Source: an uncultured delta proteobacterium (GTDB taxonomy: Bacteria; Desulfobacterota; Desulfobacteria; Desulfobacterales; JAHEIW01). Taken from it: DNA of 64,000 nt. Shown piece by piece: positions 1 through 64,000 of the stretch; position 1 is the first letter of the stretch, and each line of letters begins with the position of its first letter. The stretch spans positions 64,001-128,000 of the forward strand of contig CAVPNL010000009.1 in assembly GCA_963706575.1 (NCBI GenBank). The letters are read 5' to 3'. The notes beneath the pieces were generated by a model that was not told the DNA's origin, ran no database searches, and was given only the letters and a program-made list of their open reading frames with translations. The position numbers were made by a program, and so were the translations under genes.

Positions 1-2
1 AG

Positions 3-278
3 AGCGACTTTAAAGACCTGGGATATGATTATGATGTGGTTGAAATCATCACTGAGAGCCTTAATCAGGGATTTTCCAGAGGTGAACTGGCAAAACACGC
101 CCAAATCATCCCGCTGATCGAACAACAAATCAAGCAATATAAATCCACTTACGGGGATGAAAAATTCCAATCAGTGGAAGCTGTAGTGGCCGATGTACTT
201 AAACGCCATCAACTGGCCAAAGGAAAAATGAAAATTATCCATCCGCCCACCCCTCAAATTACCCTGACATACGAATAA
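3..278 (+). CDS. 5'-truncated CDS, possibly C-terminus of NAD+ synthetase
   Basis: Frame open from window edge (SDFKDLGYDYDVVEII...KRHQLAKGKMKIIHPPTPQIT); D-x-x-DLG-x-x-Y and terminal P-P-x-P resemble NadE C-termini; only a fragment is visible. Confidence 0.4.
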   Translation, partial: SDFKDLGYDYDVVEIITESLNQGFSRGELAKHAQIIPLIEQQIKQYKSTYGDEKFQSVEAVVADVLKRHQLAKGKMKIIHPPTPQITLTYE

Positions 279-298
279 AATTCCCCCACCAAAAAACA

Positions 299-325
299 AT
301 AACGAGGACCCGTCGTCCTCGTTAT
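299..325. terminator. Hairpin between convergent genes
   Basis: ATAACGAGGAC-ccgtc-GTCCTCGTTAT perfect 11-bp stem. Confidence 0.55.
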
Positions 326-353
326 CTAACGCGATATAGTCCGCCAAAAAACA

Positions 354-563
354 TCAAACGGGTTTTTCAATCACAAATCGGGGGGCAACTTGATCAAAAA
401 AATGATACCCGGACCCCCCGGCGGCCAGGACATCCAGTAATTCATCCGGTTTTTTAACCCGGACACCCCCCACCACACGAACGCCACGCGCAAACAGGGC
501 ATCGGGCAGCAGGCTGGCTGTCGGTCCAATTACCGCATTTGAGTGTTTCAAATTTATTGCCAT
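354..563 (-). pseudogene. C-terminal fragment of DUF364 (Rossmann-like) protein
   Basis: AVIGPTASLLPDALFARGVRVVGG...GGSGYHFF resembles the DUF364 C-terminus; N-terminal part absent, upstream is AT-rich non-coding. Confidence 0.55.
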
Positions 564-738
564 TAAGAAAATTAAAAAAAGCTAAAGTTTATTGAATAAT
601 GGCGGATAATAATTTTGGGGAAACTCCGGCCGAATTTGGGCAAGATCAACCCTGAAAGGCCATTGTTTACCCTCTGGGAAAACGATCGCTTTTTTTCTTT
701 TCATCCCGCTAATCTTTTTCAAGCCTGGGGGGGCTTTG

Positions 739-1104
739 ATGGGCAAATATTTTTACCGACTCACATTAATTTTGTTTCTGGTGGGTTTCACCGGTCTGAT
801 TGTTGGTTGCAATACGATCCCGGTGCCGAAAGAAAAAAGAGCATATGTTGGAACATGGGAAGGTGTCGGATTTCACTTAACCATCCATGAAGACGGCGGA
901 ATTGATTATAGACGCGTCAAGGGAAAATCTACAACCACCGTAACCGGTCCCCTGAAAAGTTTTATTGGAGATGATTTTGTGGTCGGTGTGCTGTTTGTCA
1001 CCACAACTTTTGAAGTCCAGCACCCGCCATACCTGGATGGTGACGACTGGTTCATGGTGATAGACGGGGTTGAATTGAAAAAGGTTGCCGGACCTGTCAC
1101 CTGA
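739..1104 (+). CDS. Hypothetical lipoprotein
   Basis: Signal peptide ending LIVG-C; G-rich SD upstream. Confidence 0.7.
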   Translation: MGKYFYRLTLILFLVGFTGLIVGCNTIPVPKEKRAYVGTWEGVGFHLTIHEDGGIDYRRVKGKSTTTVTGPLKSFIGDDFVVGVLFVTTTFEVQHPPYLDGDDWFMVIDGVELKKVAGPVT

Positions 1105-1190
1105 GCATTGATCGGATTGTCATCTGCGAATCAAACGCCCTTTATTGCAGCCACGGATATCTCAATTCCGTAATTCACAACATTATAATT

Positions 1191-1235
1191 AACGGGCAAA
1201 CTGGACAAGGCGGTAACGGGCCCAACGGGTTAAAC
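1191..1235. repeat. Solo periodic arm (AACGGG-type)
   Basis: aacgggcaaactggacaaggcggtaacgggcccaacgggttaaac; same motif family as 56423-56461. Confidence 0.5.
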
Positions 1236-1306
1236 TTTTCTTAATCAGCTTTCCCAGTACGCCCACAGTTGCTGCAATCGCCGCTTCGCCAGACTGCGAG
1301 TAGGAG

Positions 1307-2098
1307 TTAAGTTCTTAAACATCGCAGCTTGGCCAGGTCTTCCGCATAGCCGTATAGGTGCAGTCCTTTGCTTTCGACAATCATTTGACCGTCTTCGACG
1401 GCAATTTCTCCCGCCATGTATTCCTTTAGATTTTGAATGGCAGCCAGGTTGGCCGGAAACCCGTTCCACAAATCCCAGGACCTGAAATAAACAAAAAAAT
1501 TAAGGGTATTATCCTGGATGCGGGTATCAATCGACCGCAGGCAGGGCGGATCCAGCAAGGTGAGATCAGAAGGATGCGCGATTTGAAGTACCAATTGGTT
1601 GTTACGCTCGCCGAATTTTTTGTAAGTGTCAATCACCCACTCGATCTGGTTTAAATACAGCTGGCCGTCTTCTTCAAAAACAACCGTTCCGTCGACTTCA
1701 CGCTTATCGATAATTTCAGTATTGTCCGTTTGCCACCAATCGAGTTTATCGCCGGACAGCGGAACCTTTGTCAATCGTTCACCATACGTATACGATTCAC
1801 CGGGTTCCTTGCGTGCCGACATTAAGTATTCGATATAGGCGCGGTCATAGCCGGGCCCGCCGTAAATATAATCGTGTTCCACCGGATTGGGAATGCCGCA
1901 TGCCGGCGGAATGTCCGGAATCAGCGGATCGGTGCCGGGATGTTTTACATGACCCGTAAAATAATCATACTCCAATCGAGTTTGCCCCTCGTAGGATCCG
2001 CGATCAATAACAAAGCGCCGGCCGTGATCAAGGATATCATGAACCGCCTGAAACCATAAATCCGGTAAATCTCTTGCGTAAATGTTATGAATGTCCAT
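1307..2098 (-). CDS. thyA: Thymidylate synthase (archaeal-like ThyA)
   Basis: YTYGERL, PPC catalytic Cys, FRSWD...FPAN, LHLY motifs. Confidence 0.85.
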   Translation of the reverse strand: MDIHNIYARDLPDLWFQAVHDILDHGRRFVIDRGSYEGQTRLEYDYFTGHVKHPGTDPLIPDIPPACGIPNPVEHDYIYGGPGYDRAYIEYLMSARKEPGESYTYGERLTKVPLSGDKLDWWQTDNTEIIDKREVDGTVVFEEDGQLYLNQIEWVIDTYKKFGERNNQLVLQIAHPSDLTLLDPPCLRSIDTRIQDNTLNFFVYFRSWDLWNGFPANLAAIQNLKEYMAGEIAVEDGQMIVESKGLHLYGYAEDLAKLRCLRT

Positions 2099-2113
2099 TA
2101 TTAATTATTCCCC

Positions 2114-2207
2114 ACCACAGAGTGCACAGAGCCCACGGAGATATTTTTTTTATCAAAAAATTTAAACTCTTTGGATTTTTCTCTGTGATCTCTGGGGTCT
2201 CTGTGGT
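2114..2207. repeat. Palindromic element with 9-nt periodic arms (CACAGAG)
   Basis: accacagag-tgcacagag-cccacggag-a ... t-ctctgtgat-ctctggggt-ctctgtggt around an AT-rich spacer. Confidence 0.8.
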
Positions 2208-2216
2208 TAAAAAAAA

Positions 2217-5788
<3,572 letters not shown>

Positions 5789-5800
5789 ATCCTATTCCTT

Positions 5801-6075
5801 AATATTATATATAATAAAAAGATAATAATAAATAAGGGCTGTTCATAAAACCAATAACTCTGTAAAATTCTTAAATCATATATAAATAGTTAAAAAAAAA
5901 TGATCAAAAGATAACCGTTTCAATGGTGATAAGTGGGTAGATATCTACAGTAAAAATTAAATGTTGATAACATTGAATTTATAAACACTGTATTAATAAA
6001 GTGTTGTTGAAAAAGAATATCCGGCTTATCTTTAATTTAAATATTTTATTTTAAATAGTTATAAAAAATAACACC
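5801..6075. other. Probable chromosomal replication origin (oriC)
   Basis: Very AT-rich; DnaA-box-like 9-mers at 5840, 5924, 5941, 5962, 5979, 6005; minus strand box-GCCC-(TTA/ATT)n unwinding-type motif directly before dnaN. Confidence 0.65.
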
Positions 6076-6078
6076 CGT

Positions 6079-6609
6079 TTAGGATTTCGCATTGAGCCAT
6101 TTTTTTATCAAGTATATTTCATGGCTTTGCCAGCGGTTCGATGTTCTTAATTTAATAAAGGTTTTATATAATTTTTCTAAAAATTGCAAGATCTTATCAT
6201 AAAGAAAGATTTTTTCTAAAACGCTTGCTTCCACGTCATCCGGGTTCTCGGGTGGTGCGATTTTCGGTGTTTTTAAACTGCTCAGATTTAAACTTTCACC
6301 CTTTAAAGTGAACTGCCATTTTTGCTGGGAAGATCGGTAAACCAGATTGAGTTCCGCCACCAGGGCACCATTTTGTAAGGCCACCTTGGCTTCCTCAAGG
6401 CCGGCATCTTCACCTTTGATCGTAATTCGCTCAAACGCTTTTTTATGTTTTTTTTCAAGGACAACCCGGTTGCCGATTTCAAATGAAGTTAAATCCGGAT
6501 CTGCATTTCTCAAGATAGACGGGTCCTGTTCTATGACAAACCACAACCAGGTTAAAAACTCATCACCTAAAAATTTAAATCGGTTATAGGCTACCGCAAT
6601 ATCTAACAT
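6079..6609 (-). CDS. RdgC-associated / RdgC C-terminal-like protein
   Basis: FLGDEFLTWLW, EEAKVALQNG, FTLKGE motifs; 12 nt downstream of the rdgC-like gene. Confidence 0.6.
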   Translation of the reverse strand: MLDIAVAYNRFKFLGDEFLTWLWFVIEQDPSILRNADPDLTSFEIGNRVVLEKKHKKAFERITIKGEDAGLEEAKVALQNGALVAELNLVYRSSQQKWQFTLKGESLNLSSLKTPKIAPPENPDDVEASVLEKIFLYDKILQFLEKLYKTFIKLRTSNRWQSHEIYLIKKWLNAKS

Positions 6610-6621
6610 TTAATTCTTCGC

Positions 6622-7236
6622 TTATTCCGCAAAATTTGTCGGAGAAAGTTTAAGGAGGAGATCTTTTTCAGTATCCGTCAAACCTGAATCCAAATGGGCA
6701 GCGGTATAGGGAATCACCCGAATCAGACTTAAGTCGAACGATCTTAAAAACAATGTTTCCAATTCTTCATTTGGCCCCTTGAGGTTGGAAAAAAACCACA
6801 AAACCGAATCCTCATAATTCCAGATGATGTCATATACATTTGGGGTTGCCGGAACCTTTAGGTTTAACCGATCGATCACAAGATCTTTTATGGTCTGCTT
6901 TTCGTTGCGGGACAGATATTGTCTACCGCTGTCAGCCAGGCGCTGGGCTGATTCGATCATAAAATGTTTTTTGATCACTTTGGACGGTATGGTTTTTTTA
7001 TCAATTCGCAGGGCAAAAACCAGATAGGTCCCATAAGCATAAGTCGACCCGCCAAAATCAGGCTGGTACGGCTTTTCAAAAGATGTCCAGCCAACCGCTT
7101 TTTCTGAAGCGTGATCATCTATTTCAGAAATCACATTTTTTTTAAGCCCGGCGGCAACCGTTTCAAGAACCGGCCTTTTAAGCCGGCCCTTAACCGTATA
7201 GCGTGTGATTGAATTTGAGGCAGACAACAAACCCAT
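6622..7236 (-). CDS. rdgC: Recombination-associated protein RdgC-like (N-terminal type)
   Basis: GWT, LRIDKKTIPSKVIKK, LSRNEKQTIKD motifs of the RdgC family; only 204 aa. Confidence 0.7.
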   Translation of the reverse strand: MGLLSASNSITRYTVKGRLKRPVLETVAAGLKKNVISEIDDHASEKAVGWTSFEKPYQPDFGGSTYAYGTYLVFALRIDKKTIPSKVIKKHFMIESAQRLADSGRQYLSRNEKQTIKDLVIDRLNLKVPATPNVYDIIWNYEDSVLWFFSNLKGPNEELETLFLRSFDLSLIRVIPYTAAHLDSGLTDTEKDLLLKLSPTNFAE

Positions 7237-7286
7237 TGTTATGATGATTAACCTGTTTTGTATGAGAAATCCGTTTTGTTTAAAAC

Positions 7287-7300
7287 TACTATATATAGTA
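7287..7300. promoter_or_regulatory. Palindromic operator, NrdR-box-like
   Basis: Perfect palindrome TACTATATATAGTA containing core CwAtATaTwG in a divergent promoter region. Confidence 0.35.
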
Positions 7301-7406
7301 TATTATACAAATTAATATAAGTATATAGCGTGTTTATTAATATCTGACAAGCGAAATTTCCAAGAGACGATGTTGACTAAATTGACCTGTTTCGGTAGGT
7401 GTGTTG

Positions 7407-10400
7407 ATGATGAAATTTATCGCTGACCTGCATGTTCATTCGAAATATTCAAGAGCCACCGCCAGGAACCTGGACCTTGAAAACCTGTATATCGCCGCCC
7501 AGCTAAAAGGTGTTACCGTGGTGGGAACCGGCGATTTTACGTATCCGGCTTGGTCTGAAGAAATTTCGGAAAAACTGGTTGAGACCGAACCCGGGCTGTT
7601 TAAATTAAAAGCGGAATTGGCTCGGCAGTGCGACGCCCAGGTGCCGGAGTCCTGCCGAGGGCCGGTTCGCTTTATGCTGGTCACTGAAATCAGCAACATT
7701 TACAAGAAAAACGGTCGAACCCGCAAGAATCACAATCTCGTTTTTGCACCGGACATAGAAGTGGCGCGCCAATTCAGCAACCGGCTGGATAAAATCGGCA
7801 ATATTAAATCCGACGGCCGACCGATTCTGGGGTTGGATGCCCGCGACCTGCTCGAGACCTTGCTTGAAACCTCCCCAGATGCTTTTTTGATTCCGGCCCA
7901 CATCTGGACTCCCTGGTTTTCAGTCTTGGGCTCCAAATCCGGGTTTGACTCCATTGAAGAATGCTTTGAAGATCTAACAGCCCATATTTTTGCGGTCGAA
8001 ACCGGGCTCTCCTCGGACCCGGCCATGAATTGGCGGGTATCCTCACTGGACGGGTTTACCCTGGTGTCCAATTCGGATGCGCATTCCCCTCTTAATCTGG
8101 GACGTGAAGCCAATTTATTCGATACCGAGCTTTCCTATCCGGCCATAAAATCAGCTCTGCAAACCGGCGACCCCGATCAATTTCTGGGGACTTTCGAGTT
8201 TTATCCCGAAGAGGGAAAATATCATATCGACGGACATCGGGCCTGCGACATTTCTTTCTGGCCAGCAACCACCCTAAAACATGACGGAGTGTGCCCGGTA
8301 TGTGGCAAGCCACTGACACTGGGCGTTTTATATCGTGTTGAAGAATTAGCCGACCGTAAAAAAGGCCAAAAACCGTCCCGCAGCGCCCCTTACTTCAGTA
8401 TCATCCAGTTAAAGGATATCTTATCTGAAATATTTCGGGTGGGTCCCAATTCAAAAAGGGTCCAACAGGCCTATCAGGTTGTTTTGGATAGACTGGGTTC
8501 CGAATTCAACATTTTACAAAACCTGGATACCATTGCTATTGAACAGGCCGGCATTTCATTGCTTCCGGAAGCCGTTGAACGCATGCGCCGCCAGGAAATC
8601 AATGTTGTTCCCGGATATGACGGACAATACGGCCGGGTCCAAATTTTTAAAGACCATGAGCGTTCCAGGTTGATGGGGCAGCAATCACTTTTTAAGGTCT
8701 CCATATCGCAGCCCCCCGAACCTGAAAACGACATTGCCCGCGAAGTCGGTCACAGTTTGCCCCCAAAACCTCCCGATACCGGGAACGACAAATTAACTAA
8801 AAATAAAGCCAAAGAGTTGAAGGCCGGGCCGGATATCCTTTTCAACCAGCTAAATGACCGCCAGCACCGGGCAGTGGAACATCCCGATGGGCGCCTGTTG
8901 ATCGTTGCCGGACCCGGCACCGGTAAAACCCGCACACTGACGATGCGTATCGCCCATTTAATGATCCGAAAAGATGTCTCTCCCGACAATATTCTGGCAG
9001 TGACCTTTACCCGTAAAGCCGCCCGGGAAATGCAGCAACGGCTGCGCGCGATTTTAGGCGATGCCCGCAAACGCCCGCTGGTGGCTACGTTTCATTCTCT
9101 GTGCTTTAAAATATTAAACGATCTAAAAAAAGAGGGAATGCAAGCGATCGTTGACGAGGATGAACGCAAAATCTTGCTACGCGAGGCCATTAAACAGGCC
9201 AAGGACCACGGGATTGCGGTTTCTCAAAAACCACAAAAGCTGCTGGACCGGATCATTGCGGCCAAGCAGCAGATTTTGAGTCCGGATGACTTAACCCAAC
9301 CGGAAAATGTCACGGTTGATGCCCGCATGCTGGCCGAGGTGTATCATAGCTACCAGAATCTGTTATCCATTCAAGGATTAAACGATTATGAAGATTTGAT
9401 TTTTAAAGTCGTGCGACTGCTGGAAACCGATTCGATGGTCTGCAAAAGATACCGCAATCAATTTCAGCATATTTTTGTCGATGAATATCAGGATCTAAAC
9501 TACGGTCAGTATCGCATTATCAAGGCACTGGCGCCCCCCAACGCGTCAAATCGGAATCTATGCGTCATCGGCGATCCGGACCAGGCCATTTACGGTTTCA
9601 GGGGATCCGATGTGCGTTACTTTACCCGCTTTGTCGATGATTATCCCGATACCGCTGTTATTCAACTGACCCGCAATTATCGATCGACGGAAACCATTTT
9701 AGATGCGTCGTTTCAGGTGATCCAGGACCATCGGCTGCATGCCGCTGATGCCCGTACTTATTCTGAGAAAGCTGGTGTTAAAACCATCCGCATTCTCGAG
9801 CTTGCCAGCCCAAAGGCCGAGGCCCAAGCTATTGTCAGGATCATTGCGCAATTGGTGGGCGGCACCGGCTATCATTCCATCGATACCGGTCTGGTAGATG
9901 ATGCCAATCTGGCTTCCGCCCGCAGCTATGTGGATTTTGCCGTGCTGGTTCGGACCCATCAGCAGATAAAGAGGATTGGCGAGGTGTTCGATCAGGCCGG
10001 CGTACCCTTTCAGATTGCCAGCCGGCAAAATTCCCTGAAAAGCTGGGGGCTGCCGGAACTGATTTCCATCTTAAAAGTCGTGCAAAGCTGCGGCAGTGAC
10101 GTTGATTTGCACAACAGCCTGCAACTGTTTTCAGTCGGCATCAATAAAACGGCCGCCGAGCATTTTAAATCCTGGTGCTATTCCAAAAAGTTTTCACAGC
10201 AACAGGGTCTGATCAAAGCCAAACGTTTTCCAATTCCGGGCTTAAGCCGTGCCCAACAGCAAAAGCTCATTGATTTTGGCGAACAGTTGACGGGTATCGA
10301 AAACAGGATCGGCGATATGACGGTTGCCGAACAGCTACGGTATCTGTCACAGATTCCACAGCTCAGCGCCATTGTGAATAGCGAGCCCCGAGCCCGCGAG

Positions 10401-10850
10401 GCCTTTAACAGTCTGTTAACCCTGTCAGCGGATTACGGCGATAATATTGCTGAATTTTTAGCGAGTGCAGCTTTAGACACCGATACCGATGCCTATTTGC
10501 CCCAGGCGGAGAAGGTGTCTTTGATGACCATGCATGCGTCCAAGGGATTAGAATTTCCGGTAGTGTTTATCGCCGGCTGTGAAAAGGATTTGATGCCGTT
10601 AAACCGCCAAGGCGCCGAACCGGCCGATCCGGCCGAAGAGCGCCGCCTTTTTTATGTGGCCATGACCCGGGCCATGGAGCGGTTGTACCTGACCCGGGCC
10701 AAAAAGCGCAGCGTTTACGGCGAACTCCTGCCCCGATCCCTATCCCCCTTTGTAGCCGACATTGAAAACCGCCTAAAAAAAGATGATTCTCCAAAGCGCC
10801 AAAAGAAAAAAAAGAAGGAAGACAACCAAAAGCAGCTCAAGCTTTTTTGA
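7407..10850 (+). CDS. Endonuclease Q (PHP + Zn finger) fused to UvrD/PcrA-type SF1 helicase
   Basis: N-term DLHVHS, GTGD, PAHIWTPW, ETGLSSD, NSDAHS, GKYH, CPVC; C-term AGPGTGKT, DEYQD, GDPDQAIY, NYRS, HASKGLEF, EERRLFYVAMTRA. Confidence 0.9.
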   Translation: MMKFIADLHVHSKYSRATARNLDLENLYIAAQLKGVTVVGTGDFTYPAWSEEISEKLVETEPGLFKLKAELARQCDAQVPESCRGPVRFMLVTEISNIYKKNGRTRKNHNLVFAPDIEVARQFSNRLDKIGNIKSDGRPILGLDARDLLETLLETSPDAFLIPAHIWTPWFSVLGSKSGFDSIEECFEDLTAHIFAVETGLSSDPAMNWRVSSLDGFTLVSNSDAHSPLNLGREANLFDTELSYPAIKSALQTGDPDQFLGTFEFYPEEGKYHIDGHRACDISFWPATTLKHDGVCPVCGKPLTLGVLYRVEELADRKKGQKPSRSAPYFSIIQLKDILSEIFRVGPNSKRVQQAYQVVLDRLGSEFNILQNLDTIAIEQAGISLLPEAVERMRRQEINVVPGYDGQYGRVQIFKDHERSRLMGQQSLFKVSISQPPEPENDIAREVGHSLPPKPPDTGNDKLTKNKAKELKAGPDILFNQLNDRQHRAVEHPDGRLLIVAGPGTGKTRTLTMRIAHLMIRKDVSPDNILAVTFTRKAAREMQQRLRAILGDARKRPLVATFHSLCFKILNDLKKEGMQAIVDEDERKILLREAIKQAKDHGIAVSQKPQKLLDRIIAAKQQILSPDDLTQPENVTVDARMLAEVYHSYQNLLSIQGLNDYEDLIFKVVRLLETDSMVCKRYRNQFQHIFVDEYQDLNYGQYRIIKALAPPNASNRNLCVIGDPDQAIYGFRGSDVRYFTRFVDDYPDTAVIQLTRNYRSTETILDASFQVIQDHRLHAADARTYSEKAGVKTIRILELASPKAEAQAIVRIIAQLVGGTGYHSIDTGLVDDANLASARSYVDFAVLVRTHQQIKRIGEVFDQAGVPFQIASRQNSLKSWGLPELISILKVVQSCGSDVDLHNSLQLFSVGINKTAAEHFKSWCYSKKFSQQQGLIKAKRFPIPGLSRAQQQKLIDFGEQLTGIENRIGDMTVAEQLRYLSQIPQLSAIVNSEPRAREAFNSLLTLSADYGDNIAEFLASAALDTDTDAYLPQAEKVSLMTMHASKGLEFPVVFIAGCEKDLMPLNRQGAEPADPAEERRLFYVAMTRAMERLYLTRAKKRSVYGELLPRSLSPFVADIENRLKKDDSPKRQKKKKKEDNQKQLKLF

Positions 10851-11173
10851 TATGCATGGCGCATAGCGTCAGTAGAAATTTATTAAAAAAGATTTTCATT
10901 AAAGATCTTGTTTCATTTTGTCGATATTTACTATTAGAATAATAATCGGCCGGCTTAGATGTACTCCCCCTTGGGCCAGGCAGTTTTGGTACACACAAGA
11001 TATGGTGGGGGGGTAACTGAACATACTATAATCATTATATATTATTATAATTTTCTTGAGTTTCGACCCGAAGTATTGTAAAATTTAAGATATCCGGTGT
11101 CGGGCGAACAATCCAAGGGGGCCCTTGCTTTTGGGGGGCGGCGCAATAGGATTTGAATGGGTTTCGAGGTATA

Positions 11174-11773
11174 ATGAACGGACGCGGAATTAAATTTTTT
11201 CAAATCGTTCTTTTCGGCATACTTTTCACTTTGATTGCAGCTGTTTCGTCGGTGAATGCAGATATTTTTATGTATATCGATGAAAACGGAGTGATGCATT
11301 TTACCAACGCACCGACATCCAATGAATACGATTACAAGGTCTATATCAAAGAAAAAACCGCCGTTTCCAGAAACTTTCACTCCACCAACAAGTACGACCA
11401 CTTCATTTCGAACGCCGCCGAGCAAACCGGTGTCGACTCTCGCCTCTTGAAAGCCATGATTAAAGCCGAATCAGACTTTGACCCGCGGGCCGTTTCCCGC
11501 AAAGGCGCCATGGGCCTGATGCAAATCATGCCGGAAAACTTCAAAATGCTGAATTTAGAAAATCCCTTTGATCCCTGGCAAAACATCAGAGCCGGCGCGC
11601 AATACTTTCAAAAAATGTATGAACGCTTTAACGGCAAGCTGGCACTGTCCCTGGCGGCTTACAACGCCGGACCCACTGCAGTCGACCGTTACAAAAGAAT
11701 TCCGCCTTACCAGGAAACCGAAGAATATGTGCGCCGGGTTCTGAGGTATTATCGAACCTTCAAACAACTCTAG
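11174..11773 (+). CDS. Lytic transglycosylase (SLT domain) with DUF4124-like N-domain
   Basis: Signal peptide; AESDF, AVSRKGAMGLMQIMP, LAAYNAG, ETEEYV; GAGGT SD. Confidence 0.92.
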   Translation: MNGRGIKFFQIVLFGILFTLIAAVSSVNADIFMYIDENGVMHFTNAPTSNEYDYKVYIKEKTAVSRNFHSTNKYDHFISNAAEQTGVDSRLLKAMIKAESDFDPRAVSRKGAMGLMQIMPENFKMLNLENPFDPWQNIRAGAQYFQKMYERFNGKLALSLAAYNAGPTAVDRYKRIPPYQETEEYVRRVLRYYRTFKQL

Positions 11774-11790
11774 AACCCATCTCAAAAATA
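11771..11790. mobile_element. Solo MITE terminal repeat
   Basis: TAGAACCCATCTCAAAAATA identical to the left end of the element at 17961; its TAG is the SLT stop codon. Confidence 0.7.
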
Positions 11791-11795
11791 CCAAC

Positions 11796-12917
11796 TTAAT
11801 TTTTAATCTTCTTTTGCAACAGCAGTTCGATGAGGGTCCGGCCAACTTGGGCATTGTCCTGAATACCGCTGAAGCGAGTACTTCCTACACCATAGGCAAA
11901 TAGCGGCACCATCGAGGCGGTATGTCCGGTGGTGGTAAAAGCGGTTGCGTCGACCCGCATGTTTTGAACTGATCCGTCGTGCACGGCCAGGCCGCCGGTT
12001 TCATGATCGGCAGTTACCACAATCAGCGTGCGGCCGCTTTTCTGAGCAAATTCGAGCCCTGCGCCTACAGCGTCATCAAAATCGATCAATTCAGCAATGA
12101 GGTATTGCGGATCATGATCATGGGCGGCCGTGTCGATCTGGGAGCCTTCCACCACAAGTACAAATCCATCGCGGTTTTTTGAAAGGATACGAATGGCAAT
12201 CTGGGTCAGCCGGGACAGGGAATAATCACGATCGACGGCTTTTGGCAGGCTACCGGGTGCTAGCAGTGCGGCCAGTTTTTGGGTGTCGATGTGTTTGGAT
12301 AACGTATCATAGGTGAGTATCACCGGCATGCGGGTTTCAAGCGTGGACAGCAGGTTTTTTTGATCTTTGCGCTTGCTTCCGTAGTTATTGGCGGGCACAA
12401 AATACGCCCAGCCCCCGCCGAAGAGAACATCAATGTCGCTGTTTACGATTTGTTCGGCGATATCGGTCTGCTGGCGGCGGTCGTCAGCGTGGGCCAGAAA
12501 TGCGGCCGGTGTGGCATGGGTAACCGATTTGGTTGCCACCACCCCGATTGATTTGCCCTGCTCCTTTGCATATTCAAAAAGCGTTTTTAATGGTTCCTTC
12601 TCCACTGAAACAGAGATGGCGCGGTTGTTGGTTTTATAACCGGTTGCCAGCGCAGTGGCCGCAGCGGCTGATTCGGTTATCAGCCGGTTGGCGGAATGCG
12701 TGGTCACCAGGCCCACGGTAGAAAATCGTTCCAGGTTAATGTTGCCACGGGCGATTTTTCCGGCGGTGATGTGTGACACACCCATGCCGTCGCCGATAAA
12801 CAAAATAATGTTTTCAGGGTAATCGTTGTCTGCGGCACAGCCCAACAGCAGAAACACGCAAAACAGGCTCATGTGCAAAAGACGGCGTGGCTTTTTTAAG
12901 TTCAACGGGGATGTCAA
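11796..12917 (-). CDS. Alkaline phosphatase (lipoprotein)
   Basis: LLLG-C lipobox; IGDGMG, TESAAAATA, HATPAAF, EGSQIDTAAH, TADHETGG. Confidence 0.9.
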   Translation of the reverse strand: MTSPLNLKKPRRLLHMSLFCVFLLLGCAADNDYPENIILFIGDGMGVSHITAGKIARGNINLERFSTVGLVTTHSANRLITESAAAATALATGYKTNNRAISVSVEKEPLKTLFEYAKEQGKSIGVVATKSVTHATPAAFLAHADDRRQQTDIAEQIVNSDIDVLFGGGWAYFVPANNYGSKRKDQKNLLSTLETRMPVILTYDTLSKHIDTQKLAALLAPGSLPKAVDRDYSLSRLTQIAIRILSKNRDGFVLVVEGSQIDTAAHDHDPQYLIAELIDFDDAVGAGLEFAQKSGRTLIVVTADHETGGLAVHDGSVQNMRVDATAFTTTGHTASMVPLFAYGVGSTRFSGIQDNAQVGRTLIELLLQKKIKN

Positions 12918-12919
12918 TT

Positions 12920-13348
12920 TTATTTTCCCCTTGGCGCGACCCTGACCTGCATCATGACCTCACCGTATCCGAGGCATTCAACACCAGCATCAAGACATCT
13001 GACATGGCGCATGAAATGGAAATCATTGGGATCAAGAGCTTCACTTAATCTCTCATTGATTAAGGCCACCGGAATTGCCAATTGTGATATCAGATAGACG
13101 CACATTTTCTTAGGACATAATTTTGTTATAAAGTTACCATCCACATCCAGAATAAATTTTTGTCCGACCTGGTGTCCGGAGTTGCAGTGTTGGGCGCCGA
13201 CAACCTCTGCTTCAATGGTGTAATGTGGGGCCGCCAGAGAGAGACGTTCGACCTGCCTAATCCGGTGCCCGCCCTTATGGAATGAATCCAGCTGTGATTG
13301 GGTATAACCCACCCGTTGTCCATATTTTTCAATGATGTCTTTTACCAT
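12920..13348 (-). CDS. Cys-rich hypothetical protein (TIGR04076-like)
   Basis: HCNSGHQVGQKF, CPKKMC, RCLD...C pattern. Confidence 0.55.
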   Translation of the reverse strand: MVKDIIEKYGQRVGYTQSQLDSFHKGGHRIRQVERLSLAAPHYTIEAEVVGAQHCNSGHQVGQKFILDVDGNFITKLCPKKMCVYLISQLAIPVALINERLSEALDPNDFHFMRHVRCLDAGVECLGYGEVMMQVRVAPRGK

Positions 13349-13367
13349 TCTTTCGCTATTCTCTCCT

Positions 13368-14003
13368 TCAATAAGTTAAGAGGGGTGTTTTTGATAAATA
13401 CGCCTTCTCTTTGATTTCGTTTAAAATAAAATGGGCCACATCGGCACGTGATATTTTTCCGGCTTTGACACCTTCAAGATCGACTAGCACCCGGTAGTTT
13501 TCTGTAAGCGGCCCGTTGGTGAGAAATCCCGGGCGAACAATGACCCACTCCAGATTAGAATTACGCACCAGTGCCTCCTGGCGCGCTTTATCTTCATATA
13601 TGGTTTTTAGCAAAAGTGGATTAAAGATTCGGTCGTAAAAAAAGCCGCCGTGATTTTTGCTGTCGCCGGCGCCGATACCGGTGACACATATCAGCTGATT
13701 TGCATCTGAATTCGCCAGGGCTTCGATAACGGTTTTAGCACCTTCTGAAAATACGGTAACGGGCTTGCGGGTCGGATTGATACCGATAGTGATGCACACC
13801 GCGTCCTGATCTTCAACCGCGCGGTTGACAGCCTCGCTGTCGCGGATATCGCCTTTAATCACGCTCAGCCGGTCTTGGCTAACCGGCAGCCGTCCGGGAT
13901 CGCGAACCAATGCCCTAACCGTATGGCCCTCATCAAGGGCCAGTTCAACAAGGCGGCGGCCGATTCCGCGAGTTGCGCCAATAACCAAAAGCTTCATATG
14001 CAT
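13368..14003 (-). CDS. NAD(P)H-binding atypical SDR / flavin reductase-like
   Basis: IGATRGIG, VRDP, VRPGFLT, ISRADVA. Confidence 0.9.
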   Translation of the reverse strand: MHMKLLVIGATRGIGRRLVELALDEGHTVRALVRDPGRLPVSQDRLSVIKGDIRDSEAVNRAVEDQDAVCITIGINPTRKPVTVFSEGAKTVIEALANSDANQLICVTGIGAGDSKNHGGFFYDRIFNPLLLKTIYEDKARQEALVRNSNLEWVIVRPGFLTNGPLTENYRVLVDLEGVKAGKISRADVAHFILNEIKEKAYLSKTPLLTY

Positions 14004-14015
14004 GCCTTCCTTCGC

Positions 14016-14762
14016 TTAGTTCAGTTTTTGGGGGAGCTGTTCCAGGAGAACCCATTTTACCGTAACGCGGCGAATCAGCTCCGGCCAGAGTTCGGATGGA
14101 TTTTGTGAAAAAACCGATTCCGCGTCCGCCTTTATAACATGCCAATCTCCGCGGGTTCTCTCAAAATCGAGTTGACTGGGTGCCCAGCCGGCATAACCGG
14201 CAAACAGCCGAAAGCGCTGCTCTTTGGTTGCCTTTTTTTTCATCAGGTGCTCGAGCACTTTCCAGCTGGAGCTGATGTAGACATCGGGAGCGACGGCGGT
14301 CGCATCTTCAGGCACTTTGGATGATCGGATAAGCAACAGCATCTGGTTTACGGCCACCGGCCCGCCAACGTAAATGGTATCTTTGAGCTGTTTTAGCTCC
14401 TTGATATCCGGAAATACCGTCGCCAGTTTTACCGTTGAAGGGCGGTTGATTACCAGCCCCATGGCACCGTCCAGTCCGTACTCGATCAGAAGCACCACGG
14501 TTTCCCGAAAATTTGGATCCTGGAGCTGGCGACTGGCCACCAGAAATTTTCCTTTCGCCAATTCTTCCCTGGATTCCGGCCTGCCGGGTCTTTCTTTGGG
14601 AATAGCGGCATTGAATCCCGGGCGCGCGGGATGGGGTTCGGTGGATTCCGCTGCTAAATGTGGGATTAAAAAAGGTGTTGCCTGCAAGATCAGGATCGCC
14701 AGCAGGAAATGGAATACCAGCAGTTGTGTCAGACGTTTGTTTCGGTATCTGGCGGGATTCAG
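14016..14762 (-). CDS. YqgE/AlgH family protein with probable signal peptide
   Basis: FLVAS..LQDPNF.ETVVLL, GAMGLVINRP, YVGGPV, FAGYAGW; start extended to an SD-preceded CTG at 14762 (ORF track TTG at 14687). Confidence 0.85.
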   Translation of the reverse strand: MNPARYRNKRLTQLLVFHFLLAILILQATPFLIPHLAAESTEPHPARPGFNAAIPKERPGRPESREELAKGKFLVASRQLQDPNFRETVVLLIEYGLDGAMGLVINRPSTVKLATVFPDIKELKQLKDTIYVGGPVAVNQMLLLIRSSKVPEDATAVAPDVYISSSWKVLEHLMKKKATKEQRFRLFAGYAGWAPSQLDFERTRGDWHVIKADAESVFSQNPSELWPELIRRVTVKWVLLEQLPQKLN

Positions 14763-14882
14763 TCTTACCCCCCCTTTCTATCTTAATAACTTGGGGATGA
14801 CAGTGGAGATATCAAGGTTCGGTTTTAACAGGAAATGAATCGGCGCGTCAAGATGGCAGAAGCGGTAGGGTGTGGCCCTGTT

Positions 14883-15411
14883 TTATTCGCTGAATCCCAG
14901 ACCTTTAAAGCCCTCTAAATGCGCCTGCTTGACCCGCCACGTGCCGTCTTTTTTCAGCAGCTGAAGCTTAATCTGGAATAGATCCGCATTTTCCCCCACC
15001 GTTTCAAGCCAGCGCCGGGGTTCTTCGTAGAGATCTTTTACGTCGGGAATCGTGCGATCCTTTTTGACGATCAGCAAATAGATCATGCAGGTAGCGCTGT
15101 TGTCTGTGGCTGAAATATCAACGGAGGGCTTCGGATACAGGACCTTCAGTTTGCCATAGTGCATTAGGGCCGCGAAGATGAATGCGCTTGATTTCTAACC
15201 GATTGTGATGGCCCGGAAGGGCCACAACATCTTCGGTGGTCAGCTCCATAATTCCACTGATATTGTGGTCTTCGGCCAGTTTGGCACCTTCTTTAATCAA
15301 TGCGCGGATGACCTGCACATCATCTTTTTGCGAGCAGGCCGCCGCCAAAAAAAAGAAGAAAAATACCATCCAGAGTATCATCATTTGTGTCAGGGTTTTT
15401 CTATCCATCAT
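14883..15411 (-). pseudogene. Frameshifted NTF2/SnoaL-like lipoprotein
   Basis: LAAA-C lipobox ORF joins ORF 14883-15164 if one base near 15180 is removed (KRI|IFAALMHYGK). Confidence 0.65.
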
Positions 15412-15428
15412 CTTATCCCCTTTAAAAT

Positions 15429-15794
15429 TCATATCCAAACGTTATCTTCCGCGGTTAAATCACCACCTGTATCGCCGGTGTTTATCGTACCTGTTGGTTC
15501 AACCAGCATTATTTCACATTGTTTTTCAGCATATGGTTTATGCTCAACCCCCTTGGGAACAATAAATAATTCTCCGTGTTTCAATTCGATTTTTCCATCA
15601 CGGAAATCAATAGACATCTTGCCGTCAAGTACGATAAAAACTTCATCGGTGTCATCATGGCGATGCCAGATGAAGTCGCCTTGAAATTTCACAAGCTTGA
15701 AATGATAGTCATTCATCTGGGCAATGATTTTAGGTGACCAGTGGTCGGAGAATTTGGCGAGTTTTTCGCGAAGATTGATGGGCTTAAACTCCAT
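15429..15794 (-). CDS. Cupin domain protein
   Basis: [28 protein letters not shown]. Confidence 0.9.
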
Positions 15795-16091
15795 TTTTCC
15801 TCCATATCGTTGCTAGGTAACGTCAGGCTTAAGATGCCGTGCATTTAGAATATGTTACCGAACAATAGGACCAAAAGTGTATACTTGGCAAGAGGGATTT
15901 CGTTGATGTGGCGAAGAACAATCCACGGGAATCAAATTTTTTGCTACTGATTGATGATGGATCCGACGCTACAGCGTAGGTGGCTGTCAGATTCCTACCG
16001 ACATGAAAGTGATATTCACTACCGCTTCTTCGCTAAACTCCTGAATGGCGACAGATATCATCCCGTTCTTCTTTTCTGCTTAGCGAATCAG

Positions 16092-17336
16092 CTATTTAAA
16101 CAGACGAAGTGTCATCGGATACCGAAAGTCCTCACCCTCATTGGCCTTGATACCACCGATGATGATCATAATCAGGCCGAATATCACCAGCGCAAAAATG
16201 AGGAAAAACCCGATGATGATGATACACAAAAGAAACGAAATCAAAGAGTAGATCATCAAGGTGATCTGAAAGTTAAGGGATTCCTTGGCCTGTTCGACGA
16301 CAAAGTCGGATTCGTGTTTCTTTATTTGCCAGATAACGATGGGGGCGATGATATTGCCCAGGGGCACAAACATGGAAGAAAAGGTGCCGATGTGGGCAAA
16401 CATGGCCCACTGGCGCTCCTCTTTTTCGGTAATGGGTTCGCCTCGATGGATTTGCTTATAGTTTTGACGTTTGACCAGAACCACCAGCGCCATTACCGGA
16501 CCGGCGATAAAACCCAGAAAAAACAACCCCAATACCCAAACCATGCTTTTTATCAACTCAGCTATATCAAACTGTCGAATCAGCAGCCCATCGCCGCTCG
16601 GAATTTCACCGTCAACGATGGCGCTGTAGGTACCGAGGGTGTCGAATTGAACCTTTGCGATCGCCTGCCGTACGGTTGTGCCGAAATTCTCTGTTCCTGA
16701 AAATTCAGGCCGCTTTAATGCTAATTCATATCCGGTGACAAGATCCATAATGGTGACACCGAAATTCCGGCCCAATTGATTGTTGGCCATATTGAAAGCG
16801 GTAAAGGCGTTTGTTTCGTAATAAATTAAATAAGTACCGGGTTTGTTGATCTGAAGGTCTGTTTCACCCGGCACCATCAACCGCGTTCCGCCGGAAAGAT
16901 ATGATTGAAAGACGCTGTACATGCTGATCACACCGGCAATCATGGGAACTGTAAAAACCAAAATGGCAGCTATATACCAAAACCTTTTGGGGCGAATGTC
17001 TGCCGGTGCTATCTCGGGTTTAGCCTTCGCAGGCGGCGCCTGAACCGTATGGCCCGGCTCTGATTTAGGCGGCAGCGGCGGCGGCGTCTTGGCACTGCAA
17101 TCATCCACCTGCGTGATTGTGCAATCCGCACCGGCTTCTTTTAAGGCATTATTGATTTTAATGACGGTCTGGTGATCGACATTTTTTTTAATTAAAAAGC
17201 GGTCGCCTGAAAAAAGTTTGTATATTTTTTCTTCGTTTGCTTTCAGCAGTTTGGCCAGGTTCGCTTTGACCTCATCGATATCCCATCCCGGGATGATTTG
17301 TCCTGTGAATTCGAGATTATATAGCTTTTCTACCAT
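16092..17336 (-). CDS. Membrane protein with C-terminal DUF4870 domain
   Basis: ERQWAMFAH, IAPIVIW, AKESLNFQIT, FRYP; N-terminal VKANLAKLLK domain, Pro-rich linker, TM helices. Confidence 0.8.
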   Translation of the reverse strand: MVEKLYNLEFTGQIIPGWDIDEVKANLAKLLKANEEKIYKLFSGDRFLIKKNVDHQTVIKINNALKEAGADCTITQVDDCSAKTPPPLPPKSEPGHTVQAPPAKAKPEIAPADIRPKRFWYIAAILVFTVPMIAGVISMYSVFQSYLSGGTRLMVPGETDLQINKPGTYLIYYETNAFTAFNMANNQLGRNFGVTIMDLVTGYELALKRPEFSGTENFGTTVRQAIAKVQFDTLGTYSAIVDGEIPSGDGLLIRQFDIAELIKSMVWVLGLFFLGFIAGPVMALVVLVKRQNYKQIHRGEPITEKEERQWAMFAHIGTFSSMFVPLGNIIAPIVIWQIKKHESDFVVEQAKESLNFQITLMIYSLISFLLCIIIIGFFLIFALVIFGLIMIIIGGIKANEGEDFRYPMTLRLFK

Positions 17337-17522
17337 TTTGGGTCCTTTATGTCCGCAGTGATTATGCCCCTGTGCGGGCAGGGGCGGGACCTGTGGGCTC
17401 CAATTTTATCTTCGGTCGAAAAGAGGAAATTGTTTAGGCCTTTTTCAATTTTGACGTGTTTGAGCACATCTGTTATATTTTCCAGCTGTTATTCATCTAT
17501 TTGATAAAGAGGAGGTCATCTC

Positions 17523-17927
17523 TTGGCGTTACAGCTGGTAAAAGACAGGCGTTGCTTTGTCTGTGGTGTGGAAAACCCTCACGGGCTAAAAGTAAAGATT
17601 GTGTATGATGGTGTCGATCGGGTCGAGGCGGAATTTATAGCCGAAGATCGCTATCGGGGCTGGTCCGACTATCTTCATGGCGGGGTTTTAACTCTCATTT
17701 TTGATGAAATGCTGGGATGGCTGTCACGCTATATGGGGCATGATGCCATGACCGCCAGACTGGAGGTGCGTTACCGCAAGCCAGTACCGTTGGGCAGCCG
17801 GCTGACATTTAACGGTGTTTTGGAAAGAGAGATAAAAGGGCTGCTGGATATCAAGCTGGAAGCCAAACTGGATGATGGATCCGTGGTGGCGGAAGGAAAA
17901 GGCCGGATGATGATCATTGAAGATTAA
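17523..17927 (+). CDS. PaaI family thioesterase
   Basis: CFVCG.ENPHGL, LHGG..TLIFDE, TARLEVRYRKP; GAGGAGG SD with TTG start. Confidence 0.9.
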   Translation: MALQLVKDRRCFVCGVENPHGLKVKIVYDGVDRVEAEFIAEDRYRGWSDYLHGGVLTLIFDEMLGWLSRYMGHDAMTARLEVRYRKPVPLGSRLTFNGVLEREIKGLLDIKLEAKLDDGSVVAEGKGRMMIIED

Positions 17928-17960
17928 CTGGACGACTGCCTGCCTGAATTCCGATCCAAT

Positions 17961-18087
17961 TAGAACCCATCTCAAAAATAGGATTTTGGTTCAAGATTCC
18001 GTCTTCGCCTAAAGGCTTCGCAGGGACACGCGCGTTGAGGCACCAACAAAGATATTAGGCCAAAAGACATTTTTGAGATGGGTTCTA
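17961..18087. mobile_element. MITE (127 bp) with 19-bp terminal inverted repeats
   Basis: TAGAACCCATCTCAAAAAT ... ATTTTTGAGATGGGTTCTA; no ORF inside; TA at both ends. Confidence 0.8.
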
Positions 18088-18258
18088 TTGAATATCATCT
18101 ACCGTGTAGGTTCCCCATTGGCCGATCTTGACGATGCCGTCTTCCTCCAGGCCCTCTTGAATCGATTGAAAAACCGCATCGACGGCTTTGGCGGCAGTCT
18201 TTTTGGGGAGATCGCCCAGTTTTTCGGCGACTCTTTTCACCAATTCTGTTTTATTCAT
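18085..18258 (-). CDS. Short (57 aa) HU-family DNA-binding protein, not in ORF track
   Basis: MNKTELVKRVAEKLGDLPKKTAAKAVDAVFQSIQEGLEEDGIVKIGQWGTYTVDDIQ*; SD AAGAGGGTAGGA. Confidence 0.75.
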   Translation of the reverse strand: MNKTELVKRVAEKLGDLPKKTAAKAVDAVFQSIQEGLEEDGIVKIGQWGTYTVDDIQ

Positions 18259-18270
18259 TCCTACCCTCTT

Positions 18271-18699
18271 TTATTTCCATCCAATGACTTTGTACCCCTT
18301 ATCCCGCAGGCACTGCTCCACAAAACGGCGCTCGATCTCATCGGGATCGCCCGATTTCATGGCGCCGCGTGCCAGGCCTCCCGCACCGCCGCCGGCTGCT
18401 CCGGCGGCTAATCCGCGACCGGGGCGTCCGGTGACCAGCCCCACAGCGCCTCCAACCGCAGCACCCACTGCAGCGCCTTTTGCAGTTGAACCGGCCACCT
18501 TTTTGCCTTGATCGGTCGCATGGCCGTAGTCGGCAGCCAGCTGGATGCAGTCATTAATATCGGCCTCCGCCGCAGATTTGCCCACAGCCTGGTAGGTTGG
18601 ATTGGGGTAGAGAACCGGGCGCTTTTTGGCACAGGCCGACATCAAAACCGCGGTGCCAAGCAGGAATATGACGATTGCATATCTTTTTTTCATGATCAA
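18271..18699 (-). CDS. Glycine-zipper lipoprotein
   Basis: LMSA-C lipobox; GAAVGAAVGGAVG...GAAGGGAGG; CLRDKGY. Confidence 0.85.
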   Translation of the reverse strand: MIMKKRYAIVIFLLGTAVLMSACAKKRPVLYPNPTYQAVGKSAAEADINDCIQLAADYGHATDQGKKVAGSTAKGAAVGAAVGGAVGLVTGRPGRGLAAGAAGGGAGGLARGAMKSGDPDEIERRFVEQCLRDKGYKVIGWK

Positions 18700-18867
18700 T
18701 TACCTTGATTATCATACCTAAAAAAAGCGTTTGGCGATAGTTAATTTTTTATAAACATCATCTCGGGTGGGAACCGGATCATTTGCTGTCATTGGATGCA
18801 TTTATTCTTACAGACGCGTCACAATGTTACTTTTGTCTACAAATTTTTATGACTTACTGAATGTATA

Positions 18868-19236
18868 TCAGGCATTTGGCCGGGGCCCGGCTTCATCATT
18901 CTGTTCAAGCCCCGAGCTTTCGGGATCGGGTTTGCCTGTGGACGCATCCCGTACGGAAGGATCAACGAACACGTCCCACAGCTGCTGGTGGCGAGATCCC
19001 TGGCGGATTCTTTCATGGATGAAGTAAAAGAGATAAGCCAGAAACAGTCCGAGAAAAATAAAAAAAGAGACAATCAAAAGGGATTCGACTAGGGTTGCCA
19101 TTGCAGTGCTGAAATTTTCGCTTTTGGCCATGCGGTAGACCACCGTGAAAATAAACACCAGCAACGCCGAGACAAATAGAATTGTGTGCAAGGGGTTAAT
19201 TATGCGCCCCTGCCGGTTTTGAACCTGCCGCGTCAT
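18868..19236 (-). CDS. Hypothetical membrane protein
   Basis: Two hydrophobic helices; AAGGGG SD before ATG 19236. Confidence 0.55.
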   Translation of the reverse strand: MTRQVQNRQGRIINPLHTILFVSALLVFIFTVVYRMAKSENFSTAMATLVESLLIVSFFIFLGLFLAYLFYFIHERIRQGSRHQQLWDVFVDPSVRDASTGKPDPESSGLEQNDEAGPRPNA

Positions 19237-19396
19237 TTTTTTCCCCTTTTCCCCCTCTGGCCTTAGATTAAAGTATATCGAAAATCGGCTCAAATGGCAA
19301 TTTTTTCTGCTAAGCATTCATCAGAATTATCTTGACAAATATGGCAATAAGGTTCAAACATAAGCATATTAATAGTCATATTATAGATATATATAA

Positions 19397-20059
19397 ATGA
19401 TTTCAATAGGTTCAAGAAATAATTTGCTTTACGTCGATATTTTCGAAACCATCCGGGACCGAATCGTGTTTGGTCATTATCCGCCTGGAATGAATCTGTC
19501 GGAGAAGGATCTTTGCCGGGAGTTCAATGTCAGTCGCACCCCGTTGAGAGAGGCCATTCAAAAACTGGTAGACTTGAAGCTGGTTACCGTTATCCCGCGC
19601 TTCGGTACCCATGTGACACCGATTGATATCCAGGAAATTCGCAGTGCGTTTGAGGTCAAAATAAAGCTCGAAGGGCTGGCCGGCGAGCTGGCAGCCGTGC
19701 GCATCGGGCCCGATCAGCTGGAAGTGCTGGATGGGCTCATAAAAGAAGCTGCTCGTGGTAATCAAAAGAGCGAAGACCGCCGGCACCATCGCCTGATCGA
19801 AATTGATAGCCGCTTTCATACCATCATTCATCAGGCGACCCGGAATCCGATTCTGCAGGAATTTCTGAATAATCTTCATTACCGCTGTGCCAGACTCTGG
19901 AATTCGTCTTTGAATGATGTGGTCCCCAATGAGGAAATTATTGACCAGCTGCAAAGCGTTTGCAATGCGCTCAGGCGAAAGGACCCGGAAAGTGCCCGCA
20001 AGCATATGGAGCGGCATGTTCAATATTTTATTGACGAAATTAAAATGCGACTTTTGTAA
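19397..20059 (+). CDS. GntR family transcriptional regulator (FCD domain)
   Basis: LSEKDLCREFNVSRTPLREA HTH; DSRFH..I..ATRNPIL; MERHV. Confidence 0.93.
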   Translation: MISIGSRNNLLYVDIFETIRDRIVFGHYPPGMNLSEKDLCREFNVSRTPLREAIQKLVDLKLVTVIPRFGTHVTPIDIQEIRSAFEVKIKLEGLAGELAAVRIGPDQLEVLDGLIKEAARGNQKSEDRRHHRLIEIDSRFHTIIHQATRNPILQEFLNNLHYRCARLWNSSLNDVVPNEEIIDQLQSVCNALRRKDPESARKHMERHVQYFIDEIKMRLL

Positions 20060-20090
20060 TTCAAGCCAAGACAATTTTTAGGAGGAAATC

Positions 20091-20501
20091 ATGGAAGTTT
20101 TAAACTGGAAAGATAAAGAAGACGTTGAAATCAAGACATTCCCTTACCGGGGCCAGCAACACGATGTCAAAGGCATCAGCATTCGCTGGCTCTCACAACA
20201 CGGTGATGATGGCACGGGCTATCCCGAGTACGGTCTGCGGTTTTTCACAGCTCAGCCCGGCGGTGAAATCCCGATTCACAATCATTTTTATTACCAGACC
20301 ATGTACATCTTGAGCGGCCAGTTCGAATGCTATCAGTATGATCCGCAAACTGATGAAGTGGTTAAAAAAGTGGTGTGCGGGCCCGGGGATTTCATTTATG
20401 TTCCCAGCCTGGAACCCCACGGCATGAAAAACATCAGCGACACGGAAACGGCAACCTTTTTGTGCTGTATCGCCAACGTCTATGATCAGGAAGACGTATA
20501 A
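20091..20501 (+). CDS. Cupin domain protein
   Basis: PGGEIPIHNH...YILSG and GDFIYVPSLEPHG cupin motifs; AGGAGG SD. Confidence 0.88.
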   Translation: MEVLNWKDKEDVEIKTFPYRGQQHDVKGISIRWLSQHGDDGTGYPEYGLRFFTAQPGGEIPIHNHFYYQTMYILSGQFECYQYDPQTDEVVKKVVCGPGDFIYVPSLEPHGMKNISDTETATFLCCIANVYDQEDV

Positions 20502-20513
20502 CCGGAGGATATC

Positions 20514-21677
20514 ATGAAAATTGCGAAGAGATTGGAAACATTCGAAGCCTATCTGGGCACCGCAATGAATGTGATCCTTACGCGCATGAAAGACGAGGGC
20601 AAGGATGTGATTAACCTGGGGCTGGGAGATCCCGACGTCCAGCCGCCGGACGAACAGCGCCAGGCCCTGGCAGATGCCTGTATGGATGTGGATCATCACC
20701 ATTATCCCAGCTTTTATTCACCGATGCCTTTTAAGGAAGCTATCGCCGGATGGTACCAGCGACACTTTGAGGTCCAGTGTGATCCGGAAACCGAGGTGCT
20801 GGCACTACTGGGCTCAGCCGATGGTCTTTTTCACATTCACACCTGTCTGCTTGATCATGGCGACATCGCCCTGGTGCCGGATCCATGTTATCCGGCCTAT
20901 GTCGCCGGGGTAAAAATTGCCGGAGGTGTTATTGAAACGGTGCCGCTTAAAAAGGAAAACGGGTTCATGCCGGATCTGGCTGCCATCAGGCCGGAAGTGG
21001 CCCATAAAGCCAAAATGATATGGGTGAATTACCCCAACAATCCCACCACGGCCGTGGCAACCGAAGAATTTTATCAAAACCTGATCGATTGGGCCCACAA
21101 GTACGATGTGGCCGTCATTTCCGATAATCCCTATTCGGAGGTGTGTTTCGAGGATTACCGCGCCCCCAGTTTTTTGCAATTTGACGGTGCCAAGGAGGTC
21201 GGAATTGAATTCAATTCATTGTCCAAGGCGTATAATGCCTGTGGTTGGCGCACCGGTATGATGCTGGGAAACCAAGACATCATCGCGGGCATGGCCAAAA
21301 TCAAATCCCATTCCGACCGGGGCATGTTTTATCCGCTTCAGGTGGCCGCTACCGAAGCGCTAAACGGTCCCACCGATTTTATGGCTGAGCGCAATCGCAT
21401 GTACCGGAAACGGCGGGACGTGGTTGTCAATGGCCTGCTCGACATGGGACTGGATTTGCAGATTCCTCAGGCCACTTTTTATGTCTGGGCCGATATTCCC
21501 AAAGGCTTCAAAGATTCAAAGGAATTTTGTTTTAAGGTGCTGGATGAAATTGCGGTCTGGATGATTCCCGGCTCGATGTACGGTACATACGGCGAAGGTT
21601 TTTTCCGTATTGCCCTGACCCATCCGGCCGAGCGGCTGGCCGAAGCCATGGAGCGGTTGGGGAAGTTTCTTACTTAA
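20514..21677 (+). CDS. PLP-dependent aminotransferase class I/II (LL-DAP aminotransferase-like)
   Basis: INLGLGDPD, NYPNNPT, DNPYSE, SLSKAYNACGWRTG, FFRIAL. Confidence 0.92.
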   Translation: MKIAKRLETFEAYLGTAMNVILTRMKDEGKDVINLGLGDPDVQPPDEQRQALADACMDVDHHHYPSFYSPMPFKEAIAGWYQRHFEVQCDPETEVLALLGSADGLFHIHTCLLDHGDIALVPDPCYPAYVAGVKIAGGVIETVPLKKENGFMPDLAAIRPEVAHKAKMIWVNYPNNPTTAVATEEFYQNLIDWAHKYDVAVISDNPYSEVCFEDYRAPSFLQFDGAKEVGIEFNSLSKAYNACGWRTGMMLGNQDIIAGMAKIKSHSDRGMFYPLQVAATEALNGPTDFMAERNRMYRKRRDVVVNGLLDMGLDLQIPQATFYVWADIPKGFKDSKEFCFKVLDEIAVWMIPGSMYGTYGEGFFRIALTHPAERLAEAMERLGKFLT

Positions 21678-21708
21678 TAAGGAATTACATCCATTTTAAT
21701 TTATTACG

Positions 21709-21859
21709 CACGCAAAGGCGCAAAGCTGCTAAGGCGCAAAGAATTTTGATTTACGGTTATGCAGAAAGCCCAAGTTAAGCTCTTTCAACCACGAAGAGCA
21801 CGAAGGACACGAAAAGGGATTTTAAATTTATTCTATCCTACCTTCGTGATCTTCGTGGT
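21709..21859. repeat. Two periodic-arm elements (CGCAAAGG 8-mer; CACGAAG 9-mer inverted)
   Basis: cacgcaaaggcgcaaagctgctaaggcgcaaag; aaccacgaagagcacgaaggacacgaa ... cttcgtgatcttcgtggt. Confidence 0.75.
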
Positions 21860-21890
21860 GAGATAACTATCGGAGGTATTCAACTGGAGA

Positions 21891-23939
21891 TCAAGCCATG
21901 TGCTGCAATACAATCGCAGTTCGGTTGGGAAGATACAGGCTTAAGTGATGTTGGTCGGGATGACCGTTTTTTTCAGGCAAGGTTAGATGCTTCTGATCGG
22001 CCGTGAGGCGGTCGTGGCCACCGTATCGAGCAGCGTCGCTGGTCAGCAGCATGCGATAGGTTCCCGGCGGGGCTTCAAAGCGATAATCGTTGTAAGATTG
22101 TGCAGGGTGGAAATTAAAGGCAAACAACAGACCGGCGCGTGCAAACACGATCAGCTTGTTATCGGAATGCTCATACACAAGGTGCAGGTCGGTGGTATCC
22201 AGCAGGCGGTGTGTTTTGGCCATGGCAATCATTTCCCGATCAAAGCGGGCCAGAAACTGATATTTTAAGTTGTCATCGTCGACCAGGTGCCACTGCCGGC
22301 GGGCATAATGATAGGACCAGTTGTTGCCCTCCCGCGGAAAATCGATCCATTCCGGGTGCCCGAATTCATTCCCCATAAAATTCAAGTAACCGTTACCGGC
22401 GCTTGCCAGGGTGATCAGCCGGATCATTTTCTGCAGGGCCAGGCCGCGGTCCACTTTGATATTTTGCGAATCAATATGCATATGGTCATACATATCGGCG
22501 CCGATCAATCGGAAAATAATGGATTGATCCCCCACCAGCGCCTGGTCATGGGATTCGGCATAACTGATGGTTTTTTCATCATGGCGCCGATTGGTAAGCT
22601 CATGCCGCAGCTGGTCGAGGGGCCAATGTTCATCGGCCACATCCTTGGTCAGCTTGATCCAGAAATCCGGAACTCCCATGGCAAAGCGGAAATCAAATCC
22701 GAAGCCGCCGTTATCAGCCGCCACCGCCAACCCCGGCATGCCGCTGACATCTTCGGCGATGGTCAGCGCATCCGGTCGCACGGCATGGATGACTTCGTTG
22801 GCCAGCGCCAGATAGGTTAAGGCCTCCTCGTCCACGCTGGCATCAAAATAATCGTCATAAGAGGTAAACGCCTTGTCAAAACCGTGGTGCCGGTAGAGCA
22901 TGCTGGTGATGCCGTCGAAGCGAAAGCCGTCCAGTTGATATTCGTCGAGCCAGAAGCGGCAGTTGGAAAGTAAAAAATGCAGGACCTGATACTTGCCGTA
23001 ATCAAAACAGCGCGAATCCCACAGTTCATGGCGCCCGCGGGTCCCGTCGTGAAAATACTGATACAGGGTGCCGTCAAACCGGCTGAGGCCTTCAACCTCG
23101 TTTGAGACCGCATGGGAGTGAATCAGATCGATAATGACGGCCAGTCCGGCGTTGTGGGCTTCATCGATTAACGCTTTTAGATCTTGCGGTGTGCCGAAGC
23201 GGGATGAAGCCGCAAAAAAACTGGACACCTGATAACCGAAGGATCCGTAATAGGGATGTTCCGGGATGGCCATGATCTGCAGGGTATTGTAGCCGGAAGC
23301 TTTCACCCGGGGAAGAATGTTGGCCCTAAACTCCTGATAGGAACCGATTTTGCCCTCCTGCTGGGCCATGCCGATGTGAACCTCATAAATAAGGGGCGCC
23401 TCGACCGGCCGCTGAAAAGTTTTACACTGCCAGCGATACGGAGAATCCGGCCGCCAGACCTGGGCATTGAATATCAGCGATTCCGGATCCTGCACCACGC
23501 GCCGCGCATAGGCCGGGATGCGATCGCCCATGCCGCCGGGCCAGTGGATGCGCAGGCGGTAAAGATCCCTGTGATCAAGGGTGTCTGCCGCAAGACGTAG
23601 TTCCCAGATGCCGTCTTCAAGCGCTTTTAAGGCAAAGGCATCTTTTTCCCGCCAGCCGGTCATATCGCCAATCAGAAAAATCGCCGTTGCGTTAGGTGCC
23701 CACTCGCGAAAAACCCATTGATCGTTTTCAAAATGCAAGCCAAAATACTCATGTCCGGACGCAAAGTCCGCCAGGGATTCGAATTGCCGGGTCAGCCGCT
23801 GTCGGGTTTCAGCAATTTTCAACAGGCGTCGGCCGATAATGTCTTTATAAGGCGCTAAATACGGGTCGCTTTTCATCAGACGCTGAAGCGCCAGATTAAT
23901 CTGATTTTGCGGGATACCATCTGATTTATTCGATGTCAT
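21891..23939 (-). CDS. glgB: 1,4-alpha-glucan branching enzyme (eukaryote/Bacteroidota-like GH13_8 type)
   Basis: FREWAPNA, EHPYYGSFGYQV, DGFRFDGITSM, IAEDVSGMP, YAESHDQALVGD, LNFMGNEFGHPEWIDFPR. Confidence 0.93.
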   Translation of the reverse strand: MTSNKSDGIPQNQINLALQRLMKSDPYLAPYKDIIGRRLLKIAETRQRLTRQFESLADFASGHEYFGLHFENDQWVFREWAPNATAIFLIGDMTGWREKDAFALKALEDGIWELRLAADTLDHRDLYRLRIHWPGGMGDRIPAYARRVVQDPESLIFNAQVWRPDSPYRWQCKTFQRPVEAPLIYEVHIGMAQQEGKIGSYQEFRANILPRVKASGYNTLQIMAIPEHPYYGSFGYQVSSFFAASSRFGTPQDLKALIDEAHNAGLAVIIDLIHSHAVSNEVEGLSRFDGTLYQYFHDGTRGRHELWDSRCFDYGKYQVLHFLLSNCRFWLDEYQLDGFRFDGITSMLYRHHGFDKAFTSYDDYFDASVDEEALTYLALANEVIHAVRPDALTIAEDVSGMPGLAVAADNGGFGFDFRFAMGVPDFWIKLTKDVADEHWPLDQLRHELTNRRHDEKTISYAESHDQALVGDQSIIFRLIGADMYDHMHIDSQNIKVDRGLALQKMIRLITLASAGNGYLNFMGNEFGHPEWIDFPREGNNWSYHYARRQWHLVDDDNLKYQFLARFDREMIAMAKTHRLLDTTDLHLVYEHSDNKLIVFARAGLLFAFNFHPAQSYNDYRFEAPPGTYRMLLTSDAARYGGHDRLTADQKHLTLPEKNGHPDQHHLSLYLPNRTAIVLQHMA

Positions 23940-25512
23940 TTTCTTCAATCGGGCGGGTCGGTTGTCCGGCCTTCGCTTTTGCTTCTGGATTGGGTATATT
24001 TTCAACGATCAACCGGCGTTTGAGCATCCGTTCGTAAAGCGCAATATATTGGCGCGCAGTATTGGCGTGGGTAAAGGTTTCGGCACTTTCTTTCATAATT
24101 CGCCTGATTTGTTGATTTTTAGTGGTTTTCGGCAGGTTGTAAAAATTCATGGCCTGCTTGATGGCCCAAAAAAGACCGTTGGAATCGAAGTTTTTAAACA
24201 GGAAGCCGTTTCCCTGATCCCGGGTCAGATCCAGATTAACGATGGTGTCGTGTATGCCGCCGGTGTCGTGGGCAACCGGCAGGGCGCCGTAAATGGGCGC
24301 GATCATCTGGGGCAGCCCGCAAGGCTCAAAACGGGAAGGCATCAATATAAAATCGGCAGCACCGTATGCCAGATGCTCCAAACGAAAATCAAAATCGCAA
24401 ATGGCGACGCGATTTTCAGCACCGTGAAAGGTGATAATGTCTTTGAAGACCCTCTGGTAATTCCCATTGGCGACAAAGATGATTTGCAAATTTTGTTTCC
24501 AATAGGTTGAAAGGACCTTGTATAAAATATCTGCCAGCAAATGGCAGCCTTTTTGAACCGGATCCAGGCGCGAAGGCCAAAAAAACACAGGGGCGGCCTC
24601 ATCCCCAATAAGGCCTAATTTTTTTTGGATAAAGGTTTTATTGGCTTTTTTGCCGGATACAAAATCTTTGGGGCTGTATTTTTGTATCAATTCCCTGTCT
24701 GTGGCGGGGTCAAACGAAGGATCGGGCGCATTGAGGATTCCCGCGGCGCAGTCGGCCTTTACTTTATTTGCCAGTTCCTGTTTCAGGGGCGGATAGACAA
24801 AATCATGCTGGCCGTTAATGATTTCCGCTAAAAAGTTGGGGCTGACCACATTGACAAAATGGGCGGCAAAAACCCCGCTGGTCAGCAGATCCACGGGGTT
24901 GGCCTCCCGGGCCGCTTCATAATGATTGGCCATATTCTCAAAATATAAATTTTGCCAGAAATAGGCGGCATCGATTCCGCGATCCTCAATGAATGCAAGG
25001 GTTGTTTTTACGGTATGCACATTATGGACGGTGAATAAACAGGGGATGCCCATTTGGCGGGCCATGGCCGGAATTAAGCCGGTCATCCAGTCATTGCAGT
25101 GGATCAGGTCGGGCTGAACATGGGGGATGATATTGTTGATGACCTCGCGCTGAAACGCCAGCGCCAGTTTGATATTTTCGGTACCATAGTCGGAATAGAC
25201 CCGATTGACATAGTAAAACGCACGGTCTTCTGCCAGATGAATGCGATCATCGGGCATTCTTCTCCGAATCTTTTGGAATTCTTCCTTTAAGACCGGTGCC
25301 AGACCGTCGCTGAAAATAGCCCGATAATCCGGGATGGCCACGTGCACATCGGCACCCTGCTCAAATAAGGCGGTAACCAGGGCCGCCGACACATCGGCCA
25401 GCCCGCCGGCTTTGGCCGTAAAATAGGAAGCCAGCCCGCCCATGCGGTCCGGCAGGTAGGTTACTTCCGGGGTCACCACAAGCACCCGCGGGTTGCAGGG
25501 AGCTTCACTCAT
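23926..25512 (-). CDS. glgA: Glycogen/starch synthase (GT5)
   Basis: KAGGLADV, HCNDW, FTVHN, RLDPVQKG, PSRFEPCGLPQ, TGGIHDT. Confidence 0.92.
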   Translation of the reverse strand: MSEAPCNPRVLVVTPEVTYLPDRMGGLASYFTAKAGGLADVSAALVTALFEQGADVHVAIPDYRAIFSDGLAPVLKEEFQKIRRRMPDDRIHLAEDRAFYYVNRVYSDYGTENIKLALAFQREVINNIIPHVQPDLIHCNDWMTGLIPAMARQMGIPCLFTVHNVHTVKTTLAFIEDRGIDAAYFWQNLYFENMANHYEAAREANPVDLLTSGVFAAHFVNVVSPNFLAEIINGQHDFVYPPLKQELANKVKADCAAGILNAPDPSFDPATDRELIQKYSPKDFVSGKKANKTFIQKKLGLIGDEAAPVFFWPSRLDPVQKGCHLLADILYKVLSTYWKQNLQIIFVANGNYQRVFKDIITFHGAENRVAICDFDFRLEHLAYGAADFILMPSRFEPCGLPQMIAPIYGALPVAHDTGGIHDTIVNLDLTRDQGNGFLFKNFDSNGLFWAIKQAMNFYNLPKTTKNQQIRRIMKESAETFTHANTARQYIALYERMLKRRLIVENIPNPEAKAKAGQPTRPIEENDIE

Positions 25513-25571
25513 GCGTTTTGTCTTTCTTGAAGCGCTTAAAAACAACCGCTTTTTATTTATTTTGACCGGTA

Positions 25572-25660
25572 GTTATTGGCAATCCGTTATTTGTTATTTA
25601 AACAAGAGCATTTGCAAATCGTATTTCCCCACAATAACGATTAACAAATAACGAATAACG
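25572..25660. repeat. Palindromic element with 7-nt periodic arms (GTTATT / AATAACG)
   Basis: gttattggcaatccgttatttgttattt ... aataacgattaacaaataacgaataacg. Confidence 0.7.
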
Positions 25661-25667
25661 ACATGGG

Positions 25668-28217
25668 CTATGCCCATGTCAGCAGCCGGGGCGTGGATTT
25701 GACGCGCTCATCACCCCGGGGCGTAACTCTGACGGTAAATCCGAATCGACCCGAACTCTGGCAGTTTAAGGAACAGCCGTACAGGTAATGGCCGTTGCCG
25801 CGGTCTTCCAGGACGTTCATTTGTTCTACATGGCCGGCCTCCAGATCTTCTAAAGATTTCATATGACCGTAGTAAAGCTCAACATCGATCTCATCGGGAT
25901 GAATCTCGGCGAGATTTACCTCCGCAGTGACTCCGAATTTTTCGCCCACCCGATAGGGACGCAGATTATTTCTCACAGGAGGCTGGATCTCAATATTATT
26001 CCACAGAGAACGCAGCCGTTTGATTTGACTGGCCAGATTCCTTGCTTCTTCCGCCTGATTGGCAAGCAGGGTATCATAACGTTTGGCCGCCGGGAGATAG
26101 TAACGGTTGCTATAATCGGTCACCATGCGAAGACTGCAAAACATTTCCATCGCCATTTTCATGGAGGCCTTCATCTTTTGCAACCAGTCTGCGGGCAGGT
26201 CGCCGTTTTTTCGATTATAAAAACAGGGGATTACCTCATTTTCCAGTACATTGTAAAGCGCTTGACTTTCCACGGCATCCTGATAGTCGTGATCCCTATA
26301 TTCCTCACCGTTTCCGATGCGCCAACCTCTTTCCTCGGTGTATCCTTCACACCACCATCCATCAAGTATACTCACATTCAGCACCCCGTTGATAGCCGCT
26401 TTCATTCCGGATGTCCCGCAGGCCTCAAGGGGTCGCCGGGGCGTATTGAGCCATACATCCGCGCCCTGAAACAGGTGGCGCGCCAGATGCATGTCGTAAT
26501 CTTCAAGAAAAATGATGCGATCACGAAGTTCCGTTTGGCTGGCAAACATGAAAAGTTTTTTAATGAGCTCTTTGCCCTCGTTGTCTTTCGGATGTGCTTT
26601 GCCGGCAAAGATAAATTGAGCCGGGTATTTCTTAGAGTTAACGATCGCCTTCAGGCGCTCGGGATCCTTGAATAGCAGGTGGGCGCGCTTATAGGTTGCA
26701 AAGCGCCGGGCAAAAGCGATGGTCAGCACGTGTGGGTCCAGTACCGATTCAAGCGTTTCAATCACATTGCTGGGCGCATTGCGCCGGGTATATTGTTTGA
26801 TTAATTGTTCGCGGCAGGTGCGCACCAGACGAGAGCGGTTCATTTCATGGCTGCGCCACAGTTCTTCGTCGTAAATGTCCTCAATCCGATTGATATTTTC
26901 CGGTTTGCGGGAACTCATGTACCAATCGGGCCCGAGATAGCGGGTAAAAAGATTGGCAAATTCCGAGGAAATGAACGAAGAAATATGAATACCATTGGTG
27001 ATATGGGATATGGGGACTTCTTGCACCGGTCGTTCAGGCCAGACATGGGACCACATGCGCCGGGCCACGGATCCATGCAGATCACTGACGCCATTGCAAT
27101 GGGATGCCGCATGCAGCCCCAGAATGAACATCGACAGCGGTGCATCCGGACCGGAACCCACCGGCTGTCCCCAGGATAAAATTTCTTTTTCAGTGGTTTG
27201 CAGCCTTTCTTCAAGGTGTTTTAAATACGGTTTGACATGCTCGGCCGGGAATTCATCATGCCCTGCGGCCACCGGTGTATGGGTGGTAAAGACCGTGGTG
27301 CGGGGGACGATTTCAAGAGCGGTTTTAAGGTCAACGTTATGGACCGATATGGTTTGAGCCAGCCGCTCCAGGCTGGCAAAAGCAGAATGTCCCTCGTTCA
27401 TATGCAATACCCTGACGTTGATTTGCATGGCTGCCAGGGCGCGCATCCCGCCGATTCCCAATAACATCTCCTGGGCCAGGCGAATTTTCTGATCACCAGC
27501 GTAGAGCCTTGAGGTGATTTCGCGATTCACCGGTTTGTTCTCAAGAATATTGGTATCCAGCAGATACAATGGAATTCGGCCGATCATGATTTTCCAGATC
27601 ATGGCATGAATGGGGCCTTCCGGCCCGGCAATCGAAACCCGCAATTCATTGCCCGGATTATCCTGCACGCGCTCAACCGGAAGTTCATAAAGATCCGTTT
27701 CCGGATAAGCTTCCTGTTGCCATCCATCAGGGTTCAGATACTGGCGAAAATAACCGTATTGATACATAAGCCCCACCCCGGTTAATGGAAGACCCAGATT
27801 GGACGCTGCCTTCAAATGATCACCGGCCAGAATACCTAAGCCGCCGGCAAACAAGGGCAGGCTTTCATGAATCCCGAACTCCATGGAGAAGTAGGCAACG
27901 GTATCCTGGGGACCAAAAACAGAATCGCCGAGATCGACTCCATCCATTACCCGGATTTGAAATTGCTCTTGAACCGCTTTCAGGTGAGCCCGATAGCCTT
28001 TATCCTTTGCCAGTTTTTCACAGTGGCTTTGTGAAATTTTTGATAGGAAGGCAATGGGATTGCGGCCGGATTCAGTCCAGAGCGCCGGATCCATGCGACG
28101 GAATAGCTCGATGGCATTTTTATCCCAACACCACCACATATTGCGCGACAGGACTTCGAGAAACTGAAGATTTTCCGGTATATTGGGAAACACTTGAAAT
28201 GTTTGGAAATTTTTCAT
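25668..28217 (-). CDS. glgP: Alpha-glucan (glycogen) phosphorylase
   Basis: YFSMEFG, GGLGILAGD, HMNEGH, ARRFATYKR, EACGTSGMKA. Confidence 0.96.
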   Translation of the reverse strand: MKNFQTFQVFPNIPENLQFLEVLSRNMWWCWDKNAIELFRRMDPALWTESGRNPIAFLSKISQSHCEKLAKDKGYRAHLKAVQEQFQIRVMDGVDLGDSVFGPQDTVAYFSMEFGIHESLPLFAGGLGILAGDHLKAASNLGLPLTGVGLMYQYGYFRQYLNPDGWQQEAYPETDLYELPVERVQDNPGNELRVSIAGPEGPIHAMIWKIMIGRIPLYLLDTNILENKPVNREITSRLYAGDQKIRLAQEMLLGIGGMRALAAMQINVRVLHMNEGHSAFASLERLAQTISVHNVDLKTALEIVPRTTVFTTHTPVAAGHDEFPAEHVKPYLKHLEERLQTTEKEILSWGQPVGSGPDAPLSMFILGLHAASHCNGVSDLHGSVARRMWSHVWPERPVQEVPISHITNGIHISSFISSEFANLFTRYLGPDWYMSSRKPENINRIEDIYDEELWRSHEMNRSRLVRTCREQLIKQYTRRNAPSNVIETLESVLDPHVLTIAFARRFATYKRAHLLFKDPERLKAIVNSKKYPAQFIFAGKAHPKDNEGKELIKKLFMFASQTELRDRIIFLEDYDMHLARHLFQGADVWLNTPRRPLEACGTSGMKAAINGVLNVSILDGWWCEGYTEERGWRIGNGEEYRDHDYQDAVESQALYNVLENEVIPCFYNRKNGDLPADWLQKMKASMKMAMEMFCSLRMVTDYSNRYYLPAAKRYDTLLANQAEEARNLASQIKRLRSLWNNIEIQPPVRNNLRPYRVGEKFGVTAEVNLAEIHPDEIDVELYYGHMKSLEDLEAGHVEQMNVLEDRGNGHYLYGCSLNCQSSGRFGFTVRVTPRGDERVKSTPRLLTWA

Positions 28218-28346
28218 ATGGCAGTCATCCTTAATATTTTATATTGCCGGTATCGGCGTTACGGGTTTATCCCATGTGAGCAACTCCTGCAGTTGGATTA
28301 CAGCAGAATAAAGCTTAAAGTTTGAAAAAGCAATATATCCTAAATT

Positions 28347-28463
28347 AATTTAGGAATTGAGGAAGAAAGAAATTAAGGAATTCAGGAATTCAGTGCATTT
28401 TCATTTGCGATTTTTAATTCCTAAATTCCCCAATCCCCCAATCCCTGAATCCCTCAATTCCTT
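28347..28463. repeat. Palindromic element with 8-nt periodic arms (GGAATT / AATTCC)
   Basis: aatttaggaattgaggaa...aggaattcaggaattc ... aattcctaaattccccaatcccccaatccctgaatccctcaattcctt; touches the stop of the debranching enzyme. Confidence 0.75.
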
Positions 28464-31400
28464 AATTATCATTTTTTAATTTTAGCCAGACCCGCAACAG
28501 TTCGCTTGCCCCCCAGGCCTGGGCATCGCATCCGCACGCGGTATGGGGATAATCGCCATCTAAAATTTCCGGTATATGGCCCAGGCAGCCGTGTTCGATA
28601 AGCGGCGCGCTGCCGGTCAGCCAGGACAGCGCCGTTTCCGTGCTTTCTTTTCCATAGGTCATGGCCCATGCTTCAGCAAAAGACGGAAACAACCAGGTCC
28701 AGGCCGTACCGTTATGATAGGCCGGCTTGCGCCGGGTGTCTTCGTCACCCTCATAGCGTCCCTGGTAAGGATGGTGAGGGTCGTTGATCAATTTTCCATG
28801 ATGATGAATTTCAATCCCGTGTCGAACCGGTCGGTCGGCCAGGCTGCGGATGGCACCCGGTACCAGTAGTTCCTGGCAGGCCGCCAGGATATGCTTGCAT
28901 TTTTGCGCTTCTTTGATTGCGCCCAGCGTGATGGCTAACAGCTGATTGGGGCGCAGGGCGTCATCAGCCGTTGCATCTTTGGCCGTCTGGCCGGGAGCGG
29001 CGTGAAGACAGTCGGACAGGTAGCTTAAATCCGGCTGCCAGAAGTACTTTAGGATCGAGTCTTGAACCTGTTGGGCCAGGCGCTGCCAGGCGTTAATGGT
29101 TTCAGCAGGATCAATTTTGGACAAAAAGCAAAGGGCGGCATGCCAGAGAGCCTGGATTTCAATGGGGTAGCCCTGTCGGGGGGTGCCGGCCGGATGATTG
29201 GTGTCCATCCAGCTAAAGTGTGTCGGGCTGAAAATCAACCCGGATTCCGGGTCCATGTGAACGCCATTGGGGGTGCCGGCTATTATGGATTGACCGATTG
29301 ATAAAAAGATCTGGCGCATCGAACGGCCCCCGCAATCTGAATCAATGAATTGCTCATCACCTTCTGCTCGAACCAAATCCGCACAGGCCGTGATCAACCA
29401 CAGCGGTGCATCGGATGTATCCCGGTTGGCGGCGTTTTCGGCCTGAATCATGTTCGGCAGGGTGCCCTGTTTTTCAAAACGGGCAAACTGAATGATGATA
29501 TCCCGGGCGTCTGCCATATTTCCGGCCGCCACCAGTCCGCGTACAAATATTAAGGCATCCCGTCCCCAATCCAGAAACCAGGGATAGCCGGCAATGACGG
29601 TTTTTAAATCACCGCGCTTGACCACATAATGGTCCAGGGATGTTTGCAGTATTCTTGTGAAGGTTTCAGCCCCCGCTTCTTCTTCTTCCGATACCGCAAG
29701 AGTTATTGAATGCGGGATGGGGGGCTCCCGCGCCGGCATTTCATTTTCGGAGCCGGCATCCGCCCAGAGGGTTACGGTTTGATTGCCTTCGATACTAGCG
29801 GACAGGTATCCGGGGCTGAACAGATCTGAATCCGGATCATGGCCCCGCCGGGCATCTTCGGACCGGTTTACCATATAAAGCCACTCCGGTTCCCATACAA
29901 ACGCGCCGTTGAAAATTTGCATCCTCAGGTGATGGTTTGCGTCGGGGGCAAAATGAAAGCCGTTGGAAAAAGCGGTTACCGCATCAGGCCACTGATTTTC
30001 AGGACCCTGATACGCTTTGGTAGATGCGTGAAAATTGCGGTTTTCAATATCCGGCCGTAAAATGATTGTTACCGGTTTGGAATCCGCCAGCCGTTCCGGC
30101 CGATCACCGGCCGGATGGCGAAAAAGGCTCAACGTCACTGAATTTTGATTCCCAAGCATTTCTACCCGGGCGGTTATCATAACATGCTCTCCCTGGCCGG
30201 TGGGGATGTGATACTGCCAGATTCCGCTGGAATCCTCTGCCAGGCGGAACAATTCCAGGCAGTCCGTATTCAAAGCTTGCGAATAGCCTTGAAATACCAC
30301 CCAGGCCCGGCAGCGGCTGAACATCACCCAGCGGTCTTCAGGATAGTGCGGATTAAAATTGGCTGCCAGCAATCCATCATAGCGGCTGGTTAGATTTCCC
30401 CAGGAAACCGGGCTGTGCAGCATTGCCCCGCGGCCATTGGTTCCCAGAAAGATGAAATCCTTATGCAGCAGTTCTGAATGTCTAATGGCCTGCTTTACAC
30501 GAGCATTTTCAGGTCGGGGCAAAAACAGCAACCGAGCGACTTCATGCCGACAGCGTTCTGAACCAGCGGTCGCATAGACCGATAGCGCCAGGGTACGGGT
30601 TTTTAGGGTCTGAGGAGTTGCCAATGGCAGAAACAGGGCAAAGTGGTCTCCATTCCCATCTGCGCCCGGGAGACTGACCTCCGCTGCGACGATTCGGTCG
30701 CCACTCAGAATTCGCGCTCGAAAGGAACTTTCGCTGCGAATGAGCAGAAAATGATCCGGGGGAATCATGACTTCCCGCCGCAGGTCTTGCGGCCACTGCC
30801 ATACGATAACTCGCGGTTGACGGCCATGGGGGTAATGCCGGCTGCAAAAATCCGACGGATTTTCCTGCAATAGCCGGGCGGTCTGTTTGAGGTCAAAATT
30901 TTCAAGATGTTTGATTCCCCGTAGATAAGCGACCACTTCAAGGGCTTTGGCATACAATCGCTGTTGCTCGATTCGTTCAGGCAGCAAGAAAGGTTGTTTG
31001 GGGAAATTTTCAACTTGCTGAAGATCTTTCTCGTTAGCTGAAAGACACAACACCTGGCCGGGTTCCAGCAGCAGTGTATTTAGGCCATTGGATTCGATAA
31101 CCTTTATTTTATCTCCGCTTAGCAGGTCGTAAAAAACAGATGATTTCAGCCCTGTTGATGCGCGATCCCATGTCGCGGTTGTCCGGTTTTCAGGATCCAG
31201 GTTGACAATGATCAGCAACCCTTTTTCGGACCCGGGGTGCTGTCGTTTCAGGACGATAAAATTACCGTCCTTTTTGTGATGCATGCTTAACACGACGTCT
31301 TCGTGAAACGCCGGATGGGTCTTGAGCAGATCACTGAGCCGCCGAATGTCTGCAACCTGGTTGGATTCGGCGCCCCAGTTTAATGAAGGCGCATCGTGGA

Positions 31401-32787
31401 CATTGATTTTCTCGGCAGCAAACCATTCCACCCCGTTGGCAAAACCGAAGGCGCCGTTGTGAGAACTCATTGCGCACAGGGCGGTGCGCATCCGGGCATA
31501 ACTCTCGGATTGCTTTGCCAGCCTGAGATTGTCATGTGTTTCTGCAAAGTTCACCATGATGCCGTCAGTCGCTGAAATATCGATGGCTTCCGGCAGGTAA
31601 TGTTCGATCTGACCGCGATCGTAATTTTGAAACAGCTCTGAATAGGCCCAATTTAAATTGGCGCTGTTTAAAAGATCGCGCGTCACTGAAATTTTGCCGC
31701 CCAGACCCTCGAGTAAAAAGACCACATCTGGGAATTGCTCCCTTACTTTGGCAACAATGTATTTCCAGGCTGCCAGCGGGATCATGTAACCGGCATCACA
31801 GCGGAAACCGTCCACACCCCGCCGGCACCAAGTGATAAAGACATCCGCCATGTATTGCCACAGACCCGGCTGGGAATAATCCAATTTGGTCAGATCTTCC
31901 CAGTCAACGCCCCAGGCGCCGGGAACCTCGATGCGGCCTTCGGGGTTTCTGACCAGCCAGTGCGGGTGGGTTTCATGCAGTCGGGCGGCCCATCCGGTGT
32001 GATTGATGGCGATGTCGATCAGGATTTTGGCATTGCGCTGATGGACAGCGTCCACCAGTTCGATAAATTGCTCCAAGGGGGTGGCATGCGGATCAAATTC
32101 AGCCAGCGCAGGGTCAACCGCGGTAAAGCTTAAAGCGGCATAGGGGCTGCCGAATCTTCCCATGCGCCCGTAGGTTGTTGGCGTGGGGTGAATTGGCAGC
32201 AGCAAAAGAATGCGGCATCCCAATTCGCCGATAATAAAGTCGAGTTCTCCAATCAGGTCTCGAAAGGTCCCTGAGGGCGGAATCACTGCGTAGCCGTCGT
32301 GATCGAGTTTTCGGACGCACTGTTCATCAGACGGGGACAACCGCCGGGTTCCGGCCATGTTGGCGCCGAACTGCCGCACAAACGCATTATAAATGATGTT
32401 GGCGCAGCAGGCATCAGCTGGTTCAACATTGACGGCGGTGTTTGGCCCCGGCGGCCATGCGGGTTGTGCTGCGCCTTCTTTTAAGAAAAAACATTTGGCT
32501 TCAAAATGACCCACCTCATACAATGGCAGGGTGGCTTCAAAACGCCCGTCATCTATCCGCTTCATGGGAATATCGAACCAGGCTCTTCCCAGAGGCGGTT
32601 CATTTTTTTCAACTTCCCGGATAATTTCATTTCTAATAATTTTTGCATGACCGATATTGGTGCGCACCCAGGCGGTGCCTGACTGGGGTTGGGGCAACGT
32701 CAGGGTCAAGGTCAGCAAATCCCCGCAGAAGCGGATCATCCGGCTTCCCGGTCGGGGGTCTTGGACTATCTGGGCGTCCTGGGTCAT
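28462..32787 (-). CDS. Bifunctional glycogen debranching enzyme-like (GH13 domain + amylo-alpha-1,6-glucosidase)
   Basis: GSPYA, GFRCDAG, AETHD (GH13); IAGYPWFLDWGRD, SWMD, LRPNQ, YHNGTAW, PEILDG, CDAQAW (GDE_C). Confidence 0.88.
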   Translation of the reverse strand: MTQDAQIVQDPRPGSRMIRFCGDLLTLTLTLPQPQSGTAWVRTNIGHAKIIRNEIIREVEKNEPPLGRAWFDIPMKRIDDGRFEATLPLYEVGHFEAKCFFLKEGAAQPAWPPGPNTAVNVEPADACCANIIYNAFVRQFGANMAGTRRLSPSDEQCVRKLDHDGYAVIPPSGTFRDLIGELDFIIGELGCRILLLLPIHPTPTTYGRMGRFGSPYAALSFTAVDPALAEFDPHATPLEQFIELVDAVHQRNAKILIDIAINHTGWAARLHETHPHWLVRNPEGRIEVPGAWGVDWEDLTKLDYSQPGLWQYMADVFITWCRRGVDGFRCDAGYMIPLAAWKYIVAKVREQFPDVVFLLEGLGGKISVTRDLLNSANLNWAYSELFQNYDRGQIEHYLPEAIDISATDGIMVNFAETHDNLRLAKQSESYARMRTALCAMSSHNGAFGFANGVEWFAAEKINVHDAPSLNWGAESNQVADIRRLSDLLKTHPAFHEDVVLSMHHKKDGNFIVLKRQHPGSEKGLLIIVNLDPENRTTATWDRASTGLKSSVFYDLLSGDKIKVIESNGLNTLLLEPGQVLCLSANEKDLQQVENFPKQPFLLPERIEQQRLYAKALEVVAYLRGIKHLENFDLKQTARLLQENPSDFCSRHYPHGRQPRVIVWQWPQDLRREVMIPPDHFLLIRSESSFRARILSGDRIVAAEVSLPGADGNGDHFALFLPLATPQTLKTRTLALSVYATAGSERCRHEVARLLFLPRPENARVKQAIRHSELLHKDFIFLGTNGRGAMLHSPVSWGNLTSRYDGLLAANFNPHYPEDRWVMFSRCRAWVVFQGYSQALNTDCLELFRLAEDSSGIWQYHIPTGQGEHVMITARVEMLGNQNSVTLSLFRHPAGDRPERLADSKPVTIILRPDIENRNFHASTKAYQGPENQWPDAVTAFSNGFHFAPDANHHLRMQIFNGAFVWEPEWLYMVNRSEDARRGHDPDSDLFSPGYLSASIEGNQTVTLWADAGSENEMPAREPPIPHSITLAVSEEEEAGAETFTRILQTSLDHYVVKRGDLKTVIAGYPWFLDWGRDALIFVRGLVAAGNMADARDIIIQFARFEKQGTLPNMIQAENAANRDTSDAPLWLITACADLVRAEGDEQFIDSDCGGRSMRQIFLSIGQSIIAGTPNGVHMDPESGLIFSPTHFSWMDTNHPAGTPRQGYPIEIQALWHAALCFLSKIDPAETINAWQRLAQQVQDSILKYFWQPDLSYLSDCLHAAPGQTAKDATADDALRPNQLLAITLGAIKEAQKCKHILAACQELLVPGAIRSLADRPVRHGIEIHHHGKLINDPHHPYQGRYEGDEDTRRKPAYHNGTAWTWLFPSFAEAWAMTYGKESTETALSWLTGSAPLIEHGCLGHIPEILDGDYPHTACGCDAQAWGASELLRVWLKLKNDN

Positions 32788-33104
32788 AATTCTTACCTAA
32801 ATTGAGCGTTTCAAATTTTAAAAAAGGATCATTTTTTGCTTTTCAGAATAAGATATTAAAATATAATATGAATTCTGAATTTGCAAAAATTTTTGTCACC
32901 ATTTGTTCAAAGAAATTTTTAAGAACCTCAGCGGCGGTCAACCGATTGTAAAATTGAAATTTCTCTTGAAAAAATATAAATATAAGTATAAGAAATTTTT
33001 ATAGATTTATCAATCCGTCATTTTTTTGCAAACCGGTTTGTACAACGGTTCGAAAATCAAATTTAATCGTTACCCTGTTAGAAACCAGCTTAGGACGAGT
33101 AACT

Positions 33105-33533
33105 ATGAGATATCGTTTTGTGTTTATTTTGGGTGTCACTGTTGCCATCCAACTTTTTCTTTTGTTTCCAGTACATTTCCTGAAAGATGTCACTGTTGCC
33201 AATGCGGATCAGCTAAAATTGTTTGAGGCGGTAATGTGTGAAGAAATTTATTCCGATACCCCCCGAAACCCGACATCGGTGTTCTCCGCCGGTAAAGAAA
33301 AAGCGGTGTGCTTTTCGGTATTTGATCCGGTACCGCAAAAAACGGTCATTTACCACAACTGGTATCATCGCGATGTGCCGAGCGCTAGGATACGGCTGCA
33401 ACTCAAGCCACCCCGCTGGTCAACTTTCAGCAGTATTCAACTGCGCAAAACTGATATTGGTCCCTGGCGGGTAGAAATCACCGATGACACGGGTAATATC
33501 TTTGGGGTGTTACGATTTAGCGTGACGGATTAA
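33105..33533 (+). CDS. DUF2914 domain protein
   Basis: Signal/TM; IYHNWY, RWSTFS, GPWRVEI. Confidence 0.75.
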   Translation: MRYRFVFILGVTVAIQLFLLFPVHFLKDVTVANADQLKLFEAVMCEEIYSDTPRNPTSVFSAGKEKAVCFSVFDPVPQKTVIYHNWYHRDVPSARIRLQLKPPRWSTFSSIQLRKTDIGPWRVEITDDTGNIFGVLRFSVTD

Positions 33534-33539
33534 CAGACC

Positions 33540-34973
33540 ATGGAAAAACTGTTTATTTTTTTATCCTCTATTCGCTGGCAGGATATAATTGATATCAGCT
33601 TGAACAGTTATATCCTTTTCCGATTTTACGTGCTTTTTAGAGGAACCAATGTTTTTCGGGTTCTCATCGGCATGACCGTCCTGTGGTTTTTACAGCGAAT
33701 TGCAATCTCGTTAGGTTTGATCGTCACCAGCTGGGTGGTCCAGGGCATTGTGGCTGTCGGTGCCATTATTATTATCGTTGTCTTCCGAAATGAAATCCGC
33801 CGGGTCCTGCAGGCGAAAAATTTAAAATCCATCCTTTGGGGACTGTCTTTAAAATCTGCCGTCACCCCGACGGAAATTATTGTCGAAAGTGTGTTTAGTA
33901 TGGCCAAAACCAAATGCGGTGCATTGATTGTGTTTCCGGGAAAAGAGGATTTGAGCGATGCGGTGCAGGGAGGCACACCATGGAGAGGGTTTATCACCAA
34001 AGAGATGATCACCAGCATATTCTGGCCGGACAATCCGGTGCATGATGGCGCGGCTATCGTTCAGGGAGATCAGATTAGCGTTGTGGGCGCGATTCTTCCT
34101 TTATCTCACCGGGATGATTTGCCGTCTTATTACGGTACCCGGCATCGCGCGGCTCTGGGACTGGCGGAGGCAACAGATGCCCTGGTTATTGTTGTGTCGG
34201 AAGAAAGAGGTGATGTGCTTGTTGCCAAGGGCAACCGCCTGCGAGAGATTCGGCGCAAACCGACGCTGGAACAAAATTTACAGGAGCATTTCGGGACCGC
34301 GGCCGTCAAGAAAGGGTTTGCCAGAAAGGAAGGGCTTGAAATAGCAGTAGCGGCACTGTTGTCCATGGTGTTCATCACCGGCATCTGGTTCAGTGTTTCC
34401 AGGGGGCAGGATACGCTGGTTTCCCTTGACATCCCCGTGGATTATACCAATCGACCGGACGGTACTGAAATTGTCGATACCTCGGTAAAATCCGTTAGTC
34501 TGGTATTAAGTGGATCAGGTGCTTTAGTGAAATCGGTTACACCGGATCAGGTCAATGTTCGATTGGATATCAGTAATGCGGTTATCGGTGAAAATTCTTT
34601 TGCCATTACACCGGATAACATTTCGCTGCCGCCCGGAATCGTGTTACGTGAAGTGACACCGCCGCTTATCGATGTCATTATGGATGAAACCATAAGAAAA
34701 CAATTACCGGTACAAATCGATTGGGCCGGAAAATTATCCCCGGATTTGATCCTGTTAGATTTTACGATGGATCCGGAAACGATTGTGATTATGGGCGGCA
34801 AGCGTATCCTTGAAAAAGTAACAACCATCTACACTGAAAAAGTCCCGCTGGATAATCTGACCGGCAAGGGTGAAATTACCGCGAAATTAGCGCTGAATCC
34901 GGCAGCGCTCAAAATCGCACCGGGTTCAAAAGATAAAGTCACGATTCAATACCTGATTCGAAAAAGAGAATAG
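33540..34973 (+). CDS. cdaA: Diadenylate cyclase CdaA fused to CdaR/YbbR domains
   Basis: Three N-terminal TM helices, HDGA, GTRHRAA, VVSEERG; then TM and YbbR-like repeats. Confidence 0.9.
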   Translation: MEKLFIFLSSIRWQDIIDISLNSYILFRFYVLFRGTNVFRVLIGMTVLWFLQRIAISLGLIVTSWVVQGIVAVGAIIIIVVFRNEIRRVLQAKNLKSILWGLSLKSAVTPTEIIVESVFSMAKTKCGALIVFPGKEDLSDAVQGGTPWRGFITKEMITSIFWPDNPVHDGAAIVQGDQISVVGAILPLSHRDDLPSYYGTRHRAALGLAEATDALVIVVSEERGDVLVAKGNRLREIRRKPTLEQNLQEHFGTAAVKKGFARKEGLEIAVAALLSMVFITGIWFSVSRGQDTLVSLDIPVDYTNRPDGTEIVDTSVKSVSLVLSGSGALVKSVTPDQVNVRLDISNAVIGENSFAITPDNISLPPGIVLREVTPPLIDVIMDETIRKQLPVQIDWAGKLSPDLILLDFTMDPETIVIMGGKRILEKVTTIYTEKVPLDNLTGKGEITAKLALNPAALKIAPGSKDKVTIQYLIRKRE

Positions 34974-34975
34974 TA

Positions 34976-35076
34976 GATTGCGAATTGTGGATTTCGGATT
35001 GCAGATTGCGGAATAAAAGGCAGAGCGCTCTTATTTTTTGTGCTTTGTGCCATGCGCTGTTTTCTATGCGCTATGC
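34976..35076. repeat. 7-nt periodic arms (GATTGCG; CTATGCG)
   Basis: gattgcgaattgtggatttcggattgcagattgcggaat; tgccatgcgctg...ctatgcgctatgc. Confidence 0.7.
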
Positions 35077-35117
35077 TTCAGTTTGAGAGAGCGACTTCGG
35101 AAAGATAAGTTAGAAGC

Positions 35118-36521
35118 TTAGAAGACAATGTCTCGGTCAATGACCGTTCCCTTTTTGATGACAGCCGGGGAGTCGTGGCTGTTTTTAATCGACACGCTGT
35201 CTTTGATCGTGACATCGCCTTCAAAATAGACATCGCCTTCGATGTTGAGGGAGTCGCAATTCACCAGAGACGGCAGCCCTTTTTTAAAACGCTCTTCCAG
35301 AAGATCAATTTTTCCATAAAAATTCGGATCCAGCCTGATTTTGATGGTGTCCGCTCTACTTGTCGACCCGCGTTTCGGGTTTATCTTCAGATTATTTTTT
35401 TCTCCCAGGACATAACAATCTGAACGTAGGGCCAGCAGGTCATTGCACGATTTAACCGGGAAAAATCGGGATCGTGGAACCCTGACAGCCGTCGTGTTTT
35501 TAAAAAGTGAAATGGCCGCTCCCATGGCAGTTTCAATCTGGAATACCGGCGGACTGCTTTCATTTCGGGGGTCCACCGTTTTCGGGTTGAGGATCATCGG
35601 AAGGCGAGCGGTGTGTTCTTTTTCAAACAGCGTTTTTAAGGATTCTAAATTGATCCAGATGTTATTGGTGTTGAAAAAACGGTAGCGGGTAATATCCTGA
35701 AATGCCGCTATTTCCTCCCGGGGGCACTGGGCGGCCTCACGCAAAAGTAGTCGCCCATTATGATGTCTGGCAAGATGTCCGCCTTTTATATCCGCCGGCG
35801 TTTTTTCAGCCACCTCCATCATAAATGAGAATCCGTGTTCTACGAAATAACCCAGCAACGATTCTTCCATGCGGGCCCCGAGATTATCCAGATTGTGGAT
35901 AAACGCATACTGCATGTCGTTTTCCAGCAGATGCTTCAACATCCCGGAGGTATTGAGGGCCGTAAACACGTCACCGTGGCCCGGCGGATTCCACTCCATT
36001 TCAGGATTTTGCGGCCATGTTGCCGGAGCCAGGTCCTGCTGCCGGATTTTGGGGAACTTGTGCTGGATAAATTGAAGCGGAGTTGGGGAAGGTTTCAGTT
36101 TTGATAATGCCGCCCGGGTTGCATCCTGGGTGTTAAAGCTATTCATTAAACCCAGCTGAGCCCCGCTGTTCTCGGCCTGCTTCAAGATAATTTCAAGGAA
36201 CGTTTTTCCGTTTTTAGCTTCGATTAATGACTTGGGTCCGGTCAACCCCATGGTGGTTCCCAGACCGCCGTTTAAAACAATTCTTACGGAATGCTTAAAT
36301 GCGCGTTGACCGGCAGCGGCATATTTATTTAGATTTTTATAATCTTCTATTTCACGGGCTTCAACCGGTTGAATCTCCCGATCGTACACCAGGCCGGTTT
36401 CACCGGTCAGCATCTTGTTGTAGTAATATGCGAATGTTTCAATTACCAGAGGCTGCAGCCCTTCGTGTTGCATTTTTTCGACAAAGGCAGACAGATGGTC
36501 TTCAGCCTCCGGACGTCCCAT
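35118..36521 (-). CDS. UTP--glucose-1-phosphate uridylyltransferase, eukaryote-type (UDPGP family, not GalU)
   Basis: LNGGLGTTMG, PPGHGD, DIKGG, FNTNNIW, QIETAMG, RFFPVKSCNDLL, C-terminal beta-helix. Confidence 0.92.
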   Translation of the reverse strand: MGRPEAEDHLSAFVEKMQHEGLQPLVIETFAYYYNKMLTGETGLVYDREIQPVEAREIEDYKNLNKYAAAGQRAFKHSVRIVLNGGLGTTMGLTGPKSLIEAKNGKTFLEIILKQAENSGAQLGLMNSFNTQDATRAALSKLKPSPTPLQFIQHKFPKIRQQDLAPATWPQNPEMEWNPPGHGDVFTALNTSGMLKHLLENDMQYAFIHNLDNLGARMEESLLGYFVEHGFSFMMEVAEKTPADIKGGHLARHHNGRLLLREAAQCPREEIAAFQDITRYRFFNTNNIWINLESLKTLFEKEHTARLPMILNPKTVDPRNESSPPVFQIETAMGAAISLFKNTTAVRVPRSRFFPVKSCNDLLALRSDCYVLGEKNNLKINPKRGSTSRADTIKIRLDPNFYGKIDLLEERFKKGLPSLVNCDSLNIEGDVYFEGDVTIKDSVSIKNSHDSPAVIKKGTVIDRDIVF

Positions 36522-36540
36522 TAATGTCTCCTACGGTTTT

Positions 36541-36572
36541 AATCCGCAATCCGAATTCCGCATTCCGCAATC
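36541..36572. repeat. 7-nt periodic arm (CGCAATC), inverted relative to 34976
   Basis: aatccgcaatccgaattccgcattccgcaatc; overlaps ilvE stop. Confidence 0.7.
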
Positions 36573-37635
36573 AAGCAACGGGCACAATCCACCCCAGCGG
36601 GTCTTCGGCTTTGCCGTATTGGATATCGGTGATGGCTTTGTAATATTTTCGGGCAACCGGACCGACCTCACCGCCGGCAATGGTGATCACCTGATCGCCG
36701 GATTTAATCTCCCCAACCGGAGAGATAACCGCGGCTGTTCCGGAGCCGAAAACTTCCTGCAGCTTACCGTTGGCGTTAGCCTCCATTAATTCATCGATGC
36801 TGATTTTTCTCTCTGATACTTTATCGTTCCAGTGTTTGGCCAGCTTGATCACCGAATCCCTGGTGATGCCCGGCAGAATGCTTCCGTTTAACTCGGGGGT
36901 GACGATTTCATCTTCTATTACAAAAAAGATGTTCATGGAGCCGACTTCTTCAAGATATTTTTGCTCGACGCCATCCAGCCACAGCACCTGAGAATACCCT
37001 TCTTTGTGGGCTTTTTCAGCTGCCAGGATGCTGGCTGCGTAGTTGCCGGGCGTTTTGGCTTCGCCCACCCCACCGCGCACCGCTCGAACGTATTCATGGC
37101 TCACCAGAATTTTTACCGGGCTAAATCCTTCGGGGTAGTAGGCTCCAACCGGTGAAAGAATAATATAGTACCGATAGTTAAATGATGCCCGCACGCCGAT
37201 ATAAGGATCCGTGGCGATTAGAGTGGGCCGGATGTAAAGAGAGGTTTCGGGCTCGCCTGGAACCCAGTCTTTTTCCATTGTGAGAAGCTGTTTGAGAATG
37301 TCAAGGGCCAAGGCCTCGTCGATTTCCGGCATACACAAGCGCCGGCAGGAGCGACTCAAGCGTTTGAAATTTTCCTGGGGCCTGAAAAGCTGGATATTTC
37401 CGGAGTCGGTTCGATAGGCTTTCAGTCCCTCGAAAGCGCCCTGAGCATAATGCAGAAACATGGTTGACGGATCCAATGCCATGGGCGCATAAGGCTCGAT
37501 GCGAAAAGAGTGCCATCCCTTGTCCGGGGTATAATCCATAATAAACATATGATCGGTAAATAGGGTACCAAAACCGAGCTTGGATTGGTCCGGTTTTTCT
37601 TTTAACTTTTCAGTCTTTGTCACGGTCAATTCCAT
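36571..37635 (-). CDS. ilvE: Branched-chain amino acid aminotransferase
   Basis: LGFGTLFTDHM, LHYAQGAFEGLKAY, AKTPGNYA, EEVGSMN, ILPGITR, GSGTAAVISPV. Confidence 0.96.
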   Translation of the reverse strand: MELTVTKTEKLKEKPDQSKLGFGTLFTDHMFIMDYTPDKGWHSFRIEPYAPMALDPSTMFLHYAQGAFEGLKAYRTDSGNIQLFRPQENFKRLSRSCRRLCMPEIDEALALDILKQLLTMEKDWVPGEPETSLYIRPTLIATDPYIGVRASFNYRYYIILSPVGAYYPEGFSPVKILVSHEYVRAVRGGVGEAKTPGNYAASILAAEKAHKEGYSQVLWLDGVEQKYLEEVGSMNIFFVIEDEIVTPELNGSILPGITRDSVIKLAKHWNDKVSERKISIDELMEANANGKLQEVFGSGTAAVISPVGEIKSGDQVITIAGGEVGPVARKYYKAITDIQYGKAEDPLGWIVPVA

Positions 37636-37730
37636 GGAGTCCTCCCGTAAAATATTTAGTTTGATGCTCACTAATCGATATATTATATTTGCCTCATAAA
37701 TCAAGAATTAAGTTATCTTCACAAAGATAA

Positions 37731-37885
37731 AGGTTTCAGGTGTCGGGTGTCAGCAAACAGATGGCAGTCGACAACGAGTAGGGTCGGCCTCTGTGCCGAC
37801 CTCTGGCCGGCGGGCGCAGAGGCCCGCCCTACTTCTGAACCTATGAACCGGAACTCTGAACCGATGTGCACTGACACCGAAAACC
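37731..37885. repeat. Periodic-arm element (GGTGTCA / TGACACC) containing a GTAG REP doublet at 37778-37832
   Basis: aggtttcaggtgtcgggtgtcag ... ctgacaccgaaaacc; GTAGGGTCGGCCTCTGTGCCGACC...GGCGGGCGCAGAGGCCCGCCCTAC. Confidence 0.8.
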
Positions 37886-38002
37886 ATTTAAATGGGCAAA
37901 TCGGTTTATTGACTTTGTCGGCTGCCTCATATATAGACGCACACTTGCAGCGGAGGACCTGCCTTTATTTGCAAGAAGGGTTTTGTATGAAAGGATTTTA
38001 AA

Positions 38003-38800
38003 ATGAGTGATAGTGATCGTATGGCCAATGTCGAACCGGTTCGACTTGGCCCGCAAAGTCAGTTTAAGTTTAAGTGTCACCCCGGGATTGAATGTTTCAC
38101 GCAGTGCTGCCGGGATATTAATATCATCCTGACGCCCTATGATATTATTCGTCTTAAAAATAAGCTGGATCTGCCTTCCGATGAATTTTTAGCCTTATAT
38201 ACCGAAGCGCAACTGCTGGAAAAAACAGGCCTGCCGGTGATTACCCTTAAGTTTTTGGAGGAAGAAGATAAAGATGCGGACAGCAAGTTGTGCCCCTTCG
38301 TCAGAGAAACCGGTTGTCTGGTTTACGATGATCGGCCGACCACCTGCCGCTATTATCCCCTGGGTGTTGCCTCGCTAAGCCACAAGGAAGATGCGGATGG
38401 AGAGGAGTTCTATTTTTTTGTTCACGAACCTCACTGTCTGGGGTTTAAAGAAGACAAACTCTGGACGGTTAAGGAATGGCGCAAAGATCAAGGGGTTGAT
38501 ATTCACGACGAAATCAATGCGGAATGGACCGATTTGCTGGTGCGAAAGCGGTCTTTCCCGCCCAATATGCAGCTTACCGAACAGACCAAAAAGATGTTTT
38601 TTCTGGCCAGCTATAACCTGGATAAATTTCGGGAGTTTGTTTTTGAAAGTTCGTTTTTGGACCGCTACGAAGTTGAAAAAGCGACTCTTAATCGGATTAA
38701 GGATGACGAAATCGAGCTGCTAAAATTTGGTTTGACGTGGCTTAAATGGCTGCTGTTTAAAGAAGGTGATTTCAAAATGAAGGCAGACGCTGAAAAATAG
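38003..38800 (+). CDS. YkgJ family cysteine-cluster protein
   Basis: CFTQCC, LTPYDI, CPFV...GCLVYDDRPTTCRYYP, HCLG. Confidence 0.9.
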   Translation: MSDSDRMANVEPVRLGPQSQFKFKCHPGIECFTQCCRDINIILTPYDIIRLKNKLDLPSDEFLALYTEAQLLEKTGLPVITLKFLEEEDKDADSKLCPFVRETGCLVYDDRPTTCRYYPLGVASLSHKEDADGEEFYFFVHEPHCLGFKEDKLWTVKEWRKDQGVDIHDEINAEWTDLLVRKRSFPPNMQLTEQTKKMFFLASYNLDKFREFVFESSFLDRYEVEKATLNRIKDDEIELLKFGLTWLKWLLFKEGDFKMKADAEK

Positions 38801-38820
38801 GTATCTGGTCTTATTTGTTT

Positions 38821-38927
38821 ACCACAGAGTTCACAGAGAAAAGTAGGGTGGTCCTCCGTGGCCGCCGGTTTGGGTCGGCACCCGTCTTCGCTAAAGCTTC
38901 GCCGCGCCACGCAGAGGCCGACCCTAC
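38821..38927. repeat. CACAGAG arm plus GTAG REP doublet (38843-38927) with a 31-nt insert
   Basis: accacagagttcacagaga; GTAGGGTGGTCCTCCGTGGCCGCC ... GGTCGGCA[31 nt]CAGAGGCCGACCCTAC. Confidence 0.8.
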
Positions 38928-38958
38928 TTTAATTAACGATTTGACCATTGGACGAAGA

Positions 38959-39993
38959 TCAATATTCTTCGTAAGCCAACCCCTCCCAATACTTCTCGTT
39001 TTCCAGCCGCTCGGCAATATCCACATTAAAAAATTCCGCCACCGGTTGCAGTATTTCCGGTGTGGTTGCCTGCACAGTGCGCACGGCATCCAGCACGGTT
39101 TGCAATCCGTTTTGCGTCATTTTTCCCAGCGGCTGTCGGCACATCCCCGACGGCATGCCTAAAATAGACATCAGGGCTTTGTAAGCCAGCGGATTTCGAG
39201 CCCGGCAGGACACGTCACCATAAGGGGTCTGCTCGGTTGTTTTTACCGTTACCAGATTGAAAAGGGGCTCCAGGTTCTGCATCAGCGATTGGGCCTCAGA
39301 GGGGTTGCCTTCGTTGAGCAATTGAACCATTTGGGTAACCGCTTTTGGAGCCACGTTGGAGGCGACCGAGATTACCCCGGCGGCTTTGACCTGAGGGTCC
39401 GTCATCATTTCGTATGTCATGCCGTCATCGCCGGATAAAATCATAAAATCAGGCCCGCAGCATTCCCGGGTGCGCTTCATGTTATCGATGCTGGCGGTCG
39501 CTTCCTTTACCGTCCTGACATTGGGATATTCTTTATACAACAGGGCCAGATCCGGCGGAAATAATTGGGTTCCTGTCCGGCCCGGAATGACGTAAGGAAT
39601 AATGTCAAGGTCTTTATAGGCAGCCGCGATCGGGGCAACGTATTCTTTTCGAATTTCAAGGGAGCTGGGACCATTGTAATACGGCTCCACAAGCAATACG
39701 GCATCGGCCCCGACTTCAGCTGCGTGCTGGGTTGCCGCAAGGGACTCAGCGGTATTGTTGCTTCCGGTGCCAGCAATGCACAGACACTTGCCCTTGGTCT
39801 TTTGGGCAATCGTTTCGGTTACCTTATTATGTTCATCCCACGTGAGAACCGGGCTTTCCCCTGTGGTTCCAACTGCCAGAATGCCGGTGATGCCGTTTTG
39901 GATTTGAAAATCGGCCAGTTTTTCCAGGCCTTCGTAGTCAACAGCATTGTTTTTAAACGGTGTGATGATTGCGGTATAGCATCCTGCTTTCAT
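38959..39993 (-). CDS. dapA: 4-hydroxy-tetrahydrodipicolinate synthase
   Basis: TAIITPF, GTTGES, AGTGSNNT, PYYN, Y.IPGRTG, VKEA, LSGDD. Confidence 0.95.
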   Translation of the reverse strand: MKAGCYTAIITPFKNNAVDYEGLEKLADFQIQNGITGILAVGTTGESPVLTWDEHNKVTETIAQKTKGKCLCIAGTGSNNTAESLAATQHAAEVGADAVLLVEPYYNGPSSLEIRKEYVAPIAAAYKDLDIIPYVIPGRTGTQLFPPDLALLYKEYPNVRTVKEATASIDNMKRTRECCGPDFMILSGDDGMTYEMMTDPQVKAAGVISVASNVAPKAVTQMVQLLNEGNPSEAQSLMQNLEPLFNLVTVKTTEQTPYGDVSCRARNPLAYKALMSILGMPSGMCRQPLGKMTQNGLQTVLDAVRTVQATTPEILQPVAEFFNVDIAERLENEKYWEGLAYEEY

Positions 39994-40242
39994 GATAACC
40001 CCCATTGCTAGTAAATAAGCGTTAATGTGCGGCAATTATTTCTGCCGCAGTTTATGAATAAAAACGGTAGTTAAAAGGCAATTTGATGTCAAGCAAAAAG
40101 ATAAGAATGATTCAGATAGCTTGAAAAAGTCAGATTTATCCTGTACTAGCATGAAACTTGCTTCAGGCGCTTATATTTTGACAAATACAGAATTGATCCT
40201 TAATATCAGCGCCAGAAAAAAATGATAAAAGGATTCAAGTTC

Positions 40243-40869
40243 ATGACAAAAGCCAAAAACGCAGATGAATTTATTGCCCACCAGCGGCAGGCCATCGCGC
40301 AAAATCCGGAATGCGGCAATTCCCATTACAACCTGGCAGTTGCCTTAATGGGTCAGAAACAATATGATGAAGCCGAGAAGCACCTTTATGAAGCCATCGA
40401 ATGCAGTCAGGGCCTGGTCGAAGCCTATGTTGCCCTCGGCGGGATCGCATTACAGCGCGGCGATCTTGACGGCTGCTTGGCCCACAATCGATCGGCCGTC
40501 AAAGCCAGACCCGGCTTTTCCGAGGGCTGGGGAAACATCGGCTTTATCGAACTTCAAAAAGGCAACATCGACGAAGCGATCACGGCGCTTGAAAAAGCGA
40601 CGACATTTAACTTCAGGTATGTTCAGGCCTTTGCCAATCTGGCCAATGCCTATTTAATCAAAGGCATGATTGATGAAAGCATCGAGGCCAATTTGAAAGC
40701 CTTGAAGCTTCACCCGGATTTTGCACCGGCCCACCATAATCTGGCCATCGCCTATCTTGAAAAAGGAGAAGCCAAAGCAGCCATCGAACACTGCGAGAAG
40801 GCCGTGGCGTTAGGGTATGAGGTTCCGCCCGAAATATTAAAAGAAATCGAAGAACTCAAAAAAGAATAA
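40243..40869 (+). CDS. Tetratricopeptide repeat protein
   Basis: About five TPR units (HYNLAVAL, AYVALGGI, WGNIGFI, FANLANAY, HHNLAIAY). Confidence 0.9.
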   Translation: MTKAKNADEFIAHQRQAIAQNPECGNSHYNLAVALMGQKQYDEAEKHLYEAIECSQGLVEAYVALGGIALQRGDLDGCLAHNRSAVKARPGFSEGWGNIGFIELQKGNIDEAITALEKATTFNFRYVQAFANLANAYLIKGMIDESIEANLKALKLHPDFAPAHHNLAIAYLEKGEAKAAIEHCEKAVALGYEVPPEILKEIEELKKE

Positions 40870-40870
40870 A

Positions 40871-41036
40871 TTGTTTGATTGGTCTAATTGGTTACATTGG
40901 TTTAATTTGTTCGTGCTGTTTTCAAAAACTTCAAAATTGATTGTATTTGAAACTTCCGCCTAAAGCCCGACTGCAGCTTTTGATGTTTTTACAAACCAAT
41001 TAAACCAATCGAACTAATAAAACCAAGTCAACCAAA
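40871..41036. repeat. Palindromic element with 9-nt periodic arms (ATTGGTT / AACCAAT)
   Basis: ttgtttgattggtctaattggttacattggtttaatttgtt ... aaaccaattaaaccaatcgaactaataaaaccaagtcaaccaaa. Confidence 0.8.
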
Positions 41037-41045
41037 CACATTTTA

Positions 41046-42248
41046 ATGCCTCGCTTTTCCTTTTTTATATCCCATTCCAAAGAACCCGTCACCGCAGACA
41101 GCCGGATATGGCATGAGCCCATACCCCTGCGGCTCGATACCCTGATAAAGCATGATGGGGATGACGACGGGAACTGGGAATCCGTAAGTCACGCAGCTTA
41201 TTTTCAGGCGACCCGGACGTTTCTTGAGGCCAATTCCTTTGAAGTGATCACCCGGGCGGTTTCCCGACAGCTTAATCGTGATGTGAAAGCGCCGGACATC
41301 GAAGAAATCCGTGTTCGACTTGAAAAACACGGTGAATTTTATCATCCCTGCCGAATCGAAACCGTTGTATATCAGCAGCACCTTTCCTTTGTGCTCAATG
41401 TGGCCGTTTCCGAAACCGGCCGGCGCTTCATCGAAACGGAATTTCATCTCTTAAACCGGCTGAATAACGAGCAGTCCCTTCACTATTTACCGCAGCTTTA
41501 CGGATTCGGTCGGACTGCCGGATCGAAAGGGCAAAATTTCGCGATGTTTTTGGGACAATGGTTTGATGGCTACCATGAATTCCATATTTCAATCGATCCG
41601 ATCGATAAAACGCCCAAAATCATGGTGTGGGATGACGCCAGCGGCAGGTTTTTTCTTTCGGACGAGCAGACCCAAACCCTTTATGCTCAAGTTGCAAAAA
41701 TTCTAACCGGTTACTATCATCTGGAGTCTTTTGAACAAATCTTTTCCTGGCACCATGCGGCCGGGGATTTCGTTGTGAAGGTCGAAGATGGAAAGCTGGA
41801 CCTAAGGCTCGTTACGGCCCGTCGATATGGGGCGATCTTCGAAAATCAGAAGAATACCCGGACCCCCCCCGTCGATCCGCAGCAGATATTGCAGGCCCTG
41901 CTGATTTTCTTTTTAAGCCTTTCGATTCACATGCGCCTCGACCGCCTCGACGGGATTGGGGTAATGGTTTGGTCGGACAGCGTTGCTGTTGAAGCCACCT
42001 TAATCGGTTTTTTGGAAGCCCTTTCAATGAAGCCCGATATTCCATCGTTGCCGGATTCGCCGCTGGCCTGCTTTGTTGCTTATCTGGCATCTTGCACTGA
42101 AGGAGACGTGATTGATCTGACAGCGGAGATTGTCAACCGGTTCAATCCGCAAATGCCGGGGCTCTCAGTCATTAATAAAAATATACACCAGCATGCTGAG
42201 ACGCTTCACGCATCCATCCAACAAATTCTATCGATTTCCACCACATAA
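41046..42248 (+). CDS. Hypothetical protein upstream of dsrA (possible degenerate kinase-like fold)
   Basis: 400-aa ORF; EKHGEFYHP, EFHLLNRL, LPQLYG, WFDGYHEFH, WHHAAGDFVV. Confidence 0.75.
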   Translation: MPRFSFFISHSKEPVTADSRIWHEPIPLRLDTLIKHDGDDDGNWESVSHAAYFQATRTFLEANSFEVITRAVSRQLNRDVKAPDIEEIRVRLEKHGEFYHPCRIETVVYQQHLSFVLNVAVSETGRRFIETEFHLLNRLNNEQSLHYLPQLYGFGRTAGSKGQNFAMFLGQWFDGYHEFHISIDPIDKTPKIMVWDDASGRFFLSDEQTQTLYAQVAKILTGYYHLESFEQIFSWHHAAGDFVVKVEDGKLDLRLVTARRYGAIFENQKNTRTPPVDPQQILQALLIFFLSLSIHMRLDRLDGIGVMVWSDSVAVEATLIGFLEALSMKPDIPSLPDSPLACFVAYLASCTEGDVIDLTAEIVNRFNPQMPGLSVINKNIHQHAETLHASIQQILSISTT

Positions 42249-42342
42249 TGGGCTCTTTTTCTCGCCAGCCGCTAGATAAAGTGTTATCTGAATATTGGAA
42301 TTTATTTTAAGGACCTTAACCTCTTGTAACGATTCTTTTTTA

Positions 42343-42371
42343 TTGACAAGTTTAAAGATTAATTCTATATC
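42343..42371 (+). promoter_or_regulatory. Putative sigma70 promoter of dsrABD
   Basis: TTGACA-17 nt-TATATC in AT-rich region ~155 nt before dsrA. Confidence 0.45.
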
Positions 42372-42525
42372 AAATCTTTTGATAATTTAGAAAATCATAA
42401 TCGATAATATTTATAATAAAATCAGGAAAAAACAGATCGAGAGGAGGTGACTTCCGGCAAATCCCTGGAGGGGAAGATGATTTTTATAGTTGAAGCGAAA
42501 TTACTAACAAATATGGAGGTAAATA

Positions 42526-43839
42526 ATGGCAAAACATAAAACCCCGTTGTTGGACCAGCTTGAAAGCGGGCCGTGGCCGAGCTTTGTTTCGGATTTGAAA
42601 CAACAGGCCGAAGTCAGGGCAAAAAACAAGGAGAAAGTCGAGTTTCAGATTCCTGTGGACGTTGTTGAAGATCTTTTGGGCATAATGGAGCTTTCTTTCA
42701 AACACGGCAGAACCCATTGGAAACACGGTGGAATCGTTGGCGTGTTCGGCTATGGCGGTGGTGTTATCGGTCGCTATTGCGATCAGCCTCAAGCGTTTCC
42801 GGGTGTGGCACACTTCCATACCATGCGTGTCAATCAGCCGGGCGGCAAATTTTATACCGCCGAATATTTACGACAGCTCTGTGATCTTTGGGATTTCCGC
42901 GGCAGCGGTATCACCAACATGCACGGCTCTACCGGCGACATTATTTTTCTGGGTACCACCACCCCCCAGCTGGAAGAAATCTTCTATGAGATGACTCACA
43001 AATTCAACCAGGACCTGGGCGGCTCGGGTTCCAACCTGCGGACACCCTCGGACTGCATCGGTCAGGCACGTTGCGAATACGCCTGCTACGACACCCAGGC
43101 CCTCTGCTATCATCTGACCCAGGAATATCAGGATGAGCTGCACCGGCCGGCATTTCCCTATAAGTTCAAATTTAAATTTGACGGTTGTCCCAACTGCTGT
43201 GTGGCTTCGATCGCCCGAGCGGACATGTCCTATATCGGCACCTGGAGAGATGACATCCGTATTGATGAGGAAGCGGTCCAGGCTTACATCGGCGGCGAGA
43301 TTGCGCCCAATGCCGGCGACCACAGCGGTCGCGACTGGGGCGCATTCGACATCCAGAAAGAAGTCATTGATCTTTGCCCCACTGAATGCATGTGGATGGA
43401 AGGCGGTAAGCTCATGATCGATAACAAGGAGTGCAACCGCTGCATGCACTGTATCAACGTTATGCCCAGGGCGCTGCGAATTGGAAAAGATACCGGCCTT
43501 TCCATTCTGGTCGGTGCCAAGGCCCCGATTCTCGATGGTGCCCAGATGAGTTCCATGCTGGTTCCCTTTGTCAAAGCCGAGGAACCTTACGACGAGATCA
43601 AGGAAGTCATTGAGGCGATCTGGGATTGGTGGATGGAAGAAGGCAAGAACCGCGAGCGGCTCGGCGAGCTGATGAAACGCCAGGGCTTCCAGAGACTGCT
43701 GGAGGCCACCGGCATTCAGCCCGATCCGCGCATGGTTCAGGAGCCACGATCCAACCCCTACATTTTCTGGAAAGAAGATGAAGTTGAGGGCGGATTCAAA
43801 CGAGATATCAACGAATTTAGAAAATATCATCAGAGATAG
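42526..43839 (+). CDS. dsrA: Dissimilatory sulfite reductase alpha subunit
   Basis: LESGPWPSFV, THWKHGGIVGVFGYGGG, CIGQARC...GCPNCC, ferredoxin motif CNRCMHC. Confidence 0.99.
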   Translation: MAKHKTPLLDQLESGPWPSFVSDLKQQAEVRAKNKEKVEFQIPVDVVEDLLGIMELSFKHGRTHWKHGGIVGVFGYGGGVIGRYCDQPQAFPGVAHFHTMRVNQPGGKFYTAEYLRQLCDLWDFRGSGITNMHGSTGDIIFLGTTTPQLEEIFYEMTHKFNQDLGGSGSNLRTPSDCIGQARCEYACYDTQALCYHLTQEYQDELHRPAFPYKFKFKFDGCPNCCVASIARADMSYIGTWRDDIRIDEEAVQAYIGGEIAPNAGDHSGRDWGAFDIQKEVIDLCPTECMWMEGGKLMIDNKECNRCMHCINVMPRALRIGKDTGLSILVGAKAPILDGAQMSSMLVPFVKAEEPYDEIKEVIEAIWDWWMEEGKNRERLGELMKRQGFQRLLEATGIQPDPRMVQEPRSNPYIFWKEDEVEGGFKRDINEFRKYHQR

Positions 43840-43851
43840 GGGGATAAGACC

Positions 43852-44997
43852 ATGGCATTTGTATCATCAGGTTACAATCCTGACAAACCGATGGAAGATC
43901 GGATTTCAGATATCGGTCCTAAAAAATACGACGAATTTTATCCGCCGGTGATTGCCAAAAACAAGGGCAAGTGGCTGTATCATGACGTTCTCAAACCCGG
44001 CGTTCTGGTGCATGTTGCCGAGTCCGGCGACAAAGTATGGACGGTGCGCTGTGGTGGCGCGCGTCTCATGAGCACCACCCACATCCGGGAAATCTGCGAC
44101 ATTGCGGAAAAGCACTGCGGCGGCCACTTGCGGTTTACCACCCGTAACAACATCGAGTTTATGGTCGACGACGAGAAGAAAGTCGATCCGCTGATCAAAG
44201 ATCTTGAAAGTCGCAAGTTTGACGGCGGCAGTTTCAAGTTCCCGGTGGGTGGAACCGGCACCGCCATTACCAACATCGTGCACACCCAGGGCTGGCTCCA
44301 TTGTCACACACCGGCCACCGATGCCTCCGGGCCCGTCAAGGCCACCATGGACGTGCTCTTTGATTACTTTAAAGAGCACAAATTGCCGGCCAAGCTGCGC
44401 GTATCTCTGGCCTGCTGCCTGAACATGTGCGGTGCGGTCCATTGTTCCGATATCGCCATTTTGGGCTACCATCGCAAACCGCCGTTACTGGACCACGAAT
44501 ATCTGGATAAGATGTGCGAGATCCCGCTGGCCATCGCGGCCTGCCCGACGGCAGCCATCAAGCCGGCCAAGATTGAGGTCGGAGGCGAAAAGGTTAACAG
44601 TGTGGCCGTCAATGAACCCCGCTGTATGTTCTGCGGCAACTGTTACACCATGTGCCCCTCCATGCCGCTGGCCGACACAGAAGGTGACGGCATCGTCATC
44701 ATGGCCGGGGGCAAGGTGTCCAACCGCATCAGCGCACCGAAGTTTTCCAAGGTCGTCGTGGCGTTTATTCCGAATGAGCCGCCGCGCTGGCCCAAAACAA
44801 CGGATACCATCAAACAGATCGTGCAGGCCTATGAGAAAGGCGCCAATAAATACGAGCGTCTGGGTGAATGGGCCGAACGTATCGGATGGGAACGATTCTT
44901 TGAGAAATGTGAACTGGAATTTACCCACCATCTGATCGATGATTTCCGTGATCCGGCCTACTTCACATGGCGCCAGACCACGCAATTTAAGTTTTAA
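43852..44997 (+). CDS. dsrB: Dissimilatory sulfite reductase beta subunit
   Basis: [48 protein letters not shown]. Confidence 0.99.
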
Positions 44998-45012
44998 GCG
45001 CTGAATCAAACC

Positions 45013-45050
45013 TGCAGGGGGTATGCCCCAAGGGGTGCCCCCTGCATTTT
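45013..45050 (+). terminator. GC-rich hairpin between dsrB and dsrD
   Basis: TGCAGGGGGTATGCCCCAAGGGGTGCCCCCTGCA followed by TTTT. Confidence 0.5.
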
Positions 45051-45067
45051 GCTGAAAAGAGGGAATT

Positions 45068-45313
45068 ATGGCTCTGGAATACGAGGAATCAAAAGAGAAA
45101 CTAGTAGCAGCATTGCAAAAGAAATTAAAAACCAAGTCCAAATTTTATTTTAATGACCTGGCCAAAATTTTGGAGGCCAAACCGCGTGAGGCCAAGAAGG
45201 TAATTAACCAGATGGTGCAGGAAGAGATTCTGGAATACTGGTCCAGCGGCAGTACGTCATTATACGGACTCAAAGGCACCGGCAAACAGGCACACGCTGA
45301 AGACGAAGACTAG
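45068..45313 (+). CDS. dsrD: Dissimilatory sulfite reductase D protein
   Basis: KSKFYFND, LEYWSSGST, YGLKG. Confidence 0.97.
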   Translation: MALEYEESKEKLVAALQKKLKTKSKFYFNDLAKILEAKPREAKKVINQMVQEEILEYWSSGSTSLYGLKGTGKQAHAEDED

Positions 45314-45356
45314 GCGGTTTTAATTTGCCGAAGGCCGGATTAATTTTTTTTGATTT

Positions 45357-46871
45357 TTGAACACCATTTCAAAACAGCCGGATAGTGCGGGTTTTTCCCG
45401 TATCATGATTGCCGCTTTACGCGGAGGTTCCGGTAAGACCATACTTTCCACCGGATTGATTGCCGCGTGGAAAAAATGCAATAAGTCCATCGCACCGTTT
45501 AAAAAAGGTCCGGATTATATCGATACGGGCTGGTTGGCCCTGGCGGCCGGCCGGCCCTGTTATAATCTGGACACCTTCCTTTTAGAGACGCCTCAAATTT
45601 TACAGTCCTTTATCGCGCACACCCACCAAGATGATATTGCCGTTATCGAGGGCAACCGCGGGCTTTATGACGCTATCGATCTGGCCGGCAGCACCAGTAC
45701 GGCCGAGCTGGCCAAATTGCTGAAGACCCCGGTATTGCTGTGTGTGGATTGCACCAAGATTACGCGCACGATGGCGGCGGTCATTTCCGGCTTAATTCAG
45801 TTTGATCCGGATGTGATGATTAAAGGGGTCGTGCTCAACCGGGTGGCGGGTTCGCGCCACGAACGCATCCTGCGCGATAACATCGAACACTATTGCGGGA
45901 TCCCGGTCCTGGGGGCCATACCGAAACTGAGAACCCAGATTTTTCCGGAGCGCCACATGGGCCTGGTGCCCACCCCCGAACATGACTGGGCCGGTGAATC
46001 CATTGATACGGCTGCACAGGTTGCCACCGAGCACATCGATTTAGACACGATTTATGAAATCATCCAGGATCTGCCGCCGCTCGAGGCGAAAGAGGACGGA
46101 GGGCAGAGGACAGAGATCAGAGGTCAGCCTGCGACGAGCTCAGCCGAGTCGAAGACAGAAGACAGAAGACAGAAAACAGACGGTCACATTAAAAAGGCCG
46201 ACAGAATTTCAATCGAGGATTTTCCACCCTGCATCGGTATTATAAAGGATTCTGCCTTTCAGTTTTATTATCCGGAAAACATTGATGCCCTTAAAGTGGC
46301 CGGTGCGGAAATCGTTTTTATCAGCCCTTTGGCGCAAAATCATTTGCCGGCACTGGATGCGCTGTACATCGGAGGTGGATTTCCGGAAACGCATGCGCAA
46401 GAACTGGCGCAGAATGAAAGTTTCCGAAAAGAGCTGAAGGCCATGGCCGAAGACGGCCTGCCGATTTACGCGGAATGCGGCGGACTGATGTATCTGGGTG
46501 AAGAACTGGTACTGGAAAAAAAGGCATATCCCATGGTTGGGGTATTGCCGCTGACCTTTGATTTTTATTCCCGGCCCCAGGGGCACGGGTATACGGTTGT
46601 GACCGTCGAAAACGAGAATCCTTTTTATGAAGTCGGTGCTGAGATCCGGGGGCACGAGTTTCACTATTCCCGGGTGCTGCAATGGAGCGGTGATGAAAAG
46701 GATCTGATCTTCCGCATGCAAAGGGGCGTCGGAATTACCAAAGACAAAGACGGCCTCTGTTACAAAAACGTGCTGGCCACTTACACCCACATCCACGCCC
46801 TGGGTACCCCGCATTGGGCGCGGGCAATGGTTCGGAATGCAATTGCCTATCAAAAGAAAAAAGCGCAATGA
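45357..46871 (+). CDS. dsrN: Cobyrinate a,c-diamide synthase-like siroheme amidase DsrN
   Basis: GGSGKT, FKKGPDYID, IEGNRGLYD, PERHMGL, YIGGGFPE, AECGGLMYL, GHEFHYS; position after dsrD. Confidence 0.92.
   Translation: MNTISKQPDSAGFSRIMIAALRGGSGKTILSTGLIAAWKKCNKSIAPFKKGPDYIDTGWLALAAGRPCYNLDTFLLETPQILQSFIAHTHQDDIAVIEGNRGLYDAIDLAGSTSTAELAKLLKTPVLLCVDCTKITRTMAAVISGLIQFDPDVMIKGVVLNRVAGSRHERILRDNIEHYCGIPVLGAIPKLRTQIFPERHMGLVPTPEHDWAGESIDTAAQVATEHIDLDTIYEIIQDLPPLEAKEDGGQRTEIRGQPATSSAESKTEDRRQKTDGHIKKADRISIEDFPPCIGIIKDSAFQFYYPENIDALKVAGAEIVFISPLAQNHLPALDALYIGGGFPETHAQELAQNESFRKELKAMAEDGLPIYAECGGLMYLGEELVLEKKAYPMVGVLPLTFDFYSRPQGHGYTVVTVENENPFYEVGAEIRGHEFHYSRVLQWSGDEKDLIFRMQRGVGITKDKDGLCYKNVLATYTHIHALGTPHWARAMVRNAIAYQKKKAQ
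46091..46185 (+). repeat. 7-nt periodic repeat inserted in frame in dsrN
   Basis: agaggac-ggagggc-agaggac-agagatc-agaggtc-ag[cctgcgacgagctcagccgagtc]gaagac-agaagac-agaagac-agaaaac-agac. Confidence 0.8.
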
Positions 46872-46881
46872 AGCAGCGGTG

Positions 46882-47694
46882 ATGGATATTGATGGGATTC
46901 GAAACGCGCTTCTTGAAAATGTGGCTTCATCGCCTGCCCGCTTAACGCCGCAGCATCTTGCAAAAACCATCTTAGAAACATACCGCCTCGATAAAACCCG
47001 CGCCAAAGCCGTGCTAAAAGGCTTAGTTGCCCGGGGCCAACTGGAATACACCTATGAGTTCGGCAGCACCTATCTGGTGAGATCTTTCAACGAACCGGTT
47101 CGCATTTCGGACCATGTGGTCGTCAGGCCGCCGGGGCGCCGATATCAGCCCGCACCCGATGAGGTGGTTATTCAAATTAAACCCGGGGCCGCTTTCGGCG
47201 ACGGCCGGCATCCGACCACACGACTTTCGGTTAAAGCCATTGAATTTCTGCTGAAAAAAGTGCGCCCGGACTGGCTGAATGCAAATGGCTCTGTGCTGGA
47301 CATCGGAACCGGGTCGGGTATTCTGGCGATTGCTGCCGTATGCATGGGGGTTAATAAGGGACTGGCGATTGATTTTGATTCCTGTGCCATTGCAGAGGCC
47401 ACAGAAAATATTGCACTCAATCATCTGGAGGGTCAGCTGGTCGTATCTGACCGCCAGTTGGATACCCTGCATCGGTCATTTTCAATGGTCATTGCCAACT
47501 TGCGCTATCCGAGCCTGAAAAATATTTATCCCCAAATTACAAAGCGAACCGATACCTGCGGCGGGGTGGTATTATCCGGTTTCCGCCTTCATGAACGGAG
47601 TGATTTGATGGATCTTTATACCGCCAAACACTTTGAATGTATCTGGACCGCCGATGAACTCGAGTGGGAGGCAGTTGTATTGAAAAAGATATAA
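46882..47694 (+). CDS. PrmA-like SAM-dependent methyltransferase with DsrD-like N-terminal winged helix
   Basis: PGAAFGDGRHPTT, VLDIGTGSGILAI, VIANL, VLSGF; N-term LAKTILE...AKAV...LV....LEY....GSTYL. Confidence 0.85.
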   Translation: MDIDGIRNALLENVASSPARLTPQHLAKTILETYRLDKTRAKAVLKGLVARGQLEYTYEFGSTYLVRSFNEPVRISDHVVVRPPGRRYQPAPDEVVIQIKPGAAFGDGRHPTTRLSVKAIEFLLKKVRPDWLNANGSVLDIGTGSGILAIAAVCMGVNKGLAIDFDSCAIAEATENIALNHLEGQLVVSDRQLDTLHRSFSMVIANLRYPSLKNIYPQITKRTDTCGGVVLSGFRLHERSDLMDLYTAKHFECIWTADELEWEAVVLKKI

Positions 47695-47763
47695 ACAGTT
47701 AGGAGAGGTGATATTCTCAGATAAAAACAAATTAAGGAACTACCAACAAAGTGCTTTGTTTTT

Positions 47764-47800
47764 AAAAAAAGGCCGGCATATGGGAAATGCCGGCCTTTTT
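47764..47800. terminator. Bidirectional intrinsic terminator
   Basis: AAAAAAAGGCCGGCAT-atgggaa-ATGCCGGCCTTTTT between convergent genes. Confidence 0.85.
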
Positions 47801-47823
47801 ATGATTCGATCTGCTATTCTTCC

Positions 47824-48309
47824 TTATTCGTCTTTTGAACCCGGATGGCACTTGGCACAGGTTGTCGGCGCTTTTTTGGGCTTATATTTTTTGTTGAACT
47901 TTTTGTGACACCCCTTGCAGTTTTCATGCAGCGCTTCGGCATGATAATCTTTTATTTTTTCTTTTTTAGAAAGTTTTTTCTTGGCTTTCTTACCCTTGGG
48001 GGCTTCAGCCGCTATTTTGTGACACTCGATACACTTTTGAACATCGTCGCCTTCTTTCAGGTTGGAAAGCGGCTTGTTGTCTTTGTCATGGTGACAGTCT
48101 CCGCAGCCGTTTTTGTAGAGATCCGGATAGGCTTTGGCGTATTCTTTCTGGTGTTTTCCATGGCTAAACTCCACGACCCCTTTTTTGTGCTCCTTATAGG
48201 CCGGGTCCTCCAATTTGATTACATCCGGAGCTGTTTTAGCATAAATTCCGGCAGCAACAAACAGGGCAGCACAGCTTACAACAATCAAAACCAGCAGCTT
48301 TTTATTCAT
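47824..48309 (-). CDS. Tetraheme cytochrome c3
   Basis: Signal peptide; FSHGKH; CGDCH, CIECH, CKGCH, CAKCH. Confidence 0.93.
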   Translation of the reverse strand: MNKKLLVLIVVSCAALFVAAGIYAKTAPDVIKLEDPAYKEHKKGVVEFSHGKHQKEYAKAYPDLYKNGCGDCHHDKDNKPLSNLKEGDDVQKCIECHKIAAEAPKGKKAKKKLSKKEKIKDYHAEALHENCKGCHKKFNKKYKPKKAPTTCAKCHPGSKDE

Positions 48310-48629
48310 GGCTTTTTATCCCCCTCCTTTGCTCATCAATTTTCCTTTATCCATTATCCATTCTTTCCAAGCTTAGCCTGATTCCTTATCAGCCCAAAAT
48401 CATTCTGTCAATCACAAACATAGTTCCAATAAAAAGTATAACATTTTGAAATAATGTAATAAATATTTATCGGTCAAAGCTGAATTTCAGAAATTAAATG
48501 GTTGAAACGGGATTTTCCACCGATCGGGTAAAAAAGACGTTTTATTGCTGAAAAAAGACGACAAATTATTCAAAAGATATTGTTTCAGGCGGGGTTTTCA
48601 AGAGGATCATGAATCCGGCTGCCTGGAAT

Positions 48630-49400
48630 CTAAGATGCACGCTGCTCGGCTTTGTCTTCCTCGGCCTCTGGCGCCGGCTTTTTTTTGCCGAAAAGCCGGG
48701 CACCGATAATGCTGAGCTCATACATAAGTATCAGCGGAACGGCCATCATGACCTGGGTGACTACATCCGGCGGGGTTAGGATGGCGGCGCCGGCAAAAAA
48801 TAGCAACAGCGCATATTTGCGGTTACGTTTGAGGAAGTCTACCGAAACAATTCCCAGGCGTGCCAGAAAGGTTAAAACCATCGGAAGCTCAAATACCAGC
48901 CCGAAGGCCAATAACAGCTTGGCCGAAAAAGCCAGATACTCTTTCATGGAGGGAAGGGGCCGGATGGATTCGGTGGCGAACCCCAAGAAAAATTTAAAGC
49001 CCCAGGGAAACACAATAAAATACCCGAAAAGGGCGCCGGCAATGAAAAAGAACGAGGAGAGGATAACCACCGGGGCCATCAGGCGGCGTTCTTTTTGGTA
49101 TAAGCCCGGCGCGACAAACATCCAGAATTGATACAGGAGGACCGGACTGGCCAGCATCAAGCCGGCTAGCAGCGACACTTTCAGGTAAGTGAAAAATGCT
49201 TCAGGCAGACCGGTGAAGATCAGATGATCGCCGTGTTCCATCACTTTTACCAGCGGCCGGACCAGGATATTAAACAGAATCTCTTTGAAAGCGTAAGACG
49301 CGGCGAAACCGACGCCGACCGCAATAAAGCATTTGATCAACCGGCTTCTGAGCTCTTCGAGATGAGACGTAAACGGTATTTTTTCTTCCTCAGCGATCAT
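48630..49400 (-). CDS. tatC: Twin-arginine translocase TatC
   Basis: HLEELRSRL, YQFWMFVAPGL, FGLVFELP, ILTPPDVVTQ. Confidence 0.97.
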   Translation of the reverse strand: MIAEEEKIPFTSHLEELRSRLIKCFIAVGVGFAASYAFKEILFNILVRPLVKVMEHGDHLIFTGLPEAFFTYLKVSLLAGLMLASPVLLYQFWMFVAPGLYQKERRLMAPVVILSSFFFIAGALFGYFIVFPWGFKFFLGFATESIRPLPSMKEYLAFSAKLLLAFGLVFELPMVLTFLARLGIVSVDFLKRNRKYALLLFFAGAAILTPPDVVTQVMMAVPLILMYELSIIGARLFGKKKPAPEAEEDKAEQRAS

Positions 49401-49428
49401 CTTTTCCGGATCCCTGGTGCGGTCGTTC

Positions 49429-49836
49429 TTATTTTTCTGATGCGGTGCGGTCGGTGGCGTTTAATTCATCAAAGGCTTGTTTTACATTTTCCAGTTTGCC
49501 CTCTTTATCCGCTTTAACAGCCCCTTCGGCGTCTTTGCCATTCTGATCAACGTCTCCCCCGTCAGATTTGGACTCATCGGGACGTTTAAACTCAGCGGTT
49601 TCTTTTTTCAGGCTTACGGAGTCTTTGATATCTTCACCCAGACCATCGAAGGCTTTTTTTACATCAGACAGATCCTCATCAATCTGGATGGTTTCTTTAA
49701 ATTCATTGGTTGCTTTTTTAAATTCCCGCATTGCGCGGCCCAGTGATTTGGCCAGATCCGGCAGTTTTTTGGGACCGATTACAATCAGTGCGATTGCCAG
49801 TAACAATAGCAATTCGGGCATGCCGATGCCGAACAT
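49429..49836 (-). CDS. tatB: Twin-arginine translocase TatB (TatA/B family)
   Basis: MFGIGMPEL, IGPKKLPDLAKSLG; upstream of tatC. Confidence 0.85.
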   Translation of the reverse strand: MFGIGMPELLLLLAIALIVIGPKKLPDLAKSLGRAMREFKKATNEFKETIQIDEDLSDVKKAFDGLGEDIKDSVSLKKETAEFKRPDESKSDGGDVDQNGKDAEGAVKADKEGKLENVKQAFDELNATDRTASEK

Positions 49837-49957
49837 TTTTCACCTCTGGTGATCTATTTAATATCTTTTAAAAGGCTGTCTAGTACTGGTTTCGGGCACA
49901 AGTGTCAAGGATAACCGGTTCTTCAAAAGGGTGTATCAAACTCCCGCTAAGATTTTT

Positions 49958-50005
49958 AAACCCGAAATCCGAAACCCGAATTTCGGAACAATTTCAAAAT
50001 TCAAA
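49958..50005. repeat. 7-nt periodic arm (CCGAAA)
   Basis: aaacccgaaatccgaaacccgaatttcggaacaatttcaaaattcaaa. Confidence 0.6.
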
Positions 50006-50023
50006 CTCTGATAGTCGTATAAA

Positions 50024-51259
50024 TCATTTTGGTCTGTCCGGTTTTAAAATCAGAAAATACAGTTTGCCGGTGTGGGCTAGATGCCCGGCGGCAATTTCGG
50101 CATAGGGGCCGTTGCCCCAGAAAAGATCCGCCCGGCCCGGTCCCCGAATAGCGCCGCCGGTATCCTGGTTGAGCACAAAACGGTTGCAATCCACCCAGCT
50201 GTCGATCTGACTGGTACTGTCGACAATCGGTTTTTTTGTTTGTATGAACGCCATAGCTGCCGGTGGAAAGATCCGTCTGTCCAGCGCAATGGATCGGCCA
50301 GGAGTTAACAAAACATTGATATAACCCAGGGGGCCTTCGGGCTCAATCTTGAAAAAGACATAGCTGGGATTGTGGTTAAAAACGGACGTCATTTCCTCCG
50401 GATGGGCCTCTAAATAGGAACGGATTCTTTGCATGGACATTTCTTCTTTGGGTATTTTTTGCTCTTCGATTAAAAGGCCGCCGATGGCACGGTATGGTCG
50501 TCCGTTGGTCCCGTGATAGTGCACATTGATGACCTCTCCGGTATCCAGAAAAACTTTGCCGGAGCCCTGTATCTGTAAAAAGAACAAGTCCACCGGATCT
50601 TTTAGCCACGCCAGGGCTTCGGCTTTACCCGCAAGGACGTCGAATTCGTCGATTTCCCGACGGTCATAGTATGGGATAACGGTTTCCCCGGTATAACGAC
50701 CTACAATCGTTTCCCCCTTGTATTTGTCACTAAAAGCCGAAAGATCGATTTTTAATATGTCTCTTGGTAGTGCGTAAATTGGAAACCGGTATTCTTCGTC
50801 CTGATGTACACGGCCGCTTAAATGGGGCTCGTAATAGCCGGTAAACAAAACTTCGCCCTTTTGATCTCTGCCGACCGATTGATAAACGATGTAATTGGAA
50901 CGTATGAATTTTTTTAATTCCTTGCTGGAGGGGCTCGTCCGGATAAAATCAAGAAAAAGCTGCAGCGATTTTATCAAATGGGTGGCGTCAAAGCGGTCTG
51001 GGCCAAACTGATAGGTGCGTTCAGCCGGCACCCTTTGAAGATAGTCCAGGCTTTTTAAGATACTGTGTTCCAATCCATCAAGCGCCAGATCATCACTAAA
51101 ATCAGGATAGGAAAAAGTGGAGCGGCGGACCAATGCCCGTTCCTCCGGGGGTTTTTTAATGGGGGCCGGGCATCCCGCGATTAATGCCGTAAGGGCAACT
51201 GTTAATACCAGGGCGCATTTAGGATTCAGAAAAAGGCGGATCTTCATCGGTTTTGCCAT
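50024..51259 (-). CDS. mltA: Membrane-bound lytic murein transglycosylase A
   Basis: LIAG-C lipobox; LFTGYYEP, FFLQIQGSG, NPSYVFF, QDTGGAIRG..RADLFWG. Confidence 0.95.
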   Translation of the reverse strand: MAKPMKIRLFLNPKCALVLTVALTALIAGCPAPIKKPPEERALVRRSTFSYPDFSDDLALDGLEHSILKSLDYLQRVPAERTYQFGPDRFDATHLIKSLQLFLDFIRTSPSSKELKKFIRSNYIVYQSVGRDQKGEVLFTGYYEPHLSGRVHQDEEYRFPIYALPRDILKIDLSAFSDKYKGETIVGRYTGETVIPYYDRREIDEFDVLAGKAEALAWLKDPVDLFFLQIQGSGKVFLDTGEVINVHYHGTNGRPYRAIGGLLIEEQKIPKEEMSMQRIRSYLEAHPEEMTSVFNHNPSYVFFKIEPEGPLGYINVLLTPGRSIALDRRIFPPAAMAFIQTKKPIVDSTSQIDSWVDCNRFVLNQDTGGAIRGPGRADLFWGNGPYAEIAAGHLAHTGKLYFLILKPDRPK

Positions 51260-51735
51260 CCTTTGCGAACATACGTGCCGCTCTTGCCGCCGGATTTTTT
51301 CAACAACTGGATTTTTGAGATCGTCATTTCTTTATCGCTGGATTTACACATGTCATAGATGGTCAGCGCTGCAACCGAGACTGCCGTGATGGCTTCCATT
51401 TCAACACCGGTCTGATCGATGGCGCGCACCGCTGCTTCAATGCCAATGCAGCTTGCAGCGGCATCCGGCGAAAAGTCTACCTGGATATGGGTAATATTCA
51501 AGGGGTGGCACATGGGGATGAGTTCCGCGGTTTTCTTGGCGGCCATAATACCGGCAATACGGGCGGTCTCAAGGACATTGCCCTTTTTGACTTTCTGATT
51601 TTCAATCAATTCAAATGTCTCAGAATTCATAGAGATCATGCCACCGGCCACCGCCGTTCGTTCTGTGGCCTTCTTTGCGGTCACATCAACCATCCGGACG
51701 CGGCCCTCGTCATCCATATGTGTAAATGAAGACAT
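51244..51735 (-). CDS. moaC: Cyclic pyranopterin monophosphate synthase
   Basis: MVDVTAK, LIPMCHPL, TGVEMEA, YDMCK, KSGGKSG. Confidence 0.97.
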   Translation of the reverse strand: MSSFTHMDDEGRVRMVDVTAKKATERTAVAGGMISMNSETFELIENQKVKKGNVLETARIAGIMAAKKTAELIPMCHPLNITHIQVDFSPDAAASCIGIEAAVRAIDQTGVEMEAITAVSVAALTIYDMCKSSDKEMTISKIQLLKKSGGKSGTYVRKGWQNR

Positions 51736-52101
51736 TTATAGCTCCTTAAGATATTCTGTTTTTTTGGTTACCTTGGTTTTAATTGCGTCTAAGGTTTCCC
51801 TTAAAACAGAAATGACATTTTCCCGGATATCACCGGCCACCATTAAATGCATGATATCGTCGCCCACCGCAAGATTCTTGTTTTCGACGATGCTTACCTG
51901 GATATCGACAATACCGGGCTTTTGCGACTGCTCAATTACGAGTTTCTCTAATTTTGCATGATCTACGGTAACCTTAAGTCCTTTGACTTTGCGGCCGTCA
52001 CGGGCGGTAGCCCGGACCACTCCATTGTGACATAAGATCATGCCGACCTTTTCGAAATCCGGGTGTTTTTTGATTTCATCCAACATGCTAGCAATTTTCA
52101 T
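51736..52101 (-). CDS. moaE: Molybdopterin synthase large subunit MoaE-like
   Basis: GMILCHNGVVR, LAVGDD, VAGDIRE, KKTE; Moco context. Confidence 0.8.
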   Translation of the reverse strand: MKIASMLDEIKKHPDFEKVGMILCHNGVVRATARDGRKVKGLKVTVDHAKLEKLVIEQSQKPGIVDIQVSIVENKNLAVGDDIMHLMVAGDIRENVISVLRETLDAIKTKVTKKTEYLKEL

Positions 52102-52112
52102 CAGGCCACCTT

Positions 52113-52718
52113 CTAAACCATTTCCTCCGCTCGCTTTAAATCCTCCGGTGTGTTGATGTTAAAAAAGGACCGCAGGTCAGGATCTATTTCGCATAAAACT
52201 TTCTCGGAGATGGTTTTGATGCGGCTTTTGCGAAAGGTTTTGGTAATTTTTAGTTTCTTTTGCTCCAAATGGTTTTGCGCCGCTTCAAGACAGCGTTTGG
52301 AGTAGGCCGCACATAGGGGCTCAAATCCGGCTGAAGTTTCGGGCATCACAATATCGATTTGAGCTTCAATCTTTCCGATGACGGTCTCAACCATTTCCTT
52401 TTTCAAAAAGGGTGTATCGCAAGCCGAAATAAAGGCATACGGGTTTGTCATGTAGAAGAGGCCGGCATGAATTCCGGTCAGAGAACTTCGAATCGGGAAA
52501 AGGTCCGATACAATCAGCAAATCCCATTCCAAAAATTTTTCAGGGAAGTTGGTGACCAGAATGATTTCATCAAAAAGCTCGCGGTAGATCTCATAAATCC
52601 GATCCAGAATCCGGATCCCGCCCACCCGCAGGAGGGCTTTCTCGGTGCCATCATAGCGGGCGGCCAACCCGCCGGACAATATTACCCCACTACATGGAAG
52701 TTTACTCTTTGACATCAT
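52113..52718 (-). CDS. mobA: Molybdenum cofactor guanylyltransferase
   Basis: VILSGG..ARY, KAL, GIHAGL, ACDTPF, EPLCAAY, NINTPED. Confidence 0.93.
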   Translation of the reverse strand: MMSKSKLPCSGVILSGGLAARYDGTEKALLRVGGIRILDRIYEIYRELFDEIILVTNFPEKFLEWDLLIVSDLFPIRSSLTGIHAGLFYMTNPYAFISACDTPFLKKEMVETVIGKIEAQIDIVMPETSAGFEPLCAAYSKRCLEAAQNHLEQKKLKITKTFRKSRIKTISEKVLCEIDPDLRSFFNINTPEDLKRAEEMV

Positions 52719-52935
52719 GATGTTTAATTATTTCAATGTCTATATTGAAAGCGCTAACATTTCAGCTTAAGAAAAAAGAGGGGCAAAATCAAGGTATAAT
52801 CAAGGGGATTGAATATCGGTTTTCATATTCAATAATATATTTCTTGATCCAAAAATATTTTATGGTGTAGTTAAAGGAAAAAACGGTTTCATTTATTTGA
52901 GAGATCCAGGACTCCAACACTCCAGTCAGATAGCC

Positions 52936-53439
52936 ATGGGCGTACACGAGCATAAAAAACAGGCACCCAGATTCATTACTCTGGGCATCATTTCGGTCTC
53001 CACCACCCGGGCTTTGATCGATGATATCAGTGGTCAATGGATCCGGGAACAGGCTGAAAAAGAAGGGCACAAGATCGTTTTTCATGAAGTGATTCCCGAC
53101 GACGCTGCAAAAATAGCCGCTACACTGAAAGATGGGATTAAAGCATCAAACCCCCAGGTGATTTTGATGAGCGGCGGCACCGGGATTACGAAAAAAGATG
53201 TGACCATTGAAGCCGTCAGCCCGCTTTTTAACAAAGAGCTGAGTGCATTTGGTCCTCTGTTTGCCAAACTCAGCATGGAAGAAATTAATTCCGCCGCCAT
53301 CATGTCCCGCGCCACTGCCGGTGTTATCGGCAATACAGTTGTGTTTTGCATGCCGGGCAGCCTCAACGCTTGCAAACTGGCCTGTTCCAAACTCATTTTT
53401 CCTGAACTGGGCCATCTTGTAAAACATGTTCGCGAGTAA
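52936..53439 (+). CDS. moaB: Molybdenum cofactor biosynthesis protein MoaB/Mog
   Basis: DDISG, VIPDD, SGGTG...DVTIEA, SRATAG, MPGS. Confidence 0.92.
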   Translation: MGVHEHKKQAPRFITLGIISVSTTRALIDDISGQWIREQAEKEGHKIVFHEVIPDDAAKIAATLKDGIKASNPQVILMSGGTGITKKDVTIEAVSPLFNKELSAFGPLFAKLSMEEINSAAIMSRATAGVIGNTVVFCMPGSLNACKLACSKLIFPELGHLVKHVRE

Positions 53440-53461
53440 AATAAATCTCAAGGAGACAGCC

Positions 53462-54442
53462 GTGTCGGACCCTTACCAAAAAAAATCAGCAGTCACAGGC
53501 GAGGCTTATGATCCAAAGATGGCGCCGCGCTACACGGAAATCCCCACCTTTATGCGGACGCCGCACGCAAGACGGCTTAATGATCTGGACATCGCAATTG
53601 TCGGCGTGCCCTTCGACAGCGGGGTGACCAATCGCCCCGGTGCGCGACACGGTCCGCGGGAAATACGGAATATGTCCAGCCTGACACGTACCATCCATCA
53701 CGTTAGCCGTCTTAATCCTTATGAGCTATGCCGCATCGGTGATGTCGGCGATGTGCGTTTTACAAACGTTTTTCACCTGGATGAAGCCATTCAAAACATC
53801 GAGGATTTTTATCGCAAGCTCCATGCCGCGGGCGTCATTCCGTTGAGTGCCGGCGGTGACCATTCGATCACCTATCCGATCTTTAAGGCCATCGCAGCGC
53901 AGCGCCCGATCGGTTTGATTCATATCGATGCCCATACCGATACCTGGGATGAGTTTCTGGGCTCCGGCGTCCACCATGGCGCGCCTTTTCGCCGGGCTGT
54001 TGAGGACGGGTTGCTGGATCCCAAACGAACCGTACAGATTGGTATTCGGGGGGCACAGACGACCACTGAAGGCTGGGACTATTCGGTCGAAAAGGGGATG
54101 CGCATCATTTTCATCGAAGAGTTTATCACGGCGGGGGTCGAGGCGGTTATCGCCGAAGCGCGCCGTATTGTCGGTGAGGGTCCAGCTTATATTTCCTTTG
54201 ATGTTGATAGCCTTGACCCGGTCTATGCTCCCGGCACCGGCACCCCCGAGATCGGCGGCCTGACCACGCGTGAGGCCCAGGCGCTGCTGCGGGGTTTACG
54301 CGGTCTTAATTTAGTCGGCGGTGATGTTGTTGAGGTGTCACCACCTTTTGACTCCAGCGGCAATACCGCCCTGGTTGGCGCAACGATGATGTACGAAATC
54401 CTTTGCCTATTGGCCGAAGCGGCTGCATCCCGCAAGGAATAA
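53462..54442 (+). CDS. speB: Agmatinase / ureohydrolase family
   Basis: GVPFD, RPGARHGP, GGDHS, DAHTD, HGAPF, SFDVDSLDP..APGTGTPE; AGGAG SD before GTG. Confidence 0.88.
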   Translation: MSDPYQKKSAVTGEAYDPKMAPRYTEIPTFMRTPHARRLNDLDIAIVGVPFDSGVTNRPGARHGPREIRNMSSLTRTIHHVSRLNPYELCRIGDVGDVRFTNVFHLDEAIQNIEDFYRKLHAAGVIPLSAGGDHSITYPIFKAIAAQRPIGLIHIDAHTDTWDEFLGSGVHHGAPFRRAVEDGLLDPKRTVQIGIRGAQTTTEGWDYSVEKGMRIIFIEEFITAGVEAVIAEARRIVGEGPAYISFDVDSLDPVYAPGTGTPEIGGLTTREAQALLRGLRGLNLVGGDVVEVSPPFDSSGNTALVGATMMYEILCLLAEAAASRKE

Positions 54443-54516
54443 TTATAAGCTATCTCAAAATTAGCAGTTCATCTTGGAAGACAGAGAAAAAAGTTCCAGA
54501 GGTGCTGGAAAGTTAG

Positions 54517-54676
54517 AAGTGCCTAAAGTGACTAAAATGAGCTAAAATGCCTAAAGTTAAGGAATTCTGTCGTATTTATAATAAAAGAAGGAGCGCCACG
54601 CCGCGCAAGCGCTGGCGCTGCGTGAGCGAGACCATAATTTTAGGCATTTGAGATCATTTTTAATTTTAGCTCATTT
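54517..54676. repeat. Palindromic element with periodic arms (CTAAA / TTTAG) and nested GC-rich insert
   Basis: aagtgcctaaagtgactaaaatgagctaaaatgcctaaagtt ... attttaggcattt...attttagctcattt; insert gagcgccacgccgcgcaagcgctggcgctgcgtgagcg. Confidence 0.75.
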
Positions 54677-56239
54677 CTTCTTTTGCAGGAAAGGGTCCCG
54701 CAGGCCTTTTTTGTAGATTTTTCCCGATCCGGTTTTGGGCAACTCATCTAAAAAAACAATGGTTTTGGGGGCTTTGTAAGAAGCCTGCTGTTCTTTGCAA
54801 AAGGCGATGATTTCATCTTCGGTGGCGGTTTCGCCGGTTTTGAGCACCACGGCGGCATTGACCGCCTCTCCCCAGTTTTCATCCGGCACGCCGAAGACGG
54901 CGGCCTCTAAAATCGCGGGGTGCATATAGAGCACATTTTCAACTTCGGTGGAGTAAACATTTTCGCCGCCGCTAACAATCATGTCCTTTTTACGATCCAC
55001 GATGTTGACATAGCCTTCCGAATCCAGGGTAGCCAGGTCCCCGGTGTGCAGCCATCCGTCTGAAAACGCATTTGCCGTTTCTTCGGGCCGATTCCAGTAT
55101 CCGGGGGTCACGGTATCTCCCCGCACCCAGATTTCACCCACCTGTTGCTCATCTGCAGCAATCGGCATCCCGGTTTCGTCCACAACTTTAAGATCCACGC
55201 CGATAGCCGGCCGGCCGGTTTTGGATTTGATTTTCAGTTGGTCATCGGGCGGCAGCGCTTTCAAATGCTCTTTTAAGATACTGAAGGTCAAATACGGGCT
55301 GGTTTCGGTCATGCCGTAAGTCTGGATATAATCGCAGCCGAGCGTCTCCATGATGCTTCTTACCAGCTCGGGCGCAATGGGGGCACCCCCGCTGAGAATT
55401 TCCCGCAGGCTCGAAAAATCATATTCTCTTACCCGGGGATGTTTGATCATCAGATTGAGCATGGTGGGAATTAAATTACTCAGTGTTATCTTTTGCTTTT
55501 CGATAGTTGCCATAACGGCTTCGGCCTCAAATTGACCGACCATCACGTGACGGCCGCCAACCCAGGTAATGGCAAATGTCGCCCAGGCATCCGCCAAATG
55601 GAACATGGGCGCAACATGGGCCCAAACATCGGTATCCATCAGCTTTAACTCGGCGATGGTTCCCAATGCGTGGCTGCATACATTTTTATGGGTGAGCATT
55701 ACCCCTTTGGGCCGTCCGGTCGTGCCGCTGGTGTAATATAGATGGGCGATCCGGTTTTCATCAACAGGTGCAGGCTCGAAATCCCCGGCATCGGCGCAAA
55801 CGGCGTCTTCATAATTGTGGCATCGAATCGGCATGGATTCATCCGCCCCCTCACCAATCCAGAGAATCCCTTCGAGGGGAACACCCTCCTTGATTGCGCC
55901 CTTGACCACATCTGCAAATTGCGTTGCGGCAATTAACCAGCGGGAGCCGGCATCGTTTAAAATGTAAGCGACTTCTTTGGCTGCCAGGCGGTAATTGAGC
56001 GGATTGAGAATGGCACCAATGCCGGCAGCTGCGTAGTAGGTCTCCAGAAATGCATGCGAGTTGACTTCCAGAATGGAGATGCGGTCCTCTTGCTGAATTC
56101 CCCGGTTTTGAAAAAATCGGGCCTGCCCGGTCACACGCTCCCAGACCTGCTGATAGGTGTAGGATCGGTCACTGTCGATAACCGCAATTTTTTCAGGATA
56201 CAAATCCAATGCTTTGCCAAGCGTCATCCAGATGTTCAC
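54671..56239 (-). CDS. Long-chain fatty acid--CoA ligase (AMP-binding)
   Basis: YTSGTTGRPKG, YGMTETSP, LHTGD, DRKKDMIVSGGENV, LPKTGSGKI. Confidence 0.93.
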   Translation of the reverse strand: MNIWMTLGKALDLYPEKIAVIDSDRSYTYQQVWERVTGQARFFQNRGIQQEDRISILEVNSHAFLETYYAAAGIGAILNPLNYRLAAKEVAYILNDAGSRWLIAATQFADVVKGAIKEGVPLEGILWIGEGADESMPIRCHNYEDAVCADAGDFEPAPVDENRIAHLYYTSGTTGRPKGVMLTHKNVCSHALGTIAELKLMDTDVWAHVAPMFHLADAWATFAITWVGGRHVMVGQFEAEAVMATIEKQKITLSNLIPTMLNLMIKHPRVREYDFSSLREILSGGAPIAPELVRSIMETLGCDYIQTYGMTETSPYLTFSILKEHLKALPPDDQLKIKSKTGRPAIGVDLKVVDETGMPIAADEQQVGEIWVRGDTVTPGYWNRPEETANAFSDGWLHTGDLATLDSEGYVNIVDRKKDMIVSGGENVYSTEVENVLYMHPAILEAAVFGVPDENWGEAVNAAVVLKTGETATEDEIIAFCKEQQASYKAPKTIVFLDELPKTGSGKIYKKGLRDPFLQKKK

Positions 56240-56356
56240 AGCATTTTCCTTATTTATAGTCGATTTAAATTTAGATCCCCATAATACCACTACCTTTTTA
56301 AATGCCAAGTCCAAAATTATTGCGATTTGACAAAAGATATGGTTGAAATGAATCTA

Positions 56357-56461
56357 AGGTTCTCGGGTTTAGCCTAGTTGACCCGTTAGCCGGTTAAATA
56401 AAATCAGACTTGTTCCTTTGTTAAACGGGCCTAACGGGCTAAACTGGCAACCGGCGAACCT
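56357..56461. repeat. Palindromic element with periodic arms (CCCGTT / AACGGG)
   Basis: aggttctcgggtttagcctagttgacccgttagccggtt ... aaacgggcctaacgggctaaactggcaaccggcgaacct. Confidence 0.65.
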
Positions 56462-56535
56462 GATGAAGTGATTACTTTTTTTGCAGATAGCTTCCAACTG
56501 ATTAAAACCTTACTATTTTATGACAGGTATCTTAC

Positions 56536-59505
56536 ATGGCTTTAGAAATTGAAAGTTTTAGCGAAGATTTTGACCCGCGGTTTAAAATTTTCCATGAACT
56601 GATGGCCCGCAAGGTCAGGGATGTTCTGCTGGTCTCGACACCTTACGATGCCTGGATTCTGGAAGAAGATTGCCGTCTTTCAGAGCGCATCATTAATGAA
56701 TACCGCGGCTTGAATTTAAGCAATCCGCCCCGGTTTACCTGGGTTTCCAGTGCCCAGGACGCGCTGGCGATGCTGGACGAAAAGAAATTTGACATGGTGA
56801 TTACCATGAGCCAGCTGGCGGATATGGATGTCTTTACCCTGGGTGAGGAAATCAAAAAAAAGGTTTCCGATCTGCCGGTTGTTTTGCTGGCCCATGATTC
56901 TTTGCCGCCGCCGGCCTTGGAATGCCTGATGGATTTTAGCCGCCCTCCCGGAATTGATCGGTCCTTTGTCTGGTCCGGCAATACCGATATCCTGGTGGCC
57001 CTGGTCAAAAGCGCTGAAGATCGGCTAAACGTAGAACACGACACCGAATTTGCCGGTATACGGGTGATCCTTTTTGTGGAGGATTCTCCAACTTACATTT
57101 CCTCATTGCTGCCGGTGCTTTACAAAGAACTGGTGAGCCAGACCCAGGCGATTATGGAATACCGGCACCACGAAGAACATAAGTTGCTCACCATGCGGGC
57201 GCGGCCTAAAATTCTGATTGCTGAAAACTTCGAGGAAGCCGTTCGGCTTTTTGAAAAATTCGAGCCCTATGTTTTAGGCGTCATATCCGATGTTCGCATC
57301 CCGCGAAACTGCGTGCTGGATGAAAATGGCGGCGTCGCATTTCTATCAAAGATTAAAAAAGAACGTTTCGATATTCCGCTTTTGCTCACCAGCTCTGAAT
57401 CAATCAATGCAGATAAGGCCAAAAATATTCCGGCCGCTTTTGTTGATAAAAACTCACCCAGCCTGCATGCGGAAGTCCGCTCGTTTTTCATGGAGCAGCT
57501 GGGATTTGGAGATTTTGTCTTCCGCAAACCCGATGGCCGGGAAATCGACCGCGCACCCAGCCTGCGTAGATTCGAAGAAATCCTGCACCGGGTTCCTGAA
57601 GATTCCTTTCTTCACCATAGCAGTCGCAATGATTTTTCAAGATGGCTCTTTGCGCGTACCGAAATCGTGCTGGCATCCAAAATGCGCCCCTTACGGGATG
57701 GTGACTTCACCACGGTGGAAAGCCACCGGCAGTATCTGATTTCCATGATCCAAACATGGCGCAAGCGGCAGCAAAAAGGTGTGGTGGCCGACTTTCATCC
57801 CGGAGACTTTGATCCGGACGCGGAATTTTTTAAAATCGGCAAAGGTTCTATGGGCGGAAAGGCCAGGGGACTGGCATTTGTCGGCAATTTGCTTCAACGC
57901 CTGCCGGTCATCCATAAAAAATTTGAGGATGTGAACATTTTTGTTCCCCAGACCCTGGTGGTGACCACCGAAGGCTTTGATGACTTTATCGAGGAAAATG
58001 ATCTCAAGGAACTGGCAAAATCAGATGCATCGGATGCGGAAATTGCCGAGGTCTTCCATGGCGCCAATTTTCCGCAATGGATTGCCGATGAGCTCAAAGC
58101 CTATCTCGAACGAATCAACTATCCGTTGGCTGTTCGATCCTCAAGCCTGCTGGAAGATGCCCAATTTCGTGCTTATGCGGGACTTTATCGAACCTATATG
58201 CTTCCCAATGATCACCCGGACCTCGAAATACGGCTGGAACAATTGATCAATGCCATCAAACTGGTTTATGCGTCAACTTACTTCCGGGACCCCAAGGCAT
58301 TTTCAAAGCGGGTGGGCCATCGCACCGAAGAAGAGAAGATGGGCGTCATCATCCAGCAACTGGTGGGCGAAAGATTCGGCAATTATTTTTACCCGACCAT
58401 ATCCGGTGTTGCCCAGTCTCATAATTACTACCCTTTTGCTAAAATGAAACCGGAAGAAGGCATCGCCACGGTGGCGCTGGGTCTGGGCAAAACGGTTATG
58501 GAGGGTGAAAAAGCCCTGCGGTTTTCTCCCAGATATCCGCAATTACTTCCGCAGCGTTCTACGGTAGAAGATATCCTGGAAAACTCTCAACAGCTTTTTT
58601 ATGCCCTGAATATGGGTAAAGACTCTCCGGAGGTCGGTATCCTCGAGGATGCCAACCTCGCAAAAAGAGATGTGAGCGATGCCGATGAAGAAGCCCCGGT
58701 GAAGCTTTTAGCCAGCACCTATATCCCTGAAGAACATCGGATCAGAGATTCTGCCCATATGCCCGGCTATCGGGTTCTGACCTTTGCCCAGGTTTTGAAG
58801 TATGGGCGGTTTCCCCTGGCTGAAGTTCTTTGCGAAGTTTTGGATCTGGGCCAGGAGGGCATGGGCTGCCCGGTGGAGCTCGAATTTTCGATCAACATGC
58901 CCCGGAACCCGGATCAAAAGTCGGAATTTGCCTTTTTGCAGCTCAGGCCGATGACGGCCCGTGCGGAACTGCTTCAGGTGAAAATAAGCGATGACGAAAT
59001 TGCCAGATCTTTTTGCGTTTCTTCCCGTGCGCTGGGCAATGCTGAAAAGAATGATATGGCCGACATCCTCTTTGTAAAACCCGATGCGTTTGATCCCGCC
59101 AAAACCCCGCAAATCGCCCGGGAGATTGGTGAGTTGAACGCGGGCCTGTTAAATAAATCCCGTAAATACCTGCTGGTCGGTCCTGGCAGATGGGGTTCGG
59201 CCGACCGCTGGCTGGGAATCCCGGTAAGCTGGGCCGAGATTTGCGGCGTAGGAGCGATGGTTGAAACGTCTTCAGCGGAGCTGAGGGCCGACCCATCCCA
59301 GGGCTCGCACTTCTTTCATAATATCACCACTCTGGGGATAACCTATGCAACCGTTTTGGATGAAGACTCTGATTTTGTTGATTGGAACTGGCTGACCTCC
59401 CAACCGCTGGCCAATGAAACCGCGCATATCGGCCATATTCAGCTTGATAAACCGTTCATATTGAAAGTGGACGGGAGATCGTCGAAATGTGTGATGTACC
59501 TCTAA
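56536..59505 (+). CDS. PEP synthase/PPDK nucleotide-binding domain protein with N-terminal receiver-like domains
   Basis: GSMGGKARGL, PLAVRSSSLLED, AGLYRT, VELEF, LQLRP, GPGRWGS, SQGSHFF; N-term VISDV/LLLTSS REC-like. Confidence 0.85.
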   Translation: MALEIESFSEDFDPRFKIFHELMARKVRDVLLVSTPYDAWILEEDCRLSERIINEYRGLNLSNPPRFTWVSSAQDALAMLDEKKFDMVITMSQLADMDVFTLGEEIKKKVSDLPVVLLAHDSLPPPALECLMDFSRPPGIDRSFVWSGNTDILVALVKSAEDRLNVEHDTEFAGIRVILFVEDSPTYISSLLPVLYKELVSQTQAIMEYRHHEEHKLLTMRARPKILIAENFEEAVRLFEKFEPYVLGVISDVRIPRNCVLDENGGVAFLSKIKKERFDIPLLLTSSESINADKAKNIPAAFVDKNSPSLHAEVRSFFMEQLGFGDFVFRKPDGREIDRAPSLRRFEEILHRVPEDSFLHHSSRNDFSRWLFARTEIVLASKMRPLRDGDFTTVESHRQYLISMIQTWRKRQQKGVVADFHPGDFDPDAEFFKIGKGSMGGKARGLAFVGNLLQRLPVIHKKFEDVNIFVPQTLVVTTEGFDDFIEENDLKELAKSDASDAEIAEVFHGANFPQWIADELKAYLERINYPLAVRSSSLLEDAQFRAYAGLYRTYMLPNDHPDLEIRLEQLINAIKLVYASTYFRDPKAFSKRVGHRTEEEKMGVIIQQLVGERFGNYFYPTISGVAQSHNYYPFAKMKPEEGIATVALGLGKTVMEGEKALRFSPRYPQLLPQRSTVEDILENSQQLFYALNMGKDSPEVGILEDANLAKRDVSDADEEAPVKLLASTYIPEEHRIRDSAHMPGYRVLTFAQVLKYGRFPLAEVLCEVLDLGQEGMGCPVELEFSINMPRNPDQKSEFAFLQLRPMTARAELLQVKISDDEIARSFCVSSRALGNAEKNDMADILFVKPDAFDPAKTPQIAREIGELNAGLLNKSRKYLLVGPGRWGSADRWLGIPVSWAEICGVGAMVETSSAELRADPSQGSHFFHNITTLGITYATVLDEDSDFVDWNWLTSQPLANETAHIGHIQLDKPFILKVDGRSSKCVMYL

Positions 59506-59617
59506 GCGGCCTGGCTAAATCGTTAAATAGTCGATTCGTCAAGTCGTTAAACACCTATTTCTACCAGGATTCTTACCCAAAATCGAATTATCTTAAACTG
59601 GTCTGGTTGTTAAAAAA

Positions 59618-60931
59618 TTGGGATTAAAACCCACTAAGATAAAGACAGATTTATTAACTGCGCTGGTGGCGAATGCGGCCGGAGAAATTTTTGAGCTTGA
59701 CGGTTATGCGGCAGTCGGAATGGCCGGGGCTACGCAAATACCGCTGGCTCTGAAGAATACCCGCAATATGCCTTTTGGTAGCGAGCTCATGTACCTGCCG
59801 GACCGCAGGCCGGTTTTATTCAACCTGCATTCGGGCCGCATCGAGACGGTAACCGAGAATCCCTATGCTCCCGGCCAGCCGCTATTTCCGGTGACTGCAT
59901 TTAATTCCCCGGGCTACGTCATTTCTTATCTGGGTGCTTATGTTGAAACCCAAAAAGCGCAAGCGCTGCCGCTTTTTTCCTATGGCGCTGTGGGATGGCA
60001 CCGGGGCAAATTTCGATCCGCCGTTTTTGGTGTCGACCGGGAAAAACGGCAGGATCTGCGGTTGATGAAACCGCAGGATGTTGCTGCCGGCATCGAAAAG
60101 ATGCGCACACAGATGCCCGCCAATCGCCTCAGGACCCATCTTGAAAAATGTGCGCTGCAGTTCGGATGCCCGGCAGCCAAAAATTTCTTTCTGGGCCGCT
60201 ACGAAGCGCCATTGCCCACTGCCGAACACTGCAATGCCCGCTGCCTGGGCTGCCTGTCTTTACAGAAACACAGCGATATTCATCACAGCCAGGACCGCAT
60301 CGGATTCACGCCGTCACCGGAAGAAATTGCGGAAGTGGCGCTGGCGCATATCAAACGGGTCGACCAAAGCGTGGTCAGTTTCGGACAGGGCTGCGAAGGA
60401 GATCCGCTGCTGGCCGCCGATGTCATTGCACCGGCCGTTCGCCTGATTCGCGCTGAAACAGACCGGGGCACCATTAATATGAACACCAACGCCAGCCTGC
60501 CGCAAGCACTGCAGCAGGTGATCGATGCCGGCCTGGACAGCATTCGTATCAGCATGAACAGTGTACGCGAAAATTGCTATCATGCCTATTTTCGGCCAAA
60601 AGGTTACGGGTTTTCCGATGTCTTGAAAAGCATTGAACTGGCTGTGAGAAGCGGTCTTTTTGTTGCGGTTAATTACTTAAACTGCCCGGGATTTACGGAT
60701 ACACCCTCGGAAATAGAAGCCTTGCGCCGATTCTTGAAGCCGTACCCGATTCACATGATTCAGTGGCGCAACTTGAATTTTGATCCGCTGCGATATTATA
60801 AAATTATGAGTGACGTTGCCCCAGATGGCGCGCCCATCGGGATGAAAAATCTGCTGGAACAAATCCGGCAGGAATTCCCGCAGCTCAAATTCGGCTACTT
60901 CAACCCGCCCAAGGAGAAATTTGGAAATTAG
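59618..60931 (+). CDS. Radical SAM protein of unknown function
   Basis: CNARCLGC, SFGQGCEGDP, NMNTN, SIRISMNS. Confidence 0.9.
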   Translation: MGLKPTKIKTDLLTALVANAAGEIFELDGYAAVGMAGATQIPLALKNTRNMPFGSELMYLPDRRPVLFNLHSGRIETVTENPYAPGQPLFPVTAFNSPGYVISYLGAYVETQKAQALPLFSYGAVGWHRGKFRSAVFGVDREKRQDLRLMKPQDVAAGIEKMRTQMPANRLRTHLEKCALQFGCPAAKNFFLGRYEAPLPTAEHCNARCLGCLSLQKHSDIHHSQDRIGFTPSPEEIAEVALAHIKRVDQSVVSFGQGCEGDPLLAADVIAPAVRLIRAETDRGTINMNTNASLPQALQQVIDAGLDSIRISMNSVRENCYHAYFRPKGYGFSDVLKSIELAVRSGLFVAVNYLNCPGFTDTPSEIEALRRFLKPYPIHMIQWRNLNFDPLRYYKIMSDVAPDGAPIGMKNLLEQIRQEFPQLKFGYFNPPKEKFGN

Positions 60932-60958
60932 CCACAGACTTATACATCAAACTGAGTT

Positions 60959-61137
60959 AGGTTTCAGGTGTCAATTCCAGGGTTCAGCGTATATGGGCTT
61001 GTTAGATTAGTTTTATTAGTTCCATTGGTTGAATTAGTTGGTTAAAACCGAACCAATTGAACAAATTAAACCAATCAAACCAATTAAACAAATGTAACGC
61101 CTGGATCCGGACTGACACCCGAAACCTGACACCTGAA
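60959..61137. repeat. Nested periodic-arm elements (outer GGTGTCA/TGACACC, inner ATTGGTT/AACCAAT)
   Basis: aggtttcaggtgtca [ttgttagattagttttattagttccattggttgaattagtt..aaccaattgaacaaattaaaccaatcaaaccaattaaacaaa] ctgacacccgaaacctgacacctgaa. Confidence 0.8.
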
Positions 61138-61139
61138 TT

Positions 61140-62063
61140 ATGAAATGGATTGAAGCCAAAGTTGTTTTTGGTGCCGATGACAACCCCTTTGCGGGCGAGC
61201 TCATTGCCAACCTGTTTTTTGAATTCGACCTGCAGGGTGTGGTTGAAGAAGACCCGACAATAGAGCCGGCCGAGGACTGGGCTGAGGATTCGATCGGTCG
61301 TGCGCAGCAGCATGCGGTTATCGGCTATTTTCCTAAGGACCGGCAGGCCAAAAAGCGTTGCAGGGTTCTGGAAGAAAAACTGGCCGTTTTAAAAGAGAAT
61401 TCCGGGCTGCTATATCGGGTCAGTTATAAAGAACTGGATGAGGAAGACTGGGCCGAGGCCTGGAAGGTTTTTTTTGAGCCCCAAAAAATCGGAAAAAAAA
61501 TTGTTGTCAAACCCACCTGGTGCGAGTATGAAGCGGATCCCGACGATATTGTGCTGGAGCTGGATCCCGGCATGGCCTTTGGCACAGGTACCCACCCGAC
61601 CACGGCCCTATGTATTCGTCTGATTGAAGAATATCTCCATAAAGGAGATTCGGTTTTAGATATCGGTACCGGCTCCGGGATATTAATGCTGGCAGCGGCC
61701 AAACTTGGCGCCGGAGTTGTTTGCGGCCTTGATAAAAATGAAATGGCTGTTAAAATTGCTCAAGCAAACCTGCGTCTGAACGGGATCGCGCCCCAGAGGT
61801 TTTCCGTAAAAGAGGGCAACCTCGTTGCCGGAGTTGAAGAACAGTACGATTTGGTTGTGGCCAATATTTTGACCCAGGTGATCTATAACTTGCTGGAGGA
61901 TATTGAAAAGATCCTCAATGACAAGGCCATTTTTATTTGCTCAGGGATCCTCGAAAAAAACGAAAACCTGGTAATTGCCAGAATGAAAACCATTGGATTT
62001 GATATTCTTGACCTATGCATAAAAGATCAGTGGGTGGCGATCGCCGGACGATATCGGGCGTAG
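61140..62063 (+). CDS. prmA: Ribosomal protein L11 methyltransferase
   Basis: MKWIE, EEDWAEAWK.FFEP, LDPGMAFGTGTHPTT, VLDIGTGSGIL, VVANI, SGI. Confidence 0.95.
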   Translation: MKWIEAKVVFGADDNPFAGELIANLFFEFDLQGVVEEDPTIEPAEDWAEDSIGRAQQHAVIGYFPKDRQAKKRCRVLEEKLAVLKENSGLLYRVSYKELDEEDWAEAWKVFFEPQKIGKKIVVKPTWCEYEADPDDIVLELDPGMAFGTGTHPTTALCIRLIEEYLHKGDSVLDIGTGSGILMLAAAKLGAGVVCGLDKNEMAVKIAQANLRLNGIAPQRFSVKEGNLVAGVEEQYDLVVANILTQVIYNLLEDIEKILNDKAIFICSGILEKNENLVIARMKTIGFDILDLCIKDQWVAIAGRYRA

Positions 62064-62121
62064 AGCATGGGGCATGGCGCATATTGAAGGACACTTGGCC
62101 AAATATCGGGAAAAATCGTGA

Positions 62122-62799
62122 ATGAGGATACTTCTAGTAGAAGATGACATCAAAATCGCATCCTTCATCATCAAGGGTTTAAAAGCCGAAGGATTTGCCG
62201 TGGACCATGAAGCCAACGGCGAAGACGGTTTGCACCTGGCTTTAACCGAGCCTTACGATGCCGCAATTATCGATGTTATGCTGCCGAAATTGGATGGGCT
62301 GAAATTGATTGAAAGGCTGCGCCATGAGAAACTGAAGACGCCCGTCATTATTTTAAGTGCCAAGGGGGAAGTTGATGATCGGGTAAAAGGGCTGCAGACC
62401 GGTGCGGATGACTATCTGACAAAACCGTTCGCCTTTTCCGAATTGCTGGCGCGCCTGCAGGCTCTGATTCGGCGCAGCAGTGATGCTGCTGAGCCGACCA
62501 AACTGACATTCGCGGACATCAGCATGAATCTCATTACCCGGGAAGTTGTGCGTGCCGGCAAAAAAATCGATCTGCAGCCGCTGGAATTTTCTTTGCTGGA
62601 GTATCTTTTGCGCAATGCCGGCAGGGTGGTTTCCAAAACCATGATTATGGAACATGTCTGGGATTATTATTTTGATCCCCAGACGAATGTTGTGGAGTCT
62701 CGAATTTACAAACTGCGCGAAAAAATTGACAAAGGATTTCCCGCCAGGCTGATTCATACGGTGCGCGGAGTGGGCTATGCTCTTAAAGAAAATAAATAG
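62122..62799 (+). CDS. OmpR-family response regulator (CusR-like)
   Basis: ILLVEDD, IIDVMLP, ILSA, GADDYLTKPF, TVRGVGY. Confidence 0.96.
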   Translation: MRILLVEDDIKIASFIIKGLKAEGFAVDHEANGEDGLHLALTEPYDAAIIDVMLPKLDGLKLIERLRHEKLKTPVIILSAKGEVDDRVKGLQTGADDYLTKPFAFSELLARLQALIRRSSDAAEPTKLTFADISMNLITREVVRAGKKIDLQPLEFSLLEYLLRNAGRVVSKTMIMEHVWDYYFDPQTNVVESRIYKLREKIDKGFPARLIHTVRGVGYALKENK

Positions 62800-64000
62800 T
62801 ATCCGTCATACCCTGGCCTTCCGCCTGACCTTGTGGTACGCGGGTATCTTCATGTTGACCTCCTGTGTGGCCTTTCTCTTTTTCTATTTTTTGATTACTT
62901 CTGTTATCCGGGATCGCACCGATCAGGACCTGCTGGGGGAGGCCCGAACCCTGTCTTCGATTCTCAAGGTGCAGGGCATGAAAGCCGTCAAGCGCCAGAT
63001 CATTTTTGAGGCCCAGGCTGCCGGCGAAAAAAAGATTTTTTTCCGTTTACTTTCACTAGACGGTCAGGAATTTTCTTCTTCCAATATGTCATATTGGCGC
63101 GATATCGGCGTTGGAAAGGCGGCGATCGAGCAACTGATCGGTGAAAATCGACCGGTTTTTAATACGGTCAGCCTGCCGGACCGCAAACATAACATCCGCG
63201 TACTTTATACCATTGTCGGCCGCAACATTATTCTGCAGCTGGGCCAATCCATGGAAAATTATACCCGCTTTATAGAAGCCTTTCGCAAAATATTTGTCAC
63301 CACCATGGCTTCATTATTTGTCTTTGCCGCCATTATCGGATGGTTTATGGCCCGCAGGGCCCTGGCGGGTGTTGAAGCGGTTACGCGGACTGCGCGGCAG
63401 ATATCGGAGAGCAGCCTCAAAGAGCGGGTACCGGTAAAAAAACATCAGGACGAAATCGATCAACTGGCCATCACCTTTAACCAGATGCTGGACCGTATTC
63501 AAACCCTGGTCACCGGTATCAGGGAAATGAGCGACAATATTGCCCATGACCTTAAAAGCCCGATCACTCGAATCCGGGGGATCTCCGAAGTTTCCCTGAC
63601 CACCGGCACCTCTGAAAAAGAATATGAAAACATGGCCGCCAGCACCGTCGAAGAGTGTGACCGGCTGCTGGATATGATTAACACCATGCTGGTTATTTCC
63701 AAGACCGAAGCCGGTGTCAACAAACTGGATGCCAAAGAACTGGACATTGGCGCAGTGGTGCGTGATGCCTGTGAACTGTTCCAGTCGCCGGCAGAAGATA
63801 AAGAGATAAGACTGGTTTGTGATGTTCGCGGCAATTTCGGCATTTCCGGCGACAATCGAATGATTCAAAGAATGATCGCCAACCTGCTCGATAATGCCAT
63901 CAAATATACACCCGCCGGCGGAAGCATTGAAGTGACGATCAACACCGGAACCAATGATGCGGTTGCCATTGCGGTCAAAGATACCGGTGTCGGCATTTCT
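62777..64000 (+). CDS. HAMP sensor histidine kinase, 3'-truncated by window end (not in ORF track)
   Basis: MLLKKINSIRHTLAFRLTLWYA..., DEIDQLAITFNQML, IAHDLKSP, NLLDNAIKYT, VKDTGVGI. Confidence 0.93.
   Translation, partial: MLLKKINSIRHTLAFRLTLWYAGIFMLTSCVAFLFFYFLITSVIRDRTDQDLLGEARTLSSILKVQGMKAVKRQIIFEAQAAGEKKIFFRLLSLDGQEFSSSNMSYWRDIGVGKAAIEQLIGENRPVFNTVSLPDRKHNIRVLYTIVGRNIILQLGQSMENYTRFIEAFRKIFVTTMASLFVFAAIIGWFMARRALAGVEAVTRTARQISESSLKERVPVKKHQDEIDQLAITFNQMLDRIQTLVTGIREMSDNIAHDLKSPITRIRGISEVSLTTGTSEKEYENMAASTVEECDRLLDMINTMLVISKTEAGVNKLDAKELDIGAVVRDACELFQSPAEDKEIRLVCDVRGNFGISGDNRMIQRMIANLLDNAIKYTPAGGSIEVTINTGTNDAVAIAVKDTGVGIS

Follow-up and report, generated by a model that had tools for sequence, protein, structure and literature searches.

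A PrmA-type methyltransferase with a DsrD-like winged helix behind dsrN in Desulfobacterales: a possible modifier of dissimilatory sulfite reductase

Microbial sulfate respiration centres on the enzyme dissimilatory sulfite reductase (DsrAB), whose allosteric activation by DsrD was reportedly shown only in 2022. To our knowledge, binding to DsrAB is the only known activity of DsrD-type domains, and we know of no description of the site on DsrAB at which DsrD binds. The consulted part of PMC8794893 gives a KD of 0.35-0.54 uM for the binding of DsrD to DsrAB, which it activates, and describes the wide use of DsrD as a functional marker. An earlier reading of this DNA, made from the sequence only, mentioned reports of lysine methylation on sulfate-reduction proteins of Desulfovibrio, and this is indeed in print: the consulted part of PMC3125180 reports it for ApsA, ApsB and DsrC of D. 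vulgaris and assigns no enzyme to it. The gene described here, which encodes a 270-aa methyltransferase at the end of a dsr operon, has a class I SAM-methyltransferase domain and signature motifs in common with PrmA (T. thermophilus 1UFK/2NXE/3CJT; L. delbrueckii 3GRZ), but lacks the L11-binding N-domain and linker of that enzyme and has a winged helix there instead. The winged helix has the same topology and length as DsrD (PF08679; D. vulgaris 1UCR/1WQ2), which is encoded in the same operon here; however, it is fused to a 200-aa enzyme after dsrN and its wing is one residue longer, whereas DsrD is free-standing and directly follows dsrB. The same order of a winged helix and then a Rossmann-fold methyltransferase is found in family-2 O-methyltransferases (MfnG 7UX6, DnrK 1TW3, RdmB 1QZZ), but these match far more weakly (E about 1e-10, TMq 0.4-0.5, rmsd >10 A) and represent another catalytic family with small-molecule substrates. 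A literature search found no published description of this methyltransferase gene.

The window, meaning the whole stretch of 64,000 nucleotides that was analysed, carries on its plus strand dsrA (42526..43839, a 437-aa ORF that is the first gene of the operon and 81-95% identical over 13 syntenic loci), dsrB (43852..44997, a 381-aa ORF, syntenic in related loci), a canonical dsrD of 81 aa (45068..45313; Pfam DsrD PF08679, E 1.5e-28, 99.3 bits) and dsrN (45357..46871; NCBIfam CobB NF002204, 447.8 bits), the name of the last resting on its place in the operon and on the literature (PMC6018796, in the part consulted). The methyltransferase ORF follows on the same strand (46882-47694), with a predicted N-terminal, DsrD-clade-like winged-helix domain (residues 1-70, 46882..47091, from AF2 and hhalign profiles) and a PrmA-type SAM-dependent methyltransferase domain (residues 71-270 plus stop codon, 47092..47694, Pfam PF06325). 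The sequence-only reading placed the start of this gene 10 nt past the dsrN stop and a bidirectional terminator on its 3' side, and both placements proved correct. The stop is the TGA at 46869-46871 and the start the ATG at 46882, and a bidirectional, intrinsic-terminator-like hairpin lies at 47762..47804 (dG -24.7 kcal/mol, z -5.25 by direct folding), flanked by a preceding A-tract and a following T-tract; none of 200 shuffled sequences folds equally well, and a simple terminator scan does not list it. The hairpin separates the methyltransferase gene from a convergent gene for a small multihaem cytochrome c (47824..48309, minus strand, a 161-aa ORF with CxxCH motifs), which marks the end of the unit and which, together with tatC, is syntenic in dsr-linked loci. 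A possible alternative start is the in-frame ATG at 46837, which would add 15 residues (46837..46881, plus strand) and overlap the end of dsrN; the resulting length of 285 aa is also called for many database homologs, and this start is impossible in more distant relatives. Here dsrABDN and the methyltransferase gene form one transcription-unit-like block. One RNA-library contig bridges dsrN and the methyltransferase gene (46757-46980) and a second extends just 20 nt into the latter, a weak hint only. These contigs come from relatives (mostly 90-99% identical), may include DNA and prove nothing where they leave parts uncovered.

The catalytic half of the protein is of the PrmA type. Pfam PrmA PF06325 matches residues 71-269 (E 1.5e-43) with model positions 106-295 of 296, so that the first ~105 positions of the model, which comprise the N-domain and linker, are missing; the sequence-only reading had seen the alignment with PrmA begin at about residue 69 and the N-domain to be absent. 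The motifs GxGxHxTT, DxGTGSG, ANL and a C-terminal W, which are functional motifs of PrmA, align with those of the known enzymes (AFGxGxHxTT in 1ufk, T. thermophilus), and in an 80-row family alignment H110, D140, G142, G144, G146 and N206 are invariant and W262 is kept in at least 90% of the rows. Searches against PrmA structures give E 2.5e-20 for 3grz and 5.1e-15 for 1ufk (phmmer), and PrmA structures are likewise the top Foldseek matches of the full model (2nxe 7.3e-18; 3grz TMt 0.88, rmsd 2.4). The L11-binding N-domain of PrmA is replaced by a winged helix in the 270-aa methyltransferase. A separate, normal prmA with the full N-domain, also anticipated by the earlier reading, lies at 61140..62063 (plus strand); it is 36% identical to the methyltransferase over residues 67-234 and reaches 204.1 bits against TIGR00406, over the equivalog cut-off of 183.15, whereas the methyltransferase reaches 116.9 bits and falls below the cut-offs of all five NCBIfam PrmA equivalog models. 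By family score, the methyltransferase is not the genome's L11 enzyme.

The likeness of the N-domain to DsrD is clearest between family profiles. In an 8-family hhalign matrix the N-domain, DsrD and a family of proteins found at the dsrD position in Desulfobaccales-type genomes are mutually best: the N-domain scores 46.3 against the DsrD profile (Prob 96.0, 63 columns) and 54.1 against the dsrD-position family (Prob 97.1, 27% identity), and these two score 42-50 against each other. Against five regulator families DsrD reaches at most 30.4 and the dsrD-position family at most 21.9, the MarR, ArsR and Fur control profiles being thin (4-5 paralogs each); it should be noted, against a Dsr-specific reading, that unrelated regulator families reach 41-52 among themselves. 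The register that the sequence-only reading had aligned by eye (AKxV ... LEY ... GST) coincides with that of hhalign over these 63 columns. The dsrD-position proteins, of which 983 were found, are unannotated, 80-88 aa long and encoded between dsrB and dsrN; they have a wing motif, YTY(x)FGxS[FY][IV]E, in common with the N-domain, but are lysine-rich, free-standing rather than fused, and named only 'hypothetical protein' by the sources. Across the methyltransferase family the corresponding wing signature is YTYx[FY]Gx[ST][FY][LIV]E. Run over 121 whole genomes, the N-domain HMM recovers canonical DsrD genes from 6, at per-genome E of 6.8e-5 to 3.7e-4; in 4 others, which have no Pfam DsrD match, it finds the small ORF that lies between dsrB and dsrN (E 9e-9 to 4.7e-4). 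The dsrD-position profile in turn reaches a 273-aa PrmA-type protein among 1.84 billion proteins (E 4.8e-4), but also, against the Dsr reading, a linker histone (2.7e-7).

Single-sequence comparisons are less favourable to DsrD. Pfam DsrD PF08679 does not match the window methyltransferase at E<=1, and the DsrD model run on this genome does not place it in the top 15. Among the 49,773 ORF segments of this genome, the resident DsrD comes only 8th with the N-domain model (E 0.7), with a Fur/IclR-like regulator ahead of it (E 0.0026), and BLASTP of that DsrD against the N-domain gives an insignificant E of 0.36 in a register differing from the by-eye one. A Pfam scan of 25 family N-domains matches MarR_2 in 9, GMT-wHTH in 8 and DsrD in 7 (best E 0.027). 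The GMT-wHTH match (E 0.027) was discarded as meaningless, since GntR regulators of this genome match equally weakly. The YWSSGSTT motif that the consulted part of PMC8794893 describes for DsrD is replaced by YTYEFGSTY, and the KSKFY seen in the DsrD alignment, whose loss the sequence-only reading had already pointed out, by ARLTP. The 'GST' triplet is a trait of the window's close relatives: 19 of 38 rows from dsr-linked loci have it, compared with 2 of 17 from mnmE-linked ones. Short proteins sharing words with residues 1-70 were only 3 truncated fragments of the same methyltransferase family.

Residues 1-70 are confidently modelled as an H-b-H-H-b-b winged helix (AF2 pLDDT 90.5), and its superposition on DsrD 1wq2 (VIA Z 8.9, rmsd 2.6, 63 residues) is tied with that on many winged helices; the best fold matches are the DNA-binding ones of BlcR (Z 11.1), SAMD1 (10.5), MecI (9.5) and Zalpha (9.1). 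DsrD occupies only rank 39 in the Foldseek list for the N-domain, which speaks against the Dsr reading; the fold matches include the wHTH domains of O-methyltransferases (8zn0, 7v6j, 4a6d, 3tky), and those of the full-length model include the O-methyltransferases MfnG, DnrK and RdmB. An ESM Atlas look-up with residues 1-70 gave no usable match. As modelled, then, the N-domain fold is that of a generic wHTH, and the pTM of 0.85 for the full-length model suggests that winged helix and catalytic domain are held in a fixed rather than hinged arrangement. The description 'DsrD-like' holds only at the profile level and through the divergent DsrD subfamily, and finds no backing from the Pfam DsrD model, the within-genome comparison or the fold ranking. 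A complex prediction of DsrA, DsrB and the N-domain (888 residues, custom alignments, run without controls) returned a score of 0.05 (mark 0.32) and is neutral on binding.

The methyltransferase family is single-copy and occurs in 221 of the 301 genomes of the order, 275 of which have DsrA. Two observations count against a strict association with Dsr: no copy was seen in 65 of the 275 DsrA-positive genomes, and one is present in 11 of the 26 DsrA-negative assemblies. In favour of the Dsr reading, none of the 5 genomes in the three families that are listed for the order without a DsrA match (f76, f82, f85) yielded a copy. In a phylum sample of 121 genomes it is present in 4, belonging to the window's order plus one genome of another order, although DsrD is present in 53, which again weighs against the Dsr reading. 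The lysine methylation in print is that of D. vulgaris; the enzyme family, however, was seen in this sample only in the window's order and in one genome of another order. Among 85 distinct loci, 41 lie after dsrN, 18 after mnmE-CxxCxxCC-hyp118, 23 elsewhere without a common neighbour and 3 at contig edges, so the dsr linkage on which the sequence-only reading relied is true of about half of the homologs. By GTDB family, about a third have the gene behind dsrN, another third behind yidC-jag-mnmE-CxxCxxCC-hyp118 and the rest elsewhere. By a start-codon heuristic, 29 of the 41 dsrN-linked loci (17 GTDB families) show a gap of at most 58 nt or an overlap, and 16 of 17 measured gaps are at most 100 nt in the mnmE-linked loci (17 GTDB families), where the methyltransferase is the last gene. 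The window genome keeps the yidC-jag-mnmE-CxxCxxCC-hyp118 operon without a methyltransferase, which fits one orthologue that moved. The family tree is poorly resolved, 37 of its 82 inner branches being open. The dsr label requires 8 changes on the free tree, but a constrained tree is equal or better and the AU test does not reject monophyly of the dsr-linked copies (p 0.62); one event within a region of general synteny may therefore account for the linkage. Multiple independent captures behind dsrN are accordingly not claimed. When the tree is rooted with PrmA, the mnmE-linked and 'other' copies are basal, with poor support.

We tentatively interpret the protein, at odds that we put well short of even, as a PrmA-derived methyltransferase of protein amino groups that has been retargeted and docks on DsrAB. 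A compact DsrD-clade winged helix, which we infer to be a substrate-docking module, would have taken the place of PrmA's L11-recognition domain and flexible linker, and the chemistry would remain SAM-dependent methylation of a protein amino group (lysine or N-terminal). Since DsrAB binding is the only known activity of DsrD-type domains that we are aware of, the winged helix would most likely dock on DsrAB, where, mimicking DsrD, it may sit in DsrD's allosteric site or compete with DsrD for it. That could bring the PrmA-type domain within reach of lysines or N-termini in DsrA, DsrB or DsrC; an amino group of DsrA, DsrB or a bound protein (DsrC or DsrD) would then be methylated, and the outcome would be a tuning of sulfite reduction, not of translation.

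A non-Dsr protein target is nearly as likely as docking on DsrAB. The winged helix would then direct the same PrmA-type amino-group chemistry to a housekeeping protein associated with translation, RNA or membrane biogenesis, possibly hyp118 or the CxxCxxCC product, and the position behind dsrN would be functionally meaningless, a relic of a past move to a well-expressed operon's 3' end. We regard this as a serious possibility, albeit one that we would not bet on. It accommodates the 18 of 85 loci, from 17 GTDB families, in which the methyltransferase ends yidC-jag-mnmE-CxxCxxCC-hyp118, its absence from that operon in the window genome, the poorly supported basal position of mnmE-linked and 'other' copies, the monophyly that is not rejected for the dsr-linked ones, and the many DsrA-positive genomes without the gene. 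The CxxCxxCC neighbour is, moreover, weakly like the flagellin lysine methylase FliB (E 0.0048). However, the nearest profile relatives of the N-domain are of the DsrD type and include no translation factor, no candidate substrate was found (hyp118 has no family match), and the 23 'other' contexts, having nothing in common, give no consistent housekeeping signal.

We think it rather improbable that the winged helix binds nucleic acid or serves for dimerisation or as a substrate cap, in the manner of family-2 O-methyltransferases, in which case the substrate would be RNA, DNA or a small molecule, or the enzyme would be tethered to nucleic acid. The fold ranking led by DNA-binding winged helices, the O-methyltransferase wHTH domains among the matches and the apparently fixed domain arrangement all agree with such a role, as does the non-specific DNA binding of DsrD in vitro reported in the consulted part of PMC8794893; yet PrmA chains are matched with E-values 7 orders of magnitude better than those for O-methyltransferases, the PrmA signature residues are present, and no family of RNA or DNA methyltransferases reaches a comparable score. 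Least credible of all, and in our judgement highly improbable, is a second, redundant L11 methyltransferase as in public annotation, since the protein lacks the L11-binding N-domain (model positions 1-105), its score lies below every NCBIfam PrmA equivalog cut-off and a full PrmA is present in the same genome, even though the catalytic domain is PrmA-type and the sources name close homologs 'ribosomal protein L11 methyltransferase'.

Whatever the substrate, the public name 'L11 methyltransferase' of a widespread gene is contradicted by the domain evidence. Likewise, the dsrD position in Desulfobaccales-type genomes is taken by a divergent DsrD-type protein invisible to Pfam, and this matters because DsrD is a widely used functional marker that is absent from sulfur oxidisers. 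We consider it possible, though doubtful, that Desulfobacterales possess a dedicated methylating modifier of dissimilatory sulfite reductase together with a wider clade of DsrD-type winged helices, which would comprise canonical DsrD, the Pfam-invisible Desulfobaccales form and the fused form and would extend beyond current marker-gene models. If docking of the methyltransferase on DsrAB in the manner of DsrD is true, the combination would be the first candidate for an enzyme that regulates the Dsr system covalently, and would add a covalent layer of control to the key enzyme of sulfate respiration.

The 270 codons of the methyltransferase gene (46882-47694, +) form an open frame whose ATG lies 10 nt downstream of the dsrN stop (TGA at 46869-46871). 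Were translation to begin instead at the in-frame ATG at 46837, the protein would gain 15 residues and its gene would overlap dsrN. The gene is preceded on the (+) strand by dsrA (42526-43839), dsrB (43852-44997), dsrD (45068-45313; Pfam DsrD, E 1.5e-28) and dsrN (45357-46871; CobB-type amidase, 447.8 bits). Downstream, between the methyltransferase gene and the convergent cytochrome c gene, direct folding places a hairpin at 47762-47804 (-24.7 kcal/mol, z -5.25, with none of 200 shuffles folding as well), which is flanked by a 5' A-tract and a 3' T-tract and is absent from the output of a simple consensus terminator scan. Four RNA libraries, from three studies, yielded contigs that match dsrD, dsrN and parts of the methyltransferase gene, most of them at 90-99% identity; one contig of 224 nt (46757-46980) bridges the dsrN/methyltransferase junction. 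DNA carry-over is possible, and such contigs are no proof that the genes share one transcript.

Two further features of the operon were observed. In the dsrB-dsrD interval, a short GC hairpin with a T-rich run after it (45031-45043) could be an attenuator separating dsrAB from the downstream genes; terminator-like sites around it are no more numerous than in shuffled sequence. Three RNA-library contigs from relatives lack 99-180 nt of dsrN, two of them in the stretch 46100-46470, and the NCBIfam CobB subfamily model matches the gene in two stretches; the charged segment around residues 250-300 thus resembles an insert of variable length set between the two DsrN halves.

The sequence-only reading had described a PrmA-type domain fused to a winged helix, and this two-domain architecture is real. 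Pfam PrmA matches residues 71-269 (E 1.5e-43, model positions 106-295 of 296), and residues 1-70 are predicted to form a helix, a strand, two helices and a beta-hairpin, that is, a winged helix (pLDDT 90.5). No Pfam family was recorded on residues 1-70 except GMT-wHTH at E 0.027, a match dismissed as meaningless.

The same reading had likened the winged helix to DsrD, and several comparisons speak against this. BLASTP against DsrD of this genome yields E 0.36 in a different register, and among 25 family N-domains a Pfam scan at E<=10 returned MarR_2 in 9, GMT-wHTH in 8, DsrD in 7 (best E 0.027) and GntR in 5. Foldseek against the PDB found nothing at E<=0.001, with DsrD at rank 39, and in the VIA fold comparison dozens of other winged helices tie with DsrD (Z 8.9), and BlcR scores higher (11.1). 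Across the 49,773 ORF segments of the window's genome, the N-domain HMM places DsrD only eighth (E 0.7), and a Fur/IclR-like protein ranks above it (E 0.0026); the methyltransferase is not among the top 15 matches of the DsrD HMM.

Other comparisons, between profiles and across genomes, speak in favour. When the N-domain profile (25 rows) is aligned by hhalign with a DsrD profile (24 rows, from 23 other genomes and the window), the match spans 63 columns with Prob 96.0 and a score of 46.3, and its register is the one proposed by eye from the sequence. The small Desulfobaccales protein found at the dsrD position scores 54.1-54.3 against the N-domain (Prob 97.1, 27% identity) and 42-50 against DsrD (Prob 94-96), and in a matrix of eight families these three are mutually best partners. 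Against GntR, MarR, IclR, ArsR and Fur, DsrD reaches at most 30.4 and the small protein at most 21.9; the N-domain reaches 39.8 with IclR and 39.4 with GntR, values to be read beside the 41-52 that the regulator families reach against one another. It should be noted that these control profiles comprise 4-20 paralogs of one genome, with one protein common to the IclR and Fur sets. In the 121 phylum genomes also searched with Pfam DsrD, the N-domain HMM matches canonical DsrD genes in six (per-genome E 6.8e-5 to 3.7e-4), at coordinates coinciding with those of Pfam, and ORFs of 81-88 aa in four genomes that have no Pfam DsrD match (E 9e-9, 7.4e-6, 1.2e-5 and 4.7e-4). The GST triplet cited in the sequence-only reading proved lineage-specific rather than family-wide; the family-wide wing, YTYx[FY]Gx[ST][FY][LIV]E, is closer to the Desulfobaccales YTYFGGS[FY][IV]E than to the YWSSGSTT of DsrD. 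In our reading of these profiles, the N-domain probably sides with DsrD-type winged helices over any regulator family tested, by a modest margin. Another genome of the order (G040) carries, apart from its main dsr locus, a second DsrD-like ORF (C54:29619-29819, -, in a 118-aa frame) matched by both Pfam DsrD (1.3e-7) and the N-domain model (2.9e-4).

More than 120 full-length homologs share at least 66% identity with the methyltransferase. Within the order, the N-domain HMM matches 221 of 301 genomes and 110 of 155 genera, usually once per genome, the frames being some 270-300 aa long; across the phylum sample, 4 of 121 genomes have the full-length family and 53 have DsrD. DsrA was detected in 275 genomes of the order, and comparing the lists by hand places the methyltransferase in 210 of these and in 11 of the 26 DsrA-negative assemblies, counts that are no statistical test since the genomes are kin. 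In at least three of the 11, dsrN or dsrD adjoins the methyltransferase at a contig edge, and no methyltransferase match was found in the three families listed without a DsrA match (f76, f82, f85; five genomes).

Gene context was examined at 95 loci, 85 after dropping 10 duplicates, drawn from a species-genome pattern search, the 30 best N-domain matches (both biased towards close relatives) and 40 chosen regions, mostly one per unsampled GTDB family. The gene follows dsrN at 41 loci, nearly always as dsrABDN-methyltransferase with convergent cytochrome c and tatC genes after it, and follows a yidC-jag-mnmE-CxxCxxCC-hyp118 block at 18; 23 have neither context and three lie at contig edges. In terms of GTDB families, the dsr-linked context occurs in 17, the mnmE-linked one in 17 (including two loci from the separate dsrD-position fetch) and other contexts in 20, these last sharing no common neighbour (DUF2400, Usp, NifU, YceG, RNA ligase, RelA/SpoT and transporters were seen, among more). 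With start codons set heuristically, the upstream gap is at most 58 nt or an overlap at 29 of the 41 dsr-linked loci, and at most 100 nt at 16 of 17 measured mnmE-linked ones. In one mnmE-type locus (L023), the CxxCxxCC (PF03692) protein (5893-6561, +) bears a weak likeness to FliB flagellin lysine N-methylase (E 0.0048), and the conserved 118-aa protein hyp118 (6580-6933, +) has no family match. The window's genome holds this block, extending to oadB, twice outside the window (C6:5367-12895 and C9:28776-36401, with near-equal identity to the query), neither copy with the methyltransferase behind it; the duplication may be genuine, or the bin may be mixed (contamination reported as 6.39%). A block lacking the gene fits a single orthologue having been relocated between contexts. 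The family tree has poor resolution. Forcing all 40 dsr-linked rows into one clade is not rejected by an AU test (p 0.62), and the resulting tree exceeds that of the free search by 11.5 log-likelihood units. This suggests that dsr linkage may be one event, kept inside a wholly syntenic region.

The catalytic domain keeps the PrmA motifs AFGxGxHxTT, DxGTGSG, ANL and the C-terminal Trp; across 80 aligned family rows H110, D140, G142, G144, G146 and N206 never vary, and W262 is kept in at least 90%. PDB matches by phmmer are PrmA chains only (3grz, 2.5e-20; 1ufk, 5.1e-15), and the best fold matches of the full-length AF2 model (pLDDT 92.8, pTM 0.85) are PrmA structures (2nxe, 7.3e-18; 3grz, TMt 0.88, rmsd 2.4). 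Several homologs are named 'L11 methyltransferase' by their sources. The TIGR00406 score is 116.9 bits, below the cut-off of 183.15, and all other PrmA equivalog cut-offs likewise lie above the protein's score; the gene at 61140-62063 (+), with 204.1 bits, is on these scores the genome's real prmA. Plain L11 methylation is very improbable, and public records mis-name the methyltransferase gene. Three PrmA-type genes occur in the genome, with one copy of the winged-helix form. The third (C6:439667-440035; L003:1333-2196, -; 287 aa; TIGR00406 110.3 bits, under cut-off) has an N-terminal region that is different again and unrecognised, and adjoins CBS-domain-like and metallo-beta-lactamase-like genes, both labelled from ORF reading alone.

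In the literature, DsrD binds DsrAB (KD 0.35-0.54 uM) as an allosteric activator and binds DNA non-specifically, and Bilophila has it fused to DsrB (PMC8794893); in D. vulgaris, ApsA, ApsB and DsrC are reported to carry mono-, di- and trimethylated lysines, with no enzyme named (PMC3125180). A literature search that did not extend to subscription journals or bioRxiv supplements found no published account of a PrmA-like gene in dsr operons. We put forward tentatively, as the most specific account that these data allow, that a DsrD-clade winged helix retargets this PrmA-type protein methyltransferase to DsrAB or its partners. A non-Dsr protein target is nearly as likely; a nucleic-acid, dimerisation or small-molecule role for the winged helix seems unlikely, and some of the probability falls to none of the readings considered here.

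The DsrD-type group may extend further. In the three loci fetched from the four genomes where the N-domain HMM matches an ORF but Pfam DsrD has no match (L198:1495-1701, +; L199:1471-1713, -; L201:1471-1710, -; other phylum genomes), this small ORF occupies the dsrD position between dsrB and dsrN and encodes a lysine-rich winged-helix protein of 80-88 aa. Its 983 database relatives, from records of Desulfobaccales, Desulfobacca or Thermodesulfobacteriota, are named only 'hypothetical protein' and have no Pfam domains on record. Against 1.84 billion representatives its profile gives 123 matches at E<=0.001, mostly of 60-116 aa without a Pfam family; six match Pfam DsrD, three of them over cut-off, and one match falls on the N-terminus of a PrmA-type protein of 273 aa (E 4.8e-4). 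The profile also matches linker histone (2.7e-7). The small protein looks like a divergent DsrD and, if so, would be overlooked by marker-gene screens that use the Pfam DsrD model.
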